Below the pieces are notes generated by a model. That model did not search any database, was not told where the DNA came from, and saw nothing but the letters and a program-made list of their open reading frames with translations. DNA of 64,000 nt, taken from positions 224,001-288,000 of the forward strand of contig CAWEJX010000004.1 in NCBI GenBank assembly GCA_963809485.1, given 5' to 3'. This document shows positions 1-64,000 of this stretch, one piece after another. A program made the translations under genes and the position numbers. This stretch comes from an uncultured Acidobacteriota bacterium. Lineage in GTDB: Bacteria > Acidobacteriota > UBA6911. Position 1 is the first letter of the stretch. Each line of letters opens with the position of its first letter.

Positions 1-1
1 G

Positions 2-934
2 ATGAATGCGGATGAGCGAAAAATCGGCTCCAAATTAGACAACATGGCCCGCAGAGGTTTGTTGTTCCGTGGCAAGAAGCAATACGTTGCCTGGGGCAAT
101 GCCCATCAACTAAACGTCCGGGTAATGTTCAGTTCGGACGAGAACACTCCTCCCAGGTATCTTGAGCTTCGAAAAACGGATATGCGCTATGAGGAATCGC
201 CCTATGCGGAGATAAATTTCTGGCTAAAGATATATGAAAATACCGGAAAGCCCTTGATCCGGGTGATCCCATCCCGCCTGGCAATTCTGGCTAACCCCAA
301 TATCAAGGCAGAGGAAGTCTTGTGGTATGAGGACATGGCAGAGCTGCTCAAGCGGGCCGATGTTATAGGTGTTGTCGATTGTGATTGTCGCCGCATCCAT
401 CAAAAATGCGATAAGCCGCTATTTACGTGCATGCACTTCGGAAAGGAGATCATCGAATACGAAACCGGCAGGGGCGGTCGGATGAAGGTGATTTCCTATG
501 AAGAAGCCCTGGCGATTTCGGACAATGCAGAGAGGGCAGGCCTCGTTCACAACACACCCGGCAATAGTGCCTCTCTGTCCGGTGTGATCTGTCATTGCTG
601 CAACGATTGCTGTTCAACCTTCGAACCCGCCCTGCATTCCGGAAAGATGAATCAGGTCGCTGACCCCAGCCGATACAGGCCTCGAGTGGAACCCGATCTC
701 TGCCAGGGCTGCCGACAATGCGTTCAGCGGTGTCCGTTTGGCGCCATTGAAATGGATGCGATTCCAAATTCCAAAAAGTCCAGGGCGAAAATCATTGTTG
801 AAAAATGCCTGGGATGCGGCGCTTGCGTACTTGGCTGCAAACAGACGGCCCTAACATTCGAAATCGTGAGACCGCCCGAATTTATTCCAGCTAAACCCGT
901 GTTGCCTTTGGGCGATGGAATGAAGATTCTATAA
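2..934 (+). CDS. 4Fe-4S dicluster-binding protein (probably 5'-truncated by the window edge)
   Basis: CxCR, CHCCxDCC and two CxxCxxCxxxC ferredoxin motifs (CQGCRQCVQRCP, CLGCGACVLGC). Confidence 0.8.
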   Translation: MNADERKIGSKLDNMARRGLLFRGKKQYVAWGNAHQLNVRVMFSSDENTPPRYLELRKTDMRYEESPYAEINFWLKIYENTGKPLIRVIPSRLAILANPNIKAEEVLWYEDMAELLKRADVIGVVDCDCRRIHQKCDKPLFTCMHFGKEIIEYETGRGGRMKVISYEEALAISDNAERAGLVHNTPGNSASLSGVICHCCNDCCSTFEPALHSGKMNQVADPSRYRPRVEPDLCQGCRQCVQRCPFGAIEMDAIPNSKKSRAKIIVEKCLGCGACVLGCKQTALTFEIVRPPEFIPAKPVLPLGDGMKIL

Positions 935-1124
935 TCCGGGCTGTTTTGCCCGATCAAAGGTTGGGCCGCTAACCGGATAAGGACAAGATAGGTTGCAAGC
1001 CGCCCGGATTGAGAATAGTATCGTCTTCATGTCACAGCTGCAGCAAAGGTCGCGCCTTGCAATCTTTACAAAAACCGGAACGAGGATTTTGAATGAATGA
1101 AACCTGGCCGGGATAGGAGGTCCT

Positions 1125-2342
1125 ATGAAGCGCAAGTCATCACGCAGGACGTTCCTGCAGGCGGGATTGATGCTGCCCGCCGCCGAACTCATCTCTTCAC
1201 ACGGCCTGGAAGCGGCCCCTCAGGCGCCCGGCGAAATTGTCTATAGAACTCTGGGCAAGACAGGGCTGAAACCCTCCGGCGTCGGGTACGGCCTGGGACA
1301 ATACCCCGATCCCGATATCATTGCGCGTTGCATTGAATTGGGCGTCAACTATTTCGATACAGGACGTATCTATGGGGGAGGCCACAGTGAGCGGATCTTC
1401 GGCATTTCCATCAAGGGTAAGCGGGACAAAGTCCTGATCTCCACTAAAAGCAGCGAAGCGACCCGGGAAGGTGTTTTAAAAGACATCGACACCAGCCTGC
1501 AAACGCTCGGCACTGATCACGTCGACGTCTACCTCCTGCACGGCAGGGATACACCAGAAAGAGCACCCGAAGAAGCCATTGAAGCTTTGCGGATGATCAA
1601 GAAGCAGGGAAAAGCCCGGGCTATCGGTCTCAGTACGCACGACCCCAACAATATGGTGGATTACATTATTAAATGTAATCTGGACGTCGTGCAAACCTCC
1701 TATAGCTATGTGATCGGCGGAGTTTACAGGGATGCGGCCATAAAAAAACTGCACGATGCCGGCGTCGGCGTGGTGGCCATGAAGCCGGTCATAGGCTTGA
1801 CCAATGCGCCCAGGGAAATGGGCCCCATGCCGGATTACTTTAATGAAAGGATGCTGAAAGCCTACGGCTTCACAACACCACCAAGGGATTTTTCCTATCA
1901 ACCCCCATTGAAAGCAGGGGAGGAGACCGGTATTGCGGCACTCAGGTGGGTCCTTCGAAATCCCGGGATCAGCACCACGGTTCCGCACCATGAGAGCGTC
2001 CATGAGCTCGAGATGAATATCCGGGCTATGACGGGATCGTACACTCCGGCCGACGAGAAGCTTTTGTATGTGCGGAAAGAAGAAAACAGCCCGCTTTATT
2101 GCCGCATGTGCTATCAGTGCAAAGGCCAATGCCCGAAGGGCGTTCCTGTGACGGACGAATTGCGGTTCCTGGCCTACAACGACTTCGGCCGCAGCCTTCA
2201 ACAGGCGCGCCTCAGCTTCATGGAATTGCCCAGGGAGGTCCGTAACCTGCGCTGCAGCGACTGTTCCTCGTGCGTCATTCAATGTCCGAACGGCGTCATG
2301 GTCCGGGAACGCCTGATCCGCGCCCAGGAGCTTCTGGCGTAG
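1125..2342 (+). CDS. Aldo/keto reductase with Tat-like leader and C-terminal 4Fe-4S dicluster
   Basis: SRRTFL twin-arginine motif; YRTLGKTG, NYFDTGRIYG and ISTK AKR motifs; C-terminal CRMCYQCKGQCP and CSDCSSCVIQCP; GGAGG RBS. Confidence 0.85.
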   Translation: MKRKSSRRTFLQAGLMLPAAELISSHGLEAAPQAPGEIVYRTLGKTGLKPSGVGYGLGQYPDPDIIARCIELGVNYFDTGRIYGGGHSERIFGISIKGKRDKVLISTKSSEATREGVLKDIDTSLQTLGTDHVDVYLLHGRDTPERAPEEAIEALRMIKKQGKARAIGLSTHDPNNMVDYIIKCNLDVVQTSYSYVIGGVYRDAAIKKLHDAGVGVVAMKPVIGLTNAPREMGPMPDYFNERMLKAYGFTTPPRDFSYQPPLKAGEETGIAALRWVLRNPGISTTVPHHESVHELEMNIRAMTGSYTPADEKLLYVRKEENSPLYCRMCYQCKGQCPKGVPVTDELRFLAYNDFGRSLQQARLSFMELPREVRNLRCSDCSSCVIQCPNGVMVRERLIRAQELLA

Positions 2343-2387
2343 CCCTGCATTTCCTCGCAGGTCCCAGCCCGGCTGGTAATGCTGATA

Positions 2388-2452
2388 AACGCTGATTCCC
2401 CCAAAAAGTCTTTTCAGCGTTCGTCAGCGGATGTCGGCGTAAGTCAGCGTTT
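2388..2452. repeat. TCAGCG intergenic repeat family copy
   Basis: tcagcgttcgtcagcggatgtcggcgtaagtcagcgtt, preceded by inverted aacgctga. Confidence 0.7.
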
Positions 2453-2503
2453 TTTAGGGCGGTGGGTGAATACCAGCTTTTGGATTCAGAAAGAAGGAGC
2501 TAT

Positions 2504-2941
2504 ATGCCCGATACCAAATTCGGAAAATATTTCACCACGGATGTGCTCAAGGAAAGCCCCAAGTTCCCGGGGCTGTGGGACTGCTCATCGACGCGGCATC
2601 TGAAAGGATTCGGGGGAGGACATCTCTCCGTGGACTGCATCTTCATCACCAGGCCGTTTGTTATGGTCAGCCAGCCGCACCGGCATGAATTCCCCCAGTA
2701 TCTTCATTTCTTTTCCGCAACCCAGGACGACCAGAAGATCTTTGACGCCGAGATCGAGATGACCCTGGGCGAGGACGAAATCCACGGGGAAAAGCACATC
2801 ATTACCCGGCCCACAGCGCTTTATATCCCGGCCGGCATTTTCCACGGCCCGCTGAATTTCAAGGTCATCAACAAGCCCGTGGTTTTTGTAGACATCGCCC
2901 TCGCCGGTGAATACAAGAGGGTAAGCAATACACCCGATTGA
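2504..2941 (+). CDS. Cupin-like hypothetical protein (paralog of 27412 and 52437)
   Basis: AGGAG RBS before ATG 2504; PHRHEF...AEIEMTLGE...YIPAGIFHGPL metal-binding cupin pattern. Confidence 0.7.
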   Translation: MPDTKFGKYFTTDVLKESPKFPGLWDCSSTRHLKGFGGGHLSVDCIFITRPFVMVSQPHRHEFPQYLHFFSATQDDQKIFDAEIEMTLGEDEIHGEKHIITRPTALYIPAGIFHGPLNFKVINKPVVFVDIALAGEYKRVSNTPD

Positions 2942-2945
2942 GTTG

Positions 2946-3040
2946 TCAGCCTTCATCAGCGCTTTTGTCAGCGTACGTCCGCGTGATAAAATTCGGCGTC
3001 TGCCAAGCTCCATGAGTTCCCCAGCAAAGCTGGGGGTTTG
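2946..3040. repeat. TCAGCG repeat followed by IS200/IS605-like end hairpin
   Basis: tcagccttcatcagcgcttttgtcagcgtacg, then tgccaagctccatgagttccccagcaaagctggggg. Confidence 0.65.
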
Positions 3041-3050
3041 CCGACATATT

Positions 3051-3975
3051 ATGGAAATCGTTTCCCCGCAGAGTGCGATTATCACCAACATTCAGGGCTT
3101 TTCCATTCATGATGGACCGGGGATTCGAACGGTGGTCTTCTTCAAGGGTTGTCCGCTGTCGTGCAAATGGTGCGCGAATCCCGAATGCCTGTCGGGAAAG
3201 CCCCAGATGGGTTTTATTGAAACCCTCTGCGCAGATTGCGGCAAGTGCCTGGAAATCTGCACAAACAACGCCATTCGTCGCGGCGAGGGCGAGCACCGTA
3301 TCGATTATTCCCGCTGCACATGCCTGCGGCAATTGCAGGGATCATTGCTACTACGGCGCCCTGGTCCGATATGGCGAATCCATGACCGTTGCCGAGGTTT
3401 GGGATGCCGTCAGGCGCGACAAGATGTTTTACGATAATTCCGGCGGCGGGGTGACGGTTTCGGGAGGAGAGCCATTGCTCTGGTCGAAATTCGTCCGGGA
3501 ACTGTTTGAGCTGAGCCATCAGGAGCGAATCGATACCTGCATGGAAACATGCGGATTGGCCGATCCGGAGGCGTTGCTCGATGTCATTCCGGTGACGGAT
3601 CACTTTCTGTTTGATCTGAAACACATGGATTCGGACATCCACAAAAAGTACACCGGACAGTCCAACGGTCAAATTCTGAAAAATGCCGCGCTGGTCCTGG
3701 AGCGCGGGGCGGACGTGGTCTTCCGCCAGCCGCTTATCCCAGGGATAAACGATTCCATCGCGAATATCGAGGCGACCGCCGGATTTTTGACCAGCCTCGG
3801 CAAAAATGCTGCAAGGCTTCAGCTTATGCCTTACCATCGAATGGGTCAGAGCAAGTACAAGGCGCTCAATATACCGTGCATAATGGAAGAATCGGGCATT
3901 GCAGATGACGAGCAGGTAGAGGCAGTCAAGAAGGCCTATATCGACCGTGGCATAGACTGCACGATTTCACGGTAA
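3051..3975 (+). CDS. Glycyl-radical enzyme activating enzyme (radical SAM), frameshifted near 3320
   Basis: HDGPGIRTVVFFKGCPLSCKWCANPE; ferredoxin insert split across two frames; GGVTVSGGEP; LMPYH. Confidence 0.9.
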
Positions 3976-3995
3976 CATGAATATTGAGGCACAAA

Positions 3996-6445
3996 ATGGT
4001 TGAAATAAACAAGCAACTCCTCAGTCGGATCGATGCGCTGCAACTCAGCGAACGCAATCAGCAATGGAAGCAGGCCATGAAAGCATCCGGCTGGAAGCTG
4101 TTCGCCGACAGGGAAAAATGGACGGTAGCCTCCTGGCGTGAAACAGAGGGGGAGGACATCCAGATACGCCGCGCCAAGCTCTTTAAGAAGATCGTCGAGA
4201 ATATCGAGATCCGCATTCACGATTTCGACGTGATTGTGGGCCGTCTGACACCCGGCGTCATAGGATGTGCGACATCGTTCGATGTTTGCGGCGACTATAT
4301 CCCCGACATCTGGAAGGACACGGCCGAGCTCAATATCACGATGGACGCCAATGTCGGCATGGATCCCGAAAGCATCGAGATTCTGCGCGACAGCGCTCGG
4401 GAATTTCGCGGCAAGACGGCGCCCGAGATGACCTATAAGGCGTGGGAAGCGGTTGTCGGTTCGTGGATAAAGGATGCAGAGGCGGCGAAGCTGAAGGATC
4501 CCACTCTGGATAGCGGGATATTCGGGCAAACCACATCCGTGCTGATGTGGAAAAAGATCCTCGGCAAGGGCCTCCGGAGTTTCATCCAGGAAGCCCAGGA
4601 GCATATTGATGCGTTTATCGCAAACCGCGAGACCAATATCGACAAGCTTTACTTCTGGAAATCCGCCATCATTGTCTGCGAAGCGGCGATCCATCATGCG
4701 CGCAGATATGCCGCTCTTGCAAGAGAAATGGCTGAAGCGGAAACGCGTCCGGACCGCAAAGCCGAGCTGCTTCAAATTGCGGACGCTTGCGAACACGTGC
4801 CCGAAAATCCGGCCCGGACCTTCCACGAAGCCCTTCAGTCCATGGCCATTGTCGGCGTGTGCAAGAACTACGAGCATCCGATGCACAACAATCCGCAGTG
4901 GGGACGCGGCGACCAGTATCTGTATCCCTACTTTATCCAGGACATCAACAACGGCACCCTCACGCTGGAAAAAGCCGCCGAACTGCTGGCAGAACTCATA
5001 GGCCGTTGGGGCACTCAGACTTTTGTCGCTTCCGAAAGCACTCAAGGAGTCTCATCAGATCAATTTCGGAATCAATAACATCATGATCGGCGGAGTGGAC
5101 AGGAACGGGAGCCGACTGTTCAAACGAATTAAGTTATCTTTTCCTGCACGTCATCGGGCTCCTGCAGCTGTCGTCTCCGACCCTGGGACTGCGCTGGAAC
5201 AAGGCTACGCCCCATTGGCTGATGAACAAAGCCATCCGCACCAACATGGCCACAAAGGGAGGCATCCCTCTTTTTGAGAATGATGAAGTCGTGATTTCGC
5301 ATTTCCTGGAAGACGGAATTCCCATGGATGAAGCCGCGGAGTGGTGCGGTTTGGGTTGCGTGTATCCCTGCCTGCCTTCGAGAGCAGAGCATTACGGCGC
5401 CGAAGGCGTGGCTGCCTGCAACATGGCTGCCATGCTTCATCTGGTCCTTCACAACGGCGTGGATGTGAACGGCAAGCGCACGGGATTGGAAACGGGCGAT
5501 CCGAAAGAGTTTAAAAGCTTTGATGAGCTATACGACGCTTTGATGAAGCAGCACAGGTTCATCACCCATCGCACTTTCTGGCTGGCCGCCATCGCTCGAA
5601 AGGAACAGTCCAAACACGTAAGGCTGCCCTTTTTGTCGACCATGGGCATTCAGACATGCATGGACTCTGGGACAGGATCTGCTTGATTCCGGATCCTGAC
5701 TCCTGCATGTTCGGCATTTCCGACAGAGCCATTATCGATGTCGCCGATTCTCTTATGGCCGTAAAGAAGCTGGTATTTGATGAAAAGAAACTGACCATGG
5801 ACGAGCTTCTCAAGGCGCTGGACAGCAACTTTGACGGCAAGCGCGGCGAAGAAATCCGGCAGATGTGCCTGGCACAACCCAAATTCGGCAATGACATCGA
5901 TGAGGTGGATCTGCTTGCCAAAAAGATCAGCGAAGATTCCTATCAAATCATCCGCAGCTACGACAACTCGCCTTTCCGCAACTACATGATCGCGAGAGAA
6001 GGTCTTGCCTGGCACTATTTCGGCGGACTCGGAGTGGGCGCTTTGCCTAACGGAAGGAAGGCTTTCGAACCGCTCAACGACGGCTCTGTGTCCCCGATGA
6101 GAGGCGCCGACAAGAACGGGCCGACCGCCGTGCTTCGCTCCGCGATCAAGGCGGGATTCAAAGAGTCCCATGCCTCGGTCCTGAATCAAAAATTTTCCGC
6201 TGCAATGCTTCGGAGCAATGAAAGCATCGACAAGCTTGTGGCCTACACCAATGCATTCATGCCGAACGGCGGTTCGCATATTCAATACAACATGGTGGAC
6301 ACGCAATGAATTGAGGGATGCCAAGATTCACCCCGAAAACCACCGCGACCTCATCGTTCGCATCGGGGGATTCAGCGCTTACTTCACGCAGCTGTCTCCC
6401 GGCATTCAGGACGATGTCATCAACAGGAACGAGCACAGCCTGTAA
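3996..6445 (+). CDS. Glycyl radical enzyme (PFL-like family, substrate unknown), split by about four frameshifts
   Basis: Consecutive ORF pieces give GRGDQYLYPY, Cys loop GLGCVYP, PKFGND, ALPNGRK, HIQYN and the C-terminal Gly-radical motif RIGGFSAYF. Confidence 0.88.
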
Positions 6446-6555
6446 TCCGGCAGTTTACGGATGAATCACTCCGGCCCGCAGCGTTGTGGAAAAGTCTACC
6501 CGCGCTCCGACTGAAGGCGCTTGAGAAGAGCCTGGTTTGGAAGCCGGTTTGGATC

Positions 6556-6596
6556 TCAGCGTTCATCGGCGCTTTTATCAGCGTATATCGGCGTTA
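6556..6596. repeat. TCAGCG intergenic repeat family copy
   Basis: tcagcgttcatcggcgcttttatcagcgtatatcggcgtta. Confidence 0.75.
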
Positions 6597-6724
6597 CAAG
6601 ATCCTATAGCCCTCAGATTCTTAGGAATACTCAGCAGCTCCAGCGGATCGCCGAGCCGGCAATTCGGGCTGGCTGGTGCATTCGTCGGATTGGCCGCAAG
6701 TCCACAGCTCTCACAGGAAGAAAC

Positions 6725-7999
6725 TTACTTTTTCGCTTTTATGTCGTAGCACCAGAGCATGTTGAGATCGCGGATATACAATTTGCCGTCCGCTATTACG
6801 GGATAAGCCCAGGCTTTTTCCATGGGGTTGCCATGCTTGGGTTGGTCGGGCGGCGTGAAACGTCCGCGTTCTCGGTACGCCTCAGGCGACGCCTCGATGA
6901 GCGCCATCTCCCCTTCTTCGCCGTGCAGATACAAAAGCCCGTCGGCGAAAATCATCGAGGCGGGAGCAATGCTGCGTTCACTCCATTTGACCTGGCCGCT
7001 CTTAAAATCGACGCACAGGACTGCCGTCTGGCTGCTGCCGTACAGGTAGTCGCCCACAAGCACTGTGCCCCCGATCGCGGTAGGAAGCTTAGGATCGAAG
7101 TATGCTTCCTCGGCCGTGACGGATCCCTGCGAGGCTTTGAGTCTTACGGCTCCGCCACCGACGCGGTTTGCTCCGCCGTATACATACCCGCCGCCGGCAA
7201 CCGGCGTCTGGATGCTCATTCCCAATGCGCCCTTGTTCTTTTCATAGCTCCATAGGAGCTTCCCGGTCTTTGCCTCCACGCCCACAAGCCCGTTTGAGGT
7301 ATAGGCGATGTACTGCTTGATGCCGCCGGTGTTATCGATGATGATCGACGCGTAACCGGCCATTTCGCCGGCGGGGAGGGCGGATTTCCAGATTACTTCC
7401 CCATTCCGCTTGTTGAGGGCGACGATGGTTGCATCCTTGCCTCCGGGCGTACACGCCAGCACGTCGCCATCCACCAGGGGCGACTCGGCATAAGCCCAGG
7501 TTGGCGGAAGTCCGTTGAAGTCGCTGCGTAGGGATTTATGCCAGCGCACCTTTCCGGTGGCCGATTCCAGGCAGACAAGATCGCCGTCCGAACCGAGGGC
7601 GTAAAGAACCGCTCCATCCACCGTGGGCGTGGATCTGGCTGCGGGGAAATTGGGTTTCTGGTCCGGATTGCCGACCTTGCCGATGCGGGTGGACCAGAGC
7701 TTCTTGCCGTCTTTCACGTCCAGGGCTTCGACAAACTCGTCCTCCAGCCCTCTGTTACTCATGATGTAAATGCGTCCGCCGGCTATGGACGGTGTGGCAT
7801 AGCCGCTTCCCAGGTCGTTGATCTGCCAGAGAAGCTTCGGCCCTTCGCTGGGCCACTCTTTCAGCAGCCCTGTTTCACGGGAATGGCCGTCCCGGTTCAC
7901 CCCGCGCCACTGCGGCCAGTCATATGCCCAAGCCAGGGCCGCCGACAATAGAAGCACTGAGAGCACCAACCAACCCTTGCTCCGATTGAAATTGCCCAT
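6725..7999 (-). CDS. Secreted PQQ-binding-like (BamB-like) beta-propeller protein
   Basis: Signal peptide then DWPQWRG; repeated D/E.KTGK.LW blades; WAYPVIADGKLYIRD terminus. Confidence 0.85.
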   Translation of the reverse strand: MGNFNRSKGWLVLSVLLLSAALAWAYDWPQWRGVNRDGHSRETGLLKEWPSEGPKLLWQINDLGSGYATPSIAGGRIYIMSNRGLEDEFVEALDVKDGKKLWSTRIGKVGNPDQKPNFPAARSTPTVDGAVLYALGSDGDLVCLESATGKVRWHKSLRSDFNGLPPTWAYAESPLVDGDVLACTPGGKDATIVALNKRNGEVIWKSALPAGEMAGYASIIIDNTGGIKQYIAYTSNGLVGVEAKTGKLLWSYEKNKGALGMSIQTPVAGGGYVYGGANRVGGGAVRLKASQGSVTAEEAYFDPKLPTAIGGTVLVGDYLYGSSQTAVLCVDFKSGQVKWSERSIAPASMIFADGLLYLHGEEGEMALIEASPEAYRERGRFTPPDQPKHGNPMEKAWAYPVIADGKLYIRDLNMLWCYDIKAKK

Positions 8000-8159
8000 G
8001 ATTCTTTCTCCTATTTCATTGCATCCTGCGACCTGCCGAGGAGGATGCGCACCTTTTGGGTCCGCCGATAATGCCAGGAGTCTGCACTTTTGCACATGCT
8101 TTCCCGGATTTCCCTTTCGCCAAAGCTTAGACGTTAGGAACAATCTCGATTTCGGATTC

Positions 8160-8403
8160 AATTATAAGCCTGTATTTGATCCACAAGACGATCTCGTCGC
8201 ATTTTTGGAATGCGGCCGCTCGCCTTGACCTCTCCGTCCATGACCGGCCCTGGTGTCGCCATTATGCCGTACTTGATGATTTAATCAATTGTCTCGGCTT
8301 TTTCCAGATCGGCTTTCACCCCAGACGCGGCAATCGCCTTTTCTGGTTCGGCATTTGGCTTTATGCATTGGGGGCACCCTGTACCCGGGACTTTGATTTT
8401 CAT
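8160..8403 (-). pseudogene. Degraded MTH895/ArsE-type small redox-active disulfide (thioredoxin-like) gene
   Basis: Manual translation MKIKVPGTGCPQC...KADLEKAETID*IIKYGIMATPGPVMDGEVKASGRIP; in-frame TAA at 8281-8283; absent from the ORF track. Confidence 0.75.
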
Positions 8404-8770
8404 GTTCTTTCTCGCTTGCACATGGCTTTTGAACTCAACGTTTAACCAAATTTACTGAGTCGAGCCTCTGTGCACCGACATAGCGGCATATAAATGGGGA
8501 ATGCTCCCGGTTGTTTAACAGAAGCCGGAGTATCTTGCATTCCGCAGGCGCCTTCAGGAGTTTGACTTTTCGCCCTGCACTCAATGCGGGGGATGCGACT
8601 ATTTCGAGTCGAATCAGGAAGATTGCATCGGCAGCCCGTTTCCGGCTTGCGGCGGCTGCCTGTGGGCGCAGGGCATCATCCAATGCCCCTGACAAAAGAT
8701 ATCAGGAGGCTCAGCATAGCAAGGAAGCGCTGAGCCCTCTCCTGTCTTCTGACGATACTTCACCTTCATT

Positions 8771-8802
8771 ATCAGCGCTTTTGTCGGCGTATGTCAGCGT
8801 TA
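8771..8802. repeat. TCAGCG intergenic repeat family copy
   Basis: atcagcgcttttgtcggcgtatgtcagcgtta, just past the metG stop. Confidence 0.7.
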
Positions 8803-8812
8803 CCAAACGCTT

Positions 8813-10816
8813 TCAGAATTGAATCTGGCTCGGGTGCTTGGGAAAAAAATCGACTCGGGGTTCCAGGAAACGAAGCTTATGCTCCCCTGGATCCTTCATG
8901 AAAGCGTACAATGTGTCAAACGCCCGCTCCCAGCTCCAGAAGGACTCGTCAAATCCCAGGTATTCGCGGATCATTTCCGTACCGAATGGCGCGATCGGGT
9001 GAAGCATGAGCGCGGCCGTGCGGACGCGATGGAATGCGTCAATCAGCGCCTGACGCAGCACGGGATCGCTTCCGGAAAGCTCCCTTCCCGGAGTGCTTTT
9101 CACCGCCGCCGACCAGTTTTTGGTGATCGCCCGGACGTAATTGTCCGTAACCGCCATCGTCTGGTGGAACTCCTGCCGATGCATGGCAGCCTCATAATTG
9201 AGGAGAGCTTTGCCGCTTTCTTCCAGAACCTCCGGAGACACTTCGCCGGCCGGGACGCGGCCGTCAAAATACTTCTGGGCTGTATAAAAGCACGTTCGCA
9301 CTGCTTTGTTGAATGAATTGCACAGCAGGTTCCCTTCCTTAAGCACCGGATCGCCTTCGCGGGGATCCGCGTTCGGATTCAGGGGACGGGGCTTGAAACT
9401 GACGCTGCGGATGCCGAGGCCGAGGGAAACGAAGTGCGCCCGGAGTTGATCGGCTGTGTAATGGTCGAGGAGCTCGCGGGCCATCGGCGGCCGAATTTTG
9501 CCGCTGCTGCTTGCCTTTTTGTCGAAATACAGTATGTGGTTGTTCACAACCAGTTCCGGAAGCTGCAGGCAGCCATCCTCTGGATCGGCCGATACCTGCA
9601 GTCCCTGGACGCCCATGAACATGCTCATTTCGGCCAGACTGTAGAAATAGACATTGTCCTCGCCGATAAACTGATAAATATGGGACTCTTTCGACTCCCA
9701 CCATCGTTTCCACTCCGCCGCCTCAAAGCCCCGTGATTCCAGGTAAGCGGCTGAAAACGAAATCGGCGCCCAGAGCGATTCCGGCCATACCCAGAAAGTC
9801 AGCCCCTCAAGATCATCCTCCAGGTCCGGAGCCGGAAGCCCCCACTCGACATTCCCCGTCAGGCGGAACGGCACAAGCGTCTTGCCGTTCCGATACCGGA
9901 TGCCCGCGCGTCCAAGCACTTCATTTGCCGTTTCGCGATCGCCAAGAGCCTTGAATACAAGCCGGACAGGTTTGTTCGGCTCCTCGAAGAATTCGTGCTG
10001 CGGGAGGTCCTTCAAAATGGCTGCCAGCATTTCTCCCTGATCCGGCTTGACATAAATTGTCGGCGGTGCAAGAAACTCCTCGATTGCGCTCACGGCAAAC
10101 GGACGATACCCCGGAGTTTTCTTCTGAGCCTCGACCCAGCGTATGAGCTCGGTCCGGAAATCCTCGAGATGGATGTACCAGTTGGCCACGCTGCGCATTT
10201 CGGGAGTATCGCCCGTGATCGCGCTTTTGGGAGCGATCAGCTCCCGCGGCTCGTAAGGATGCCCGAGCGCGCATTCGTCCGCGTAGGCTTTTTCCGATTT
10301 GCAGCCGGGCACGGGGCAGCGTCCCACGACCTGGCGTCCATTCAGGAACACACCGGCCCTGTTGTCATAGAACTGCAGACTGCTGATCCGGCGAAGGAAT
10401 CCATTCTCATAAAGCGATCGAAAAAATGCCCCGCACATCTCGCGATGTATTTCCCCGGAGCGTCCGAATCCCGATGCGGCAAACAGATTGAGGCTGATCC
10501 CGTAGGAGTCCAGCACCTCTTTCTGCCGTTCGTGGTTCATGCGGACAAAATCCTCAATGCTGCCCTGGAATTCCCCGGCTTCGGTCATCTGCCGGTACTG
10601 CTCGACAATGGGCGATCCGTAGCAGTCGGTCCCTGATACGAAGATGACGTTCCGGGAGCCAATCCGGTCGCGCATGAATCTCGCAAATACGTCGGCATGG
10701 ACAAACATTCCGCCGATGTGTCCAAAATGCAGATCCTTGTTCCCATAAGGCATGCCGCCAGTGATGACGATGCGCTTGGGAAAAACGGGACGGACCGGGC
10801 CGGAATTCTGGTTCAT
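8813..10816 (-). CDS. metG: Methionine--tRNA ligase (divergent class I type)
   Basis: GMPYGNKDLHFGH (HIGH-like), SGTDCYG, Zn knuckle CPVPGC...DECALGH, WVWPES, FIGEDN, KASSS (KMSKS-like), anticodon-binding helical domain. Confidence 0.85.
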   Translation of the reverse strand: MNQNSGPVRPVFPKRIVITGGMPYGNKDLHFGHIGGMFVHADVFARFMRDRIGSRNVIFVSGTDCYGSPIVEQYRQMTEAGEFQGSIEDFVRMNHERQKEVLDSYGISLNLFAASGFGRSGEIHREMCGAFFRSLYENGFLRRISSLQFYDNRAGVFLNGRQVVGRCPVPGCKSEKAYADECALGHPYEPRELIAPKSAITGDTPEMRSVANWYIHLEDFRTELIRWVEAQKKTPGYRPFAVSAIEEFLAPPTIYVKPDQGEMLAAILKDLPQHEFFEEPNKPVRLVFKALGDRETANEVLGRAGIRYRNGKTLVPFRLTGNVEWGLPAPDLEDDLEGLTFWVWPESLWAPISFSAAYLESRGFEAAEWKRWWESKESHIYQFIGEDNVYFYSLAEMSMFMGVQGLQVSADPEDGCLQLPELVVNNHILYFDKKASSSGKIRPPMARELLDHYTADQLRAHFVSLGLGIRSVSFKPRPLNPNADPREGDPVLKEGNLLCNSFNKAVRTCFYTAQKYFDGRVPAGEVSPEVLEESGKALLNYEAAMHRQEFHQTMAVTDNYVRAITKNWSAAVKSTPGRELSGSDPVLRQALIDAFHRVRTAALMLHPIAPFGTEMIREYLGFDESFWSWERAFDTLYAFMKDPGEHKLRFLEPRVDFFPKHPSQIQF

Positions 10817-10956
10817 GCAGATCTCCTTAATTGCAAGGGATTATGATACACGACCTGCAGGCTGTTGGGGCAGGCTTTCCATGCTTGCGTCCATGCCGTA
10901 CTTCCTGCCGCTTTGCGGCGGCGGCTCAGGCGGGCATACATATTATTGATGGAAGG

Positions 10957-11604
10957 CTATGGCGACCGGGTTACAGGATGCTGTTTCTGTGCCGCAAGCT
11001 CCCATACCACTTTGATTTTGAAATACCGGTTCATGGTGCACTCATGAAGCGCCCCAATTTCCCACTCGGCGAAAAAAGAGCGCAGGGATGAATCATCAAA
11101 GAAGCGTTTTCTGGCTCCGCTTTGCTCATAATACAGGGGCTCGATGGCAACACCTTCCCCTGCACCGTGGTTGATATCATTGACCGAGTTGAATCTGGAA
11201 AACAACCATCCGCCATCACTGAGAATCCTTCGGATTTCGGCGATGATATCCCTGGTTTCAGCCTCGGAAAAATAGTGCAGGCAGAGGTCGGCGATTACGA
11301 CCTTGGCTACGCCGTCGTCAAAAGGGAACCGGCTGCGAAGATCAAAAAGCCGCGTATCGGGATCAGGCATGAAGCAGGCAAGCCGTTTCAGTGCCGCTTC
11401 CGCAAAGTCACAGGAGATAACCGGATAACCGTGCTCCTGTAGATAAAGGGTGTTGTTTCCGGACCCGCATCCCAAATCGATAACAGGCGTTTCCCGAGAA
11501 GTGTCCAAAATCTCCCGGTACTTATCCAGCCAATCATCGCAGACCGGCCGCTTGGTTCCGTACTCCTCGAATATGCGGTTCCAGCGTTCTTGTGGGTCTT
11601 CCAA
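10957..11604 (-). CDS. Class I SAM-dependent methyltransferase
   Basis: VIDLGCGSG motif I; LCLHYF. Confidence 0.85.
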   Translation of the reverse strand: MEDPQERWNRIFEEYGTKRPVCDDWLDKYREILDTSRETPVIDLGCGSGNNTLYLQEHGYPVISCDFAEAALKRLACFMPDPDTRLFDLRSRFPFDDGVAKVVIADLCLHYFSEAETRDIIAEIRRILSDGGWLFSRFNSVNDINHGAGEGVAIEPLYYEQSGARKRFFDDSSLRSFFAEWEIGALHECTMNRYFKIKVVWELAAQKQHPVTRSP

Positions 11605-11926
11605 TGGCGGCCTGCCTGAAATGTTTAAATCATATTACATCCTTATTTTATAAGAAAATGGTCCGCTGAGTAACCAGGGCTTGCGGCCAGTCATCGGTAT
11701 TTCAATCGTGCCATCAACGATACGAGGCTGCCAATCATTTAGGGCCCAAAAAAGAAAGATTCTCTACCCCTTCCCGCCAATAATCGACCATTGGTTGCCG
11801 GAAAATCGAGGGGGACAGAAATTATGGATTCATCAGCCTGATATCGCTACAATCAACGCCTGATGGTTCATTGGTTCCATTTAGTCAAAACCTTAATGTT
11901 TTTCATTGGTCAATCGGGATTCTGCA

Positions 11927-12643
11927 ATGCTTCGGGCAGTCTTGTTTGATCTTGGGAACACGCTGGTCAGGTACTTTCGCCGGGATTCGTTCCCGCAAAT
12001 ACTTCGCGAATGCCTGCGCTGCGCAGCCGCCGCAATAAACGACAGGACCGCAGACCCCGACAGTCTTTTCGAAAAAGCCCTCGCGTCAGGCCGTGAAGCC
12101 GGCGATTTTGCCGTGCGGCGGTTGGAAGATCGCATCCTCAACTTGTTCCCGGCCCTTGATGGTACAGACGCCCTCGCCATGAGCAGGATCTGCCGGGCAT
12201 TCATGGCTCCAATTTTTGCGTGCGCCAGGATTGAAGACAATGCTCTCGAAGTTTTGGACAAACTGCGAGCCCGCGGCTTGTATACAGCGGTTGTATCGAA
12301 CACCCCCTGGGGAAGTCCTGCCGAACTCTGGCTGGAGGAGCTACAACGCCATGATCTCCTGAAAAGGCTGGACGCCGTTACGTTCTGTGTGGACGTGGGA
12401 TGGCGCAAGCCGCACCCCGCGCCGTTTCTATTTACGCTCAACAAACTGGCCATTGCGCCTTCTGACGCAGTTTTTGTGGGCGATGACCCGCGTTGGGATG
12501 TCGAAGGCGCTCTGCGCGCTGGGATTCGACCGATCCTGATCTCGGACCATCCGGTTGAAACACACAGCTGCTCCAGGATTGAACGGCTGACCTTACTTCT
12601 AAATCCGGATGTGCTTGAGCCTGACGCAAAGGCTTCGCATTAA
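11927..12643 (+). CDS. HAD-superfamily hydrolase
   Basis: FDLGNTL motif I, VVSN, RKPHP, FVGDD...DV.GA. Confidence 0.85.
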   Translation: MLRAVLFDLGNTLVRYFRRDSFPQILRECLRCAAAAINDRTADPDSLFEKALASGREAGDFAVRRLEDRILNLFPALDGTDALAMSRICRAFMAPIFACARIEDNALEVLDKLRARGLYTAVVSNTPWGSPAELWLEELQRHDLLKRLDAVTFCVDVGWRKPHPAPFLFTLNKLAIAPSDAVFVGDDPRWDVEGALRAGIRPILISDHPVETHSCSRIERLTLLLNPDVLEPDAKASH

Positions 12644-13058
12644 GGGATGGAATTCGGACACGCTGCAGACGGCCAGCATGAATTCAAGAATGCCCCGAAG
12701 GAGTCGCGCGCAATTTTTAAGACACATAATCTGCACGGTCATAAAGATGGCGCATGAATCCCATGCTGTTGTAGAATCGCCTAATCGGCGCAATGCCCTG
12801 CGATGAGCTGTCGGGATTGCGCCCCGACGCAGGCCGCTTAAAAGTCGTTTCGAGAACTGTAGGAATCAGGGTTCCAGCAGGAATGCTCTTGGGATTCGCA
12901 TGCGGTCCGATCACACGCACGAGGCTAAACGCCTTGCAGGTGCAATCCTTGTCAGCATCCGCAAGACTTTGTGTGCCATTTTCGGCACGAATCCTGGAAT
13001 GCTAGGGCTCCGGTAACCCAAAGGTTTTACGTGGCTATATTGAAAGGAGAATCTAACG

Positions 13059-13961
13059 ATGAAACGGAAAGCATGGTTTATTGCGTTGGCCTGTATGTGT
13101 GCATTTCTTGCAGTCGCATTTCTGGCGTGCACTACCGCAGATCAAACCACCGCAGACAAAGAAGTAAAAAAAGAAGCAGCGCCTGCCGTACGGCCGAATT
13201 TTGTTCCCTCCCCGGAGTTTTCGCCACCGTATCCACCGCTGCCCCACCGTTTCGGTAAAACTTACGGTCTTCAGGTTTTGTGCCAGGCACCAAAGGGGGC
13301 TATTGCCCGGGCGCTGGCCCGGCCTCTGGAACCGGTCGGCGACGCTGATCAGTTTATTCTCCTGATGGGTTGGAGTCCAAACTGTGAAGGCTATAATGTC
13401 CACGAGATCGCAATCAACGCCCCCGTCAAATGGCAAGACAAAACCGGCAACACAACGCTTATCGAATATATCGACAGCGGCATGGGGCTTATCACCGGGC
13501 GGGAGGTCTGGGGATGGCCAAAGAAAATGGCGGATATTACCTGGACACAGACCGCAACAGGCTGGACGGTCGTAGTTAATGCGATGAAAGACCAGAACAG
13601 CATTCCGCTGATGAAAATTGAATTTAAGGCTTCCAATGCCACCCCTGAGGTGAAATGGCCGGAGATGGGCCCCACGTACCTGGTTAAACGCATTGCCAAC
13701 GCTTCGCCCACGGTTCCACCTCTAACCCAGCTGGTTTGTGTTGGCTGCAATCTACCACCAAGAGACTCGAGCTCGGTTATCCCGATGGCACCTAAGGGAA
13801 CAAAGGGTATCGCCACGGTTCAATTCTTCGATGGACCCCATGATCCTTTGACCTTCTTCGGCCCTGTCAAGGTGCTTGATGCGAAGATGAGCATCAGCGA
13901 GGGTTCTCCCACAGATCCCGGGCTGGGTCTCGGAGAAGTAATCTACGAGTGGAAGGAGTAA
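13059..13961 (+). CDS. Acetoacetate decarboxylase-family protein, predicted lipoprotein
   Basis: GREVWGWPKK Schiff-base Lys motif; signal peptide with lipobox FLA-C; AGGAG RBS. Confidence 0.75.
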   Translation: MKRKAWFIALACMCAFLAVAFLACTTADQTTADKEVKKEAAPAVRPNFVPSPEFSPPYPPLPHRFGKTYGLQVLCQAPKGAIARALARPLEPVGDADQFILLMGWSPNCEGYNVHEIAINAPVKWQDKTGNTTLIEYIDSGMGLITGREVWGWPKKMADITWTQTATGWTVVVNAMKDQNSIPLMKIEFKASNATPEVKWPEMGPTYLVKRIANASPTVPPLTQLVCVGCNLPPRDSSSVIPMAPKGTKGIATVQFFDGPHDPLTFFGPVKVLDAKMSISEGSPTDPGLGLGEVIYEWKE

Positions 13962-13971
13962 TCTTCCGGAG

Positions 13972-14216
13972 TCAGGCACCTCCGGCAAAGCCGGAGGCTT
14001 GAAAGATTGGAACCGCTCAAAGCGGTTGGAGGAGTTACGCTGGTCTTGAACGCTGACTTACGCGGGCAAAAGCCGATGAGGCGCCTCATCGGCTTTTGCT
14101 CGCCGACCCTCGCCGAACAGATCGGCGTTTGTCAGCGCTTTTGTCAGCGTATCTCAGCGTTTCAAAATACGGAGATGTCAAACCCTATGAGTCCCCCGGC
14201 AGAGCCGGGGTTTGCC
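13972..14216. mobile_element. Composite non-autonomous element: IS200/IS605-like end hairpins flanking a TCAGCG repeat
   Basis: cctccggcaaagccggagg and aaccgctcaaagcggtt hairpins (13972-14027); TCAGCG repeat (14122-14162); tgtcaaaccctatgagtcccccggcagagccgggg (14176-14216); no transposase. Confidence 0.55.
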
Positions 14217-14329
14217 AATAGAATCACAAAGAACTCGCTGCCGGCAGATGGAACCAGCTCTCCTTCGCCGAACAAATGGCGAATCTCGGGAGAGGTCAAT
14301 CCTCCGCTATTGGGGATTGTTCTCAGGCA

Positions 14330-15073
14330 ATGATGAAGACCCTTCTTCGCACAAAAGGTATTGCCCACGACCTGATCGTCACCAGGAAAGGAGCGACGGT
14401 CACGCTCTGGTCTGCGGCGGGGCTTCGGCACACCGTTTTCGATATCGCGGCCCCGCATCTCCCCGGGCTGGAATATGCCCGCAATATGCTGGCGGTGCTG
14501 GCATTCTGCCCGCAAGCGCAATCCTGCCTTGTCCTGGGGCTCGGCGGAGGCTCTATCCCGCGCATGCTGCTGTCGGCGCGCCCGCAGATCGAGGTGGAAG
14601 CCGTCGAATACGATCCGGCGATCGTGGAACTGGCCGCCACATATTTTGATATCCGTGCACTGCCCCGCTTCAGAATTCACCTGGAAGACGCGGCGGCTTT
14701 CCTCAATCAATGCACATCACGCTATGCAATCGTCATAATCGACACCTATGTGGAGGAGCGGTTTCCGGATCAGTGCGCCAGCCGGGAATTCATCAGGGAT
14801 GCCAGGAAATGCCTGCTCGATGACGGCGTGCTGGCGGTCAACTGGCTGAGCGGAGACTCGCAAACACGGGAAGACCTGCTGAAGAATCTCCAGTCGATTG
14901 TAGGGCCCGTCTGGAAGCTGCCCTGCCTGAAGGCACGCAATCTTCTGTATTTCGCTTCAACCGGGAAAATTAATCGTCCTGCCATCATCGCGGCTGCGGA
15001 AGCCGTGGAAGCCGAGATCCCGTTTAAAAATACACTCGCGCGATTCGCCCAGCGCCTGCGGAATGCCGTATGA
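14330..15073 (+). CDS. Spermidine synthase-like SAM-dependent transferase
   Basis: LEYAR.M; LVLGLGGGS; VEYDP.IV; EDAAAF; IIID-like motif; GVLAVN. Confidence 0.75.
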   Translation: MMKTLLRTKGIAHDLIVTRKGATVTLWSAAGLRHTVFDIAAPHLPGLEYARNMLAVLAFCPQAQSCLVLGLGGGSIPRMLLSARPQIEVEAVEYDPAIVELAATYFDIRALPRFRIHLEDAAAFLNQCTSRYAIVIIDTYVEERFPDQCASREFIRDARKCLLDDGVLAVNWLSGDSQTREDLLKNLQSIVGPVWKLPCLKARNLLYFASTGKINRPAIIAAAEAVEAEIPFKNTLARFAQRLRNAV

Positions 15074-15077
15074 TTAC

Positions 15078-15305
15078 GGCCGGCGGGGATCCGATGACAG
15101 TCGTTATAAGGCCGACTCTGGAGACTCGTCCATAAATTTTAACGCTGACATACGCTGATAGACGCCGACGTACGCTGAAAATTTATTAATAAATGATATT
15201 TTCTCGGCATTTGACATTGATCGAGTGAGGACTGCTCTCCAGAGACTTTCTCAAAACTGCCGGTGGGAGTTTCATGACAGTCGTTTTGAGGCAGACTCTG
15301 GAGAA
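15078..15305. repeat. ~200-bp composite repeat, copy 1 (inverted copy at 33876-34087)
   Basis: Collinear match to the reverse complement of 33876-34087; contains aacgctga units and an internal direct repeat gacagtcgtt...gactctggaga. Confidence 0.75.
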
Positions 15306-15535
15306 CCATTCTCACTGAGGAATCCTTCGACCATCCTGAGCTGCATGCCGGTGCTGAAAACAGCCTCTTCGCCGAGCTCAGGGCAACATAAAAATCCCGG
15401 AATCTGGCACATGCTCGAATTATATTCAGCCAGCGGGGGAGCGCGAGCGTCTGTTTTGCAGACCACAAATTACGTAGCCTGTCTCCCTTTTATGGCTTAT
15501 AATCAGCGCAAAAATTCCAATCGTGAGGCGACAAC

Positions 15536-17815
15536 ATGGCAGATATTGCAGGCAGCAACGGACAAAGAACGGAATTCAAAGCTGTCGGTCGAGCCAATAT
15601 ACCCGGCCGGCTTTCCTATACCATAGCCACCGGAGGAGCCAAGTTCGGCAGCGATGCGGTCCTGCCGGACATGCTCCACGCCAAATACCTCAGAAGTCCT
15701 CATGGCCGGGCGAAAATAAAAAGCCTGGATATCAGCAAGGCAAAGGCGCTGGAGGGCGTGGTGGATATCGTAACCTGGGACGACCCGGATATCCTGGCAA
15801 TGAACCAGGCTATGAACAAGGCAGCGGTCAGGCCAATGGCCGGCCTCCGGCAGTCTATGATCCCCAACGAAGTGGAGACGGAGGACGAAGAGGTAGGCGT
15901 GGTTGTTGTCGCCGTAACGCCGGAAATTTGCGAAGAGGCACTCAAACTCATCAAAGTGGAATGGGAGGTGCTGCCAAGCGTTACGGACGCCTTGGATGGC
16001 TTGAAGCCCGGTGCCCCGATCATCCGACACGATCCCAAAAAGCTGGCTTCAACTTTCTCCCAGGGAGATGTTGAGGCTGGCTTCAAGGAAGCGGATCATA
16101 TAGTTGAATTCGACTGGGCCCACACCCGGACGGCTTCTCACATCCCGAATCCAAACGGCAGCGTCTCCTGGTGGGCGCAGGATCCGTGGGGAGTCGAGGG
16201 CCCAACTTTGTATATCGAAGGCATAAGTCCTACCTGGGGGGCATTTTCGCTGCGCCCCATGTACAATGTGAATTTCGACAAACTCCGCCGTCAGACCCTG
16301 TTCCAGGGGGGCAAATACTGCGATTGGGTCATCCGCCGCTCCCAGCTTATTACGCCTTTGCTGGCCAGAAGAACCGGGAAACCGGTCCGGTGCATCAACG
16401 AAAGGCAAAACGATTACTATCCTGCAAACCCGCAGCGATTTTCTCACGCGAAAATCGGGTTCAAAAAGGATGGAACGATTGTGGCGGTGGAGGAAAGCAA
16501 TATCGCGGATCAGGGATGTCCGGATGAAACCGCAATGGCCGGGAATTTCGAAGCCAGGTTCAGCCCTTTCAATACAACCCGATGCATCAATCAGAAGAGC
16601 CATTCCCAGTCTGTATTCACCAATTCGGGCCGCAATACCCTTAGCCAGACCTCTCCATTTAACTGGGACGTCATGACCGCGGCCGAGCAGATCGTGGCAG
16701 AAAAGCTTGGCATGGACGTGCTGGACGTGGCGCTCAACAATGTCCACGGACCCTCTTCTCAGACAGATCCCGGAGTGCCTCCCGGCCTTGTGGAATGCAT
16801 CGAAAAGGGCAGAAAGGCCATGAACTGGAAGTGGCATCCTGCCGGCACCAAAAAGCTCCCGGACGGCAGAATGCACGGCCTGGCATTCCGATACGCCATG
16901 TCACCCAGGCACGCCTTCCAGCCGTACACCGCGACCGTGACAATTCGGGGAGACAACAAAGTGTATGTGCCGCTTAAAGGTCCCTGTGCCGGCTACTATG
17001 GAGCCGACGCCTGTGCACTGGTGGTTGCCGAGGAGTTGGGCGCAAAGCCCGAGGATGTGATTCTCGAGTATGACGAACAGGCTATATTCACTCCTGTAGG
17101 AGGAGGGAGCGACGGCACTACGGCATCGGCTTGGGTTGTTAAAGAAGCAGCCGTGGCCTGCAAGAAGCTGCTTCTGGAATTTGCCGCCCCGAAGTTTAAG
17201 GCCAAGCCCGAAGATCTGGACACAAAGGACACGACGGTTTACCTGAAGTCCGATCCAAGCAAATCCTTTCCATTCGGGAAATTCGTCGCAGAGGAAGGAT
17301 TCGGCGATCACGATTTGGATCTCACCACGACCTTCTTCGGCAGGCCGCCGGCCACTACCTGGAACCAGGCCGGGAAAGTTCTCGATGTCATGAATACGAG
17401 CTTCATGGAGGTGGCCGTAGATACGGAAACCGGCGGAGTCGAGGTAACCAAATTTGTTGTCGTCTGCGATCCGGGAAAGGTGCTCCGGATGACGTCGTTT
17501 GAAGGCCAGCTGCACCAGGCAATGTTCTTCAGCCAGGGGGGGCTCTCGGAAGAGTTTATTTACGACAAGGCGACGGGCGTAAAACTCAATACGAACATGT
17601 TCGAATACAAGAAGCCCACGATCGTGGATTTCGGGCCGATCGAAACCTACGCCGTCGAGACTCGAAGCGGGAACGCCTGCTATGGCGCCTCGGGCATCAG
17701 CCATTGTATGGCCGCGCCCTTTTTCCCTGTTGCCGCCGTAGCCAACGCGATAGGGCATTGGATCGCGCCGCCCGTGACGCCGGATAAGATCCTGAAGGCC
17801 CTGGGCAAGGCTTAG
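15536..17815 (+). CDS. Xanthine dehydrogenase-family molybdopterin-binding subunit (non-canonical)
   Basis: MLHAKYLRSPHGRAKI, GDVEAGFKEAD, LARRTGKPV, EVAVDTETG, EGQLH, PVTPDKILKALGK. Confidence 0.88.
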   Translation: MADIAGSNGQRTEFKAVGRANIPGRLSYTIATGGAKFGSDAVLPDMLHAKYLRSPHGRAKIKSLDISKAKALEGVVDIVTWDDPDILAMNQAMNKAAVRPMAGLRQSMIPNEVETEDEEVGVVVVAVTPEICEEALKLIKVEWEVLPSVTDALDGLKPGAPIIRHDPKKLASTFSQGDVEAGFKEADHIVEFDWAHTRTASHIPNPNGSVSWWAQDPWGVEGPTLYIEGISPTWGAFSLRPMYNVNFDKLRRQTLFQGGKYCDWVIRRSQLITPLLARRTGKPVRCINERQNDYYPANPQRFSHAKIGFKKDGTIVAVEESNIADQGCPDETAMAGNFEARFSPFNTTRCINQKSHSQSVFTNSGRNTLSQTSPFNWDVMTAAEQIVAEKLGMDVLDVALNNVHGPSSQTDPGVPPGLVECIEKGRKAMNWKWHPAGTKKLPDGRMHGLAFRYAMSPRHAFQPYTATVTIRGDNKVYVPLKGPCAGYYGADACALVVAEELGAKPEDVILEYDEQAIFTPVGGGSDGTTASAWVVKEAAVACKKLLLEFAAPKFKAKPEDLDTKDTTVYLKSDPSKSFPFGKFVAEEGFGDHDLDLTTTFFGRPPATTWNQAGKVLDVMNTSFMEVAVDTETGGVEVTKFVVVCDPGKVLRMTSFEGQLHQAMFFSQGGLSEEFIYDKATGVKLNTNMFEYKKPTIVDFGPIETYAVETRSGNACYGASGISHCMAAPFFPVAAVANAIGHWIAPPVTPDKILKALGKA

Positions 17816-18038
17816 CCGGCCCCCGGATACGCGGATTTGGGCCAGCCCGGCCGGAGCATGACCTGTTGCATGCGCGATCCCTTATACGATGGAACAGCTG
17901 AAATATTGGCTGTTCCATCGCGCTTCAGCATCGCGCTGAAGGCGCCCTGAAAAACTGTTTCTCCAAAGCCCCATATAGTTCTTTCAGCAACCGGTTTCGT
18001 GTCTTTCGCGGTTCATGCCTTCCGGCTTTGCTGGATCC

Positions 18039-19439
18039 TTACGAGACCATCATCGGCCCGGCCCCGGAAGGCGCGAGCCGGGCGGTGAAGTGGCTCAGGT
18101 GCTCGGAGGCTTCAATCAGTTTGAGGCCGCGGATGGATCCCGAGCGCCGCGCAACGTCTGCGAACACCTCGATCACAAAGTCGATGTGGCTCTGCGTGTA
18201 GACGCGCCTCGGCACCGCAAGCCGCACGAGCTCCATCGGGGCGGGCTCAAAGATCCCGTTGCGATGCTTCCCGAACATGAGCGAACCAATCTCTACCGCG
18301 CGGATGCCGCCGGTCAGGTACAGCTCACAGACCAGAGCCTGGGCGGGATACTCCTGCGGCGGGATGTGGGGCAGCATGCGCCTGGCATCGACATAAATCC
18401 CATGCCCGCCGGGAGGCTCCACGAACGGCACGCCCGCTTTGCGCAAGCCGTCCCCGAAGTACTCGATCGATCGGATGCGGTAGCGCAGATATTCCTCGTC
18501 GAGCACCTCGCGCAGGCCGATGGCTATCGCCTCGAGGTCGCGGCCTGCAAGCCCGCCATAGGTCGAGAAACCCTCCCCGACGATCAGGGCCTCCCGGCAG
18601 CGCCTTGCGAGGTCCGCGTCATTCATCGCCAGGAATCCGCCCATGTTAACCAGGGCATCCTTCTTGGCGCTCATCATGCAGCCCTGCGCAAGCGAAAACA
18701 TCTCCCGCGCGATATCGGAAACGGGGCGGTCGGCGTAACCTTTCTCGCGCTTCTTGATGAACCACGCGTTCTCTGCAAAACGGGCGCAATCGAGGAAAAA
18801 CGGAACTCCGAACCCTCGGCAGATCTCGCTGCAGGCACGAAGATTTTGCATGGAGACCGGCTGGCCGCCGAGCGAGTTGTTGGTGACCGTCATCAGGACG
18901 AGCGGTATGCGTCCGGCTTTCGACTCGAGCGCCGCTTTTAGGGCCCTCAGGTCGATGTCTCCCTTGAAATCTCCGTATATCTCAAATTCGAGCGCTCCCG
19001 GAGCCGGGAGATCCACCGCCTCGGCGCCCGTTACCTCAATGTTTGCCCGCGTCGTATCAAAATGGGAGTTTGAGAGAAATGTTTTGTCACGTCCGCCGAT
19101 AATCGAAAACAGGATGCGCTCGGCCGCCCGGCCCTGGTGCACCGGAATGACTTCCCGGAAGCCGGTCAGTTCCCGGACGCTCTTCTCGAAGGCGTAAAAG
19201 CTTCGCGCCCCTGCGTATGCCTCGTCTCCCCGCATGATGCCGGCCCACTGCTCCGACGACATCGCCGAGGTGCCGGAGTCGGTGAGCAGGTCGATGAGGA
19301 CCTTGTCCGAGGGGATGTTAAACATGTTGTAGCCGCCGTCCTGCAGGGCTTTTTCACGCTCCGCGCGCGTTGTAAAACCGAGGGGCTCGACGCACTTGAT
19401 CTTGAAAGGCTCGATGATGGTCTTCCAGTTCCAATACAT
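18039..19439 (-). CDS. tnaA: Tryptophanase (beta-eliminating lyase)
   Basis: EPFKIK, IDLLTDSGT, HQGRAAE, MSAKKD (PLP Lys), RLAVPRRVYT; EIGS and HFTA are tryptophanase-type rather than the ERG/FFTA of tyrosine phenol-lyase. Confidence 0.8.
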   Translation of the reverse strand: MYWNWKTIIEPFKIKCVEPLGFTTRAEREKALQDGGYNMFNIPSDKVLIDLLTDSGTSAMSSEQWAGIMRGDEAYAGARSFYAFEKSVRELTGFREVIPVHQGRAAERILFSIIGGRDKTFLSNSHFDTTRANIEVTGAEAVDLPAPGALEFEIYGDFKGDIDLRALKAALESKAGRIPLVLMTVTNNSLGGQPVSMQNLRACSEICRGFGVPFFLDCARFAENAWFIKKREKGYADRPVSDIAREMFSLAQGCMMSAKKDALVNMGGFLAMNDADLARRCREALIVGEGFSTYGGLAGRDLEAIAIGLREVLDEEYLRYRIRSIEYFGDGLRKAGVPFVEPPGGHGIYVDARRMLPHIPPQEYPAQALVCELYLTGGIRAVEIGSLMFGKHRNGIFEPAPMELVRLAVPRRVYTQSHIDFVIEVFADVARRSGSIRGLKLIEASEHLSHFTARLAPSGAGPMMVS

Positions 19440-19491
19440 GGCTCCCACCTCCGGAATCCGATGCAGAATCCTGAGCCGCTGCATCGCCTCG

Positions 19492-19779
19492 CTATTCCAG
19501 CTTTTTGAGCTCGGCTTCCATTTCCGCAGCGCGTGCTTCCCGATGTGTCTTCCTCAGAAGATTCGCGCAGCCGCGGAACGTGTCGTAGGCAGACGGATAG
19601 TAGCTTCCATCCGGCTTTCGAGACACAGCCAGGGCTTTTTCGTAAAGAGCCTCCGCTTCCTTGAGGCGGCCGCCCTGCTCCGCAGCGATGTACGCATTCG
19701 GCCAGGCCCGGAACTCCTGCCCGGCAAGCCTCTGATTCAACAATGCCTCGGAGCATTTTCGATCACAGGCATTGTTCAT
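19492..19779 (-). CDS. TPR-repeat protein fragment (probably a C-terminal remnant)
   Basis: QGGRLKEAEALYEKALAV...ANLLRKTHREARAAEMEA is a TPR-like terminus. Confidence 0.5.
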   Translation of the reverse strand: MNNACDRKCSEALLNQRLAGQEFRAWPNAYIAAEQGGRLKEAEALYEKALAVSRKPDGSYYPSAYDTFRGCANLLRKTHREARAAEMEAELKKLE

Positions 19780-19965
19780 TACCGGCAGAAGCCGCCTGAA
19801 TGCTGCAGAGCCTTACGCGTCTTTGAAGTCATTATAGTCGCCGAACACCGCCATCAAAAGGAAATTGGCTTGCTTCAGAACTCGGGGAGGGAGGCCAGCA
19901 CCGCCTCAGCGGCAGCTGGACGTTGATGAATTGGATCCGCTGCATGATACTATTCAGGCCAACCC

Positions 19966-20739
19966 ATGCAGAAAGATCTGGAGTATCTTCGCGCAACCTT
20001 TAATAAAAGCGCGGAATGGTATGATCAGATACGCCCGGGGTATCCGGAAGCGCTTGCCGATGATGTAATCACCCTGTCTGCAATTCCGGAAAATGGAGAG
20101 ATACTCGAGATCGGCTGCGGGACCGGCAAGGCCACTGAGATGTTCGCCTCCCGCGGCTACGCAATGCTGTGTCTCGATATCGGGATGGACCTGGCAGCCG
20201 TCGCCGTCCGGAAATTCAGTGAGTCAGCCCAAGTTAAGATCGCGGTGAGTTCCTTTGAAGAGTGGGAATCCGGCGGCCGGCTTTTTGATCTGGTGATTGC
20301 CGCAACTTCATTTCACTGGATTGACCCGGCGATTGCCCATGCCAAGAGTGCGGCAATCCTCAAACCCAGCGGTTCGCTTGCCGTTTTCTGGAACACGGCC
20401 ATCCGCCGGGATGAGGGATTCTTCATGCGTGTTCAGGATGTCTATCGCGCATGCGCTCCGTCCCTGGTGAGCGCTGCGGCAGAGTTGGATCGATATGAGG
20501 CAGAGCCAGTGAACAGCCCGCTCTTTTGTGACCCGATCGTGCGAAGATACCAATGGACGAAAGAATACAGCGCGGAGGAATATATCGACCTGCTCGGCAC
20601 CTATTCCGACCATATCAGTCTTCCGGATTCCGAAAGAAGGGGCTTGTTTTCGGGCATCGCGGACATGATCCAGCGGGAATACGGCGGAAGAGTGGTGAAG
20701 CACTACGAATCAGTTCTAAGGCTGCTGCGCAAGAGGTAA
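19966..20739 (+). CDS. Class I SAM-dependent methyltransferase
   Basis: YDQIRPGYP; LEIGCGTGKAT; AATSFHWID. Confidence 0.88.
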   Translation: MQKDLEYLRATFNKSAEWYDQIRPGYPEALADDVITLSAIPENGEILEIGCGTGKATEMFASRGYAMLCLDIGMDLAAVAVRKFSESAQVKIAVSSFEEWESGGRLFDLVIAATSFHWIDPAIAHAKSAAILKPSGSLAVFWNTAIRRDEGFFMRVQDVYRACAPSLVSAAAELDRYEAEPVNSPLFCDPIVRRYQWTKEYSAEEYIDLLGTYSDHISLPDSERRGLFSGIADMIQREYGGRVVKHYESVLRLLRKR

Positions 20740-20787
20740 ACAACGAAGCGGCCGGCGCTTGGAAGAGCCGTCCCTATCAATTCTGGC

Positions 20788-20905
20788 ACGCTGACTTTCA
20801 CTCTAATGGTCAGCGTTCATCGGCTCTTTTTCAGCATATGTCAGCGTTATCCAATTGCAGAATTATCGAGCTCCCTAAGTCCTCCGGCAAAGCGTGGGGA
20901 TTGTC
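20788..20905. repeat. TCAGCG repeat plus degenerate IS200/IS605-like hairpin
   Basis: tcagcgttcatcggctctttttcagcatatgtcagcgtta, then taagtcctccggcaaagcgtgggg. Confidence 0.6.
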
Positions 20906-21260
20906 GGTGCATGCAAAATCTAATCATTCACATCAATATATTCCACATTGCCTTGTGGTTTCGACCATTGCCTTGACGTTTTCTATCTTTGCTTCATCCA
21001 GCGGGCAACTGTGTCCCATAATAAATCCGCCGACCTTGCAATTGACTTTGGTTTTGCCTTTGTGTCAAATAGCCCCAATCTATCTGGCGATCCATTAAGC
21101 AAATGCCGGTAATTAGCAGTCCGGGGGCGCTGCGGTCGCTTTCACGCTCTTAATTCGCCGCCACCAGCCTGCCGTACCGTTGAGCTAATGCCTTGCGACG
21201 CTTGCATTAACCCGCCGCTGTCATCAGGTCTGAACCGCCGGAATGATAGAAAGGAATCCC

Positions 21261-24200
21261 ATGAAAAGGTCCCTCGTTGCTTCGTTTCTCATAACAGCAT
21301 TTCTGCTGATTCTCCAGACGAGCCATTCTTTTGCCCAGTCGGGCAATGTTGTCATCACTTCCGACACGACCTGGCCTTCAGGCACATATAATCTAAGCAG
21401 CCTGAAGGTTACCAATAATGCAAGGCTGCTTTTGCAGGGCGCCGATACAACGGGCAAGGTGGGCGGCCTGTGGCAGGGCAAGGGAGTGACGATTGTCTCC
21501 GCGAGCATAGAAGTTGATCCCGGCAGTTCAATTAGCGCCGACGGACAGGGTTACACTGGAGGAGCGACAGCTCATCCGGGTAATGGCCCCGGCGGCGGTT
21601 GCGGGACTGATCTATATGACAGTGCAGGAGGAAGCTATGGCGGCTTGGGATGGGGGCCTGCGTCCTGCCCTCCAGGACCGGTTTACGGATCCGCTCTGAC
21701 GCCGGCCGATCCCGGTTCGGGCGGCGGCGGCACCACGACCACCTCCGGAGGCGGTGGCTATGGTGATCATGTTGGCGGCGACGGCGGCGGAGCCATACGC
21801 CTGATCGTCAGCGGCACGCTCACGAACAATGGAACAATTTCTGCCAACGGAACGAGTGGCATCGGGCTTTGGCCCCCGGGTCTCGACAACTATGCCGGCG
21901 GGGGCTCGGGCGGCTCCATCTGGGTGACCGCAGGCGTTCTGACGGGTTCCGGCAATTTCACAGCGAATGGCGCGCCCCGGTATTGGGGCGCGCCAACCTG
22001 GCCTTCGGGCGGCGGCGGGCGCATCGCTGTCTACTACGGTGCTGACGGCTCTTTTACCGGATTCGACTCCTCCACAGCCAACGGGGCGCCTGCAGCCCAA
22101 CAGGGCACCGTTGCTTTCATAGACTCGAGTCAGAATGACCTTCTAGTAACCGGAGCACAGCGCTTCATTTACAGCCAGGATTCGGCAATCACCTTTCATA
22201 ACATAACCGTAAGAGGCGGCGCCAGTTTGACGGTTGGCGGCAATTCAACAATTACCGTTACCGGCACCATCCTGGTTACAGAAAATTCAAAGATCATTCT
22301 CGAGGGTAAGAACAGGAATGCATCAACAGGCGGCCTGGGCGTGACGGTTACGGCTGCCAACGTCCAGGTGGACTCCGGCAGCTCAATCAATGCGAACGGG
22401 CAGGGCTACACCGGCGGAGCGACAGGGCAGCCGGGGAACGGCCCGGGGGGCGGTTGCGGGACTCTTGGATTTGACAGTGCAGGAGGAAGCTATGGCGGCC
22501 GCGGCTATGGCACCCCTACCTGCAGCTCCGGACCGACCTATGGATCGGCCCAATATCCAACCGACTTTGGTTCAGGCGGCGGCGGCACGACTACCACCTC
22601 CGGAGGCAGTGGCACTGGTGATCATGTCGGCGGCGACGGCGGGGGGGCCATTCGTATGATCGTTACCGGAACAATCCTCAACAACGGTGCGATTTCCGCC
22701 AATGGCAGCAGCGGCCTTGCACTTTGGCCTCCAAGCCTTGACTGCTACGCCGGTGGCGGCTCGGGCGGTTCTCTCTGGATAACCGTGGGGACTCTATCGG
22801 GTTCCGGTGTGTTCTCGGCCGATGGCGGACCCCGATATTGGGGCGCGCCAACCGATCCTTCGGGCGGCGGCGGCAGAGTCGCCATCTATTACTCAAGCAA
22901 TACGTTTGGCGGGGCAATAACGGCTGACAAAGGAAGCGCCGGATCAGAGGATGGGACAGTCAACCTGGTTTCTACAATAGTCAACATCACCATCCGCACG
23001 AATCCGTCGGGACGCAGCTTCACCGTAGATGGAACGGGCTACAGCAGCACCCAGACATTCAATTGGGAAATGGGCAGCAATCACTCCATTTCAACGTCAT
23101 CCCTGCAGGCAGGTGCGACCGGAACACGCTATGTTTTTACCAATTGGTCGGACGGAGGCGCCCTGAGCCACAGTATTACGGCTCCCGAAAGCACGACTAC
23201 CTACACTGCAACCTTTAAGACTCAATACCGGCTAACGACCACCCCATCCCCCACAGCCGGCGGCACGATTGCGGCGTCACCCTCCTCATCCGATGGATAC
23301 TACGACAGCGGCACCTCCGTGCAACTGACTGCCACGGCAAACAGCGGCTATGCGTTCGCCAACTGGTCGGGCGACTTGAGCGGAACCACAAATCCGCAAA
23401 ACGCGACTCTCAGCGCACCCCGGTCCGTAACCGCCAACTTCAACGCCGTGGTCATGACATCGATAACAATCGGCACGAACCCGGAAGGCCGCAGTTTCAC
23501 AGTAGATGGCACGGCCTATACAAACACTCAGACCTTTTCATGGGAGGAGGGCAGTGTTCACACAATCGCGACCTCAACTCCGCAGGCCGGGTTGACGGGT
23601 ACGCGATACCGATTTGCAAACTGGTCGGATGGCGGCAGCCTGAGTCACAGCGTCACGACGCCCGGCAGCGCAAGGACATACACCGCCAATTTCACGACCC
23701 AGTATCAGTTGACCGTTTTGGCCACCCCTCTGGTGGGCGGATCTGTCGCTGCGACACCCGCATCGGCAGACGGTTTCTATGACAGTGGCACATCCGTGCA
23801 ACTGACCGCTTCATCCAATAGCGGTTTCGCCTTCTCAGACTGGTCGGGGGATTTGAGCGGAACTGCAAATCCGCAGAGCTTGATTCTCAGTGCACCCCGG
23901 TCCGTAACGGCCAACTTCAGCGCCCTGGCCGGCGTAGCGGTTATCGTTTCCACGAATCCGGCCGGGCGCAGCTTCACAGTGGATGGAGTGGCATACACGA
24001 CGACCCAGAATTTCATTTGGACAGAGGGAAGCAGTCACACGATTTCCACAACCTCGCCTCAAACGAGCTCCGGGACGCGATACCAGTTTGCTGCCTGGAG
24101 CGATGGGGGAGCAATCAGCCACTCAATCAATGTTCCCGCTACAACAACCACTTACACGGCCGGTTTTACGGTTCAGTATAGGCTGACCACATCGGCTTCA

Positions 24201-25847
24201 CCTGCCAACGGAGGGCATGTAAATGCAAACCCGGCTTCATCGGACGGATATTATGCCTCCGGAACCGCAGTGCAGTTGACAGCCGGAGAAAACAGCGGCT
24301 ATTTCTTTTCAAGCTGGAGCGGCGACTTGTCGGGGATGGCGAATCCCCAAACGGTGACGATGTCAGTTCCTCGCAGCATTACCGCGAATTTCATGCCCAA
24401 AGGTGTTTCGGTGAACCTTACTTTGAGTCGCGGAGCCGCGGCAGCTGCCGGCACTGCAGGGACTGGCGAAGCGGTCCGGGTTGGTTACTCGACGCTGACG
24501 CTGAATTCAGGCGTCGATCCATACGGAACGGCCGTGTTCAGCTTTATGCAGTCCGGAATAACCGTTACGGAGGCGGGCGTTCCTGCATCTCCTCCCACGA
24601 CTCGAGCACGGATCTTTATTGACTACCGTGAGGCCGTGGATGCAGTGCCCGGGCGAAGTGGCTCCGGAATAATTGACATCAACACCGGTATCGTTGTCGT
24701 CAATTACGGCTCGGCCGCCGCCAACGCCACCTATACCTTGCGCGACATGGAAGGCACCATCATCGCGACCGGCCATGGAGAACCATTGAATCCGGGAAAT
24801 CATTTCGCCTGCTTCATCCATGAATTAAAGGACAGGGCCGCACCGGATTTCAATCTCCCTCCGGATTTCCAAAACACGACTCAATTCGGCTCTCTCGAAA
24901 TTGCCAGCGACCAGCCGGTATCGGTGCTGGGTTTGCGCGGGACTTATAACCAGAGAGACGAATTTCTCATCACAACCACGCCAGTAGCCGATCTGATTCA
25001 GCCCTTCATCAACAGCTCCATATATTTTCCTCAGTTTGTCGATGGCGGCGGATACACCACGTCGCTGATTCTTCTGAATACATCCGGCGTGACCGAAACG
25101 GGCAGCCTTCAAATCATGGACAAATTTGGTGCTCCTTTTGTTGTCCAGCAGGCCGGCGGCGCGGCCGGTTCATCCTTCATGTATTCGATCCAGCCCCACG
25201 GCGTTTACCGATTCCAGACGGACGGATCCCCCACGGATGTCAAGGCGGGATGGGTGCGGCTGACGCCTGATTCAGGCAAATCCACGCCTGTCGGTTCGGG
25301 GGTATTCGGATTTAACCCGCTAAACATCCTGGTATCGGAATCCGGCATTCCTTCAGCGGTTTCCACCACTCACGCCCGTGTTTATGTGGATCTTTCGGGC
25401 AAGCACAATACGGGTCTGGCGATCGCAAACACTGCAGATACGAGCGCCGAAATCGCGCTTAAGGCATATCAAAGCGACGGTGTCACGGAAATAGGCGCCA
25501 GCCAGGACATTCCTCCGCTGGATGCCCACGGGCACACTGCGGCATTCGCCAACGAGTTTATCTCGGGACTGCCCGCCGGATTCAACGGTGTGCTGGACAT
25601 CAGTTCGACCGCACCCTTTGCGGCCCTGACGCTGCGTTCCCTATACAACGAGCGTGATGATTTCCTGATGACGACATTCCCGGTTGCGGATGCGAATAGG
25701 CCCGCTCCGAGTCCGATAGTATTTCCCCAAATTGTCGATGGGGGAGGCTATATAACGCAATTTTTCTTCATCAGCCCAAGCGGGGAATCGAGCGCAACTC
25801 TCCATTTCCGGGATGAAGAAGGGGAGCCGATGCCAGTGGGGAGATAA
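21261..25847 (+). CDS. Large secreted repeat protein: two Gly-rich repeats, three tandem ~159-aa units (InlB-B/bacterial-repeat type) and a C-terminal beta-rich region
   Basis: Signal peptide; duplicated GGSYGG...GGGSGGS...GGGGR blocks; TNP.GRSFTVDG...F..WSGDLSG..NP...SVTANF three times at a 477-nt period; FPQ.VDGGGY.T motifs. Confidence 0.8.
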   Translation: MKRSLVASFLITAFLLILQTSHSFAQSGNVVITSDTTWPSGTYNLSSLKVTNNARLLLQGADTTGKVGGLWQGKGVTIVSASIEVDPGSSISADGQGYTGGATAHPGNGPGGGCGTDLYDSAGGSYGGLGWGPASCPPGPVYGSALTPADPGSGGGGTTTTSGGGGYGDHVGGDGGGAIRLIVSGTLTNNGTISANGTSGIGLWPPGLDNYAGGGSGGSIWVTAGVLTGSGNFTANGAPRYWGAPTWPSGGGGRIAVYYGADGSFTGFDSSTANGAPAAQQGTVAFIDSSQNDLLVTGAQRFIYSQDSAITFHNITVRGGASLTVGGNSTITVTGTILVTENSKIILEGKNRNASTGGLGVTVTAANVQVDSGSSINANGQGYTGGATGQPGNGPGGGCGTLGFDSAGGSYGGRGYGTPTCSSGPTYGSAQYPTDFGSGGGGTTTTSGGSGTGDHVGGDGGGAIRMIVTGTILNNGAISANGSSGLALWPPSLDCYAGGGSGGSLWITVGTLSGSGVFSADGGPRYWGAPTDPSGGGGRVAIYYSSNTFGGAITADKGSAGSEDGTVNLVSTIVNITIRTNPSGRSFTVDGTGYSSTQTFNWEMGSNHSISTSSLQAGATGTRYVFTNWSDGGALSHSITAPESTTTYTATFKTQYRLTTTPSPTAGGTIAASPSSSDGYYDSGTSVQLTATANSGYAFANWSGDLSGTTNPQNATLSAPRSVTANFNAVVMTSITIGTNPEGRSFTVDGTAYTNTQTFSWEEGSVHTIATSTPQAGLTGTRYRFANWSDGGSLSHSVTTPGSARTYTANFTTQYQLTVLATPLVGGSVAATPASADGFYDSGTSVQLTASSNSGFAFSDWSGDLSGTANPQSLILSAPRSVTANFSALAGVAVIVSTNPAGRSFTVDGVAYTTTQNFIWTEGSSHTISTTSPQTSSGTRYQFAAWSDGGAISHSINVPATTTTYTAGFTVQYRLTTSASPANGGHVNANPASSDGYYASGTAVQLTAGENSGYFFSSWSGDLSGMANPQTVTMSVPRSITANFMPKGVSVNLTLSRGAAAAAGTAGTGEAVRVGYSTLTLNSGVDPYGTAVFSFMQSGITVTEAGVPASPPTTRARIFIDYREAVDAVPGRSGSGIIDINTGIVVVNYGSAAANATYTLRDMEGTIIATGHGEPLNPGNHFACFIHELKDRAAPDFNLPPDFQNTTQFGSLEIASDQPVSVLGLRGTYNQRDEFLITTTPVADLIQPFINSSIYFPQFVDGGGYTTSLILLNTSGVTETGSLQIMDKFGAPFVVQQAGGAAGSSFMYSIQPHGVYRFQTDGSPTDVKAGWVRLTPDSGKSTPVGSGVFGFNPLNILVSESGIPSAVSTTHARVYVDLSGKHNTGLAIANTADTSAEIALKAYQSDGVTEIGASQDIPPLDAHGHTAAFANEFISGLPAGFNGVLDISSTAPFAALTLRSLYNERDDFLMTTFPVADANRPAPSPIVFPQIVDGGGYITQFFFISPSGESSATLHFRDEEGEPMPVGR

Positions 25848-25891
25848 GCTGTCTTTGGACCTTATGCTTTGACTTTATCTTCATGTAACTG

Positions 25892-25980
25892 TCAGCGTTC
25901 AGCAGCGCCTTTGTCATAGACGTACGTCAGCGTTACATGATACCCGGGCTGCCAGACTCTACGAGTCCTCCCGAAAAGCT
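25892..25980. repeat. TCAGCG repeat plus partial IS200/IS605-like end
   Basis: tcagcgttcagcagcgcctttgtc...gtcagcgtta, then tgccagactctacgagtcctccc. Confidence 0.6.
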
Positions 25981-26113
25981 CAATTTATGTCTGTTTGGCG
26001 CTCATGCCTGAAGCGTCCTCGGATAATGCGGATTTCGTGGACAGCGAGATCGGGTTTAGAGCATTCTATTGCCAGAATCCGTAAAGAATTATCGACGCAA
26101 AAGGAGAAAATAC

Positions 26114-27310
26114 ATGGCCGGCCCCTATGAGGAGCTGAACAGGATTTTTGGTCCGCGCAACGTGCTGAACGACTCGAAAATCCTCGAGGCTTGCTCCAAA
26201 GATGAAAGCTTTTCCCAGCCGCTGAAACCGCATTACGTCGTCAAAGCCCAGAATGCAGCCCAGATCCAGGAGCTTGTGCAATGGGCGAACCGGACCCTGA
26301 CCCCCCTGGTGCCCGTAAGCTCCGGCCCCCCGCATTTTCGCGGGGACACGGTTCCCGGCGCCCCGGGCGCGATCATAGTCGACCTGAGCGCAATGAAGAA
26401 AATTGTTCATGTGGACAGGCGAAACCGGATGATCCTGATCGAGCCCGGCATCACCTATGCCCAGCTTCAGCCGGAGCTGGAAAAACACGGATTGCGGTTG
26501 TCTTCGCCGCTGGCTCCCCGCGCAAATAAATCCGTGATCGGGGCGCTGCTGGAAAGAGAACCGATAACAATCCCTCGATTGCAGTGGTCGATGCTGGATC
26601 CGTTGAGATGCACGGAAGTCATATGGGGCGATGGGCAAAGAATGACAACGGGCGAAGCCGCAGGCACGGATGCTTTGGAGACGGAATGGGCGAGACACCG
26701 TGCGCAGGTGATCCCGATGGGGCCGGGACAGACTAATTTCTATAAATTCACCTCGGCAGCTCAGGGCAGCATGGGCATCGTTACCTGGGCTTCCGTCAAA
26801 TGCGAGGTACTGCCCCAGGTCCATAAGCTCTTTTTGGTGCGGGCACCGGAACTGGCGGATCTCCTGGATCTGACCTATTCAATACTCAGAATCCGTTTTG
26901 GCGATGAACTCTTGATCATGAACAACTGGAATTTCGCCATGCTGCTTGGGAAAAATCCCGGCAGCATCGGCGCTCTCGCTGAAAATCTGCCTCGATGGGT
27001 CCTCATGGTAGGGATCGCAGGGAGGGACAGGCTGCCCGCGGAGAGAGTGGCCTACCAGCAAAAGGACATTTCCGCATTGGCTCAGAAACACGGTCTGCAG
27101 CTTCTACCGGAAGTCCCGGGGGTCGGGATGGAAAGGCAAAACGCGCTGTGCCGTGGGCGCGACGGCAAGGAGGTGCCCAGGGAGCGGAGGGAAGTTGCCT
27201 ATGCGGCATCCCCTCAGGCGCACGTATTCCGATACCAGCAGAAGATCCGGGAAGCCTTCAATCCCAACGATCTGGGCGACTCCTACTACGTTACTCTGGG
27301 TTCGCCCTGA
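26114..27310 (+). CDS. FAD-binding oxidoreductase (VAO/PCMH-type), possibly internally deleted near 27130
   Basis: PVSSG, IIVDLSAM, IEPGITY, QGSMGIVTW; C-terminal KIREAFNPND follows an abrupt non-homologous-looking stretch. Confidence 0.75.
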   Translation: MAGPYEELNRIFGPRNVLNDSKILEACSKDESFSQPLKPHYVVKAQNAAQIQELVQWANRTLTPLVPVSSGPPHFRGDTVPGAPGAIIVDLSAMKKIVHVDRRNRMILIEPGITYAQLQPELEKHGLRLSSPLAPRANKSVIGALLEREPITIPRLQWSMLDPLRCTEVIWGDGQRMTTGEAAGTDALETEWARHRAQVIPMGPGQTNFYKFTSAAQGSMGIVTWASVKCEVLPQVHKLFLVRAPELADLLDLTYSILRIRFGDELLIMNNWNFAMLLGKNPGSIGALAENLPRWVLMVGIAGRDRLPAERVAYQQKDISALAQKHGLQLLPEVPGVGMERQNALCRGRDGKEVPRERREVAYAASPQAHVFRYQQKIREAFNPNDLGDSYYVTLGSP

Positions 27311-27411
27311 TTGCCGGATGAGTCGGCCAGGAATATGCGGTTCCCGCCACAAAGGCGTGTCCACCGCTCCGTGAATCTATCCGGCGGAGAATCCGCGAAG
27401 TCGGCGCCAAT

Positions 27412-27804
27412 ATGAAAGTCAGCGGCGTCACCCTACCGTCGCGAACCTATATGAGCAACAAGCTTGTTCCCGGATGCAACGTCTATGTGGAATATTCGTG
27501 GATCTATCAAATGCCCGAACCTGAGCTCGTTGTGCCCTCCGTTCATTCCCACCCCTACGAACAGGTTACCCTCATGATCGGCTCCGATCCTCAAAATCCC
27601 GAAAATCTCGGAGCAGCGGTAGAGAACTACCTGGGCGGGGAAAGAATGATCAGCGATAGGACCAATGCCATTTATATCCCAAAGGGAGTGGAGCACGGCC
27701 GTGTATGCTGGAAGAGCTTTGATAGACCGCATCTGCTGATGTCCATCACTCTGGGCACCGGCGACTTTGAAAAAGCCAACCCGGGCGGATACAGCAAAAA
27801 ATAG
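27412..27804 (+). CDS. Cupin-like hypothetical protein (paralog of 2504 and 52437)
   Basis: VHSHPYEQ..MIGSDPQNPENLGA...YIPKGVEHG. Confidence 0.7.
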   Translation: MKVSGVTLPSRTYMSNKLVPGCNVYVEYSWIYQMPEPELVVPSVHSHPYEQVTLMIGSDPQNPENLGAAVENYLGGERMISDRTNAIYIPKGVEHGRVCWKSFDRPHLLMSITLGTGDFEKANPGGYSKK

Positions 27805-27831
27805 GACTTTCCCGGCGACTTGACCATCAGC

Positions 27832-29766
27832 TCATACGGCCATGGCCGCATCAAATGCGCTGGTTGTGGCGTTCCACACGGTGCCGGACTTTCCATTGCT
27901 GTTTCCAACCACATAACACTCGGAAACCGCGGTCTTCAACTGGTTGATCGCTTCGGTGTTGACTTTGATCCCAAGCGAGAGGATTACGGTGTCGAAGACC
28001 AGTCCTTCTTCCCTCCCATCCTTGACGACTATGGCGTAATCCCGCGTTACATCAACCAGCTTCGTGTGGGTCCTCAAGTCAAGGTTGAGTTCGGCCAATG
28101 TATTAAAAAGCGCATAGGCATTGATGGGTGAAGAACCCGATCCAAGCTCCTCTTTGGGCAGCAAATCAATCAAGGTCACTTTTTTGCCCGATTGCAGAAA
28201 CCTCAACGCGGCTTCGCAGCCGGTCAAGCCGGCGCCTGCGATCAGAATATTTTCGCCAATCCGGACATCGCCGCTGTCGATGTCGCCAACCCATAGGACC
28301 TTTGATGTATCCTGACAGGTCAGTTCCGGAATAACAGGCACGCCTCCGATGGCCAGGATCAGCGCATCGGCGTTTTCATCGGCAATAAGCCCCGGCGTTG
28401 CTTCGGTATCGATTCGAACGCCGATATTTTTGGCTAGCTCGGTCATGCGAACAGACCAGTCAAGATAGCTCTTCAAATCGGCTTTATAGGGAGACCGGAC
28501 GGCTCTCCATAAAAGGCCTCCCAATTGAGGCGCTTTTTCAAACAGCACAACTTCGTGTCCGCGTCCGGCCAGAGTTCTTGCAGCTTCCAGACCGGCCGGC
28601 CCGCCCCCCACAACGACAACCTTTTTCTTCTTCCCGGGAGCCAGGCGGCACTCATAATCCATTTCCCGTCCAGCCAGCGGATTCACGGCGCATCTGGGCG
28701 GTTTTGATCCAAAATGGCTTCTGCTGATGCATGTATTGCATCGCACACAGGGACGGACGTCATTCTCTTGCCCACGTTCCAGCTTCCTTACAGTCTCCGG
28801 ATCGGCAATAAGCTGCCGGCACAAAGCGACCATATCCACTTTGCCCGAGGCAATTGCCTCTTCGGCCTGTTCCAGGGTTACGGCGCCGACAACGCTCACC
28901 GGGACATGCAGAGCTTTTTTGAACTGAGCCGCATAGTCGATATTGATCCCGTGATCCATGTAGGGCGGAGGGAAAATAAACGGAGTCAGCTTATTGATGG
29001 CCAGGTTGCCCCTGGAAACGTGCAGCAGGTCGATCTTATCCTGAATGGCTTTTGCGAACTCAATCACCTCCTGAATGTCCGGGGATCCGGGAACCATATC
29101 GATCGCGCTGATGCGGTACTCGATAGCCAACTTGTCGCCGACCTCGGCACGGATGGCATCCAGAATTTCCACGGCAAAGCGGCACCGGTTCTCGAAAGAC
29201 TGGGGACCATATTGATCGGTTCGCCGGTTAAACACTTTGGAAAAAAGCAGAGCGGGCAACTGGCAATGTGCCCCGTGGACCAGAACCATGTCTCCATCAG
29301 CCCTCAGAACGTTGCGCGCCGCTTTCGCGTAGTCCTGTATAAAATCCTGAAGCTCTCTCAGCGATAGGAGATTGCAGTCGATTTCCATTGGGATCCCCAC
29401 GGAACTCTCGACTTCATGAGTGCCGAAATAGGAAGCGATCGGAACCAGTTCAACGCAAGCTTTTGCCCCGTAGCGTTTGGCCGCTTCACACCATTCCGAC
29501 AGGGATGTGACGATCCAGTCGTCATTCAGCCCGACAATGTGGTGTGCCGCCGCGGGCAAAACTCTGTTGATAAAGCCGCTGCCCAAGGTAACCGTCGCCG
29601 CGCCGCCGCTGCTGAGAGGTTTGGAAGCCTCGATTTGCGCCCGCGTGATGTGGTTATCATAGGAAGCGAGGAAGTTATAGGTAGGAGCATTGGTAATGCG
29701 GTTCTTAAGAAGTAATTTCCCGATCTTAATGGGCTGAAACAGGTGCGGATATTTGCCGGGCAACAT
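27832..29766 (-). CDS. NADH:flavin oxidoreductase (old yellow enzyme / BaiCD-like) with 4Fe-4S and FAD domains
   Basis: YPHLFQPIKIG, VHGAH, NRRTDQYG, CVRCNTC...C, VVGGGPAGLEAA, GAGLTGCE. Confidence 0.9.
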   Translation of the reverse strand: MLPGKYPHLFQPIKIGKLLLKNRITNAPTYNFLASYDNHITRAQIEASKPLSSGGAATVTLGSGFINRVLPAAAHHIVGLNDDWIVTSLSEWCEAAKRYGAKACVELVPIASYFGTHEVESSVGIPMEIDCNLLSLRELQDFIQDYAKAARNVLRADGDMVLVHGAHCQLPALLFSKVFNRRTDQYGPQSFENRCRFAVEILDAIRAEVGDKLAIEYRISAIDMVPGSPDIQEVIEFAKAIQDKIDLLHVSRGNLAINKLTPFIFPPPYMDHGINIDYAAQFKKALHVPVSVVGAVTLEQAEEAIASGKVDMVALCRQLIADPETVRKLERGQENDVRPCVRCNTCISRSHFGSKPPRCAVNPLAGREMDYECRLAPGKKKKVVVVGGGPAGLEAARTLAGRGHEVVLFEKAPQLGGLLWRAVRSPYKADLKSYLDWSVRMTELAKNIGVRIDTEATPGLIADENADALILAIGGVPVIPELTCQDTSKVLWVGDIDSGDVRIGENILIAGAGLTGCEAALRFLQSGKKVTLIDLLPKEELGSGSSPINAYALFNTLAELNLDLRTHTKLVDVTRDYAIVVKDGREEGLVFDTVILSLGIKVNTEAINQLKTAVSECYVVGNSNGKSGTVWNATTSAFDAAMAV

Positions 29767-30009
29767 TTTTCCTCCCGCGAGTGTCATGGTTATCGAAAAC
29801 TGATTGTTCCATAGTCTTACAGGTGAAGCATGCCCCATTCTTTGAAATCGGCATCAGCCGGTTCCGGGCGCCGTCGCCATCCGTTCCATGTTGGGCTATC
29901 TCGGGAGGAAAGTCAAAAACCTATGACAAACGGGAGGCTTGACTTCAAATCCTTCAAGGCCGTTAAATGAGTTTCACCGGCTCTTGCACCCTAATCCTCG
30001 CATAGGTGG

Positions 30010-30050
30010 TCGGCGTTCATAGGCGTCTTTCTTGATTCATGTCGGCGTTA
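30010..30050. repeat. Degenerate TCAGCG repeat copy
   Basis: tcggcgttcataggcgtc...atgtcggcgtta. Confidence 0.5.
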
Positions 30051-30190
30051 CCTGCTTCTGGAGAGGGTAAAAGTCTGCGGGAAGGGCCGGGCAGGAAACC
30101 ACTTCCGATTGCCAAGTATCTTTGTTTGAGTGTATGTTCTTCACACGTCGCGATTTTTATTACTGAGTGAAAATTCGGAGGCTATAAAAC

Positions 30191-31462
30191 ATGACCCAAG
30201 AGACTCCTGGAAACAGTGCCGTGAAGGAATATGCCGAAAGAGATCAGAGGGTAAACGATGCCATAGCCATGAAGGTACCGGACCGCGTGCCGATCCAGTT
30301 GTTCGTCGGCTACTTCGCGGGCAGGTACTGCAACATCCCATTTTCATCCGCTTACTACGATGCTCCAAAATGGAGGGAGGCCAATATCCGGACCATAACA
30401 GAGCTTGCACCGGATGTTTACTGGGCACAGCCCGCCGCTGCTTCCGGGAAAGCACTCGAGGTCCTCAACCCGCTTAACATGAGGTGGCCGGGGTTCGGTG
30501 TGCCTCCGAACAGCAGTCACCAGATGATCGAGCTGGAGCCGATGAAGGCGGAGGATTATGACGCATTTTTTAGCGACCCCTCGGACTATATTGTGCGCAC
30601 CTACCTGCCCCGTGTCGTGGAATCAGCGGCGCCTTTGGCCAAGCTGCCCCCATTGCGGTCGCTGATGGGCGGCATGGGTATGGCATCCTATTTGACGGTG
30701 TTCACCCGGCCGGAAATGGCGGAAATGCTTGACAAATTCCGCAAGGCAGCGGAATTACAGGCAAAGTGGCAGACCCAGGAGATTTTCTTCGATGACGAAA
30801 TGGCGAGGCGTGGATTTCCCTGCTACACCACTCCAAGAATGATGGGAGGATCAGCCTTCGACATGGTTTCCGACTTTCTCCGCGGCATGCGCGGTGCAAT
30901 GCTGGATATGTATCGCGCTCCCGACAAGCTCCTTGAAATCTGCGATACGCTCTGCAACCAGACCGTGAAGACGATAAAGGCATTGCCTCCTCCTGCGGAA
31001 GGCAGTGTCAAAAGAGTTTTCATGGCACTTCACAGAGGTTCGGACGGATTCATGTCTCTGTCTCAATTCGAGAAATTCTACTGGCCCACTCTTAAAAAAG
31101 TCATATTGACTTTGATCGACGCCGGATGGACGCCCTGCCCATTCTTCGAAGGAACCTGGGACCAGCGCCTTGAATACATTCGAGAATTGCCCAAGGGATC
31201 CATCCTATGTCATTTCGCGAGGACTGACCCGGAAAAGGCAAAGGCCGTCCTGGGCGGACATCTTTGCTTTATGATTGACGTCCCCGGCAGTATTTTGCAG
31301 GCTTGCACCGTCTCAGAAGTCGAAGACTATTGCAGGAAGCTTATCCAGACATGCGGTAAAGACGGCGGCTTTATCATGACGGCCACAGCCCTGGACGAAG
31401 CCAAGCCGGAGAACGTGAAAGCTATGCTGGATGTTACCAGGAGCTACGGCAGGTATGTCTGA
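30191..31462 (+). CDS. Uroporphyrinogen decarboxylase / MtaA-CmuA family protein
   Basis: PDRVP, DFLRGM, FMSLSQFEKFYWP, GGFI, KPENVKAM. Confidence 0.85.
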   Translation: MTQETPGNSAVKEYAERDQRVNDAIAMKVPDRVPIQLFVGYFAGRYCNIPFSSAYYDAPKWREANIRTITELAPDVYWAQPAAASGKALEVLNPLNMRWPGFGVPPNSSHQMIELEPMKAEDYDAFFSDPSDYIVRTYLPRVVESAAPLAKLPPLRSLMGGMGMASYLTVFTRPEMAEMLDKFRKAAELQAKWQTQEIFFDDEMARRGFPCYTTPRMMGGSAFDMVSDFLRGMRGAMLDMYRAPDKLLEICDTLCNQTVKTIKALPPPAEGSVKRVFMALHRGSDGFMSLSQFEKFYWPTLKKVILTLIDAGWTPCPFFEGTWDQRLEYIRELPKGSILCHFARTDPEKAKAVLGGHLCFMIDVPGSILQACTVSEVEDYCRKLIQTCGKDGGFIMTATALDEAKPENVKAMLDVTRSYGRYV

Positions 31463-31477
31463 TCTCTGGTCCGATTA

Positions 31478-31625
31478 TCAACAGCCTGCGGCAAGGCCGG
31501 AGGCTGGATCGACTCCACCAACATGAAACGCTGACGCACGCTGACTTCCTCCCTATCATCAGCGTACGTCAGCGCTTTAGTCCGCGTAGGTCAGCGTTAC
31601 CAGATCCTGGAACTGTCAGACTCTG
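31478..31625. repeat. IS200-like hairpin plus inverted and direct TCAGCG units
   Basis: agcctgcggcaaggccggaggct; aacgctgacgcacgctga...tcagcgtacgtcagcgc...gtcagcgtta; ctgtcagactct. Confidence 0.65.
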
Positions 31626-31741
31626 CAACTTCAGATCTGACATACTCTCCCCAAAATTGGCAAAACCTGCAATCTATCGGACATGGGTGCGGACAAAAAC
31701 CTGTCCGCTTTTTTACGCAGGTAGCACCGATATCTCGCTCG

Positions 31742-31920
31742 GCCGCGTAGCGGCCCAGTGAATTTAGGCCGGCCTTTTAAGGCCGGCATTATGACCGATG
31801 CGCAGGATGCGTCGCGCCAGCGACGCTTGAATTCAACCGTCGCTGACGCGACGGATTCAATTTCAAATCGTTGTCCGGGCCTTGAAAGGCCCGGCTAAAA
31901 TCAAACTGCCGCTACGCGGC
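31742..31920. mobile_element. Palindromic REP/MITE-like element
   Basis: Perfect 13-bp terminal inverted repeat gccgcgtagcggc/gccgctacgcggc; subterminal hairpins; central near-palindrome cgtcgcgccagcgacgcttgaattcaaccgtcgctgacgcgacg. Confidence 0.7.
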
Positions 31921-32024
31921 AAACCCATGATGCGGCGTTGGGCATTTCGCTGAAAGGCGGACATATTTTCATAGGAGTACGTAGGAGTTCTGGACTTATT
32001 GCACGGAGCAGGACGATGGCTGAT

Positions 32025-33757
32025 TCACTTTGAGGTGGTAGGTGGTTCGCTGTTCCACGAAGGATCCTGATAGATGACTTTGCCTCCGACCAATGTCATC
32101 AGGAGCCTTCGTTTTCCCGATTTGATTCGGTGGAATATTGAATAAGTCCTGTGAAATGATGACCACGTCCGCAAGCTTCCCTGCCTCGATGGAGCCTTCC
32201 GTTTTCTCCCGTTTCGCGGCGATTGCTCCGCCCATGGTGTATCCCTGAATGGCCTGCTCCAGAGTGAGCCGCTCGTTTGGAAGCCACCCCCCCGCCGGCG
32301 TTCCCTCCGGGGTCTGGCGCGTCACCAGTATCTGGAGGCCCGGCCAGGGATTCAGAGTTACCACGGGCCAGTCGCTGCCGAAGCTCAGATGGGCCCCTCC
32401 GTTCAGAACCGAGTGCCAGGGAAATGCGTGCTGAGCGCGCTGCGGACCTATGCTTCGCGCCCAGGCCTCAAAAGTGTTGGTGTCCGGAGTTGCATGCAGC
32501 GGCTGCATGCCGGCGATCACGTTGAGTTTTCCGAACCGGGGAATGTCCTGGGCGCTTGGGGCCTCGATATGCTCGATCCGGTCCCGTGCGTCCGTGCGGC
32601 CGTTTGCCTTATTCGCAGCCTCATAGGCATCGAGCGCAAGCCGGATGGTGCGATCGCCAATCGCGTGAGTGGAGATTGGAAAACCGAGCCGATCCAGGCG
32701 GATCACGCTTTCCTTGTACTTTTCGGGTTCAAAATAGAGCTGTCCCCTGTTGGCCGGATCGTGCTCGTAAGGCTCCAGCATCGCTGCCGTATGCGCTTCG
32801 ATGACGCCATCCAGCAGAAACTTCACCTGGCCGGCATCGATCCAATCATCGCCATACTTTTGTCGGTTTTCCTGCAGAGTTGTAATGGCATCCGGAGCAA
32901 CCGGTGCGCTAACAAACCGGGCCATGGTAAAGCGCGCGGTCAAATCGCCTCTTTGCCGGATTTCATCGAAAAGTTCGATGCGCTCCGCGTCCGCGCCGGC
33001 GCTGATCAGGCGGGTCAGGCCCAGGGAGCCGGCGTAACGGATGGCTTTTGTAAGACCATCCAGCTCTTCTTCGCGGGTCGGTTTCGGGGATAACCCGGGT
33101 CACCAATCGTTCCGCAGCCTCCTTCAAAACGCCTGTCGGCTCGCCCGTGACAGGATCGCGCACGATGATACCGCTCGGCGGATCAGGCGTTTTGCGCGTG
33201 ATTCCCGCCGCCTGAAGCGCCTTGCTGTTCGCCAGGGCGGTGTGCCCATCGTATGCCGCCAAATAAACAGGACGATCGGGAACGACTTCGTCCACCAGCT
33301 TCTTGTGGGGCAGGCCGCTTTTGCCGAAGACGCTGTAGACCCATCCCATACCCTGGATCCATTTTCTGTCAGGGTGGGCAGCGGCATAGTCCTGTATCGC
33401 CTTCTGAAATTCACCGACTGTTTTTGCGCTATTGAGTGAAAGATTCCTCAGCTGAGCGGCGCCGGCCATCATGTGGACATGAGCGTCGACGAATCCGGGA
33501 AGCACCATGTGCTGCCTCGCATCGATCACCTTTGTGGAAGGGCCTTGATGCGCTGCAATCGATTGATCCGAACCCACAGCAATGATTTTCCCTGCGCGGA
33601 CGGCCATGGCCTGCGCCCATGGCTCCTTCGGATTCACGGTATAAATTTTCGCATGGATCAACACCGCATCCGCCGGGGTGCCCGCTTGGCGACTGCATGC
33701 TGATATTCCCAAAACAGCGATAAGAAGAACGACAATCGCCAGCGCTCGTTTTTTCAT
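32025..33757 (-). CDS. Amidohydrolase 3 (YtcJ-like) lipoprotein, frameshifted near 33080 and 32105
   Basis: Lipobox ISA-C; PGFVDAHVH; HAIGD; RIEH; FGSDWPV; GSIEAGKLAD. Confidence 0.85.
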
Positions 33758-33875
33758 ATGCAGGATTCCCTTCATAATCCAGGCGGCGGCGAAAAGCGGC
33801 GCCGCTCAAAAGGTTTAGAAGTTACGGCATAATTTAACTTCCCCGATCACCGCAGGTGCACAATGTTGGCTTGTA

Positions 33876-34087
33876 TGAGATCCTCGCCGGCAGTTTTAAG
33901 AAAGTCTCCGGAGAGCCATCCTCGCCCAATCAACATTCAATGCTGAGAAAATAGAATTTATTAATAATTTTTCAGCGTGCGTCAGCGTTAAATTTATGGA
34001 AGGCCTCCAGAGTCTGTCTCAAAACGACTGTCGCGAGATGCTCGCCGGCAGCCTGGAGACATTCTCTGGAGAGCCGTCCTCACCAGC
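33876..34087. repeat. ~200-bp composite repeat, copy 2 (inverted relative to 15078-15305)
   Basis: Shares, on the opposite strand, gacagtcgttttgag.cagactctggag, cataaattt(t)aacgctga, ttattaataaat and ctctcc.gagactttct.aaaactgccgg. Confidence 0.75.
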
Positions 34088-34108
34088 CATATATAAAAAA
34101 AGGAGCCT

Positions 34109-35398
34109 CTATCGACTTTGTGGCGCTACCGCAACGCACTTCAGGTTCTTCTGGTCGCGTATCAGCAGCTTGCCGTCCACAAGCGCCGGGGGAGCCCAGT
34201 TTTCGCCTGACTCCAGCAGCTCGGCGCTGGCCAGCGGCTTGAAACCGGCCGGATTGGGGTCGATAAGGTACAGAATCCTGCTGCCGTCGGTGCTCAGCAG
34301 CAGATCATCGGCCAGGATTGATCCGCCTCTGACGAAGGCCGGATCCTCGCCCGTTTTCCATTTGATCTTGCCGTCCATACCCATGCACACCATACCATCG
34401 CTTCGCTCGTTGATAGTGTACTGGGCATAGAAATGGTCTTTATACAGAACCGGGGGCTGTGTGTGGGCTCCGAAATCGGGAGTCTTGAACAGCTCCGTAA
34501 CTCCGTAGCTGCCGTCTGCTTTCTTTTGAACCTTTATCATCGCGGAACCTGCGCTGTATCCGCCCGTGATGAGCATGCGGCCCTCTCCGGCGTCGACGGC
34601 ATGAGGGACGGGAATGGCGCACTGCCAATTGCCGTACGTCCACAGGACTTTTCCGCTGAGCGGATCAAGTCCATTGACGCTGCCGCCGCTGGCGTTGCGC
34701 CCAAATCCCACGGCGGCCATGATCATTACCAGGTGATCTTCTCCGCCGATTTTAACAATGGACGGGCTGACATATCCAACCCCGCCAGACAGAACAGATG
34801 ATTTCCATTTAAGTTCGCCTGTCAGCTTGTCATAGGCAACCACTGTCGACTGGGGTGCTTGCGGCGCCACAATAAGCAAATTGCCGTAGATTAGCGGGTT
34901 CTGGGTTAGGGCCCACCTGGGCAGTTCGCCGCCGCCGAAATCCTTCCAGATATTCTTATTCCATACGGGTTTGTGCGTGTTTATGTTGATGCAATACAGG
35001 TCGCCCAGCGGCCCGCATGCATAAACATTATTGCCATCCACGGTGGGAGTGGATCGCGAGCCGGGATGGTTGAAGCTGCCCGGGGCATCGTAGGCAAAGT
35101 TCCAAAGCTGCTTGCCGCTGGAAAGGTCGAAACATCTCAGGTTGTCCCCGACTTTTTCGTCACGATCAAGCAGGTAGACTTTGCCGCCGCTGACGACCGG
35201 ACCGCCATAGCCGATGCCAATAGGGGCTGTCCAGAGGACCTTGGGGCCTTCCTTTGGCCAGCTCCGCAACAGGCCCTTCTCCGAGGAGGTGCTGTCTCTT
35301 TTGGGTCCAAAATATTGCGGCCAATCCGCAGCAAAGGCGCAGACTGCGAATAGCGCTACGATTACGATTGTGAGTTTTAACTTAGCTTTCATTGGCAT
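34109..35398 (-). CDS. Secreted PQQ-binding-like beta-propeller protein
   Basis: Signal peptide, DWPQYFGP, RSTPTVDG, WAPPALVDGKLLIRD. Confidence 0.85.
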   Translation of the reverse strand: MPMKAKLKLTIVIVALFAVCAFAADWPQYFGPKRDSTSSEKGLLRSWPKEGPKVLWTAPIGIGYGGPVVSGGKVYLLDRDEKVGDNLRCFDLSSGKQLWNFAYDAPGSFNHPGSRSTPTVDGNNVYACGPLGDLYCININTHKPVWNKNIWKDFGGGELPRWALTQNPLIYGNLLIVAPQAPQSTVVAYDKLTGELKWKSSVLSGGVGYVSPSIVKIGGEDHLVMIMAAVGFGRNASGGSVNGLDPLSGKVLWTYGNWQCAIPVPHAVDAGEGRMLITGGYSAGSAMIKVQKKADGSYGVTELFKTPDFGAHTQPPVLYKDHFYAQYTINERSDGMVCMGMDGKIKWKTGEDPAFVRGGSILADDLLLSTDGSRILYLIDPNPAGFKPLASAELLESGENWAPPALVDGKLLIRDQKNLKCVAVAPQSR

Positions 35399-35485
35399 GG
35401 CTCCTTTTTCGTCAAAGCAGTGATACGCAAAACCAGCAGGGGCGGCCCTGTCGCGCGCCCCTGAAACTTTCCAAGCATGAGTGCC

Positions 35486-36911
35486 CTATTTTTCAGATCC
35501 GCCGGCAACGGCAGTAACGGCATAAAGTTCGGAGGACGTCATGATGTACAGCACTCCGTTGGCAGGCACGGGCGTACCGTAAACCGAGCCTCCCATATCG
35601 ATCTCGGAGATTTTTTTCATCTCAGCAGCGGCCCTGAAGACGGCAACATCCCCATCTTGATCCCCGATGAAGACCTTGCCGTCAGCCGCCAGCGGGGATC
35701 CCCAGACCGGGGCCATCATGTCATAAGTCCAATAGGCCTTTCCGGTCTTGGCGTCCAGGCAGTGCAGAAACCCTTTGAGATCGGAGATAAAAGCCAACCC
35801 GTCGGCGACAGCCGCCGTAGAGATGGACCGGCTGATTTTGTCGTACTGCCAGACGCGGCCTGTTTCGGTGATATCGCCTCGCCGGGCAGGATCGATGCAA
35901 TAGGTGTGACCGATTCCGTTGCCGCTATCGGGATCCTGGCCCACGCTCATGAACACTTTGCCGCCGCTGAATACGGGCGTGGAGACGCCATAGTTGCGTG
36001 TTTTGGGCCACGCGGCGTCTTTAGGGTTCAGATCAAACCTCCAGAGCTTTTCTCCGGTTCGAGCATTGAAGCCGTAAATCCAGCCGTCACCCCCCGCGAA
36101 AAAGACCTGCTGAACTCCATCTATCAGGCCGAGAGCCGGCGAAGACCACTGGCCGCGCAGAATGCCGTCCCCCGGAGAACTGTCCTGCCACACTACCTCT
36201 CCCGGAATTTTTGTTTACGGCAATAAAGCTGGGAGCTTTCGGTGCAGGGACCTTATCGCCATTGCTGTCTCGGCCGTTGGAGGTCCCGAGCAAGATCAGG
36301 TCCTCCCAAATGACGGGGGATGAATTGGCCATGAAAAGCTGGGATACGCCCAACTCCTTCATCATATCGAGCTTCCAAACGATGTCGGCATCGGTTGGCC
36401 CTTTGTAAGCCTCATCCTGGAAAGGGCCGTCATTTTTGCCGTCCATAAATCCTTCGGTGTCCAGGCAAACCAGCTCTCCGCGATTGCTCACATAATATAG
36501 CCGCTTCCCTTCCACGGCCGGGGATGAGCAGACGCCTTCTTCGGGAAAATCGTTTTCAAACTCCAGCTTGTCCGTCACGGCCTGCCAGAGATACTTGCCA
36601 TCGGACTCGCGGAAGCACATGAGCACGCCTTTGTCACCCTCAATTTCCGGATTCCTGGGATTTCCATTGTTGGTGCCTAAAAAGATCTTCCCATCGGCCA
36701 CCACCGGATTTCCGTACGAGGTCGTACCGATCTGCGCCTTCCATTTGATGCTTTTCCCGCTTTTGACATCCCAGAATTCGGGGAGGTTTTTCATGGCAGA
36801 TACCATGTTTCGCTGCGCCGTGCCGCCCCACATCGGCCAGTCCTGGGAGACCAGCGGAAACGCGGCTATTCCGGAAAGCATGAGAAAAAAAAGATTGCTT
36901 TTGATGCGCAT
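35486..36911 (-). CDS. Secreted PQQ-binding-like beta-propeller protein, frameshifted near 36195
   Basis: DWPMWGG, GVCSSPAVEG; second frame QWSSPA, DAKTGKAYW, WGSPLAADGKV. Confidence 0.82.
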
Positions 36912-37402
36912 AGACCAGCTCCGTGTCATCCGGCTTTTGAGGGCAGCTTCAGTGCTCGTTCTATACCCGGCCCCGACCCCGGGCTATTCTGCTTTTGCCT
37001 CTCGGGGCAGAGCATAGCAATGCTGTCACCATATTATCCGATTATCCATAGAAACACGATAGCAGGAAGAAGCGCAGAGTGTTACAGCCACCAATTACCC
37101 CCCGCGGAGGGTGCGCCATGAGAACGCCCCGCTGGAACTTCCGAGATTTTATGTCCGCTCCGTTGCGGCAAAGGCTTTGTGCTTGATATGGGTTTGACTG
37201 GCTGCCTGAAGTGGACGAAAATGAATCGCTGAAGCAACTGATGGGGTTTTACCCCGGTTTTTTATTTATGGCCTTCCCGGCTTTAATAAATCCGACATCA
37301 TTCAGTTGCCTCAAAAACAGTATGAGGGGAAGCTGCCGGCTATGCGCCGGAAGGTCTGCAAGTTGCCTGGCTTCGCCGACACTACACCAAGGAGGATATT
37401 TC

Positions 37403-39115
37403 ATGAAGCGGCAAACAACCGTATTTTTAATTGCAATGATGTGCCTGTGCCTGTTTTGCGGTTACCGGGCCCTGAACAGCCAGGCCGAGGTAAAAGCCTT
37501 TGCGGCTACCACTGCCGGGAAAGCAGTGGAACCGGTGATTACGGTGCTCAATCCGCTGGGCACGCCTCCGCCTTTGGAGCTGAAGGCAATGGCGCCGCGC
37601 CTGGACACATTAGAGGGCAAGACCATCTATTTTGTTGATGACGGGTATCCGGGATCGGACAACCTGCTCCTGGAAATGGAGCAAGGATTCAAGGAGACCT
37701 ACCCTAAAACCAATTTCCATTACGTTAAGAAAAGCACGTTCATGGCCCAGAAGGACCCTGCTCTGTGGGCGGAGATGCAGCAAAAAGCCGATGCAATGGT
37801 CATCGCCCTTGGCCATTGAAGCGTATGTGCGCCCGGGGTCACCGGGCTTTCTATAGATTTTGAATCCACCGTTAAAAAACCTGCAGTGCCAATCGTCGTT
37901 TCCAGTTTTGAAAAACAACTGAAAGAAGTCGCATTTACCAAAGGGATGCCGGGCATCAGGATTCAATACATCCGCGGGCCGATTTGGGCCAAGACGCGCG
38001 AGCAGCTTCGCCGGGATGTTGTTTTTGGCAACAACCCCCTTACCGGCAAGCCTGTGATGCAGGAGATTGTCGACAAGCTCACTAAATCCCTGACCACTGA
38101 AGAAAAAAGAACCGGAATGCTGGCGCGCGACAAGGGGCCGGCCACATTCAGCGGCACGGCCGATGAACTCCAGAAGATGTTTCTCGAGAAGAGATATACG
38201 GATTTTCTGCCTGTGGTTCTGCCTACGGAAGAAAAAGTCAATGAGATGTTGAAAGCCACGAGCCATGGTCCCGACGAAGTGCTCGGAAAGATGGGGCCGA
38301 CGGCGGGAGTCTTTGAGACCTGGACTTATACGGTAAAGGACGCGGCCATCAATGCGGTCATGGCAGGGGCCAAACCCGAATATTTCCCCATCATCCTGGC
38401 GATCGGGTCCACCGGGATGGAAGGCATTTCGGTTTCCGACAACAGCTTCGTGTCGGGCGCCGTCATCAACGGGGCGATCCGCGACGAAATCGGGCTGAAC
38501 TACGAGATCGGCGCAATGGGGCCGTATGCCCATGCCAACACCACCATCGGGCGAGCCTGGAACCTGCTGTCCATCAACGGCGGGAACTGCGGAAAAGTGG
38601 GAACAACCTATATGGGCACGGTCGGGAATCCAATGAACCTGATCAACATCATCATCGCGGAGAATGAACAGGATTCTCCTTTCACACCACTCTCGGTAAG
38701 GCGAGGCTTTAAAAAGAACGAGAACATTATCACCCTGTTTAACGGATGGGGCGTGCTCTCCGCCAAGAACTGGGCCGACAATGCATGGGGAACCGTGATG
38801 AACTATCCCAAGATCATCAAGGACATCTACAATACGCAGGACGGCTCTTTGTTTGGAACCTGCGTCGTCCTGAGTCCCCCGATTGCCAATTTCGTCCGGG
38901 ACGGAGGGTACGATACGGTGGATAAATTTGCCGCCTACGTAACAGGAGTGCCGATTGGATCGAAGCCTGCTCCCTTTGCGGGTAAGCCGAACGACGGATC
39001 GCGTCGTGCCGGCGGCACATTTACGGTGATTGTTACCGGCGGATCGAACAACAACTACTTCAGCATTGGCGGTCTGGTTCCCGTTCAATCGGTCCAGATC
39101 GACAAGTGGAGGTAG
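37403..39115 (+). CDS. Secreted UGSC-like selenoprotein (UxxC), with UGA at 37817-37819 read as Sec
   Basis: ORFs 37211-37819 and 37886-39115 share a frame with one TGA between them; read-through gives ALGH-U-SVCAPG; GGAGG RBS and signal peptide; TDFLPVVLPTEE and AINAVMAGA motifs. Confidence 0.8.
37831..37847 (+). promoter_or_regulatory. Putative bacterial SECIS hairpin
   Basis: GCCCGG-ggtca-CCGGGC; G-starting loop begins 17 nt after the UGA. Confidence 0.7.
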
Positions 39116-39313
39116 CAGCAGTTCTCAGTATTTGAAATGCGCTCGGGCCGGGAATTCAAACATCCGCAATTCCCGGCCAGGCGCAAAGTCGCCCGGCCGA
39201 AATTCTCGGATGGAAATCGACAGCATCCGGGAGGGCCAGAGGCTTCATGGATAGTGCTCAGAGCGGCTGGATGCAATCCGACGGCTCTAGCACGCAAACC
39301 TTCTCCTTAAGTA

Positions 39314-39354
39314 TCAGCGTTCATCAGCGGCCTTTTCAGCGTATGTCAGCGTTA
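39314..39354. repeat. TCAGCG repeat copy at the truncation point of an M48 peptidase gene
   Basis: tcagcgttcatcagcggccttttcagcgtatgtcagcgtta. Confidence 0.75.
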
Positions 39355-39735
39355 TATGTTCGCGGAAATGGCCCTCGTAAATAGTCATGGGAAAAAGTAT
39401 CGCCGTGGTCACCACGGTGTACTGGCACCAGTAAAGAAAGGTTTGAACCGGCTTGCGGCGCGTCAGGCGTTCGGAAAGGTTTCGCATGGCAGTCGACCAT
39501 TTCCCTGCGAGAAGCAGAATCGACACCAAGGCAGTAAAGGCAAAGTCGATCAGGAGAAGCCAGTATCCTCCCTCGAAATATGCGTCGGCATTCGCTCGAA
39601 CAGCTGGCGGGATTTTTGCCAGGTAAGCATTCGTGGCAGCCTCCACGTCGAATGCATTTGCGGCAAGGCCACACAGAGGCGAAACGCCCAGCCAAATCAA
39701 AATGACCAATACAGGGAAATATGCCTTTCAGCATA
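39355..39735 (-). pseudogene. 5' remnant of an M48 (Ste24-like) peptidase gene
   Basis: FDVEAATNAYLA...ADAYFEGGYWL...FPMTIYEGHFREH N-terminal membrane region; no HExxH; ends at the repeat. Confidence 0.7.
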
Positions 39736-40012
39736 CGCGTTCTCCTTTTGACTTCCGGCCGGAAGCAGGCAACACAACCGGTATCCTTTGCTTCGGGTTT
39801 CGCCTACATAGCTCGTCGATAGATATGTTGCAGATGCTTCCCAAAATTCGTCTCTGAAAATTTTACTACAAAACTGCAGCCAGGATATAAAATTTGGCCG
39901 ATAGGCGGCGCAGAGCATAATTCTCATACACGGCGCCAGCAATGTCTGCGCATCATGCTTGAGCCACGGACAAACGGGGAAGGATGAGCATTCAGACAAG
40001 GAAGTAGGAAAG

Positions 40013-40543
40013 ATGGCAAGAAATGTTGAGATCAAAGCCCGCGTCGAAAACATCGGCCCGGTCTTTGCGCGAGCCGCGGAGCTTGCAGATGAAAGCCCGG
40101 TTGAGATTGTCCAGGATGATACTTTCTTCGCCTGCAACAACGGCCGGTTGAAACTCCGCACCTTTTCCTCCGGTGAAGGCGAGCTCATCTTCTACCGCCG
40201 CGCCGATCAAAAGGGACCTAAGGAATCTCATTACGTGCTCTATCCCACAACCTCTCCGGATGCACTTCGCGAAACCCTTTCAATGGCTTACGGCCGGACC
40301 GGCCGGGTCCGAAAACAGCGGACTCTGTTCATGTCGGGGAGAACCCGCATTCATCTGGACTGCGTCGAAGGCCTCGGCAACTTCCTTGAACTGGAAGTGG
40401 TACTGGCAGAGGGCGAGTCTACAGAGGAAGGCGAAACTGTTGCCAGGAGCCTGATGCAGAAGCTGGGCATTCATGAGGATCAGCTTATCGAGGGCGCCTA
40501 TGTCGACTTGCTGGCAACCTCGAATTCCCTGAGCCGAACCTGA
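40013..40543 (+). CDS. cyaB: CYTH-domain protein (class IV adenylate cyclase-like)
   Basis: NVEIKAR, QDDTFF, RLKLR, VRKQR, HLD.VEGLGNFLELEV. Confidence 0.85.
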   Translation: MARNVEIKARVENIGPVFARAAELADESPVEIVQDDTFFACNNGRLKLRTFSSGEGELIFYRRADQKGPKESHYVLYPTTSPDALRETLSMAYGRTGRVRKQRTLFMSGRTRIHLDCVEGLGNFLELEVVLAEGESTEEGETVARSLMQKLGIHEDQLIEGAYVDLLATSNSLSRT

Positions 40544-40577
40544 CAACCCTGTGATTCCGGGTGGAAGAGTCTTCCCG

Positions 40578-41924
40578 TTATTGAGCGGACTGCCTCAGGA
40601 AGTCTACCGCCATGTTTGCGAGTGTCTTTATTCCCACGATTATGGCGCCTTCGTCCGCGTAGAAACGTGGTGAATGGTTGGGTTCGGCCTTCGCCGGATC
40701 GGCACCCTTCGGCGTGACACCAAGCATAATAAAGATTCCGGGAATCTCCTTCTGGTAAAAGGAAAAGTCCTCCGATGTCGTGGCAGCGGGAGCCGTCTTC
40801 ACACCGCTGTTTCCCGCAACTCTCTTGAGGGTCGGAATCATCCGCTCCATCAATGCAGGATCGTTATAGGTTACGGGAGTCCCGGGGGCGATTGCTACCT
40901 CCGCCGATGCGCCTGCACTTTTTGCGATCATGTCCACAGTCTGTTTGATCCGCCCTGCGATGTCTGCCCGAATTTGCTCGTCGAAGGTCCGAATCGTCCC
41001 TTCCATTTCGACACTTTCCGGAATGATATTGCTGCGTACGCCGCCATGCAGACTGCCTATGGTAATAACCGCAGGCGAACGGGTCAGGTCGGTCTGCCTG
41101 CTTGTGATCGTCTGCAATCCCAGGATTATCTGGGCAGCGATAACAATCGGATCAACTCCCGCCCAGGGAAGCGCGCCGTGAGACTGGCGGCCGCGAATAT
41201 GGATTTTCAAGGAATCCGAGCTTGCCATTACAGGTCCTGGACGGTAGCGGATTTCGCCGACCGGGGAAAGGTCGACGTGCAACCCGAATATGGCTTCGGG
41301 CCTGGGGTTATCGAGAGCGCCTTCCCGGATCATAAGGACTGCGCCGCCTTGTTCACCCGCTGGAGCGCCCTCTTCGGCCGGCTGAAAAAGGAATTTCACG
41401 CTGCCGGAAAGCTCGCCGCGAATGCCGGCCAAAACTTCGGCAACTCCCATCAGAATGGCGGTATGAAGGTCATGGCCGCAGGCATGCATGACACCCACAT
41501 CGCGACCCTCATAGGTGGCACGCACTTTTGAGGCGAATGGCAGATTCACTTCCTCCGTGACCGGAAGAGCGTCCATGTCCGCCCGGAGGGCGACTACCGG
41601 TCCGGGCTGGTTACCCCGCAGAAGTCCCACGACTCCAGTATGAGCGACACCGGTCCGAACCTCCAATCCGAGTCCGCGCAGATGATCCGCCACAATTTTT
41701 GAGGTTCGGAATTCGCGGTTGGAGAGTTCCGGATGTTCGTGCAGGTCGCGACGCCAGGAAATTGCCTTGCTTTCGACCTGCACCGCCAGGCGGTCGATAT
41801 CGGTGGTCAGGCTGACGGATTCGATTGCCTGAGCATGCCCGGCCAGAAGGGAGAGTGCAGCTAAACTGCCGATCCCAACAAATAGCAGGACTGGCAGTAT
41901 CAGACCTTTTCGCACAAAATTCAT
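40578..41924 (-). CDS. M20D family amidohydrolase/peptidase, secreted
   Basis: RRDLHEHPELS, LRADMDALP, MHACGHD, FQPAEEG, SEDF, NHSPRF. Confidence 0.9.
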   Translation of the reverse strand: MNFVRKGLILPVLLFVGIGSLAALSLLAGHAQAIESVSLTTDIDRLAVQVESKAISWRRDLHEHPELSNREFRTSKIVADHLRGLGLEVRTGVAHTGVVGLLRGNQPGPVVALRADMDALPVTEEVNLPFASKVRATYEGRDVGVMHACGHDLHTAILMGVAEVLAGIRGELSGSVKFLFQPAEEGAPAGEQGGAVLMIREGALDNPRPEAIFGLHVDLSPVGEIRYRPGPVMASSDSLKIHIRGRQSHGALPWAGVDPIVIAAQIILGLQTITSRQTDLTRSPAVITIGSLHGGVRSNIIPESVEMEGTIRTFDEQIRADIAGRIKQTVDMIAKSAGASAEVAIAPGTPVTYNDPALMERMIPTLKRVAGNSGVKTAPAATTSEDFSFYQKEIPGIFIMLGVTPKGADPAKAEPNHSPRFYADEGAIIVGIKTLANMAVDFLRQSAQ

Positions 41925-41979
41925 CGTTTTGTTCTCACGGGAATGACATTCTTGGTGAATTCAGGTTCCATATTGCTCA

Positions 41980-42603
41980 ATGGGAGAAAAACACATCGAG
42001 ATTATATATTCGGAGCGCATACCTTTGTCTACTGTCTATGCGCCGGCCGCCGGTTTTGATCCTGAAGGCACGCTCGGCACAATCACTGCAATCGGCACCA
42101 CACTTTTCGGCATCCTTACCGGAACATGGTTTCGCCGTCCCGACAAAACCAAAGGCCAAAAAACTCTCGGGATGATCGTTGCAGGAGCGGCGCTTATGGC
42201 AGCGGCGCTTGTTTTGAATACCTGGCTGCCCATAAATAAAAATCTGTGGACGTCCTCTTACGCGATATTCATGGCGGGATGCTCGCTTGTTTTCCTGAGC
42301 ATTTTCTACTATCTGATCGACGTTAAAGGGTACGCAAAGTGGGCCACATTTTTCGTGATCTTCGGGATGAATGCCATTGCCGTGTATATGTTCTCTGAAC
42401 TCCTGGTGACTCTGCTCTGGATTATCCCGGTTAGCGCTGCCGGCGGCGCATCCACTTCCCTGCACGTTTACATTTACGAGCATTTCTTCCTGCCGCTGGC
42501 CAGCCCGCAGAATGCCTCGCTGCTTTTTGCAGTTGCCTATGTGCTGCTGTCCTTTGCAGTCGCATGGATTATGCGGAAACGACGCTGGTTTTTGAAAGTG
42601 TAA
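41980..42603 (+). pseudogene. C-terminal fragment of a heparan-alpha-glucosaminide N-acetyltransferase-like membrane acyltransferase
   Basis: FDPEGTLGT, PINKNLWTSSY, FGMNAIAVY; N-terminal half is missing and the ORF starts 56 nt from the divergent gene. Confidence 0.7.
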
Positions 42604-42819
42604 AGAAAAGAGCAACGGGAATATCCCATGATCCAAAGTATCAAAGCCGGAAAATGCTTCTATCTGCACCGAAGCGATTGTCCTTGAAAGCGGGACTGCG
42701 GATCCAGGATGATAGAGCCGTAATGCGAGCAATCGCCTGCTCGAGGGAGAAACGGCAAAGCCGCGCAATTCCGGGGGCAGCCGGTACTATCCTACCTCAA
42801 AGGTGGAAAGACAGGAAAC

Positions 42820-44060
42820 GTGGCTCAACCCGACAGCCAAATCGCGCCACCCCTCAAACAAACCGCTGACAGAGCAAAAAGCAGGGCCTGGATGTGGCCT
42901 TTCAGCCTGCTTCTGTTCGTGATCCTGGTAGACTCGATCGACGCCACCTCCTATCGGTCCCGTCATGGCTCAGATCAAAAGCGCGTGGAAAATAAGCAAT
43001 ACAGGTGTCGGCATCTACACAAGCATTTATGGTCTGCTCTCTATCCTCGTGGCTGTGCCCATCGGCGAAGCGGTCAGGCGATGGGGCGTGAAGCGCACCG
43101 TCATGGGCGCGGTGACGATCATTTTCCTTGGAATGATGCTGATGGCAACGGCGGACGCGTTCCCTCAAGGGCTCACGGGCAGAATCTTCGCATCGGCGGG
43201 GATACGGGTGGCAACGGTTGCATCCTGGGCAGGGGCAGCGACGATTGCACCCGCATCGGTCATGACGTCCGCCTGGACCATCATGAATACTGCCAATGCG
43301 GCAGGCGCAATCATCGGGCCGTCGGTTGTTGGAGGCTATGTCGGCTCCAATTTCGGCTGGCAGGCGAGTCTTCTTCACCCTTGCCGGTTTCTCGGTATTC
43401 TGCTTTGTCCTGATCTGGCTGTTCCTGCGCATGCCGTCTGCCAGAACCGCAGCCCCGGATAGCGTTGCGGCGTCGACCGCAACCTCCGGATTCAACGTTT
43501 ACCGGTGCTGGGACATCTACCTGATGGGGCTGATCTTCACCTTCATGATCGGCGGCAGCCAGGTGTCGATCATGAGCTTTGCGCCCCTGGCGATGGCGCA
43601 CCGATGGAATATGGATCCTGCAGGCCATCGGCAATGTGATCGGCCTCTCATATTCGGTAGGATTGCCCGTGATGTTTGTGGCAGGCATTCTCGCCGACAA
43701 GCTTCGCACGCGGAAGAAAATCATGATCGCGGCCGCGAATCCCTATGGCTGCCGGGCTGTTCATGCTCACGTCGCAGGACCAGACGATCTTCATACTGGG
43801 TTTGGTCGGCTATCTCGGCTTCACCTATGCCCCGGGCGCCATGCTTTATGCCTGCGCTCCGGACATGGTACCGAAAGGAACAAGTCTCGGTCCTGTCTAC
43901 GGCCTGCTGGTCGACGATCAGCAACGCCGGCAGCTTTTTCGCGCCCATCATCGTGGGGCGGATACGGGACGCAACAGGCGATTTCAACTCCAGCTTCATC
44001 CTGTTGGGAGTGCTGTGCACGATCAGCTTGCTTCTTTGTCTGAAGCTCCGGGTTCGTTAA
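42820..44060 (+). CDS. MFS transporter, several frameshifts
   Basis: Hydrophobic helices over four ORF pieces; GEAVRRWGVKR and GILADKLRTRK loop motifs; GRIRDATGDF. Confidence 0.75.
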
Positions 44061-44176
44061 GCCCCGCTGCTGTCCTGAGTTTTGTGGTCGGGTAGGAATT
44101 GAGCCCCAAGCACCACTGCTTTCGGGCCCATTTTGTCGTTAAAAGCAGATCCGGGATTTTGCGTTCATTTCGCTAT

Positions 44177-44740
44177 TCAGGCTTTCAATAGACCCTCGAG
44201 CTTTGTGCAGGCCAGTTTGCCGAGACGCTGGCAGATATTGAAGCTCGTGCTTCCTTTTCTTATGTCGCGACAATGCAGCGGGGCCATTGATGCCCACCAA
44301 TTCCAGTATTCATTCACTCTTTCTCTGCAACTCGCTTGCGCTTCATTATTTGCCATTTTCAGGGACCCGGAATGGAGGCCGATAGCCATGATGCCGGCTG
44401 TAAGAAAACCGCAGAGGTCCTGGTGGCCCATGCCGCCGCCGAAGCCTGTCGCTATCCATACAAGTTCTTCGGGTTTTTTCAGGTGGCGTAATGAAACCAT
44501 TAGCCCGGTTTCGGCTCAGCTGTAACCCTTGTGCCAGAAATTATCCATATCCCTGGCCATGGCCGATTTATTCACCATTTCCAGCTCAGCGGGACTTAAA
44601 TCCTCACTGAGGTCCGAAGCGCTTGCCGCGTCCTTTGGAGGCAAATCGGATGCTTTGAGAGATGCGGCGCCCAAAGTCAGAACCAATGAAGGTACAAGAA
44701 ATTCCCTTCGACCCAGTTGAATGATTTCAGTCCTGTTCAT
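44177..44740 (-). CDS. Tat-exported C-GCAxxG-C-C family selenoprotein, with UGA at 44518-44516 read as Sec
   Basis: GRREFL Tat motif; read-through GYS-U-AETGLM...GFGGGMG...LCGFLTAG...HC...C places the UGA at the family's first conserved Cys. Confidence 0.8.
44485..44505 (-). promoter_or_regulatory. Putative bacterial SECIS hairpin
   Basis: GGC-TAATG-gttt-CATTA-c-GCC on the minus strand; G-starting loop 18 nt after the UGA. Confidence 0.55.
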
Positions 44741-45450
44741 ACCAGCATTCCTTGATGGAAAGTCCAAAGCGGCCCGCGTCGTCACCGCCGCTGCATCTGT
44801 TCGCTGTTTTCAAGCTCTGCGGCGTTTCCGATTCATCACGCGGCTTTCGCACCGCCCCAAACCGCGGAACGAGGCCGGCTGCAGCTCCAGCGGCGGATCG
44901 GCTCGTGTTTCATCAGCTTAGCGGCCGGAGATAAAAAATTCCATACAAATGATCGATTGAGTGCTGGAGCGCGCGAGACGACGCATAATGGACCTGCAGC
45001 CAAACCACGGCAGCCGGCAAATTGCGCAATTAGAATTACCGATCAACTCCCTTTGTGAAAGAGGAAGTGGCCGCAATCAAACCTTTCGGGATCAGCCTTA
45101 ACCATCCTGATTTCATTTTCGTATCGACACAATGCGTTAAGATCTCGTGAATCGCCATGCTTCTCGCGCAGGGCCCCGATACGTTTTTCAAGTGGCTCGT
45201 AATAATCCGTCCACCAGCTTCCCTTCGGCCACAGGAAGCTTTCTGCCAGTTGAAACCGAAAGTGCCAAAGGGATTACCTATTGCCGCCACGGTCAAATCA
45301 GGATCGAGATCTGGCCGCAGGAAAGCCCGTTGATTAGCTTCATTGCCATTTTCTCCAGAATAGGAGGGGGAGGCGTTGCCTTCTCTCACCAGGCGTGAAA
45401 CGGCCGAATTCGGGTTCCCCCGCAAAGCCAGATCTCGCAAAGCTGCCTGT

Positions 45451-46992
45451 CTATATGGAAGCTTTGGGCTTCGGCCTGGGGCGATCCAGCCTTTTCTTCA
45501 GCAATTGCCTATACATGCCCAGCTTGACCGCAGCTTTTGTCTGATTGTCATCCGTTTGCTTCAGTGCACTCAAGATGACCCATTTTTCGAGATTATAGGC
45601 CGCAGCTTCCAGCCCCATGCCCCCCTGATCCGTATCCACATCATTGAATCGTATTAAAAAATAGCTTTTTTTCGAATCCTCGATCTTTTTGCGAACCAAT
45701 TCTGCCCGGGTTCTCAGATAATCGCTCACAACGCGCGGAAACATGTTCTCCGCATCGTCCAGATGCTGCATGGCGTGGCGCGGCTTGTCCAAGTCTAATA
45801 ATGTGTCTGCCAGGAGCAGATGGGCGTTGATCTTGAGCTTTTGAGACTTGGCCTTTTTCAGCGCGTCCTCGAAATATTGGCAAGCTTCATCCATTTCATT
45901 ATTCCGGGAATGACATTTGCCCAGGCATATTTTTGCCTCGGCTTGAAGCTCCGGGCTGTTGATCTTCTCCGGGGCCGCCAGATCCAGGGCTTCCATGGCA
46001 TGTTTTGAGGCAATTTTGCAGTTTCTCGAAGCGTCCTCCAGATAGAGCCAGCTTAAAGCCACCAAAACCTCAATTTTTTGCCGCTCGTACCGGTGGGTGC
46101 GACAAATTTCCAAAGCCTGATTGAGATGTGCCTCAGCCTCCTGAAAATTTTTGTCACGGAGAAGCGTCCTGCCGATGTTTGTCAGCGTTCGGGCAATATT
46201 CCGCGAATGATGGGCCGCATTATAGAGCCCCAGCGCGGAGGACAGCGTGTGGAACGACTGAGCGGTCTCACCCTGCGAACGGAGGATCGCGCCCAGACTC
46301 TGCAGGACATTTGCCTTGCTGATGTCGTCTCGGATGTCTTCGAGCAGCTGCTGCGCAGCGAGCAATTTATCCCTTCCTCCGAGCGCGTTCCCCTCTCTCC
46401 AGAGAAAAAATCCTTCAAGGAGGTAGCTGATGCCGATGCGCCAGTTGAGAACCGGCAGATCCCGGGACCGGTTTTTCGACGCGGCAAACCAGCGGAAAAA
46501 ACAGGCGCGGGATTCCTCGCAAGATTTGGTGAGCTCATCCTGTTCAAACAGGCGGCTGAAGCACCGCGCGATGAAATGATGCGCTTCCCCTTCACCCGAA
46601 GGGTCGCGCCTTTCCACGCACGTTTTAAGTATCTGCCGCGCCATGGATATCGCTTTATCGAATTTTCTATTTTCGTAATGATACTCGCACAGGACCAGCT
46701 TCTGTCCCGTTCGAAGACTGCCCATGGACAGAAATTCCGACTCCTTTTTTTGATATTTCTTTATGGCGTTGCCGGCGCTGCTGATGTTTCCACGGTAAAA
46801 ATGCAGCCTCGCGGCGATTGCCGATAATTTGGCTTTGAGCGGCTCATGAATCCGTGAGGCACGGGCATCCTGAAAAACCGCATTGTGATAATCAAATTTC
46901 ATCTGGGCCTGGCGGAAATTGCCGCGCGCCAGATCCTCCTCTATGTCCGCGGCAATAGCCTCCGGGCTCTGTTTGTCGGCCTCTGCCTGCAT
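45451..46992 (-). CDS. TPR-repeat protein with C-terminal Fis-type HTH (putative regulator of the Ubl-like operon)
   Basis: GGAGGA RBS; many TPR-like helices (ANVLQSLGAIL, ARTLTNIGRTL); LEKWVILSALKQTDDNQTKAAVKLGMYRQLL HTH; no AAA+ Walker A or GAFTGA. Confidence 0.8.
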   Translation of the reverse strand: MQAEADKQSPEAIAADIEEDLARGNFRQAQMKFDYHNAVFQDARASRIHEPLKAKLSAIAARLHFYRGNISSAGNAIKKYQKKESEFLSMGSLRTGQKLVLCEYHYENRKFDKAISMARQILKTCVERRDPSGEGEAHHFIARCFSRLFEQDELTKSCEESRACFFRWFAASKNRSRDLPVLNWRIGISYLLEGFFLWREGNALGGRDKLLAAQQLLEDIRDDISKANVLQSLGAILRSQGETAQSFHTLSSALGLYNAAHHSRNIARTLTNIGRTLLRDKNFQEAEAHLNQALEICRTHRYERQKIEVLVALSWLYLEDASRNCKIASKHAMEALDLAAPEKINSPELQAEAKICLGKCHSRNNEMDEACQYFEDALKKAKSQKLKINAHLLLADTLLDLDKPRHAMQHLDDAENMFPRVVSDYLRTRAELVRKKIEDSKKSYFLIRFNDVDTDQGGMGLEAAAYNLEKWVILSALKQTDDNQTKAAVKLGMYRQLLKKRLDRPRPKPKASI

Positions 46993-47089
46993 GGTTATAT
47001 CCTCCCTCGATTTCGACCTCGACGGGGAAAGATCCGGTTCCCGCCCCATCCGGGCCGCGCACCCTCCATGGCACCCAGAATCCTATTAC

Positions 47090-47105
47090 TGCAATATTTA
47101 TTGCA
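47090..47105. promoter_or_regulatory. Palindromic operator candidate 1
   Basis: TGCAATA-TT-TATTGCA perfect inverted repeat in the divergent intergenic region. Confidence 0.6.
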
Positions 47106-47220
47106 TGGCAACCCCAATGGCATTTTTATCCGTGCAGCTGCAACCATTCGCATATTGACAGGCATTCGGTGGCACATTAATCATACGTCAGGACATAAAT
47201 AAGCCAGAATAAATGATGCG

Positions 47221-47236
47221 CGCAACATTTGTTGCA
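47221..47236. promoter_or_regulatory. Palindromic operator candidate 2
   Basis: cGCAACA-TT-TGTTGCa; same spacing and consensus as 47090-47105. Confidence 0.6.
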
Positions 47237-47268
47237 TTTGAGAATACTTCAAAAGGAGGGCCCAAACA

Positions 47269-48879
47269 ATGGAAAAAACCAGGATATCCGGTCTGAACGC
47301 CGGCGAGCTTCGGAACCCATCCGGGCCTTCCAGCCGGCAGGTCTCCCAAAACTTTTGGATACTGCGGGGACTGTCAATCCTGATATTCCTGCTGATTGTC
47401 GGCGGCACCTCTGTCCTTGCCGATCCTGCGTCTGTTCAGGATCTGAAGACTCCGGAGTTGAGTTCCACCGAAGAACAGTTTCGCCAGGTCTACGCCGAAC
47501 TGGAAAGGCAGCGTCAGCTTTTGCACGATCGGACCCGGCTGCCCATAGATGAACAAAGATCGCTGGAAAATCATCTCTCCGAAGTGCGCAGGAGGTTGAA
47601 GAGAATTTCCAGCCAAATGGATGCGCTGCAGAGGCGCGAAAGCCTGCAGGCCGCAGATATTGCATCCTTGACTGCCAGCTTGCGGGATTTTAAGTCTCAG
47701 ATGAGTCTGCAAAACCAAAACGCGGCGACAGCGCAGGAATCAATTCAGGAAAAGACCTCGCTTGTTCTGTATGCCGTTTGGGCACTCGCTGGCGGAATAG
47801 TAGCTCTGGGAGCTGCCTTTCTAGTTTCCCATCATCGCCAGAAGCGGGTGCTCGGAGAAATTATCGGCCACACGAAGAGGCTGTTGGGCATGGGAAAGTC
47901 GAGGCTGCCTGTTCCGGAGGCTGACACAAGGGCTTCGTGGCAGACTCCGGATCCGCAGATCAATTTCGAAGCCCTTTATCCAAAAGAGATTTCGACATTT
48001 AAGCCGCCCGACGACTGGATTGAGGGATTGCGTATCACTCTTACCAGCGAGACGCTCCAGGGGATGGTGGAGGTGGTTGACCGGGCGGAAAGAGAACGCC
48101 CCGGCCTGGAATCCGGCGGGGCTTTGGTAGGGCGGGTAAGGTGCGACGCCGACGGCAATTGGCAGGATGTCTATGTCGAGGGTCTGTTGAGCGCGGGCAA
48201 TGACGTGAAATATGAATGCGCCTATTATGAGGAAGACCGGGCGGCACAGGGATCAGAACTGGAGCGTTTCCGCGCATTGGACACCCGGGTGTCCTACCTC
48301 GGGGATTTTCACCGGCATCCGGGCCGCATGTACTTCCCCAGTGGAGGGGATCATCAAACCGACGCGCGCAATGTCTGTGAGAGTTTTGCAAAAAACTTCA
48401 AGGGCGGATTTGTATACGTGATATTCACTCGCCACGACGGAAGCCGCAAAGGCGGCCTGGTTCAAGACGGATGGAGAGCCGACTTTTATTTTATGCACCG
48501 CGGGCTGCTGGAGTATGTACCTTTCCAGCCGCGCATCGTGGAAGGCGGGGTTCGCCCCAAAGCATGGCAAATCCCTCACCTTCCCAGGGTACGTTCCGAA
48601 CTTGGCGGACTGAGGGCTTTTGCGCAAACAGTCCGGCTTGATCAATTGGCAAAAGACGGCGATGACTACCTGGTGGTCGACGTTGCCGATCCGCGTTGGG
48701 GCGATAGGAGGGTGCTCTTCTTCCTGGCCGATAACTACCCTTACGTTTCCCCAACTGTTTTCCTCGCAAAACACGAAAAAATGACCGCCCTGAACTCCTG
48801 GATACCAGTCTGGAGTCCAAATAGCGGGCTGGTCAACATCCTATATGGCCTAACAGAAAAAGGTGAACTGCCAAGCTGA
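47269..48879 (+). CDS. Membrane-anchored coiled-coil JAB/MPN peptidase with C-terminal Cys-less E2/UEV-like domain
   Basis: AGGAGG RBS; two hydrophobic segments around a coiled coil; ESGG...GDFHRHP...PSGGD JAMM motif; FLADNYPYVSPTVF...WSPNSGLVNIL. Confidence 0.75.
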   Translation: MEKTRISGLNAGELRNPSGPSSRQVSQNFWILRGLSILIFLLIVGGTSVLADPASVQDLKTPELSSTEEQFRQVYAELERQRQLLHDRTRLPIDEQRSLENHLSEVRRRLKRISSQMDALQRRESLQAADIASLTASLRDFKSQMSLQNQNAATAQESIQEKTSLVLYAVWALAGGIVALGAAFLVSHHRQKRVLGEIIGHTKRLLGMGKSRLPVPEADTRASWQTPDPQINFEALYPKEISTFKPPDDWIEGLRITLTSETLQGMVEVVDRAERERPGLESGGALVGRVRCDADGNWQDVYVEGLLSAGNDVKYECAYYEEDRAAQGSELERFRALDTRVSYLGDFHRHPGRMYFPSGGDHQTDARNVCESFAKNFKGGFVYVIFTRHDGSRKGGLVQDGWRADFYFMHRGLLEYVPFQPRIVEGGVRPKAWQIPHLPRVRSELGGLRAFAQTVRLDQLAKDGDDYLVVDVADPRWGDRRVLFFLADNYPYVSPTVFLAKHEKMTALNSWIPVWSPNSGLVNILYGLTEKGELPS

Positions 48880-48894
48880 ACTAATAAGGAGAGA

Positions 48895-49089
48895 ATGATC
48901 ATGCAAGAAAACAAAAGAGCTTTGACTCCAGAAGAGGTTGAAAAATACCGCCGAAAATTGAGGGAGAGCGACATCCGGTACAACACCGATTGTGAGGTTA
49001 TCGATGGGCCGGTTTATGACGTTACACAGGGGCAGGAAACAATCGTCAAACGCGTTCCTTCCGGCGTGGGGCACTGGCTCAAGCTTTAG
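48895..49089 (+). CDS. Small protein, candidate ubiquitin-like modifier
   Basis: AAGGAG RBS; lies in an E1/E2/JAB operon; ends DVTQGQETIVKRVPSGVG-HWLKL. The Ubl assignment is inferred. Confidence 0.6.
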   Translation: MIMQENKRALTPEEVEKYRRKLRESDIRYNTDCEVIDGPVYDVTQGQETIVKRVPSGVGHWLKL

Positions 49090-49349
49090 ACATTCGATCT
49101 TCTGGCGCTCCCGCCCTTGGATATCGATGGATCCCGTTCCAAGGCATGCCAGTCCTTGAATGCACCTGAAATCTCCCAGCGTTGCTGGGAAGGTTATAGA
49201 GTTTGACAGCTCCAGGGTCACCGAACACCGACAGAAGCAGACTAAATCGCTGATGAGCGCTGACCTTGAAGGTGAAGGGCAACGTGCAAGAGTCGCTAAG
49301 GCGCTTCCGAAGCAGGTCGCGTGTTCGCATTCCTGACAGGGTCCATAAG

Positions 49350-50603
49350 ATGAGCAGATGGCTGAAGCAATTGTGCAGCGTGTTTTTTGGAGATGAGGTT
49401 TCTGACGAGAAGGCATCCGTGCATTCATTCGCCAGGAGTGCCGAATTGTCTCAAGTGACCGTTCGCCAGGGCGTCATTGATGCGATTTTTGATCAGGTTG
49501 AGAGACATAAGCGAAAACGCAAGGGCTGCGAGACTGGCGGCGGACTCATCGGTAAGCTTTGTCATTCCCAAAGGGGCGGGTGGCTGATGCAGGTCCAGGG
49601 ACTTCTGGCTCCAGGCCCTTGCGCGGAATACCGCCCCACATATTTCGGAGCAGATCGCACATTTCAGCAGCGATGCCTCCGGAAGCATCACGAGAGGGAT
49701 CCTGAGCTTTCGTTTTTGGGAGACTGGCACCGGCATCCAATCGACATGCGATACCCATCCGCGGGAGACCATTTAACCGACCGGGATAACCTGGCAGAGG
49801 CATTCGATGGGGAGAAGCATGGAATATTTCTATTCCCCATTGTGTCCAGGCATTGTTCCGGCTCCATTCACCATCCTGCACCTTCAATCATGAGCCGGGA
49901 TGGAGTATGGAAGATTGATTTTTACTATCTCACACACGCCCGCAGGAGCTCTTACCAGCCCGCTAATCCCCGGATAGAGGCCGGTCCTTCCGTAGAACTG
50001 AGCTGCCTGGACGAAAGGCCGGAGATTTCCGCGCTGCCAGTGTTCTATTCCGACATGAGGATATCCTGTAACCGCCGGCGTGGCTGGGTCGAGCTTGAAA
50101 TCTCGCGGCCGATATGGGGAAGGGATTCCATTTCCTTTCTTCTTCCTCCCAGCTATCCATTCGATCCGCCGCAGGTCTGGATTACGGGCAACGGCAGGAC
50201 ACGGACCTATGAATCCAGGATGCTGGACCTGTGGAGCGACGCCTATAACCTGCTGAATCTCATATACGAAATTGATCACATGGAAGGAGGCATGAGTCAT
50301 GGCTTGGTACAACCGAAACGAGTCCGGGAAAATGCGATTGGTGCTGGAATGCCAGGCGATGAGGGAAACCGGCTCCCGCTTCGTACTGAAGAAACAGGGG
50401 GAGCAGCTCTATTGGATGGGCCGTCTCAGTCCCATATATTCGGCATTCAATCTGGAGATCCGGTATCCGGACAGTTTTCCGGAGAACGGGCCCCTGGTTT
50501 ACGTGACCAGTCCGGCCCTGCCTCAGGGGACGCCCCATCTTCTGTCCGGCCAGCAACTGTGCATCTTCCATCCGGGCTATGCTCGAAAAAAGGGAGTCTA
50601 TGA
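49350..50603 (+). CDS. Soluble JAB/MPN peptidase with E2/UEV-like domain (homologous part ends ~50290)
   Basis: ETGGGLIG...GDWHRHP...PSAGD; FLLPPSYPFDPPQVW...WSDAYNLLNLIY; the last ~100 codons overlap the E2 gene and are doubtful. Confidence 0.75.
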   Translation: MSRWLKQLCSVFFGDEVSDEKASVHSFARSAELSQVTVRQGVIDAIFDQVERHKRKRKGCETGGGLIGKLCHSQRGGWLMQVQGLLAPGPCAEYRPTYFGADRTFQQRCLRKHHERDPELSFLGDWHRHPIDMRYPSAGDHLTDRDNLAEAFDGEKHGIFLFPIVSRHCSGSIHHPAPSIMSRDGVWKIDFYYLTHARRSSYQPANPRIEAGPSVELSCLDERPEISALPVFYSDMRISCNRRRGWVELEISRPIWGRDSISFLLPPSYPFDPPQVWITGNGRTRTYESRMLDLWSDAYNLLNLIYEIDHMEGGMSHGLVQPKRVRENAIGAGMPGDEGNRLPLRTEETGGAALLDGPSQSHIFGIQSGDPVSGQFSGERAPGLRDQSGPASGDAPSSVRPATVHLPSGLCSKKGSL

Positions 50604-50721
50604 CGCGGCAAGAACAACTGCCGCAACAATTCTCGGCCATGCAATTTCGTGGCTGATCTGCTACGAAATCTGGCAAACGACAGGCCGATGGGAAATGGGC
50701 GAAAGCCCCACGGAAGACTGA
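50299..50721 (+). CDS. Prokaryotic E2/UBC-fold conjugating enzyme
   Basis: AGGAGG RBS; RLVLE N-terminal helix; IRYPDSFP..GP.VYV; PH......LC catalytic Cys; C-terminal SWLICYEIWQTTGRW. Confidence 0.78.
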   Translation: MAWYNRNESGKMRLVLECQAMRETGSRFVLKKQGEQLYWMGRLSPIYSAFNLEIRYPDSFPENGPLVYVTSPALPQGTPHLLSGQQLCIFHPGYARKKGVYDAARTTAATILGHAISWLICYEIWQTTGRWEMGESPTED

Positions 50722-50740
50722 TCCGTGGAAAGGGGGAACA

Positions 50741-51613
50741 ATGAACCTCTATGACAGAATCCGGGAAATCGTCAATCCAGATGTCTTTGACAACAAGCAA
50801 GTCGTAGCTTTCGGTTTGGGCTCGGGTGGAAGCACTACGGTGCTGGAGCTGGCTAAATGCGGCGTCAGCAACTTTGAGCTTGTCGATCCCGATCATCTGG
50901 ATCTCAGCAACATTGTCCGCCATGTGTGCGGATTAAGGGATATAGGGCGGAACAAGGCGGATGCCATGCGAGACGAGATTCTCAACAGGAACCGCAACGC
51001 ATGCGTCGGCGCCCACGCATTTGACATCATGGAGGACTATCAACGCACGTCCGATTTGATACGCGACGCCGACCTCGTGCTTGCCGGGACAGACAATGAG
51101 CCTTCCAAGCACCGTATCAACCTGATCAGCCTGGAAGCCGGCATACCGGTCGTTTACGCCGCCGCCTATCATCGCGCTTTTTGCGGCGAGGTATTCCGGG
51201 TAATTCCGGGGCAAACGCCCTGCTATGCATGCTTTGCTCATGCGCTGGGCCGAACGGAAACAGTCGAGCAAACCGATAGGAGCAAGCTTCGTTACGACGA
51301 TCCGGAAATGGAGCATGCTCTTTCAACCTCCCCGGGACTGGGTATGGATATCGCAGCAATCGCCCTGATTGCCTCAAAGCTGGCGTTAATGACTCTCCTT
51401 GAAGGGACCCAATGGGCGATGCCGCCATTCTCAGGCAACTATATATTCTGGGGCAATCGGCCTCTGAATAACGGCCTGGTGACTCAGTACTGGGAAAGAA
51501 AATTCTGGCAGATCCGCTGCGATCCCCAATGCCTGATTTGTGGCGTGACAGGAAGCAACAGGAATGAGGGTTTGTATGAGGAAATCATGAACGGCCTAGG
51601 TGGAGCAGCATGA
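50741..51613 (+). CDS. ThiF/MoeB-family E1-like adenylyltransferase
   Basis: GLGSGGS, VDPD, SNIVRH, GRNKA, GTDN, Zn ligands CYAC and CLIC. Confidence 0.9.
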   Translation: MNLYDRIREIVNPDVFDNKQVVAFGLGSGGSTTVLELAKCGVSNFELVDPDHLDLSNIVRHVCGLRDIGRNKADAMRDEILNRNRNACVGAHAFDIMEDYQRTSDLIRDADLVLAGTDNEPSKHRINLISLEAGIPVVYAAAYHRAFCGEVFRVIPGQTPCYACFAHALGRTETVEQTDRSKLRYDDPEMEHALSTSPGLGMDIAAIALIASKLALMTLLEGTQWAMPPFSGNYIFWGNRPLNNGLVTQYWERKFWQIRCDPQCLICGVTGSNRNEGLYEEIMNGLGGAA

Positions 51614-52383
51614 TGACAATCCTGCTCGAGGTGAAGCCTTGGGTTTACGCGGCAACGCTGATAGCCGCGATTGTGTCGCTATTCATGTGGTGTCGCCGGC
51701 GCAAGAAGAAGGCACGAAGCGTTTCCCGGCAGGCATCCAACCATGGAAAATGGAAACAGTCAGCTACTGCCACCGAGACCGTTGCGGACAGCATTTCCAG
51801 ACTGCAGACAGCTTTCGGCTTCCGGATCGACGATGATTTCGGAGTTCGGCTAGGTTCCCTGCTAAGCACGGCAAAATATTACAGGCGACTGGGTTTTGTC
51901 GAATTGGCGCATACCCTGGACGATGTGGCGGAAAAAGCGGTTGAGAGCCTCAGAAGCCGCTGTGAGAAAACACTGAAAGAGGTGAAGATCGAATGCGTAG
52001 CATTCCAGCACAATGAGCGGGGCATCGCGGCCGGATTTGTCCTGAATCCGGCTGCGATGTCGGAGCCTTCTCCCGGTACATTTCTGCTTGAAATTGCCGT
52101 CGGCCCCGCAGGCAACAGGGCGGGGGGCCGAACTTCGCGGTATTTTGCAATACGGCTTGAAAAAGGCCGAATCGTGAAATTAAGCGCCGCGGAAACACTT
52201 ATTACCCTACCCGACAGGCCGAATTCCGTCACGGATGAGGTGGGCAATCTGATTGTGACCGCCGTCGATCCATGGGTCTGTGCCATCATTCTAGGCAATC
52301 GGCAACTTGCCCAGGACAACTGCCCGTGTCCGCCTTTTATGGAGGAATACGAGAAAATATTGAGATCCCTATTACGGCCCTAA
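51610..52383 (+). CDS. Hypothetical protein with N-terminal membrane anchor
   Basis: ATGA overlap with the E1 stop; WVYAATLIAAIVSLFMWC followed by RRRKKK. Confidence 0.7.
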   Translation: MMTILLEVKPWVYAATLIAAIVSLFMWCRRRKKKARSVSRQASNHGKWKQSATATETVADSISRLQTAFGFRIDDDFGVRLGSLLSTAKYYRRLGFVELAHTLDDVAEKAVESLRSRCEKTLKEVKIECVAFQHNERGIAAGFVLNPAAMSEPSPGTFLLEIAVGPAGNRAGGRTSRYFAIRLEKGRIVKLSAAETLITLPDRPNSVTDEVGNLIVTAVDPWVCAIILGNRQLAQDNCPCPPFMEEYEKILRSLLRP

Positions 52384-52436
52384 CCGGCATGTCCACAAGC
52401 TTCGCCATGGAATTGCATCGTTTATCCCTCGTATTC

Positions 52437-52937
52437 CTAATTTTTGCTTCGGGATTTCGGTCTGGGCTTTTTGCCCTTATTGGCTTGCTGATCTGCAACG
52501 GATGGCGGCGCGAAAGCGCCGTCGGACATTTGCGCCCCTTGCCCATACTCCTTGGTCGTTGATATCTCCAGAAATACGAAAGGCTTGCTAATTTTCTTCA
52601 CCTTCAAGGGACAATGCTTCAAGCCAGGCGGGATAGAGACAACCGTTGCGCTGGTAATGATATGTTCCTCCAATTCGTCCCCGAGGCAGATGCTGATTTC
52701 GGCCCCCAAATCGTTGATGTTTTCCGGATTCCCACCAATGAAGCAGAGCAATTCGTGGAAATCATGGGAATGAGCGAACGGCACTTCGTAGTTGGTGTTA
52801 ATGCAATGGTAGCCCAGCGTGGTGCCATTTTTATACTCATCGTGGTGGGCAAATAACGACAAACCCGTCATTCCCGGTTCCGTTTCCTTAAAAAAGGGCC
52901 CTCGAATCACATTCCTCCAGTATTTCTTCACCTCCAT
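52437..52937 (-). CDS. Cupin-like hypothetical protein (paralog of 2504 and 27412)
   Basis: GGAGG RBS; AHSHDFHELLCFIGGNPENINDLGAEI...IPPGLKHCPL. Confidence 0.72.
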   Translation of the reverse strand: MEVKKYWRNVIRGPFFKETEPGMTGLSLFAHHDEYKNGTTLGYHCINTNYEVPFAHSHDFHELLCFIGGNPENINDLGAEISICLGDELEEHIITSATVVSIPPGLKHCPLKVKKISKPFVFLEISTTKEYGQGAQMSDGAFAPPSVADQQANKGKKPRPKSRSKN

Positions 52938-53276
52938 ATGCGTTTCCTCCTCTTATGAACTATCGAGTTTCCCCTTCCATCATAAACTCCGGAGTTTGTT
53001 GAGATATTATCCCAGGTTGGGCAAATATTGTTCGGGGTTTTTGCGGACTCCGGCGGCAATAGGCAATCGGGGACGCCGCAACAAGCATGGTGGGCCTGTA
53101 ACAGCAGGCTGAGGGCGTCTGAAGTAAATTTTATAATGGAGGATCAATCCAAAGTCATCTCCGCCGCAAAAGATCCTGTCATTGCCATTTCCTGCGGAAG
53201 CGCGATCCGGATTGCTTCCATTGTGGTATTCTCGGGCAGGTTCAGCGGATTCTTACCACCATCCCGGGAGGAAAAA

Positions 53277-54530
53277 GTGAACACCACCAAAATACCTCTG
53301 GATGAATCCTTTGCACTGACACGACGTCACTTGCTTCAGATATGCAGCGCGGCTGCGGCTGCGTGGAATATTCCTTCTTTCGCCGCAGCGAAGGATGAAA
53401 TCAACCCTCTTTTGAGGCAGGCGATTGCCAAACTCGAGTACCTGACTCCACTGGATCGCGCCTTCATCCTGGACAAGGGGAAAACCGGCGTTCAACAGCT
53501 CCCTCCGGAAAAGCTTCGCGAGATCCGGCTGGTTCCGGAAACATGGTCCATGGACGTCGTGCCGGACCCGGCCAGCAACAGCATTGTAGAGCAACCCTTC
53601 TCCCAGGAGCTCGGCAACGCCTTCACCTGGGACCGCTTGATGCAATTGGCGGAAAAACATGCAGTCCGTTTCATGCACGTCACCAACTGCACCAATGGCG
53701 CGGATCCTTTTCACATGAGCCTGTGGGAAGGCGTTCCTTTGCGCGAAGTGATCGCGCTCGTCAGGCCCAAAGACAATGTCCGCCGGGTCTATTATCAAAG
53801 CTATCACAAAGAAAATGCGCCTCCCTTTCAAAGCTCGCTGGCGCTGGCCCAGATTCTCGAAACTCCGCCGGGAGATATGCCGGTGATTCTGGCGTACAAG
53901 ATGAACGGTCGGATTATCCCGGCCTCCCACGGAGGACCTGTTCGCGTGGTCGTTCCTGGCGCTTACGGCAGCAAGTCTATCAAATGGGTCCAGCGCATCA
54001 TTCTCACCAACGATTTCAAGGCAAATGATTCCGACGCTGATTTGAACAACGATCCCGAAAATGCTCTGAAGACTCGCGCCCGGTTTATCAACCCGCCGAA
54101 AGAAATTCAAACGGCCGCTCCAGCCGCTATCGCCGGAATGGCCCAAATCGGGATTTCGGGATTGTCCAGAATCCAATATTGTCTTCGTTCTCAAAAGGAG
54201 CCAAAACCGGCGGATGACCCTTACTGGACCAAAGCCGATTGGAAAGACGCCACCATCCTTCCGCCGCCGACGAACTGGGGCGGCGGATTGCCGGGAGGCA
54301 AACTCCCGACAACAAGTCAAACGGATCCGATAAAAGGCGCGCCATTGCAATGGCCTTTGCCCTACACGATTGTCCATTGGGCGGCTTTGCTCCCGGGCCT
54401 GACGGCCGGCGCCTATGATCTTTGCTGCCGCACCATCGACACCAACGGAATAGCTCAACCTCTGCCGCGCACTTTGCCACGAACGGGCTATAACGCTCTC
54501 CACGTGGTTGCTCTGGAGGTCAGATCTTAG
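53277..54530 (+). CDS. Tat-exported sulfite oxidase-family molybdopterin-dependent oxidoreductase
   Basis: TRRHLL; Mo-ligand Cys in TNCTN; WEGVPLREV; LAYKMNG..IP.SHGGPVRVVVPGAYGSKSIKWV. Confidence 0.82.
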   Translation: MNTTKIPLDESFALTRRHLLQICSAAAAAWNIPSFAAAKDEINPLLRQAIAKLEYLTPLDRAFILDKGKTGVQQLPPEKLREIRLVPETWSMDVVPDPASNSIVEQPFSQELGNAFTWDRLMQLAEKHAVRFMHVTNCTNGADPFHMSLWEGVPLREVIALVRPKDNVRRVYYQSYHKENAPPFQSSLALAQILETPPGDMPVILAYKMNGRIIPASHGGPVRVVVPGAYGSKSIKWVQRIILTNDFKANDSDADLNNDPENALKTRARFINPPKEIQTAAPAAIAGMAQIGISGLSRIQYCLRSQKEPKPADDPYWTKADWKDATILPPPTNWGGGLPGGKLPTTSQTDPIKGAPLQWPLPYTIVHWAALLPGLTAGAYDLCCRTIDTNGIAQPLPRTLPRTGYNALHVVALEVRS

Positions 54531-54616
54531 GACTCTGAATCCTGAGGAAGGATATTGCAGACGATCGTTTGAATTGGGATTCGTCGAATCAGGAAAAACA
54601 TGCGGGAGGTAGAAAG

Positions 54617-55684
54617 ATGGATCCGAACATAGTCATAAAAGAATCCATGATTATCGCCGGAGTGGCCGGGAACGGGGACGAGACCGGCAAAGCCTGGGAA
54701 GCGTTTATGGAGATACAGAAGATGCATCCCCTGAAGAACCAGGCAGGCGAAGAAGGCTATGAAATCCGCCTCTATCCGACGGAAGGCAAGGGAAAAATCC
54801 ACGTGGGTGTCCGGGTGAGGGACGCAAGCATCCCGGCAGAGTACAGGGTCTTTGTCCTGCCCGCTGCAACCTATGCCGAATTTGAGATCTTTCCCTCCAA
54901 AGGCTACGAAAGCAGCAATGCCGAGATACACGAATGGCTGGCAAATAGCGCCGGCAAACATAAACAGGCCCTGCTGAACGGCATGAAATACGCCGTTGAG
55001 GTATATGACAAAAGATATAAAGGCGATAAAGATGCGTCATCGGTGGTAGGAATCCTGGTCCCCATAGAAAAAGCCGATCCGGCCGGCGTACCGGATTTGG
55101 TGGAAATGATGGCCGGCCCGGTCCGGGAAATCGGCGGTCAAATAAAGCAATTTGCCGGTGAAGCGATGAGCAAAAAGGTGATGCAAGGCAGTGAGGAGAT
55201 GTTGGCCGCGGCCGACCCGGTCAAGTGCTCGCTATGGGTCCGGGAAGCCATGGACCGTCTGGATAAGCTAACCGACCAAAAAACACGTGAACAGATAATG
55301 ACGGCCTGCGGCCGTAAGTGCCACTCAATGAACCCACAAATCACGGAAGAAATGAAAGCCAAGCGTCTTGAAGCGGCGTCTGAGGATGTATTTCTTGCGA
55401 CCGTTCTGGAGCCGAGACAAGGCACCGGCGCCCGCTACGAGAGGCACGGTGACACTTTGATTCAATACTACACCCCTCGCCAATACTCTAAGGGAGTGCG
55501 ATGCTATTGCAGTCTGATGCGCAGTCTGCCTGAGGGTGTAATCGCTTCATCCACATATTGTGAATGTGCTCGCGCCTTTGTCCAGGAGCAATGGGAGCGT
55601 GTCCTGGAGCGGCAGGTCAAAGTCGAACTGGGAGAAACGGCAATTACGGGATCTGACGAGTGCCGGTTTGTCATTCATCTATAG
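54617..55684 (+). CDS. GyrI-like effector-binding domain fused to a Cys-rich (DUF6144-like) domain
   Basis: LPAATYAEF...EVYD N-terminal domain; ACGRKC, RCYCS, YCEC, GSDECRFVI. Confidence 0.65.
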   Translation: MDPNIVIKESMIIAGVAGNGDETGKAWEAFMEIQKMHPLKNQAGEEGYEIRLYPTEGKGKIHVGVRVRDASIPAEYRVFVLPAATYAEFEIFPSKGYESSNAEIHEWLANSAGKHKQALLNGMKYAVEVYDKRYKGDKDASSVVGILVPIEKADPAGVPDLVEMMAGPVREIGGQIKQFAGEAMSKKVMQGSEEMLAAADPVKCSLWVREAMDRLDKLTDQKTREQIMTACGRKCHSMNPQITEEMKAKRLEAASEDVFLATVLEPRQGTGARYERHGDTLIQYYTPRQYSKGVRCYCSLMRSLPEGVIASSTYCECARAFVQEQWERVLERQVKVELGETAITGSDECRFVIHL

Positions 55685-55810
55685 AATAGGCATTATTGCC
55701 AAGCCATTCGATACTATTCAATCGCATCCAACTTCGTTACAATAACTCCATCTTCTTATACCGATTCTCAGTGCATCGAACCGGCTGTCGGCGTGGCGGA
55801 GATCTTCCTC

Positions 55811-58489
55811 ATGATCGGCAAAACGCTCGGCCATTATCAAATCACGAATCCCCTCGGCAAGGGCGGCATGGGGGAGGTGTATCAGGCGCGCGACGATCGG
55901 ATCGGGCGGGATGTCGCTGTAAAAGTGCTACCGATGGAGTATGCGGCCGATAAGGACCGTCTCCGCCGCTTCGAGCAGGAAGCCCGGGCGGCCGGCCAGC
56001 TCAACCATCCCAACATCCTGACCGTCTACGACGTGGGTACGCAGGAGGGAGCTCCCTACATCGTCACGGAGTTGCTGCACGGGGAGAGTCTGCAGGAGAT
56101 TGTGCACCCGGGCGGCCTGGGCGTTCGCAAGTCTGTGGATATCGCGGTCCAGATCGCGAATGGCCTGGCTGCGGCCCACGAGAAGGGGATCATTCACCGC
56201 GATCTCAAGCCTGCCAACGTGTTCGTTACGAGGGACGGCTATGTCAAAATCCTGGACTTCGGAATCGCGAAACTGGCATCGCCGAGAAGCGTCCATGGAT
56301 CGGAAGAAACCACCCTGATGAACGCAACAACTGAGGCCGGCAAGCTGCTCGGCACCGTAGGATATGTCTCCCCGGAGCAGCTGCGCGGCCAGCCTGTGGA
56401 CCACCGGACAGACATTTTCTCCTTGGGGTGCGTGCTGTACGAAATGCTGGCAGGACAACGGGCATTCCAGGGACCGACGGCGGCAGACACCGTGACGGCG
56501 ATCCTCTCGAAAGACCCGGCGCCGCTTTCGGCTCCGGGATTGGAAATTCCGCCGGCGCTGCAGGCCATAGTGAGCCAGTGCCTGGAGAAATCCCCGGAAG
56601 ACCGCTTTTCCAGCGCCCACGACGTGGCGCTGGCGCTGCGGCTTTTCCCGGGGCAGACGGAAATGATCGGGCCGCAGCCGGGAGCGGGGAGGCCTCCGAT
56701 GAGCCTGCGGAGGCGGCTGGCTGTGGCGGGTTTGGCAGTGCTGCTCCTCGTCGCCGCCATTATCGCCGTTTGGAAGCTGCTCTCACGGCCTCCCACACAG
56801 CGTCAGGAAGCGGTACAGGGGCAATCGGTCAGGGTCGTCGTTCTTCCATTTGAAAACCTCGGTGCCGCCGAAGATGCATACTTTGCCGCAGGCATGACTG
56901 AGGAGATCACCAGCCGGCTCGCCAATGTACAGGGATTGGGTGTGATCTCGCGGACCTCTGCCATCGGATACGACGGGAGGGGGAAAACCGTTAAGCAGAT
57001 CGGCCGCGACCTCGGTGTCGATTTTGTGCTTGAGGGCAGCGTGCGTTGGGAGCGCGCTCCCGGCCGGGAAAGCCGCGTGCGCATCACCCCGCAGCTCATC
57101 CGAGCCGCCGACGACACCCACATCTGGTCCGATCGATACGAAAGGGTGCTCGCAGACGTGTTCGCCATCCAGTCTGAGGTGGCGGAAAACGCCGTCAAGG
57201 CGATGGGCGTCGCGCTCCTGCCCAATGAGCGGGCTGCACTGAAAGAGGTCTCAACGCAGGACCTGGAGGCCTACCAGCTCTACCTTCGCGGCCGCGAACT
57301 GGAAAGCCGCGGTGTGGTCAGAAAAGATATCGATGGTGCACTTCAGATGTACCAGGATGCGGTCCATCGCGATCCACAATTTGCGCAGGCCCTTGCGGGA
57401 ATGGCCAGGACCAACCTGGCGATGTACTGGGAGTACTTCGACCGGAGCCGGGAGCGGCTTGTCAAGGCCAGGGAAGCAGCGGAACTGGCCGTCCAACTCC
57501 GCCCGGACCTCGCGGAGGCCCAAACCGCTCTGGGGCTCTATTACTACTGGGGAAAATTGAACTATCCGAAGGCCCTGGATTCGTTCGCGGCGGCTTTGCG
57601 GTCTCAGCCCAACAACTCCGATGCACTTGCCGGAATCGGCTTTGTCCTGCGCCGCCAGGGACGATGGGTAGAAGCGATGGAGAAGTTCAGCACTGTGGCG
57701 GACCTGGATCCCAAAAACGCAGCCCGGATCTTTGACGTCGGTCTCACCAATGAACTCGCCGGCCGCTACGACGACGCGGATCGTGCCTTTATCCGGACGC
57801 TTTCCTTGAATCCGCTCTACGCTGGAGCGTATGCAGAACGAGCATGGCAACAGCTCGTGTGGCGTGGCGACACGGACAAGGCTCAGGCTGTTCTGGACGA
57901 GGCTGCCCGTGTTGCCGGCCTTACGGACGATGTTGGCTATATTGCGGAGATACAACTGCGGGTTTCATTGTGCCGCCGGGACTATTCCGGTGCGCTGCGT
58001 CGGCTTGAGGCTGAAACACGGCCCGCAATCGACAACCAGGACGGATTCTGGCCCATCCCCTTGCTCCGCGGAAATGTATATCGGTTGGCCGGTCAGCCCA
58101 GTCTCGCGCAAGACTCGTACGAGGCTGCGCGCCTGGAACTCGAGAAAAAAGTCCGGCAGACTCCTGACGATGACCGGTTCCGCAGCTCGCTCGGCATAGC
58201 CTGCGCAGGCCTCGGCCGGCGCGAAGAAGCCGTGCGCGAGGCGCGCCTTGCCTGCGACCTCATGCCGGCCTCGAAGGACGCCTTGCGGGCCATCTTTCGC
58301 CTTTGGGAACTGGCCGTCGTCTTGGCAATAGCGGACCGGCCGGCCGAAGCGATCGTCACATTGGACGAATTGCTTGCGCGAAGCGGTTGGTGGACGCCTC
58401 AGGTGCTCCGGCTGGATCCTACATGGGACCCGCTGCGGCCGGATCCGCGATTCCAGGCATTGCTCGTCAAGTACGAGGTTAAACAATAA
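55811..58489 (+). CDS. Hanks-type Ser/Thr protein kinase with TM, TolB-N-like domain and TPRs
   Basis: LGKGGMGEVY, VAVK, HRDLKPAN, DFG, YVSPEQ; TM helix; VLPFENL...GMTEEI; TPRs; DPLRPDPRFQALL. Confidence 0.92.
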   Translation: MIGKTLGHYQITNPLGKGGMGEVYQARDDRIGRDVAVKVLPMEYAADKDRLRRFEQEARAAGQLNHPNILTVYDVGTQEGAPYIVTELLHGESLQEIVHPGGLGVRKSVDIAVQIANGLAAAHEKGIIHRDLKPANVFVTRDGYVKILDFGIAKLASPRSVHGSEETTLMNATTEAGKLLGTVGYVSPEQLRGQPVDHRTDIFSLGCVLYEMLAGQRAFQGPTAADTVTAILSKDPAPLSAPGLEIPPALQAIVSQCLEKSPEDRFSSAHDVALALRLFPGQTEMIGPQPGAGRPPMSLRRRLAVAGLAVLLLVAAIIAVWKLLSRPPTQRQEAVQGQSVRVVVLPFENLGAAEDAYFAAGMTEEITSRLANVQGLGVISRTSAIGYDGRGKTVKQIGRDLGVDFVLEGSVRWERAPGRESRVRITPQLIRAADDTHIWSDRYERVLADVFAIQSEVAENAVKAMGVALLPNERAALKEVSTQDLEAYQLYLRGRELESRGVVRKDIDGALQMYQDAVHRDPQFAQALAGMARTNLAMYWEYFDRSRERLVKAREAAELAVQLRPDLAEAQTALGLYYYWGKLNYPKALDSFAAALRSQPNNSDALAGIGFVLRRQGRWVEAMEKFSTVADLDPKNAARIFDVGLTNELAGRYDDADRAFIRTLSLNPLYAGAYAERAWQQLVWRGDTDKAQAVLDEAARVAGLTDDVGYIAEIQLRVSLCRRDYSGALRRLEAETRPAIDNQDGFWPIPLLRGNVYRLAGQPSLAQDSYEAARLELEKKVRQTPDDDRFRSSLGIACAGLGRREEAVREARLACDLMPASKDALRAIFRLWELAVVLAIADRPAEAIVTLDELLARSGWWTPQVLRLDPTWDPLRPDPRFQALLVKYEVKQ

Positions 58490-58775
58490 GAGGAATCGTA
58501 CCTCCATTGTTGAAAATTTCCATCGAAACAGCCTATGCGTAACGGCGCTTTCTTGGGTATTCGGCTAAGAGTGAACAGTGGGGATACGGCATCGTTTCCA
58601 CTTGACACCAAAATGGAGGAAGACTAAAGATCTAGGCAAAACCATCCCATTTGGCCCAAGGGAAAATGCTGTATGGCGATCCACCCTCCAGGCTGGGACA
58701 TGCTCCTTAGGAAGTTTGTGAATTTTCGCATTTTTGCACAAATATAGTATTGGTTTTTATACACGGGAGGGTCTT

Positions 58776-59702
58776 ATGTCAACGGCGAGGCTGCTTGTGC
58801 TTTTGGCAGGATTGGCATTAATAATGCCGGTCACTGCATCTTTCTCAATCCAGCAAACAAAAGGGGCAAATGCCCCAAAAACTCCTATGCTAAAAGAACA
58901 GGAGAAGGAGGAAATTCTGACCAACGACTCGGTCATCCAGCTGCTTAAAGTCGGCATTAACGAGGACGTGATCATATCCAAGATTCAAAAGACCAAACAC
59001 AGCTTCGACCTTTCAGTTAACGGCATGGTTGCGCTCAAACAAGCTGGGGTCAGCGACCGGCTAATGCATTTTATGATGGATCCGGCAAAGCCGCCCGAAA
59101 CAAAAGCAGGATCCTCGACGGATATTGCTGCAAATGCCCCTGCACCACCGGCAGCCCCCAAGGAATCGTTTAAGACAGTTGAGGCAATTGCGACTGCTCC
59201 GGCCGAGCCAAGCCTTCCTAAGGAAATGGGAGTGTATGCAAGGAAAGAGGGGGAATGGGCGGAAATTTCACCGGAAATAGTAAACTGGCAGACCGGCGGT
59301 TGGCTGAAAAGCGTCGCGAGCGCCGGCATCGTCAAGGGCGACGTGAACGGAAAGATCAATGGAGCTCACAGTCCCAATGCGGTCAGAGCTCCCCTGGAAT
59401 TTTTGATTGTTGCCGCCGAAGGTGTGGCGATCACTGAATTCCAACTGATTAAATTGAGGGGAAAGAGTGACTCCAGGGAGTTTCGCACCGTCACCGGCGG
59501 CGTTTTTCACGCTTCCGGAGGAGCTACCCGTGATTTGGTCCAATTCGAGGGAAGCAAGATAGCCAGTCGGACATTCTCCGTCAAACTGTCAAACCTGGGC
59601 GCCGGAGAATACGGTTTTCTTCCCCCGAGTGTCCAGGCCGGTTCGGGTGGCGGCAGCGCAGCAAATCTTGGAAAAATGTATTCGTTCAGGGTCGGGGAGT
59701 AG
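58776..59702 (+). CDS. Secreted hypothetical protein
   Basis: GGAGG RBS; signal peptide; LTNDSVIQLLKVGINEDVII small helical domain; Pro/Ala linker; GEYGF. Confidence 0.7.
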   Translation: MSTARLLVLLAGLALIMPVTASFSIQQTKGANAPKTPMLKEQEKEEILTNDSVIQLLKVGINEDVIISKIQKTKHSFDLSVNGMVALKQAGVSDRLMHFMMDPAKPPETKAGSSTDIAANAPAPPAAPKESFKTVEAIATAPAEPSLPKEMGVYARKEGEWAEISPEIVNWQTGGWLKSVASAGIVKGDVNGKINGAHSPNAVRAPLEFLIVAAEGVAITEFQLIKLRGKSDSREFRTVTGGVFHASGGATRDLVQFEGSKIASRTFSVKLSNLGAGEYGFLPPSVQAGSGGGSAANLGKMYSFRVGE

Positions 59703-59949
59703 ATTCCCTGCCGGTGATTGAATCCCTTTCGCGGATATTGAGCTTCTGTCTGTAATCGGTGCAATCGGGGACCTTCACGATTATAATGGAGATTCGCTAT
59801 TTGATATCAGAGCACGGTTTCTGTGATCTGCACATTCTATAAAGTCATATGGAACGCACCCAAGCCTTAGCTTCAGGTGCATTGATGCAGGTGTCAACCC
59901 AAGCCACACTCGAGATCCCACAAAAATCATGTTCTGCGCAGCGCGTGAT

Positions 59950-61494
59950 ATGATTCCAGATGAAGGCTTCCGTTCCAGGCTGCTTTCCGGCACAGCTTTG
60001 GTTTGTTATGTCCTTTTAGCCCGAGTGGCACTATACCTTATCGCCGCTGTCAACTATGGCTACTTCCGCGATGAGCTTTACTACCTGGCATGCGGGGAAC
60101 ACCCTGACTGGGGATACGTCGATCAACCGCCGCTGATCGGCTGGATGGCTTGGCTGCTGCATCACACGATCGGCACTTCCTTATACGCACTGCGGCTTAT
60201 TCCCCTTCTGGCGCACCTCGCCACCATTATTTTGACTGCTGCTGTGGCGCGCGACCTCGGAGGAAAGCGCTGGGCAATATTTCTCTCCTCCCTTTCCGTG
60301 CTGGTGGCGCCGGTAGTCCTGTGCATGACCCATCTCTTTACCATGAACGCGTTTGATTTCCTTCTATGGACGCTACTTGCCTGGATCCTTGTCCGGATGG
60401 TACGCAGCGGCAACGAACGTTTCTGGTTGTGGGCGGGAATGGTAATTGGCGTGAGCCTGCTGAACAAATACGCCATTGCATTTTTTGTTTCCGGCTTGTT
60501 TGCCGGAGTATTGGCGACTCCACTACGGCGGAGTTTGGCGCATCCCTGGTTCTGGGGTGGGACGGCGCTTGCCGCGATCATAGCCCTGCCCAATTTTCTG
60601 TGGCAATGGCGGCACGGATTCCCATTTCTGGAGCTGATATCCAACATCCGTCATCATGGCCGCGATGTCGTCAACAATCCAATTTCGTTCCTTGGACAGC
60701 AGGCTTTCATGATCGGTTTCATCCCGGCACTGCTGGCTGTACTCGGAGTCTGGTTCCTTTTCTCGGGCAGAGCCCGGAAGTACGCTGTGCTGGCCTGGGG
60801 ATTTCTGGGTATGCTCGGCTTGATGATCCTGCTGAAGGGAAAGATCTATTACGTGGCGCCGGTCTATCCCATGATGTTCGCCTGCGGCGCAGTAGGGCTG
60901 GAGCAGCTGACGGAGTCGAAAAACGCGCGATGGCTGCGGCCGGCCTATGCTCTGCTGACAATCGTGCTCGGCGGACTTGTGGCGCCGGTAATCTTTCCGA
61001 TCCTGCCTGTGGAGACTTTCATTGCCTATGCGCGGCGGATAGGAATCGAGCAACCCAGGATCGAGCACCAGCCCGAGGGCCGGTTGCCCCAAATATATGC
61101 CGATATGTTCGGGTGGGAGGAACGGGTACGGCTCGTCGCGGCCTACTATCATGCGCTGTCCCCCGAAGAGCGGGAGGTGACGGCGATCGGCGCTCCCAAT
61201 TACGGGCAGGCTGGTGCGATCGATTTCTTCGGGCCAAAGTACGGGCTGCCGAAGGCCATATGCTCGCATCAAAGCTATTGGTTCTGGGGACCGCGCCAAT
61301 ACACGGGAGAAAGCATTATCCTCCTGAATGAAGGCAATCCTCAGAGATACGAAAGCCTCTGCAGGTCACTCACGCTGGTCGCACAGCCGGATGATCCGTT
61401 CGCCCGTCCCGACGAGAATCGCCCGATTTACCATTGCCGCGGATTGAAGGAAAACCTGCAGCAACTCTGGCCCACCCTGAAACATTTCGACTGA
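59950..61494 (+). CDS. Glycosyltransferase family 39/83 (ArnT/PMT-like) membrane protein
   Basis: YFRDELYY...WGYVDQPPL; LLNKY; PNFLWQ; many TM helices. Confidence 0.88.
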   Translation: MIPDEGFRSRLLSGTALVCYVLLARVALYLIAAVNYGYFRDELYYLACGEHPDWGYVDQPPLIGWMAWLLHHTIGTSLYALRLIPLLAHLATIILTAAVARDLGGKRWAIFLSSLSVLVAPVVLCMTHLFTMNAFDFLLWTLLAWILVRMVRSGNERFWLWAGMVIGVSLLNKYAIAFFVSGLFAGVLATPLRRSLAHPWFWGGTALAAIIALPNFLWQWRHGFPFLELISNIRHHGRDVVNNPISFLGQQAFMIGFIPALLAVLGVWFLFSGRARKYAVLAWGFLGMLGLMILLKGKIYYVAPVYPMMFACGAVGLEQLTESKNARWLRPAYALLTIVLGGLVAPVIFPILPVETFIAYARRIGIEQPRIEHQPEGRLPQIYADMFGWEERVRLVAAYYHALSPEEREVTAIGAPNYGQAGAIDFFGPKYGLPKAICSHQSYWFWGPRQYTGESIILLNEGNPQRYESLCRSLTLVAQPDDPFARPDENRPIYHCRGLKENLQQLWPTLKHFD

Positions 61495-61522
61495 TAGTGC
61501 TGCAATCTGCGCCATTCCCTGT

Positions 61523-61590
61523 GAGTTCCCAGTTTCCAGTTCCCAGTTAAAACATCCCACTGGGAACTGGAAACTCTGAACTGGGAACTC
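61523..61590. repeat. Inverted heptamer arrays forming a hairpin between convergent genes (possible bidirectional terminator)
   Basis: agttccc/agtttcc units facing ctgggaa/ctggaaa units. Confidence 0.65.
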
Positions 61591-61594
61591 GTTT

Positions 61595-63972
61595 TTATGC
61601 CTTCCCGAGGGCTTTGAGAACTCTATCGGGCGTGGCCGGCGACTCGACCCATTTGCCGATGGCATTGTGGATGGCCATGATAACTAGATGGGTGTTCGCC
61701 AGGGAGTGGCTGATGCCGTTGGATCCGTAGCAGGCGTTGCCGGCGCGCGTTTCCAGAAGTTCCAGGTCCACCCGTGGCATGTCCAGCATGCCGACCTTTT
61801 TGTACTCAAACATATTCGTGCTGAGTTTCACTCCGGTCTTCTGGTCGTAGATAAATTCCTCCTGGAGCTGGCATCCGGCGCTGAAATCCATCACCTGGTC
61901 GATCTGACCTTCCAGCGATGTGCGGCGCATGATCTTGCCCGGATCGGCAACTACGCCGAAACGGAGGATTTCCACCTCGCCGGTTTCGGTGTCGACGGCG
62001 ACCTCGCATGTAGCCACGTTCATGGTGTCCAGCTTTTTGCCCCGCTGGCCCCAGAGGGCATCCGGGGGCTTGCCGGAGTATGTCGCGAACAGATTCGCCC
62101 GGACGGCCTGCTGCAAGCGGAACGCCTATGCCGGGATCAGCCTTCACAACGACTTTTCCGCCCTGCAGGTCCAGATCTTCAGGCTTCCGGCCTTTCAAGG
62201 GGCTAGGAGTCGGCCTTTTTTGCCGAGGCCGCCCATCGAATCCGCCGGCGAGCAGGAGGATTGTTGGCCTCCTCGACCGCTGCTTCCAGGATCAGCTTCT
62301 TCAGCTTATTCGCGCACTCTTTCAGAGCCCAGGAGGATGCAGTTGTCCCGTCGCTGCCGCCTCCCTAGGGCCTGTAGATTTCATGGTGGTCAAGACCTGT
62401 GACGATATCCTTGTACTCGAGGCCCAGTTCTTCGGCCACGACCATTGCGTTGGCTTCCATGATGTAGTTGCCGATCACGGGCCCTCTGGAATCAGGCGTA
62501 CACCTTGCCATTCCTGAGCTCAAGTTTCGGTGGAATACCGTGCCGGAATGACGCGGGCACTGATTGTACCGGAAACTCGCCCCGTGCAGCCTGCCGTCGG
62601 GAAGCTTTTTTCTCCCCTGCTTTGTGCCACTGCCAGTTCATCATCTTCTTCGCCGGCCGCGACGCACGCTTCATAGCTGGGCACGGGATTGGGATCGGTC
62701 TGGGATTCCGGCCCGTGGAGGTTCAGCGTCGCGATGTCAATCGGGTCCTTCCCCAGTTTGTCGGCGATCATGTATAGGGCTACCATCAGCGAATCCCAGC
62801 TCATCGGGTTGTGCTGGCCGCTGAGCCACATCTTTCCGCGGTTGCTGTCGACGACGTCCATGTTCTGCTTGACGTTCTGGCACCGGGTAGTGAAATAGGG
62901 GCCGAAGGTCTGGTCCATGGTGTTGCCGAAGTTGGTGCTTCCGCGGGCCCCGCCGTCTGCAATTGAAAAATCGTCGATCGCCGTGATCAGGCCGTTCGCC
63001 TTGAAGCCTACCTTCAGATGCACATAGCGCTGGTTCAGGTTGAAGTCGTACGTGTCGTAGCGGTCATTGACGCATCGGACCGGCCTGCCGGTCCTTTTGG
63101 CCAGCAGCGGCGTGATCAGCTGGGATTTGCGGGTGCCCCAGTCGCAGTACCTGCCGCCTACGAGCATGCACTCCTGAAAGACCTTTTCCGCAGGCATGCG
63201 ATACATGCCCGACCACCTGGTCATGTCCCCAGGGGTTGCCTTCAATCCTCAGGTTCTTTCCCTCCCCATGATAGGCGTCTGTCGAACCACCAGGCGACGC
63301 AGCCCACAGGGTTGGGGATATGACCGAAAAGGCGGCCGTGTTCACATCAAATTCGATGATATGGTCGGCTTCCCTGAAACCGGCCTCGATATCGCCATCG
63401 CTGACGTTGGAATAGGAAACATTTCCTTTTTTGGGAGGATTATTGCCTCCTCCCATGCCAAATCCTCCCCCACCGCCCCTTCGCCCGGGAACGTCGTCGC
63501 GAATGACCGGCGCATCGGGCTTTCTGCCTTCGATCAGGTCCACAACATGGGGCAGCACTTCCCATTTGACGTCGAGTTGCCGCAAGGCTTCTTCGCAGAT
63601 ATCTTCGCTTTCGGCCACGACGATAACGGCTACCTCGGTCCCTTCCTGGTCCGCGATGTTGTCAAGAAAAGGCTGGGCAGGTCCCATGAATCCGCCGCCG
63701 GCACTCAGGTTCTTGATGTCCTCATCCTCCCAGGTGAGGATATCGACGACTCCGGGTATTGCCCTGGCTTTCGTGGTATCCACGCTGACGACTTTTGCAT
63801 TCGCGTAGGGGCTCTTCAGAAATTTTGCGTGGAGCATATCGGGAACGGCATAATCGACGCCGTATTTTGCAATGCCCGTGGCTATGGCGTGGGACAGCCT
63901 GCCGGGGAGGTTGGGCTTGCCGACGACGCTGAAATTCTCCCTTTGTCCGTTAATTCCAACAAGATCAGCCAT
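61595..63972 (-). CDS. Xanthine dehydrogenase-family Mo-binding subunit, paralog of 15536, with several frameshifts
   Basis: MLHAKFLKSPY, RYCDW..RKSQLITPLLAKRTG, EVAVDTETG, NACYGSNGISH, TPDRVLKALGKA. Confidence 0.85.
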
Positions 63973-64000
63973 AATATGCTCCTGGTCAGAGAATGCCGGA

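Follow-up and report, generated by a model that had tools for sequence, protein, structure and literature searches.

The described bacterial ubiquitination-like systems closest to the locus analysed here are type II CBASS, Bil, Bub (formerly 6E/DUF6527) and 6A-MBL. In type II CBASS the E2 and E1 are fused (Cap2), Cap3 is a JAMM isopeptidase, something other than a Ubl is conjugated and there is a nucleotide-activated effector. In Bil (types I and II) the tag (BilA), E2 (BilB), JAB (BilC) and E1 (BilD) are encoded by separate genes, the E2 is of the CEHH type and BilA is a beta-grasp Ubl. In BilA, as many as nine residues that are not conserved follow a conserved Gly (10.1101/2023.09.26.559546). 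The Bil E1 has the arrangement IAD-AAD-CYS, with an inactive and an active adenylation domain and a CYS domain. Bub has poly-Ubl, Ubl-E2 and E2-E1 fusions, and the anti-phage system 6A-MBL pairs an E2-E1-JAB fusion protein with an adjacent protein of the metallo-beta-lactamase (MBL) fold. The Pup modifier of actinobacteria, which is about 64 aa long and does not have a ubiquitin fold, is attached by the glutamine-synthetase-like PafA instead of an E1/E2 pair.

We analysed a 64,000-nucleotide stretch of an Acidobacteriota genome (the window), within which seven genes form the locus (Table 1). All seven are present in the ORF listing as named in the original prediction, and its domain calls (TPR, JAB, E2, E1 and TM) were upheld throughout in profile and structure tests. 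Compared at the level of sequence, the set of JAB-UEV, E1, E2 and mini-protein fits no described bacterial ubiquitination-like system; Pfam, PADLOC and NCBIfam searches, together with genome scans for CBASS, Bub and Bil markers, gave no gene-for-gene match, as had been anticipated.

Table 1. Genes of the locus, with positions in the window
Feature	Position	Strand	Basis
Divergent TPR protein, 532 aa (candidate regulator)	45451-47049	-	ORF listing
Membrane-anchored JAB-UEV fusion, 536 aa	47269-48879	+	ORF listing, Prok-JAB
Mini-protein, 64 aa (candidate tag/modifier)	48895-49089	+	ORF listing
Second, soluble JAB-UEV fusion	49350-50603	+	ATG start; Prok-JAB
E2, 140 aa	50299-50721	+	PADLOC E2 model
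ThiF/MoeB-type E1, single-domain, 290 aa	50741-51613	+	Pfam ThiF
TM257, N-terminally anchored membrane protein, 257 aa	51610-52383	+	ORF listing, hydropathy

Relationship to described systems

The E1, E2 and JAB proteins are homologous to those of type II CBASS, for which the PADLOC models give the best matches (E2, PDLC00876, 2.3e-20; E1-E2, 4.7e-32; JAB, 1.8e-10, to the second JAB-UEV), and the reversible conjugation of a non-ubiquitin moiety would be a further shared feature. However, E2 and E1 each have an ORF and a start of their own, and they are also separate in six related loci, whereas they are joined in Cap2. The JAB protein is a homologue of Cap3 and not an equivalog, because it scores only 23.3 bits against the NCBIfam Cap3 cut-off of 200. 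In contrast with CBASS, the locus has no nucleotide-activated effector (no effector domain is recognisable in the system proteins) and it has a JAB fused to a predicted inactive E2 fold, a membrane anchor and a conserved mini-protein. No CD-NTase was found among the seven proteins and 13 flanking ORFs, and PF18144 has no match in the genome; the sole PADLOC 'Cyclase' hit is against the E2-like C-terminal end of the Cyclase model. The original prediction had set the locus apart from both CBASS and sulfur transfer. Both statements stand: no SMODS/CD-NTase was found in a genome that is 95.67% complete, and Pfam scans of the flanks found no ThiS/MoaD-type neighbour.

The locus resembles Bil in that the tag (here a candidate tag), E2, JAB and E1 are separate genes, in that the JAB domain finds a structural match in BilC (8tyy_B, Z 13.1) and in that a conserved residue near the C-terminus of the tag, or here of the mini-protein, is followed by a non-conserved tail. 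It differs in its E1, which has a single adenylation domain within 290 aa where the Bil E1 is multidomain, in its E2, which is of the CBASS type, and in its JAB, which is membrane-anchored and extended by a UEV-like domain. Additionally, BilA is a beta-grasp Ubl, whereas Ubl searches of the locus gave no match. In Bub, too, an E2-fold domain lacks the catalytic Cys, the E1 may be without one and the JAB domain aligns with BubCD (9ea5_A) at Z 10.1. However, the poly-Ubl and the fusions of Bub are missing here, where the only fusions are those of JAB to an inactive E2 fold, and the DUF6527 protease (BubE, PF20137) has no match in the source genome or among the operon proteins.

The E1 and JAB proteins give weak matches to the 6A-MBL model NF058523 (58.5, 29.1 and 20.1 bits, far short of the cut-off of 320), but the proteins joined in 6A-MBL are encoded by three genes here, and no MBL-fold gene was found among the operon proteins and the flanking ORFs scanned in the window. 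A split E2/E1/JAB/MBL cluster (L004/L017) is present in another genome of the same phylum; its E1 is 33% identical to that in the window.

Gene order and distribution

The order membrane JAB-UEV, small ORF, E2, E1 is also present in six other loci, in MAGs of the Planctomycetota and Hydrogenedentes, and the JAB-UEV homologue stands first in the cassette at each of them. Five were recovered with the JAB-UEV profile; all five have JAB-UEV, E2 and E1 in this order, with the small ORF between JAB-UEV and E2. The sixth was recovered by the small protein alone and the whole cassette is present there. Because the order recurs in six loci from two other phyla, the locus exceeds chance clustering, and conservation of gene order, which the original prediction depended on, is borne out. 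The membrane JAB-UEV, small protein, E2 and E1 are the only parts conserved across phyla, occurring in fixed order in the Acidobacteriota, Planctomycetota and Hydrogenedentes. The second JAB-UEV, TM257 and the TPR-HTH gene are found only in relatives of 71-77% identity, or nowhere else. The sample is small, comprising seven genomic loci and short metagenome contigs.

The genes of the locus are closely spaced, and the first 4 nt of TM257 are also the last of the E1 gene (ATGA), an arrangement of translational coupling. Metabolic genes of an ordinary kind flank the locus, and a scan of the flanking ORFs in the window showed no defence island. A search of viral contigs found no copy of the system, and searches of three same-genus genomes and of six same-family genomes did not find it either.

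The encoded proteins

The membrane JAB-UEV matches Prok-JAB at 2.9e-8 (34.0 bits against a Pfam cut-off of 25) and the second JAB-UEV does so at 25.3 bits against the same cut-off. The two proteins are 31% identical (paralogue match, 1.9e-36). The JAMM motif, E..HxH(7)SxxD, is intact in the alignment of both; across 71 family sequences the two His (H127 and H129) never vary, and conservation is at least 90% at E61, S137 and D140. The structure search matches the MPN fold. By hydropathy, the 536-aa protein has two hydrophobic segments (residues 25-56 and 162-188). From N- to C-terminus it has a hydrophobic segment, a coiled-coil-like stretch of about 110 aa, a second TM segment, basic residues, the JAMM domain and the UEV-like domain. 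Hydropathy and the positive-inside rule suggest that the coiled-coil segment is extracytoplasmic. Many members of the JAB-UEV family have hydrophobic segments at the N- or C-terminus.

The second JAB-UEV lies at the position given in the original prediction, but its boundary had to be revised: there is no stop ahead of the E2 gene and the frame stays open to 50603, overlapping the E2 gene by 305 nt in a different frame. The folded part comprises residues 1-316 (to about 50297), and the tail of about 100 low-complexity residues lies within the E2 gene. The same length of 417 aa is found in two independent metagenomic relatives. A start at the upstream TTG (49266) was rejected, since an in-frame TAA occupies this place in the relative L001.

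In an AF2 model of the second JAB-UEV (pLDDT 88.8, pTM 0.80), the top match of the JAB domain (residues 31-208) is Cap3 (9ild_A; Z 15.8, rmsd 2.6, 142 aligned). Residues 218-316 match E2 and UEV folds with Z up to 10.7: Ube2W (8a58_A; Z 10.7, rmsd 2.5, 96 aligned), the Tsg101 UEV domain (2f0r_A; Z 10.7, rmsd 2.4, 97 aligned), UbcH5, Ubc9 and a Ubc13-Mms2 entry (Z 9.4-10.3) and the Knl1 RWD domain (Z 9.3). The E2-like calls of the original prediction thus hold structurally on the second paralogue, to which the fold modelling was confined and to which the first is 31% identical. The domain aligns with the system's own E2 by hhalign (E 2.2e-4, probability 45%). Between the PPxV flap and a conserved Trp, Cys occurs in at most 2 of 68 sequences in any column, and 8 of 68 have any Cys at all. 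Modelling and alignment together predict that the C-terminal domains of the JAB proteins are UEV-like E2 folds without the catalytic Cys, in agreement with the earlier proposal of two paralogous JAB-pseudoE2 fusions, one of them transmembrane. Bub is described as having a Cys-less E2 that is catalytic via Ser; in contrast, the best Ser column of this segment has Ser in 18 of 68 sequences, and the locus has a separate Cys-containing E2.

The E2 matches no Pfam family at E<=0.1, but besides the PADLOC model it has a PDB match (2.6e-4) in 8hsb_B, which is the E2 from an E2-CBASS. T78, P79, H80, L82 and C88 are invariant in all six system E2s. This protein, predicted earlier from its PH..LC Cys, has the sequence features of a catalytic-type E2 with His80 and Cys88. 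The E1 call was also secure: ThiF (PF00899) covers residues 18-221 (5.9e-33, 114.4 bits against a cut-off of 28.1). Invariant in six of six E1s are the GxGSGG motif (G25/G27-G30), D118 and two CxxC pairs (C161/C164 and C264/C267); no cysteine outside the pairs is invariant, Cys148 being present in five of six. Identity to the E1s of other loci is 34-36%. In the PDB it matches MoeB (1.3e-12), PaaA (1.2e-11) and MccB (2e-11), and also SUMO E1 and Cap2. It is not a cofactor enzyme, because its scores against the equivalog models (ThiF, MoeB and UbaA) are all far below the cut-offs.

A mini-protein of 63-68 aa is present at the same position in five of five loci, and the family has 25 members of 45-70 aa. 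In the Planctomycetota loci identities are 55-63% for the mini-protein, 52-68% for E2 and 51-70% for E1. The mini-protein shares 94% identity with its relative P0179, against 77% between the adjacent JAB-UEV and TM257 and their respective relatives; this higher conservation indicates that the mini-protein is under selection. It has a helix-like motif at the N-terminus and, near the C-terminus, an invariant His and then an aromatic residue, followed by a short variable tail that parallels the C-terminus of BilA. The tail is exactly two residues long in 21 of 26 members, and a tail of such constant length could be functional and not removed. The original prediction had called this protein a mini-Ubl. 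The gene is real and conserved, but its Ubl nature found no support: the protein has no Gly-Gly end, no family match in Pfam, PHROG, PADLOC or NCBIfam and no match with a significant stretch in the PDB, where no Ubl similarity was detected. Prok_Ub (PF14454) has no match in the source genome. A beta-grasp fold is unlikely for a protein so short (about 60 aa) that has a helix motif at its N-terminus. No sequence relation between Pup and the mini-protein is known.

TM257 has a hydrophobic TM segment at residues 4-28. Family searches and an Atlas search gave no match, and it has only two relatives (77% and 71% identity); in the other loci the gene after E1 encodes an unrelated signal-peptide/TPR protein. 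It is a clade-specific partner and a possible target or effector. The divergent 532-aa gene had been predicted to encode a TPR-Fis regulator. The TPR part is firm (TPR_12, 1.5e-19), but the C-terminal Fis-type HTH_8 match (3.6e-4, 20.7 bits) falls below its cut-off of 22, and the other Fis/NtrC matches there are weak. No relative of this protein was found by tblastn in the other loci.

Proposed function and alternatives

The reading that we prefer, and to which we give about an even chance, is that the locus represents an unnamed and rare family of E1-E2-isopeptidase conjugation systems, in which the mini-protein would be the tag and the TM JAB-UEV a deconjugase or sensor. A JAB domain may trim the short variable tail after the His-aromatic motif, or the tail may be tolerated. 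The E1 would adenylate the C-terminus of the tag, which would pass to Cys88 of the E2, either directly or via a non-invariant E1 cysteine, and be joined to amino groups of targets. The UEV-like domain might bind the tag or the E2 without a covalent bond and offer conjugates to the JAMM site beside it; in this way the membrane JAB-UEV would reverse or gate conjugation. Through its outward coiled-coil segment, this activity could respond to a signal from the envelope, for instance phage attack or envelope stress. The clade of the window would have added the soluble JAB-UEV and TM257, a candidate target or effector, and the operon may be under the control of the divergently encoded TPR/HTH protein.

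Rather unlikely, but the strongest of the alternatives, is a self-conjugation like that of CBASS, in which E1 and E2 activate and attach the C-terminus of a larger system protein (the post-E1 protein or a JAB-UEV), much as Cap2 treats its CD-NTase, and the mini-protein is an adaptor, inhibitor or chaperone acting on the UEV-like domain or the E1. The E1, E2 and JAB are nearest to CBASS-type models in PADLOC, Cap3 is the best structural match and the E2 matches that of an E2-CBASS in the PDB. What type II CBASS conjugates is likewise no Ubl, and the mini-protein has no Ubl-like end. Against this, it is the mini-protein that is conserved while the post-E1 protein differs between subtypes, the C-terminus of TM257 has neither a variable tail nor a small terminal residue, and no CD-NTase-like protein is found in the genome.

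A RiPP-like maturation appears improbable. Here the E1-like protein would adenylate the C-terminus of the mini-protein, as in MccB and PaaA, the JAB would be a processing peptidase and the membrane proteins would export or sense the product. The E1 does match MccB and PaaA about as well as MoeB, and an ORF of precursor size lies next to genes for an adenylating enzyme, for a peptidase and for membrane proteins. However, a separate E2 with invariant His and Cys is not known to have a role in RiPP pathways, no transporter domain was found in the scanned proteins, and the mini-protein shows no split into leader and hypervariable core: its conservation across phyla extends over the entire protein, except for a variable end of two residues. 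We regard it as very improbable indeed that the locus is a decayed remnant or a chance cluster without joint function. The 305-nt extension of the second JAB-UEV frame into E2 could be taken for a lost stop, and the system was not found in the related genomes searched, but the catalytic motifs are all intact, close spacing and the ATGA coupling are retained, gene order is kept across three phyla and the overlapping 417-aa form is present in two independent metagenome sequences.

Gene content and layout of the operon

The ORF listing gives six co-oriented ORFs and one divergent ORF, all at the positions where the original prediction had placed a membrane-linked ubiquitination-like system. The two JAB proteins are referred to as JAB-UEV after the predicted fold of their C-terminal domain, the 64-aa product as the mini-protein and the 257-aa membrane protein as TM257.

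ORFs of the operon and its divergent neighbour (coordinates within the window)
Gene	Coordinates	Strand	Product	Remark
Divergent TPR/HTH gene	45451-47049	-	532 aa	
First JAB-UEV	47269-48879	+	536 aa	
Mini-protein	48895-49089	+	64 aa	
Second JAB-UEV	49350-50603	+	417 aa	
E2	50299-50721	+	140 aa	
E1	50741-51613	+	290 aa	
TM257	51610-52383	+	257 aa	ATGA overlap with E1 stop

Both JAB-UEV proteins reach the Prok-JAB cut-off in Pfam, are paralogues (31% identity, 1.9e-36) and keep the full JAMM motif (Glu...HxH-7-SxxD). The 140-aa protein matches no Pfam family; it does match the CBASS-derived E2 models of PADLOC (2.3e-20) and, in the PDB, 8hsb_B, which is the E2 of an E2-CBASS (2.6e-4). Its His80 and Cys88 are invariant (6/6). 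The ThiF-type E1 that had been proposed is recognized by Pfam (114 bits) and lies far under all NCBIfam cut-offs for ThiF, MoeB and UbaA; the GxGSGG motif, Asp118 and two CxxC pairs are invariant. The divergent gene had been described as a TPR-HTH regulator. The TPR repeats are clear (TPR_12, 1.5e-19, Pfam) but the C-terminal Fis-type HTH, at 20.7 bits, falls just below the Pfam cut-off of 22. There is no Pfam, PADLOC or NCBIfam match for the mini-protein or TM257. The latter has one hydrophobic segment, at its N-terminus (hydropathy), and a single weak PHROG match (0.0015), with no usable match in the ESM Atlas; PHROG gave nothing for the mini-protein.

The second JAB-UEV gene was correctly positioned but differs from the prediction in one detail: there is no stop ahead of the E2 gene, and the frame runs on to overlap it by 305 nt (50299-50603) in a different frame. 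This would add about 100 Gly/Pro/Ser/Arg-rich residues beyond the folded domain. The 417-aa form is also present in two metagenomic relatives (77% identity), so the overlap is not a sequencing slip. A TTG at 49266 was considered as the start of this gene and ruled out by an in-frame TAA in L001, a related metagenome contig of 1053 nt. The relative of the second JAB-UEV on L001 (protein P0003) matches at 77% identity over 157 residues, after which all similarity is lost; this abrupt end points to a chimeric assembly or to a copy that has been rearranged. The non-coding stretch directly upstream of the second JAB-UEV start (49230-49349) is about 80% identical to L001, equal to the coding sequence that follows, and could be an internal promoter or regulatory site.

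Three of the genes (the first, the small ORF and E2) have a Shine-Dalgarno-like GGAGG ahead of them. In a promoter and terminator scan the counts were not above those of shuffled sequences, and one TTGACA-18-AATCAT site upstream of the first gene (47155-47184) was not counted as evidence. The search of sequencing runs for the locus listed no RNA run, with DNA shares of 0.15 at most. Outside the operon, two overlapping ORFs (42965-43462 and 43296-44060) match different parts of the MFS_1 profile, as would be expected of a single transporter gene interrupted by a frameshift or by an assembly error. Downstream of the operon, at a distance of 3.4 kb, the same strand encodes a Ser/Thr protein kinase of 898 aa whose C-terminal part has TPR repeats (55793-58489).

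Predicted fold and membrane anchoring of the JAB proteins

The two paralogues were combined into a profile, which among 1.84 billion representative proteins matched 512 (E<=1e-3), 64 of them with E<=1e-10. Among the 150 matches listed, 27 were covered by a single match that runs from the JAB part at least as far as profile position 298. An AlphaFold2 model of residues 1-316 of the second paralogue (71-sequence alignment; pLDDT 88.8, pTM 0.80) was then used for an exhaustive structural comparison. Residues 31-208 match Cap3 (9ild_A, Z 15.8), BilC (8tyy_B, Z 13.1) and BubCD (9ea5_A, Z 10.1), as well as Rpn11-type and BRCC36 MPN domains. Residues 218-316 match Ube2W (8a58_A, Z 10.7, rmsd 2.5, 96 aligned) and the UEV domain of Tsg101 (2f0r_A, Z 10.7, rmsd 2.4, 97 aligned), followed by further E2s (Z 9.3-10.3) and the Knl1 RWD domain (Z 9.3). 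Foldseek matched the JAB part and gave no match for the C-terminal domain. Aligned by hhalign to the system's own E2 alignment, this domain gave E 2.2e-4 at 45% probability, the match spanning helix 1, the beta-meander and the YPxxPP flap.

In the JAB-UEV family, the Pro of the flap and the Trp at the 'WSP' position of E2s are retained. Between them, Cys occurs in at most 2 and Ser in at most 18 of 68 sequences in any column. With no conserved Cys or Ser in this interval, the modelled C-terminal domain is best described as a UEV/RWD-like inactive E2 fold, and the 'E2-like' label given to the JAB fusions is thus upheld at the level of the predicted fold. A Ser-dependent E2 like that of Bub was considered and ruled out, as the conserved Ser is absent.

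By hydropathy, the 536-aa paralogue has hydrophobic segments at 25-56 and 162-188 around a coiled-coil-like stretch of about 110 aa. Basic residues directly follow the second segment, which by the positive-inside rule would make the JAB-UEV part cytoplasmic. Many of the JAB-UEV relatives listed carry N-terminal or C-terminal hydrophobic segments.

Recurrence of the core and possible roles of the mini-protein

The JAB-UEV subfamily profile identified five loci in species-representative genomes, one in a Hydrogenedentes MAG and four in Planctomycetota MAGs. In all five, tblastn with the window proteins placed E2 (32-35% identity) and E1 (33-37%) directly after the JAB-UEV gene, and an ORF of 63-68 aa lies between JAB-UEV and E2, where the window has its 64-aa ORF. 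Scanning with the small protein by itself recovered three of the five loci and a sixth, new one. Four loci (L010, L011, L013 and L020) share a seven-gene cassette by tblastn: a 290-aa TM/coiled-coil protein, a TM protein of about 205 aa, the TM-JAB-UEV, the small protein, E2, E1 and a signal-peptide/TPR protein. The core (membrane JAB-UEV, small protein, E2 and E1) is held by L009, a 4.7-kb contig, and L012. The synteny of these four genes is fixed across three phyla, and conservation of gene order, one of the checks proposed with the original prediction, was found in six other loci. Judged from sequence, the conserved four-gene core with its clade-specific additions appears to be an E1/E2/JAB conjugation-type system. 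In two closely related Planctomycetota loci, genes for an M50B-like membrane metallopeptidase and an AAA ATPase come after the cassette (L011, 12436-14285; L013, 12462-14311). This pair lies beside the cassette in these two loci only; L020 has no more than a remote AAA match, away from the cassette and on the other strand.

The system is rare. The subfamily profile matched in three of 401 sampled genomes of the phylum of L011, two of them already known. Searched with the window's JAB-UEV protein, 400 other genomes of its own phylum gave JAB parts only, in five, and there was no match in three same-genus and six same-family genomes. No copy was found in the viral contigs searched. A single JAB-UEV protein and a close-clade alignment, used as queries, found no locus in genome contigs, and the metagenome scan returned one contig, the 1053-nt L001. 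The window's locus is flanked by metabolic or ordinary genes. Its host belongs to the Acidobacteriota, with a MetRS that shares 95% identity with the MetRS of an uncultured Acidobacteriota MAG.

A mini-protein profile built from six small ORFs matched 25 of 298 candidates at E<=0.01, all of 45-70 aa. One of these, P0179, is 94% identical to the window's mini-protein. Its longest contig is of 8539 nt, as is that listed for the 77%-identical JAB-UEV relative, suggesting that both are on one contig. The alignment shows an N-terminal helix-like motif, a central Gly/Thr-rich block and a C-terminal block ending with an invariant His and an aromatic residue (Tyr in 22, Trp in 2 and Phe in 2; n=26). 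The variable residues that follow number two in 21 of the 26 sequences, three in 2, and four, 11 and none in one each. This resembles the tail logic of BilA, for which the available text reports a conserved Gly followed by at most nine non-conserved residues (10.1101/2023.09.26.559546). Family and PDB profile searches linked the mini-protein to no known family. PDB matches to WD40 and beta-trefoil proteins were summed only, with no significant single stretch, and were rejected as composition or repeat artefacts; the similarity to SGS (best Pfam value 0.0095, 10/26 members) was treated likewise.

The intact catalytic motifs and the fixed synteny support the architecture originally proposed. We see an even chance for the following mechanism as a whole. 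The mini-protein would be the tag, adenylated by the E1, carried on Cys88 of the E2 and joined to targets; the JAB domains would trim its tail or strip the tag from targets, or do both. The UEV-like domain would bind the tag or the E2, and the predicted extracytoplasmic segment of the anchored JAB-UEV would couple activity to an envelope signal. Several observations count against this mechanism: the mini-protein does not end in Gly-Gly and shows no sign of a beta-grasp, its tail hardly varies in length, invariant cysteines of the E1 are confined to the zinc CxxC pairs (Cys148 is present in 5/6), the gene after E1 differs between subtypes, and there is no recognisable effector. The genome has no Prok_Ub gene. 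Complex prediction for two E1 chains and the mini-protein (0.01, 0.60 and 0.74 in three runs; 0.54 in one control) is evidence neither way.

The main rival reading, which we consider rather unlikely, is that a larger protein of the system is conjugated, as in CBASS, and that the mini-protein serves as an adaptor. A RiPP-like reading of the system is very improbable. The tag reading can be extended, tentatively and with the chances leaning against the whole, to a cascade in which a mini-protein of about 60 aa and of non-ubiquitin fold is activated at or near the invariant His-aromatic motif, and the TM JAB-UEV is a receptor switching conjugation on or off when it senses a signal from beyond the cytoplasmic membrane. 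The system may serve in phage defence or in envelope-stress signalling.

Relation to known conjugation systems

Bacterial E1/E2/JAB operons are ancestors or cousins of eukaryotic ubiquitination and, to our knowledge, few families have been studied so far (type II CBASS, Bil, Bub and 6A-MBL). Type II CBASS requires a CD-NTase and a fused Cap2; the window has neither, in agreement with the earlier claim that the locus is not CBASS. 6A-MBL requires a triple fusion and an MBL protein, whereas the window scores 58.5 bits at most against a cut-off of 320 and MBL was not found among the ORFs scanned. Bub requires DUF6527, which is absent from the window's genome. Bil, as its available description has it, requires a beta-grasp Ubl and a multidomain E1, and the window's E1 falls outside that definition.

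The locus would define another family, with three features absent from these four. An isopeptidase is joined to a UEV-like inactive E2 fold, a fusion of eraser and putative reader; eukaryotic UEV domains read ubiquitin (Tsg101, Mms2). There is a membrane anchor, whose predicted outward-facing segment suggests that conjugation is linked to envelope events. The candidate tag, conserved and 60 residues long, gives no indication of a ubiquitin fold. If it is conjugated, E1-E2 chemistry is not bound to beta-grasp tags; if it is not, this would be the second case, after CBASS, of E1/E2 enzymes acting on a non-Ubl. Either outcome leaves a compact, testable four-gene core. Were the extended reading to hold, this would be the first E1-E2 ubiquitination-type pathway with a non-beta-grasp tag and, through the TM JAB-UEV receptor, the first wired directly to an envelope sensor.

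The available text of Iyer et al. (2006; PMC1779556) sets out five operon types (6a-6e); as described there, all of them lack a JAB-inactive-E2 fusion, and membrane anchors and small proteins other than Ubls are absent too. NCBIfam release 20 named no protein of the Planctomycetota cassette above cut-off. Literature searches found no description of this architecture, which may already be listed in supplementary operon catalogues.

Finally, a split cluster is present in L017 (5262-9793; genome G206), from the window's phylum. It encodes, in this order, a 78-aa ORF, an E2, a second E2 fused to an antitoxin-like N-terminus, an E1 sharing 33% identity with that of the window, a JAB of 306 aa, a protein of ComEC/MBL fold and a TM protein of 253 aa, and adjoins a 1530-aa opposite-strand gene that is helicase-methylase-like by eye. 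Its NCBIfam scores are far under cut-off (48.8 and 44.3 against 320; 38.5 against 220), and it resembles an unfused 6A-MBL-like system.

Follow-up and report, generated by a model that had tools for sequence, protein, structure and literature searches.

Results

Gene organization at the locus

The gene studied here encodes P0001, a protein of 536 aa, and lies at 47269..48879 of the window, by which the whole analysed stretch of DNA of 64,000 nucleotides is meant. Its reading frame was open throughout 47269-48879, and AAAGGAGGG, graded as a strong ribosome-binding site, was located 9 nt 5' of the ATG. From the sequences, it appears to be the first gene of a rare, undescribed bacterial set of ubiquitin-like tagging enzymes acting at the cell membrane. 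The features of the locus were as follows.

45451..47049, minus strand: divergent gene for a regulator with TPR and a Fis-type HTH, 532 aa; candidate regulator of the operon
47155..47184, plus strand: promoter-like site TTGACA-18-AATCAT upstream of the P0001 gene; a lead only
47269..48879, plus strand: gene of P0001, 536 aa, with signal peptide or TM1, coiled-coil ectodomain, TM2, JAB domain and UEV-like domain (predicted)
47353..47421, plus strand: first hydrophobic segment, aa 29-51, a cleavable signal peptide or TM1; Kyte-Doolittle peak 2.12
47422..47757, plus strand: predicted extracytoplasmic helical or coiled-coil segment, aa 52-163, from a heptad test and AF2 helices
47758..47826, plus strand: transmembrane helix, aa 164-186, Kyte-Doolittle peak 2.09, followed by SHHRQKR
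48016..48558, plus strand: JAMM/MPN+ peptidase domain, aa 250-430, with E281, H348, H350, S358 and D361
48559..48876, plus strand: Cys-less UBC-fold (UEV/RWD-like) pseudo-E2 domain, aa 431-536, from a fold match
48901..49089, plus strand: small ORF of 62 aa with ribosome-binding site AAGGAGAG; candidate modifier or regulator
49350..50603, plus strand: JAB2, a soluble JAB and UEV-like paralogue with intact HxHx7SxxD
50299..50721, plus strand: true E2, 140 aa, with His80 and Cys88; PADLOC E2 model PDLC00876, 2.3e-20
50741..51613, plus strand: E1-like adenylating enzyme, 290 aa, with a single ThiF domain; Pfam ThiF, 5.9e-33
51610..52383, plus strand: ORF257, consisting of an N-terminal transmembrane anchor, the basic run RRRKKKAR and a globular region; start codon shared in part with the stop of the E1 (ATGA)

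A preliminary description of the gene had listed a signal-peptide-like segment, a coiled coil, a transmembrane helix followed by basic residues, a JAMM motif and an E2-like tail, and every one of these elements was found again in its place. The results supported the view that P0001 is tethered to the membrane and combines an intact JAMM peptidase motif with a UBC-fold domain predicted to be catalytically dead. Its only close homologue was P0002, which shared the 536-aa architecture and was 77% identical along its full length.

The product of the divergent gene matched Pfam TPR_12 (1.5e-19), and its match to HTH_8 was 20.7 bits, under the cut-off of 22. It was present in 1 of 25 relatives (41% identity), and no counterpart was found in the related loci. 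The scan for promoters and terminators was not above chance, with four promoter-like sites found and 3.6 expected, so the site at 47155..47184 was taken as a lead. In the search of sequencing runs, no RNA run was listed, and DNA runs had small shares only.

The JAB peptidase domain and the Cys-less C-terminal domain

The JAMM motif was indeed intact. Across the 45 sequences of the family alignment, E281, H348-x-H350, S358 and D361 either did not vary or were conserved to at least 90%. Residues aa 273-388 scored 34 bits with Pfam Prok-JAB (PF14464), for which the cut-off is 25. The best Foldseek match of the domain was the Rpn11 homologue 6fnn_B (E 2e-7). With VIA-align, the best match was Cap3 (9ild_A, Z 16.6, rmsd 2.4, 143 residues), and other matches were Rpn11 homologues (Z 15.3), 8tyy_B (Z 13.9) and BubCD (Z 10.5). 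The Z values of 14-16.6 to Cap3, Rpn11, BRCC36 and CSN5 identified the MPN fold. In motif, profile score and predicted fold, the JAB domain of P0001 corresponded to JAMM/MPN+ peptidases, and peptidase activity is predicted.

The E2-like tail was described as lacking Cys, and no Cys was present in aa 431-536. In the AF2 model, this domain had a pLDDT of ~85-96 and consisted of a helix, four to five strands and a helix (H438-451, E454-462, E465-473, E480-486, E496-501 and H521-530). The best structural match was the UEV domain of Tsg101 (VIA-align Z 9.1, rmsd 3.1, 103 residues). Ube2W, a Plasmodium E2 and the RWD domain of Knl1 (Z 8.2) followed, together with the Vps23 UEV and Ubc9 (Z 8.1). The fold assignment rests on one full-length AF2 model, and Z values of 8-9 are middling by the aligner's note. 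The comparison of the domain with the E2 family of the locus gave a weak profile match (hhalign probability 48%, E 1.9e-4), in which the YPxxxP motifs were aligned. The E2-like nature of the tail was thus supported at the level of predicted fold (Z 8.1-9.1 to UEV, E2 and RWD domains) and by the hhalign match. The score against Pfam UEV was E 0.16 and 12.3 bits, under the cut-off of 27, which meant that membership in the UEV/RWD group was by fold and not by sequence family.

The flap Pro of YPxxxP was invariant in 32 of 32 C-terminal domains. In contrast, the column aligned to Cys88 of the E2 was T506 in P0001, and L, V, M, R, T and other residues were found there across the family, with Cys in one of 32. 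The domain is therefore predicted to have the UBC fold and to lack the catalytic Cys of an active E2. In the family member P0059, an active E2 (H...LC) was found at the same place after the JAB domain. A fusion of an E2 to JAB is the probable origin of the pseudo-E2 domain.

Predicted membrane topology of P0001

Hydrophobic segments were called by the Kyte-Doolittle method with a 19-residue window and a threshold of >1.6. Two segments were found in P0001, at ~aa 25-56 (core 31-49) and 162-188 (core 165-183). The resemblance of the first one to a signal peptide was borne out by its end, VLA followed by DP. The equivalent segment of P0002 fell under the transmembrane threshold, as expected of a signal peptide, and short signal-peptide-like segments were present at the start of many homologues. 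Segment 1 of P0001 is predicted to be either a cleavable signal peptide or TM1.

The coiled coil of ~100 aa was consistent with both the heptad test and the AF2 helices. In aa 52-163, L, I, V or M occupied seven of eight a/d positions in windows starting at aa 93-99. The observed maximum was reached by 8 of 1000 shuffled sequences, and the observed mean by none of 1000. The AF2 model of P0001 contained helices at 65-88 and 93-208.

Segment 2 was followed by three K/R in 15 residues and preceded by one, in agreement with a transmembrane helix and a basic cluster. The same tendency was observed family-wide, where the 15-residue flanks of the last helix contained 123 K+R after it and 55 before it (n=42 members). 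A JAB domain outside the cytoplasm would be at odds with the proposed topology; the charge bias places it in the cytoplasm instead. The JAB and pseudo-E2 domains of P0001 very probably face the cytoplasm, as judged from the sequence.

The family of JAB-UEV proteins was rare, with 74 matches among 1.84 billion representatives. Hydrophobic segments N-terminal of JAB were present in 42 of 70 members, and the transmembrane helix (aa 164-186) aligned across dozens of homologues. The distance from the helix to HxH was mostly 124-178 residues. It had been considered that homologues might lack the membrane part and that P0001 might be a chimera. Since anchoring recurred in 42 of 70 homologues, a chimera was not indicated. 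A related explanation is that an annotation error, either a wrong start or a gene fusion, accounts for the first 230 residues, the true product being a soluble JAB-UEV protein. Such a protein does exist as the paralogue JAB2, and the other 28 of the 70 members had no N-terminal hydrophobic segments. However, the open frame, the strong ribosome-binding site at the first ATG, the full-length agreement with P0002 and the fixed distance of the helix from the active site in dozens of homologues made an artefact very improbable.

Variability of the ectodomain and the question of envelope sensing

Across the family, the length of the ectodomain ranged from 3 to ~230 residues, and its sequence was mostly of low complexity. 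About a dozen members had an N-terminal anchor only, with a stub of 3-7 residues before the helix. The ectodomain was not conserved in length, sequence or composition. No ligand-binding fold was recognised in it; generic long-helix matches (spectrin, Snf7) had Z of ~8, a value that VIA-align flags as unreliable for helices. The ectodomain of P0001 had no similarity to the separate coiled-coil proteins of the related loci. The ectodomains of P0001 and P0002 were 72% identical, which meant that this region was not free of constraint. It more likely serves as a spacer, in oligomerisation or in contacts with periplasmic partners than as a specific ligand sensor.

The order of genes JAB-UEV, small ORF, E2 and E1 recurred in 13 related loci, which came from genomes of Planctomycetota and Hydrogenedentes and from metagenomes. 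Membrane proteins flanked this block on either side. The operons of the main family encoded a TPR-TM-beta-rich protein, whose TPR segment is predicted to be periplasmic, and two further membrane-anchored proteins for which periplasmic coiled coils are predicted, so that much of the system would face the envelope. The operon in the window was without the separate coiled-coil membrane proteins and had the extra soluble JAB-UEV protein; ORF257 was located where the main family has the TPR-TM-beta-rich protein.

The preliminary description had suggested that P0001 could respond to envelope events such as phage DNA injection. In such a model, the coiled-coil ectodomain would sense phage adsorption or DNA injection and switch the cytoplasmic JAB via the transmembrane helix, which would make P0001 an anti-phage receptor. 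The receptor-like topology, the added periplasmic proteins of the main family and the 72% identity of the two ectodomains are in line with this. The E1, E2 and JAB resembled components of the CBASS and 6A-MBL anti-phage systems, under the family cut-offs. The distribution was sporadic: among 41 relatives there was one occurrence, and within the phylum there were two in 401 genomes. However, an ectodomain that shrinks to a stub in about a dozen members and has no recognisable ligand-binding fold is difficult to reconcile with a sensor. Defence genes did not adjoin the locus. With PADLOC at 1e-5, none of six ORFs in the flanks of the operon in the window matched, and the three matches among 30 ORFs flanking five related loci were generic (methyltransferase and AAA). 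Housekeeping genes made up most of the flanks. No family member was found among viral contigs, where five weak JAB-only matches had E of 1e-5 or worse. A role in envelope sensing or against phages received no direct support, and we regard a sensor of this kind as unlikely.

Operon partners

The preliminary description had passed over the other genes of the operon, namely the 62-aa ORF, JAB2, the Cys-bearing E2, the E1 and the membrane-anchored ORF257. JAB2 was 32% identical to aa 255-528 of P0001 (E 2.7e-36) and matched Pfam Prok-JAB with 25.3 bits. Its reading frame continued for another ~105 aa and overlapped the E2 gene in a different frame; its orthologue P0004 began at the equivalent Met. 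In the case of the E2, H80 and C88 were invariant in 12 of 12 E2s of the loci. Its nearest solved relative was 8hsb_B 'E2' (5.3e-5), and it had no Pfam match. The E1 matched the PADLOC E1-E2 model with 4.7e-32. Its nearest solved sequence was MoeB (1.3e-12), followed by SUMO E1, PaaA, MccB and UBA5, and Cap2 scored 3.5e-5. No signal or transmembrane segment was found in E1, E2 or JAB2, and the single Kyte-Doolittle peak of E1 (aa 199-222) was inside the ThiF match.

ORF257 had a hydrophobic segment at aa 4-28. It had no match in Pfam, PADLOC or NCBIfam and only two homologues, with 77% and 71% identity. The idea that ORF257 is a short homologue of the TPR-TM-beta-rich protein was rejected (hhalign probability 0.3% and 0.2%, no match with hmmsearch).

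An alternative to tagging is a RiPP-like maturation of a peptide, or a quality control of membrane proteins. For peptide maturation, the E1 would activate the C-terminus of the small peptide for chemical modification, with the JAB as a leader or tail peptidase; membrane proteins would export or receive the product. MccB and PaaA adenylate ribosomal peptides, and they scored against the E1 (~1e-11) as well as MoeB and UBA5 did. Also in favour of this alternative, the small ORF had neither a Ubl fold signature nor a Pfam family. An M50B-like membrane peptidase recurred downstream in three related loci, and AAA ATPases were nearby in two. However, the three M50B loci were close relatives of one another, and the synteny may therefore be inherited. 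The invariant His and Cys of the E2 in all 12 loci also argued against it, as did PADLOC, which grouped this E2 with CBASS-type E2s; RiPP pathways are not known to use E2s. This alternative is quite improbable.

The small ORF as a candidate tag

An ORF of 63-87 aa was present at the position of the small ORF in 14 related loci, with GGAG at most 15 nt upstream in 13 of the 13 listed. Between the small ORFs of two related loci (L021 and L022), differences by codon position were 11/5/31, and 26 codon changes were synonymous and 10 non-synonymous. The sole homologue of the 62-aa ORF in the window was P0079, with 94% identity and a longer C-terminal tail. From their sequences, the small ORFs are real genes, because of the GGAG sites, the bias to the third codon position and the identity of 94% to P0079, against 77% between P0001 and P0002.

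The small-ORF family had the motif G/A-(K/R)-(F/Y)-D..., and the ORF in the window had G-H-W-L near its variable C-terminus. A conserved H-(Y/F) was located beyond the G-(K/R)-(F/Y) motif in the family, so the site of cleavage or activation cannot be read from the sequence. When compared to the family, the 62-aa ORF ranked at the top of 1255 ORFs of the window with E 0.31, and BLASTP gave no alignment. Its equivalence to the family is one of position, size and short motifs, and the sequence homology was not significant. No PDB or Pfam relative of the 62-aa ORF was found. No beta-grasp Ubl was found either, and no small ORF matched a Ubl family.

Two other tails were considered and rejected. 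The C-terminus of the TPR-TM-beta-rich protein had Gly within its last four residues in only four of seven cases, which was inconsistent, and GLGGAA at the C-terminus of the E1 itself was not conserved in the E1s of L008-L011.

Discussion

We consider it fairly probable, from sequences and models together, that P0001 is tethered to the membrane and acts there as the deconjugating or processing peptidase of a small E1-E2 tagging operon, related to but distinct from CBASS Cap2/Cap3. In this mechanism, segment 1 would insert into the membrane or be removed as a signal peptide. The next ~110 residues would form a helical stalk with heptad repeats outside the cytoplasmic membrane, and one transmembrane helix would bring the chain back to the cytoplasm. 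A linker of ~60 residues would keep the JAMM peptidase and the UEV-like domain near the inner face of the membrane. Judging from the families of these enzymes, the soluble E1 would adenylate the C-terminus of a partner protein and hand it to Cys88 of the E2, the E2 would conjugate the partner protein to targets, and the JAB would cut its C-terminal peptide or isopeptide bonds. The JAB may trim a tail to expose a reactive C-terminus, or it may remove conjugates, like Cap3, BilC and the JAB of BubCD. The pseudo-E2 may provide a site at which the modifier, the E1 or the E2 docks. Other non-enzymatic products of the operon would likewise be located at the membrane. Since the peptidase would be tethered, processing or deconjugation would be confined to the membrane surface.

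As for the tag, the small protein of 48901-49089 is our tentative first choice, and it would not be a classical beta-grasp Ubl. In a more extended and rather doubtful version, the operon family would represent a form of bacterial tagging not recognised before, the tag would be a free-standing peptide of ~60-65 residues instead of a beta-grasp protein, the E1, E2 and JAB-pseudoE2 would cycle it on a trans-envelope complex, and tagging would be coupled to the state of the envelope. The complex in this version would consist of the JAB ectodomain or the separate periplasmic coiled-coil proteins, plus the TPR-TM protein. The C-terminal tail of the peptide would resemble the tail that Cap2 activates on CD-NTases. 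In CBASS, the substrate that Cap2 adenylates is a disordered tail at the C-terminus of CdnD, ending in ...TGRFA (10.1101/2022.03.31.486616). A second precedent is given by the peptide-adenylating enzymes MccB and PaaA, which were among the nearest solved relatives of the E1.

The operon was closest to type II CBASS in several respects. Cap3 was the top structural match of the P0001 JAB, and the E1 and E2 scored best against the CBASS-derived E1-E2 and E2 models of PADLOC. There was no beta-grasp Ubl in the operon, and CBASS, in the accessible parts of the reports, activates the disordered C-terminal tail of a partner. However, no nucleotidyltransferase was found among the operon ORFs, so there was no CD-NTase, and there was no effector of a known kind. 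Cap2 is an E2-E1 fusion, whereas the E1 and E2 were encoded here by separate genes, and the JAB of P0001 was fused to a pseudo-E2 and predicted to be membrane-anchored. The NCBIfam model of CBASS Cap3 was not reached, with 23.4 bits for JAB2 against a cut-off of 200 and no match for P0001.

In the case of 6A-MBL, the JAB and E1 of the operon matched NCBIfam NF058523 weakly, the scores being 20.1, 29.2 and 58.5 bits where the cut-off is 320. That system (row 6a of Iyer 2006) is a triple-module E2-E1-JAB protein with a metallo-beta-lactamase, whereas the operon had neither an MBL gene nor a triple fusion. Bil also combines an E1, a Cys-bearing E2 and a JAB peptidase in one operon. According to the portions of the Bil literature available, BilABCD has a beta-grasp Ubl, BilA, and a multidomain E1 (IAD-AAD-CYS). 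The E1 of the operon was unlike it, having just one ThiF domain in its 290 aa, and the operon yielded no Ubl. The fold of the P0001 JAB resembled that of the bacterial Ubl-deubiquitinase 8tyy_B (Z 13.9), which we take to be BilC.

Bub/6E resembles P0001 in having a JAB domain and an E2-fold domain that lacks Cys. Cys-less E2-fold domains were read as inactive, RWD-like Ub binders (Iyer 2006). In Bub, the Cys-less E2 is a working E2 with a conserved Ser, the JAB is fused to the E1, and there is a DUF6527 protease (BubE); an E1 that likewise lacks Cys and fusions of E2 to E1 are further marks of Bub/6E. The operon was different, with separate genes, an invariant Cys88 in the E2, an unconserved aligned column in the pseudo-E2 and no match to DUF6527. 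The eukaryotic UEV proteins (Tsg101/Vps23, Mms2) and JAMM deubiquitinases (AMSH, Rpn11, BRCC36) gave the best fold matches for the two cytoplasmic domains, with an identity of 9-21%. A UEV domain has the E2 fold without the Cys and binds to ubiquitin or to an E2. In our literature search, we found no protein that joins JAB and UEV-like domains in one membrane-anchored chain.

The bacterial E1-E2-JAB systems (CBASS Cap2/Cap3, Bil and Bub) were recently shown to be true ubiquitination-like pathways, and their enzymes are soluble in the accounts available to us. The earlier statement that characterised JAB proteins are soluble agreed with the accessible literature on Cap3, BilC and BubCD, in a survey that was non-exhaustive. 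With a conserved family whose deconjugating peptidase is held at the membrane and fused to a dead E2, bacterial tagging would gain spatial control. The JAB-UEV family may also be a natural case in which a bacterial E2 has become an adaptor of the UEV type. Should the tag be the conserved small ORF, then E1 and E2 enzymes would conjugate a dedicated mini-modifier in addition to beta-grasp proteins and the tails of enzymes.

Gene organization and predicted topology of P0001

The P0001 gene was found at the head of a same-strand cluster, and AAAGGAGGG was located 9 nt 5' of its start. The preliminary description took this gene alone. It was the first gene of an operon that also carried a small ORF, JAB2, E2, E1 and ORF257.

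Features of the operon and the divergent gene (coordinates, strand, description)
45451-47049, -, TPR and Fis-type HTH protein, transcribed divergently
47269-48879, +, P0001 gene, 536 codons open
48901-49089, +, 62-aa ORF with AAGGAGAG in front
49350-50603, +, JAB2, soluble paralogue of P0001, JAB plus UEV-like domain, motif intact
50299-50721, +, E2, 140 aa
50741-51613, +, E1, 290 aa, single domain (Pfam ThiF 5.9e-33, PADLOC E1-E2 4.7e-32)
51610-52383, +, ORF257, start overlapping the E1 stop, N-terminal helix then RRRKKKAR

Hydrophobic segments of P0001 were called by a Kyte-Doolittle scan with a 19-residue window, which gave two cores at aa 31-49 and aa 165-183. Segment 1 ended in VLA before DP, and its -3 and -1 positions held small residues, the pattern of signal-peptidase sites. 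Segment 2 was followed by SHHRQKR, and its flanks held three K/R in the 15 residues after it versus one K/R and two acidic residues before it. Between the segments, in the windows starting at aa 93-99, the heptad a/d positions were L/I/V/M at 7/8. This maximum was equalled by 8 of 1000 segment shuffles and the mean score by none of 1000. The AF2 model, built from a 45-sequence family alignment (mean pLDDT 78), was confident at aa 250-430 and 438-530 and poor at aa 1-26, 46-64 and 209-230. It placed helices at 28-47 and 65-88 and a single long helix at 93-208, passing through the second hydrophobic segment. All elements listed in the preliminary description were present: the two hydrophobic segments, the coiled coil, HHRQKR, the complete JAMM motif and the Cys-less tail.

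The N-terminus could be read as a signal peptide that is cleaved off, leaving a type I protein, or as part of a two-helix hairpin. Short signal-peptide-like segments stood at the N-terminus of many family members, and the first segment of P0002, the closest homologue, was under the transmembrane threshold. For these reasons, a cleaved signal peptide appeared at least as likely as the hairpin. The JAB domain is predicted to be intracellular under both topologies.

JAB2 was 32% identical to P0001 (E 2.7e-36). The E2 matched the PADLOC E2 model (2.3e-20) and gave no Pfam match; its His80 and Cys88 were invariant in 12/12 locus E2s. The E2 frame differed from that of JAB2, with an overlap of 305 nt under the last ~105 JAB2 codons. 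The JAB2 orthologue P0004 also had the read-through tail, which may be translated or may be just an open alternative frame of a conserved gene. MccB and PaaA, E1-like enzymes acting on short peptides, were among the nearest solved relatives of the E1. The E1 C-terminus (51590-51613) read GLGGAA, which is a diglycine as in ubiquitin with two further residues, and this end was not conserved in the E1s of four related loci (L008-L011). ORF257 matched no known family and had only two homologues, 77% and 71% identical. A fragment resembling the C-terminal part of the TPR-HTH regulator was present elsewhere in the source genome (C20:457530-457985), and one relative (G015) carried a 41%-identical regulator. 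About 3.4 kb downstream of the operon, 55793-58489 (+) encoded a large Ser/Thr kinase that had a TM segment and, in its C-terminal region, TPRs.

JAB peptidase and UEV-like domains

The JAMM motif of P0001 was complete (E281, H348-R-H350, S358, D361), and Pfam Prok-JAB scored 34 bits against a cut-off of 25. Foldseek against the PDB matched the central domain exclusively to JAMM/MPN proteins. The best was a Caldiarchaeum Rpn11 homologue (6fnn_B, E 2e-7), followed by BRCC36, CSN5/6, AMSH/Sst2 and Cap3. In a second, Foldseek-independent structure search of the model against 48,161 chains, CBASS Cap3 ranked top (9ild_A, Z 16.6, rmsd 2.4, 143 residues). Rpn11 and its archaeal homologue (Z 15.3), a bacterial Ubl-deubiquitinase (8tyy_B, Z 13.9) and BubCD (Z 10.5) came next.

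No cysteine was present in the final 106 residues of P0001. The Foldseek-independent search matched aa 432-536 best to the human Tsg101 UEV (Z 9.1, rmsd 3.1, 103 residues). Ube2W, a Plasmodium E2 and the Knl1 RWD domain followed at Z 8.2, and the Vps23 UEV, Ubc9 and VPS37A at Z 8.1; the query was a predicted model, and the tool rates Z ~8 as middling. The UBC-fold assignment was supported independently by three observations. The C-terminal-domain profile and the locus-type E2 profile could be aligned in 73 columns that took in the N-terminal helix and the YPxxxP flap (probability 48%, E 1.9e-4), and the flap proline was invariant in 32/32 family C-terminal domains. The third was the family protein P0059 (375 aa), which carried a complete, apparently active E2 behind its JAB domain, exactly where P0001 has the Cys-less domain, with the locus-E2 motifs H...LCW and W-x-P...DTAA. 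P0059 may be an evolutionary intermediate.

T506 of P0001 aligned to the E2 cysteine. Since this column was unconserved, with Cys in 1/32, the domain is not a serine-type E2 of the kind reported for Bub systems. 'Pseudo-E2' is a fair name for it. A further motif, PC-x-E-x-x-H, with a conserved Cys and a His four residues on, was found in the UBC-like domain of 20/32 members at the column of P0001 V469 (alignment A3); P0001 lacked it. It was read as lying in the first strands of the domain, away from the E2 catalytic position. Because of this conserved motif, the UBC-like domain of the main family may not be catalytically dead.

Conservation of the membrane anchor in the family

A word-indexed search of 5.8 billion proteins returned one near-full-length relative, P0002 (536 aa, 77% identical, query coverage 100%). 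With an exhaustive phmmer run, aa 225-536 retrieved 74 proteins at E ≤1e-3 and 36 at ≤1e-10 from 1.84 billion representatives. The JAB-UEV family is rare. The gene was not found in 40 relatives, which included 24 congeners, and was present in 2/401 sampled genomes of the phylum including the source genome, so the locus is accessory. Three more Prok-JAB matches were found in the source genome (C1:472311-472670, C20:374420-374674, C6:288075-288218).

Topology was counted in 70 of 75 sequences, those with the strict HxH...SxxD pattern and a length ≤1000 aa; P0016, P0050, P0055, P0057 and P0068 were left out. At least one hydrophobic segment preceded the JAB domain in 42/70 members (two or more in 19, one in 23). 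The other 28 had no N-terminal segment; several were fragments, and in four a hydrophobic segment was present at the C-terminal side. The last helix was mostly 124-178 residues away from HxH, and the anchor helix was alignable across the family. Summed over the 42 anchored members, K+R numbered 123 in the 15 residues after the last helix versus 55 before it. The segments, spacing, charge bias and aligned helix together indicated that anchoring in the membrane, with JAB on the cytoplasmic side, is a conserved family trait and no accident of the P0001 gene.

The ectodomain varied in length between a 3-7-residue stub and ~230 residues, was rich in Pro, Ala, Ser and Thr in most members, and was coiled-coil-like only in P0001, P0002, P0003 and P0010. 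Between P0001 and P0002, identity was 72% in the ectodomain, 87% in JAB and 83% in the UEV-like domain. P0001 is not a chimera: the TM part was kept in 42/70 members. The coiled-coil ectodomain was not conserved.

Related loci and the small ORF

Related loci were found by pattern scans and confirmed by tblastn. Four of the 10 returned from genomes (L008-L011) belonged to the family, three labelled Planctomycetota/Planctomycetia/Planctomycetaceae and one Hydrogenedentes, as did 11 of the 23 from metagenomes (L018-L028); the rest were weak JAB-only matches. The order JAB-UEV, E2, E1 was found in 13/15 loci and was unreadable in L022 and L028, where the sequence was too short. In L026, ~3 kb separated JAB and E2. 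In seven loci, two upstream genes encoded proteins (292 and ~200 aa) that each combined an N-terminal helix and a long coiled coil. Downstream of E1, eleven loci encoded a protein made up of signal-like and TPR segments, a helix accompanied by a basic cluster, and a beta-rich stretch of ~300-400 residues. In L008 this gene (10845-12534) shifted frame after about 12145, probably an assembly frameshift. In three loci (L019:12460-13194, L020:13667-14401, L021:11820-12530), the cluster was followed after 0.5-1.8 kb by an M50B-like membrane peptidase. AAA ATPases (IetA/TRIP13-like by PADLOC) were near the cluster in two loci, and a second ThiF-domain gene followed it in L010; further coordinates of these AAA/ThiF neighbours are L019:13160-14275, L010:404-1624 and L010:9546-10928.

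The 200-360 nt between JAB-UEV and E2 carried an ORF of 63-87 codons in 14/15 loci. Thirteen were found by pattern, that of L008 starts with GTG, and L028 stops short of the region. Examples, not previously noted, are L019:8313-8504 and L010:6068-6265. As a ribosome-binding site, GGAG was within 15 nt of the ATG in all 13 listed ORFs. Differences between copies clustered at third codon positions; L021 and L022 differed at 11/5/31 sites by codon position, with 26 synonymous versus 10 non-synonymous codon changes. The products shared an N-terminal (L/I)S-x-ERAEEIR motif and a C-terminal N-(V/M)-(I/V)-(G/A)-(K/R)-(F/Y)-D-(T/R)-H-(Y/F) followed by 0-4 variable residues, and had no relative in Pfam or PDB. 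The small ORF is a candidate for the tag, or for a regulator, in these operons.

The 62-aa ORF in the window had the same position and size, with an LTPEE...R..L.ES start and G-V-G-H-W before a variable end. Its homologue P0079 was 94% identical and eight residues longer at the end. In a small-ORF family search it was the best of 1255 window ORFs, at a non-significant E of 0.31, and BLASTP against the family gave no alignment. The two are best described as positional equivalents, their homology not being proven.

Envelope sensing and comparison with known systems

The preliminary description proposed that P0001 could respond to envelope events such as phage DNA injection, and an ectodomain acting as envelope sensor in an anti-phage system would fit the receptor-like topology, the predicted periplasmic parts of several main-family operon products, the similarity of the operon enzymes to defence components and the sporadic distribution of the locus. 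However, the ectodomain was unconserved, often missing and without a recognisable binding fold, and viral contigs yielded no family member. The neighbourhoods did not resemble defence islands. The flanks were mostly housekeeping genes by Pfam. At 1e-5, PADLOC matched 0/6 flanking ORFs in the window and 3/30 at five related loci (one methyltransferase, two AAA ATPases). The envelope-sensor role is unsupported, and we consider it improbable.

The operon fails the defining features of the known systems. Unlike type II CBASS, it had no CD-NTase, its E1 and E2 were separate, and the Cap3 model scored far below cut-off. With the 6A-MBL model, its scores were 20-58 bits where the cut-off is 320, and the MBL gene was absent. 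In contrast to Bil, it had neither a beta-grasp Ubl nor a multidomain E1, and in contrast to Bub/6E, it had no DUF6527 and its E2 kept the Cys. None of the five operon types of Iyer et al. 2006 (rows 6a-6e) combines JAB and an E2-fold domain in one membrane-anchored protein. A full-text search of the literature outside subscription journals and supplementary tables found no paper on a protein or an operon of this kind, so an earlier mention is possible.

Proposed mechanism

The domains, motifs and gene order of the operon are shown by the analysis. Judging from the enzyme families, E1 would adenylate a protein C-terminus, E2 would accept it on Cys88 and hand it on to targets, and the JAB peptidase would cut at that C-terminus, in precursor maturation or conjugate removal. 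Cap3, BilC and the BubCD JAB domain are reported to act in these ways. In both sequence and fold, the operon's three enzymes are nearest to the CBASS lineage. That lineage has no Ubl, and the disordered tail of a partner enzyme is activated, E. cloacae CdnD ending in ...TGRFA. The small ORFs might be a free-standing version of such a tail, with G/A, basic and aromatic residues near a variable C-terminus. Given this tail-like motif and the peptide-acting MccB and PaaA among the E1 relatives, we tentatively put the small ORF forward as the candidate tag, although we rate this as less likely than not. The UEV-like domain may dock the tag, E2 or E1. The tether would keep the peptidase at the membrane surface, the site of the operons' other non-enzymatic products, and soluble JAB2 may serve the same job in the bulk cytoplasm. 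P0001 is likely a membrane-tethered deconjugase or processing protease, as first proposed; in this respect the preliminary interpretation is supported, and in its sensor part it is not.

The operon type is rare yet conserved. What it would bring to bacterial ubiquitination-like systems that is new is membrane tethering, a JAB-pseudo-E2 fusion and, possibly, a mini-tag without a beta-grasp fold.

Follow-up and report, generated by a model that had tools for sequence, protein, structure and literature searches.

To our knowledge, every stand-alone modifier of E1/E2 enzymes is a beta-grasp protein, the sole exception being CBASS and its kin, in which a whole enzyme is conjugated via its tail. Among other bacterial modifiers, Pup and UBact are proteins of about 60 residues that do not adopt the beta-grasp fold and have a functional C-terminus, Pup being ligated through its C-terminal glutamate by the glutamine-synthetase-like enzymes PafA and Dop. 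In the Bil system, the JAB peptidase reportedly pre-processes the modifier, exposing a glycine. The E1s of CBASS and 6A-MBL systems adenylate the disordered, conserved C-terminus of a protein that is not of the beta-grasp fold (10.1101/2022.03.31.486616; PMC11601596), Cap2 uses a cysteine of its crossover loop (10.1101/2022.03.31.486616) and in Bub E1s a tyrosine of the crossover loop is catalytic (PMC11601596).

Here we describe an operon from an uncultured Acidobacteriota bacterium (GCA_963809485.1, CAWEJX010000004.1:224001-288000) in which an E1, an E2 and two JAB peptidases are encoded together with a small protein. In the window, that is the whole stretch of 64,000 nucleotides that was analysed, these genes lie on the plus strand in the order JAB1, small gene, JAB2, E2, E1 and a 257-residue membrane protein, flanked by ordinary metabolic genes. 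The preliminary description of the locus had singled out the small gene as the only tiny gene in an E1/E2/JAB operon, and it is indeed the sole small gene between the enzymes. The enzyme genes and their neighbours are the following.

45451..47049, minus strand: divergent TPR protein with a C-terminal Fis-type HTH (TPR_12 1.5e-19; HTH_8 3.6e-4, below the Pfam cut-off)
47269..48879, plus strand: JAB1 (Prok-JAB 2.9e-8), with two hydrophobic segments, a coiled region and a Cys-less C-terminal domain, tentatively E2/RWD-like
48310-48351, plus strand: JAMM motif of JAB1, HxHx7SxxD, intact
49266..50603, plus strand: JAB2, start uncertain (49266, 49284 or 49347; Prok-JAB 1.5e-5; PADLOC JAB 1.8e-10), with the same C-terminal domain as JAB1
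49728-49769, plus strand: JAMM motif of JAB2, intact
50299..50721, plus strand: E2 (PADLOC E2 2.3e-20)
50557-50574, plus strand: LCIFHP motif of the E2 with the candidate catalytic Cys88, a Cys that is aligned in 5 of 5 primary E2s
50741..51613, plus strand: ThiF-type E1 of 290 residues (ThiF 5.9e-33; PADLOC CBASS-type E1-E2 4.7e-32), with GxGxxG and two CxxC pairs
51293-51295, plus strand: invariant Tyr185 of the E1, in the E1 loop (51233-51330)
51610..52383, plus strand: last gene of the operon, 257 residues with an N-terminal hydrophobic segment and no family; it overlaps the end of the E1 gene by 4 nt

The catalytic motifs of JAB, E2 and E1 are all present in the operon. The C-terminal domains of JAB1 and JAB2 are homologous to each other (1e-9) and bear a marginal likeness to the YPxxxPxV region of E2s (E 0.07-0.2), with no Cys at the catalytic place; we tentatively assign them as E2/RWD-like. 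In an alignment of the E1 clade, the stretch that separates the CxxC motif from the PGLG motif, in which crossover-loop catalytic residues lie, is free of Cys in all 67 sequences, and each of them has an aligned Tyr, which is Tyr185 in the window. Across the operon proteins, scans with Pfam, PADLOC and NCBIfam detected neither a Ubl nor a CD-NTase or MBL domain, and no E3 or target-recognition module was found among them. The Pfam scan of the operon gave no family for the E2, the small ORF or the 257-residue protein, DUF6527 (PF20137) thus not being found, and for the remaining proteins of the operon it gave only Prok-JAB or ThiF and weak sub-threshold matches. The ESM Atlas held no usable match for the 257-residue protein. 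The divergent TPR-HTH protein is a possible regulator. Conjugation of the E1 to itself by way of its Gly-rich end was considered and rejected, since relatives at <=61% identity do not retain it, and no operon protein other than the small one has a conserved Gly or Ala C-terminus.

Reading frames in this contig are to be treated with caution, because two genes of the window, those for an Amidohydro_3 protein (31996-33775) and an MFS transporter (42965-44060), are each split into two ORFs and represent either pseudogenes or assembly indels. The JAB2 ORF overlaps the E2 gene by 305 nt (window 50299-50603) in a different frame, and the GC content by codon position in the overlap favours the E2 frame as the coding one; either the tail of JAB2 is disordered and free of constraint, or a stop was lost or an indel introduced in the assembly at this point. 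A scan for promoters and terminators gave matches at chance level only.

The small gene begins 21 nt past the JAB1 stop, has its own ribosome-binding site and lies between the two JAB genes. Its features are given below.

48886..48891, plus strand: Shine-Dalgarno sequence AAGGAG, read directly and conserved in the related contig L014
48901..49089, plus strand: small gene, 62 residues plus stop (dN/dS 0.048; 94% and 59% identity in its relatives; annotated publicly at 62 residues)
49069..49077, plus strand: invariant Gly-His-Trp, residues 57-59, present in each of the 5 distinct sequences and a candidate site for processing or attachment
49078..49086, plus strand: variable distal tail, 3 residues in the window and 11 and 2 in relatives

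An ORF does span 48895-49089 on the plus strand, and its translation ends with the C-terminus quoted in the preliminary description. The good ribosome-binding site claimed for it also stands, as AAGGAG; the start and the length of 64 residues most likely do not. The gene most likely comprises 48901-49089 and encodes 62 residues, since AAGGAG lies 3 nt from the ATG at 48895 and 9 nt from the ATG at 48901, the ATG at 48895 is absent from L014, the second Met (ATG 48901) is the start in all relatives, and P0190, a public annotation identical to the small protein of the window, has 62 residues. Use of 48895 would add Met-Ile, and the residues previously numbered G59-H60-W61 become 57-59 of the 62-residue protein.

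L014 is a metagenome contig of 2.7 kb that aligns to window 46455-49162 with 82.6% DNA identity and so allows the constraint on the small gene to be set beside that on JAB1. Over its 62 codons the small gene shows 19 synonymous and 4 non-synonymous codon differences (dN/dS 0.048), with 20 of the 25 base differences at third codon positions, and its GC content by codon position is coding-like, following the same pattern as the neighbouring genes. In the same contig pair, JAB1 has a dN/dS of 0.27 over the whole gene (0.14 in the JAB domain, 0.17 in the C-terminal domain and 0.47 in the N-terminal part), and protein identity is 94% for the small protein and 77.2% for JAB1. The small gene is the best conserved and most constrained gene measured in the operon. 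Modifiers are typically highly conserved relative to their enzymes. Contig fragments of 151-329 nt from near-identical strains confirm two known variants, these fragments not reaching the tail. The small ORF is a real gene: although several genes in the window are split, a chance ORF or an assembly artefact is excluded by the low dN/dS, by the excess of differences at third codon positions and by the existence of independent contigs and gene calls. Nor has an assembly indel altered the tail, as had been feared; the window's shorter tail arises from a base substitution that makes TAG where L014 has a Glu codon. The gap from the small gene to JAB2 is unusually long, at 176-257 nt (window 49090-49346). 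Conservation in L014 is partial over the first 70 nt of this gap, which gave no sign of RNA structure beyond the ordinary (z -0.77) and matched nothing in Rfam.

Five distinct sequences of the small protein are available, forming three clusters at 90% identity, and Val-Pro-Ser-x-x-Gly-His-Trp is kept across all of them; several Lys residues are also invariant. Of what follows the Gly, variability is confined to positions past the Trp, which is followed by 3, 11 or 2 residues. The earlier expectation of a conserved Gly and a variable tail is therefore borne out for the Gly (5 of 5) and for the length of the distal tail, and fails for His-Trp, which is as invariant as the Gly. Because of this, the five residues after the Gly, previously taken for a cleavable tail, are not simply a disposable pro-peptide. 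Either the protein would be cut elsewhere than after the Gly, or the tail would have another role, such as docking.

Searches of Pfam (E <=10), PHROGs, NCBIfam and PADLOC gave no match for the small protein, nor was there a match in the PDB (best E 0.66), and a feature search of the ESM Atlas found nothing. The AlphaFold2 model, built from a 3-row alignment, has a pLDDT of 55.8; it opens with a helix (residues 12-24) and continues in short strands. The model is too uncertain to name a fold, and its helix-first order is not the beta-grasp order. Neither the model nor the Pfam and PDB searches thus give positive evidence for the reduced beta-grasp or ubiquitin-like fold that had been proposed. 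The size of the protein contributes little here, as ThiS is of approximately the same size and being too short for a beta-grasp fold is a weak argument.

Folding of the E1 (66-row alignment) together with the small protein, a check put forward in the preliminary description, was passed weakly: the score was 0.42 (runs of 0.42, 0.55 and 0.41) against 0.00 for the best of three controls, and it lies in the range of <=0.60 that contains 7 of 80 solved complexes and both passing mismatches, where a prediction is more often wrong than right unless the pair was likely beforehand. Of 80 solved complexes, 58 pass the mark applied to such predictions, as do 2 of 110 mismatched pairs. Contact agreement between the runs was at least 63% and the pLDDT of the partner at least 52, with no interface reported. 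The prediction thus lends weak support to a contact between the small protein and the E1.

Relatives of the small protein are few. A word-based search of 5.8 billion clustered proteins returned a single one (94%), and a HMMER scan of 1.84 billion representatives returned two true relatives (94% and 59% identity) together with two matches that were rejected as repeat-protein artefacts. Members of the 94% cluster contribute two more variants, and three clusters at 90% identity are all that were found. One locus among metagenome contigs matched the small protein; a match in one genome contig was discarded as a chance pattern inside a large protein, the surrounding cluster being by eye type II secretion or pilus-like. 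No relative was found among viral contigs, phages and plasmids, and no paralogue in the window's own genome. The conserved gene order that had been anticipated is seen in L014 only, the 59% relative sitting on a contig of 597 nt. Seven related E1s were recovered at 46-91% identity, including one named Candidatus Poribacteria by its source. Since only three clusters of the small protein stand against these seven E1s at >=46% identity, the small gene may be missing, uncalled or unrecognisable in some of their operons.

The operon is accessory. It occurs in this form in 1 of 30 genomes of the genus, and 2 of the 30 yielded a comparable E1 at E <=1e-35, namely the window's genome and G002, whose operon is of another type. 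The same two genomes are the only ones with such an E1 among 137 of the class, and at E <=1e-25 the count is 4 of 401 genomes of the phylum; the genomes counted include the unpublished G034, from which no locus was used. Viral collections scanned with the E1, JAB2 and the E1 alignment yielded nothing.

The operon of G002 (locus L012) and that of G240 (L018) encode E1s that are 33-34% identical to the window E1. Both have the order small gene, E2, second E2-like protein, E1, JAB, MBL-like protein and membrane protein, and their small genes define a family, here termed 'LGGEY', found at the following places.

L012, 731-901: 'LGGEY' small gene of G002
L018, 6304-6498: 'LGGEY' small gene of G240
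L019-L023: viral loci with 'LGGEY' genes

The family comprises 1292 unannotated proteins of 56-64 residues, compared with the three clusters known for the window protein. Leu-Gly-Gly-Glu-(Tyr/Phe/Trp) is present in 116 of 117 aligned members and is followed by 0-12 variable residues, with no tail in 15 members, 7 residues in 85 and 96 distinct tails overall. AlphaFold2 predicts (pLDDT 72.3) a helix, a hairpin, a short helix and a long unstructured tail, an arrangement that is not beta-grasp, and a Foldseek search with this model against BFVD gave 0 matches at E <=0.001. 'LGGEY' proteins and the window protein are alike in size and in the kind of operon, and also in layout, each having a helix, short strands and a tail in which an invariant Gly precedes a polar and an aromatic residue and then variable residues. 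Homology between the two was set aside as unproven (hhalign probability 6%; hmmsearch -1.4 bits; shuffles scoring at least as high as the real sequence in 1475 of 2000 trials), and a search of the window's genome with the 'LGGEY' profile found nothing. The family is an analogy and a lead for the window protein, not evidence of membership.

In the bacterial loci 'LGGEY' genes stand first in the operon and abut the E2 gene (3 of 3), and in the viral contigs they lie among phage genes, including those for terminase, capsid, neck terminator, HNH and methylases (5 of 5). No E1, E2 or JAB was found on those five phage contigs, and one of the phage-borne copies lies 2 kb from a Tad5-type anti-Thoeris gene. 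'LGGEY' proteins may serve as modifiers in the MBL-type systems and be mimicked by the copies that phages carry.

Other cousin operons differ in content. The second E2-like protein of the MBL-type operons (L012 1257-1826; L018 6874-7401) has an N-terminal domain that by eye resembles a Phd/YefM antitoxin, and at the catalytic place it has a Ser in one genome and a Cys in the other. In a further cousin operon, from G027, a 53-residue ORF lies between E2 and JAB (L013 8058-8219, minus strand). CBASS-like cousins without a small gene are found in G168 and on a Bradyrhizobium plasmid, both with a JAB, an E2 and an E1 that has a long N-terminal extension. In G168, the order is HTH-JAB, E2 and E1, then by eye a nucleotidyltransferase and a 493-residue protein without assignment, and on the Bradyrhizobium plasmid, which is conjugative, the genes after JAB, E2 and E1 encode a hypothetical protein, a TIR protein and, between them, what is annotated as a dsDNA nuclease. 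These are the CBASS-like defence clusters in which the long cousin E1s sit (L017 5691-11211; L028 3951-10321).

Taken as a whole, these observations are best explained, at somewhat less than an even chance in our estimate, if the 62-residue protein is a non-beta-grasp substrate or modifier of the E1 and E2 that is attached via its C-terminal tail. To judge from the encoded proteins it is the only candidate donor within the operon, and a substrate unlike ubiquitin is plausible here because the nearest models of the E1, those of CBASS and 6A-MBL, act on non-beta-grasp proteins. The main rival, rather unlikely yet to be taken seriously, is that the small protein is a non-covalent subunit, namely a regulator, an inhibitor or pseudo-substrate, or an adaptor, which binds the E1, the E2 or the JAB tails and is never conjugated, with Gly-His-Trp serving as a docking motif. 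An invariant His-Trp is more what one would expect of a motif for binding than of a site of cleavage, the weakly predicted contact with the E1 is equally compatible with either view, and no E3 or target-recognition module accompanies the enzymes; the 'LGGEY' analogues that stand alone in phages, one of them near a Tad5-type gene, also suggest action without a cognate E1 and E2. However, a non-covalent role would leave the system without any donor, as neither a Ubl, a CD-NTase, an MBL protein nor another conserved Gly or Ala C-terminus is present in the operon. The same lack of a donor weighs on the improbable proposal that the small protein is an acceptor or a decoy target, either modified by the E2 on its many lysines or mimicking a protein of an invader. 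That several Lys residues are invariant and that the unrelated 'LGGEY' family has phage-borne copies would fit such a role, as would the self-modification in vitro of Bub E2s (PMC11601596), but searches of phages and plasmids gave no relative of the window protein.

That the small protein is a true but minimal beta-grasp Ubl, a member of the ThiS/ubiquitin superfamily whose sequence has diverged past recognition, is similarly improbable. The operon context of E1, E2 and JAB, a size near that of ThiS and a low-confidence model with one helix and several short strands are what such a protein would show; against this, Pfam gives no Ubl, ThiS or Pup family at E <=10, no PDB chain matches at E <0.6, the ESM Atlas feature search is empty, and in the model, at its low confidence, helix 12-24 comes first and the N-terminal hairpin is missing. 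We give as small a chance to the small gene being an unrelated passenger of the operon, such as an antitoxin-like or regulatory peptide, or encoding a precursor peptide on which the E1-like enzyme acts in the manner of MccB or PaaA, tailoring it. The E1 sequence does resemble MccB (2e-11) and PaaA (1e-11), but a Cys-containing E2 and two JAMM peptidases indicate conjugation rather than peptide tailoring, and the tight spacing and strong constraint bind the gene to the operon.

If the small protein is the donor, as we tentatively favour, it would be the dedicated, stand-alone substrate of the E1/E2/JAB set, presented to the E1 by its flexible C-terminal tail. One of the two JAMM peptidases would cut the tail at or just past Gly-His-Trp, and the exposed carboxylate would be adenylated by the ThiF-type E1. 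The acyl group would then pass to Cys88 of the E2, either directly or via a Tyr oxyester as in Bub, since the E1 has no crossover-loop Cys and an invariant Tyr; Tyr185, if catalytic, would make this a cascade that mixes oxyester and thioester steps. The E2 may in turn hand the small protein to an amine on a target, and the JABs would also undo the conjugation, their Cys-less E2/RWD-like tails holding the small protein or the E2. By analogy, a role in conflict or defence, or in stress signalling, is likely because the nearest relatives of the E1 sit in anti-phage systems.

A more far-reaching reading, which we regard as unlikely though worth stating, is that the operon represents a new class of modifier: a free, non-beta-grasp protein of ~57-59 residues, made of a helix and short strands, which JAMM peptidases with E2/RWD-like binding domains of their own would mature and a Tyr E1 would activate and pass to a Cys E2. 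If true, a free protein of 6-7 kDa with a different fold would show that the E1/E2/JAB machinery is not tied to the ubiquitin fold. The mixed oxyester and thioester cascade would be one undescribed for Bil, Bub or CBASS, and a Cys-less Tyr E1 paired with a Cys E2 would widen an oxyester chemistry so far seen only in Bub. The protein would also provide a minimal, easily synthesised substrate for work on the specificity of E1 and JAB enzymes and suggest what the many small genes that lie next to bacterial E2 genes and lack annotation may encode. Taken with the 'LGGEY' family and its 1292 members, it would imply that bacteria, and some phages too, employ numerous non-ubiquitin mini-modifiers alongside E1/E2 machinery. 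We found no description in the literature of a small non-Ubl gene in E1/E2/JAB operons, though Ledvina et al. may include operon families of this kind in their published article or its supplements.

Comparison with the known systems places the operon near several of them. The E1 is nearest to the models of CBASS type II and 6A-MBL (PADLOC E1-E2 4.7e-32; NCBIfam 6A-MBL cap2_3 4.7e-16), although its 58.5 bits against cap2_3 are far below the cut-off of 320, and a JAB peptidase is present as in type II CBASS, which consists of the E1-E2 Cap2, the JAB Cap3 and a CD-NTase substrate. In those systems, however, E2 and E1 are fused, whereas they are separate genes in the window, which has two JABs, each fused to a putative E2/RWD-like domain, and no recognised CD-NTase, MBL or effector. 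Their substrate is an enzyme, whereas the candidate substrate here is a free 62-residue protein, and, unlike in CBASS, the crossover loop of the window E1 has a Tyr and no Cys.

With Bil (BilABCD), the operon shares a separate E1, E2 and JAB together with a small modifier, here a candidate one (10.1101/2023.09.26.559546). BilA, however, has an ISG15-like beta-grasp fold, and the E1 BilD is built of several domains, among them inactive and active adenylation domains and a Cys domain, whereas the small protein of the window matches no Ubl and the window E1 is a single domain of 290 residues. With Bub (6E/DUF6527) it shares the conserved Tyr on the E1 crossover loop in the place of the Cys, the catalytic role of which is putative in the window E1. 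Bub E2s nevertheless use a Ser, where the window E2 has the Cys of LCIFHP, and Bub has beta-grasp BubA modifiers and always the DUF6527 protein BubE. The operon also differs from Pup and UBact, as the small protein has no Pup-family match in Pfam (E <=10) and its partners are an E1, an E2 and JABs. Judged by the defining features of CBASS, 6A-MBL, Bil and Bub, the operon stands outside all four, yet it is built from the same enzyme families.
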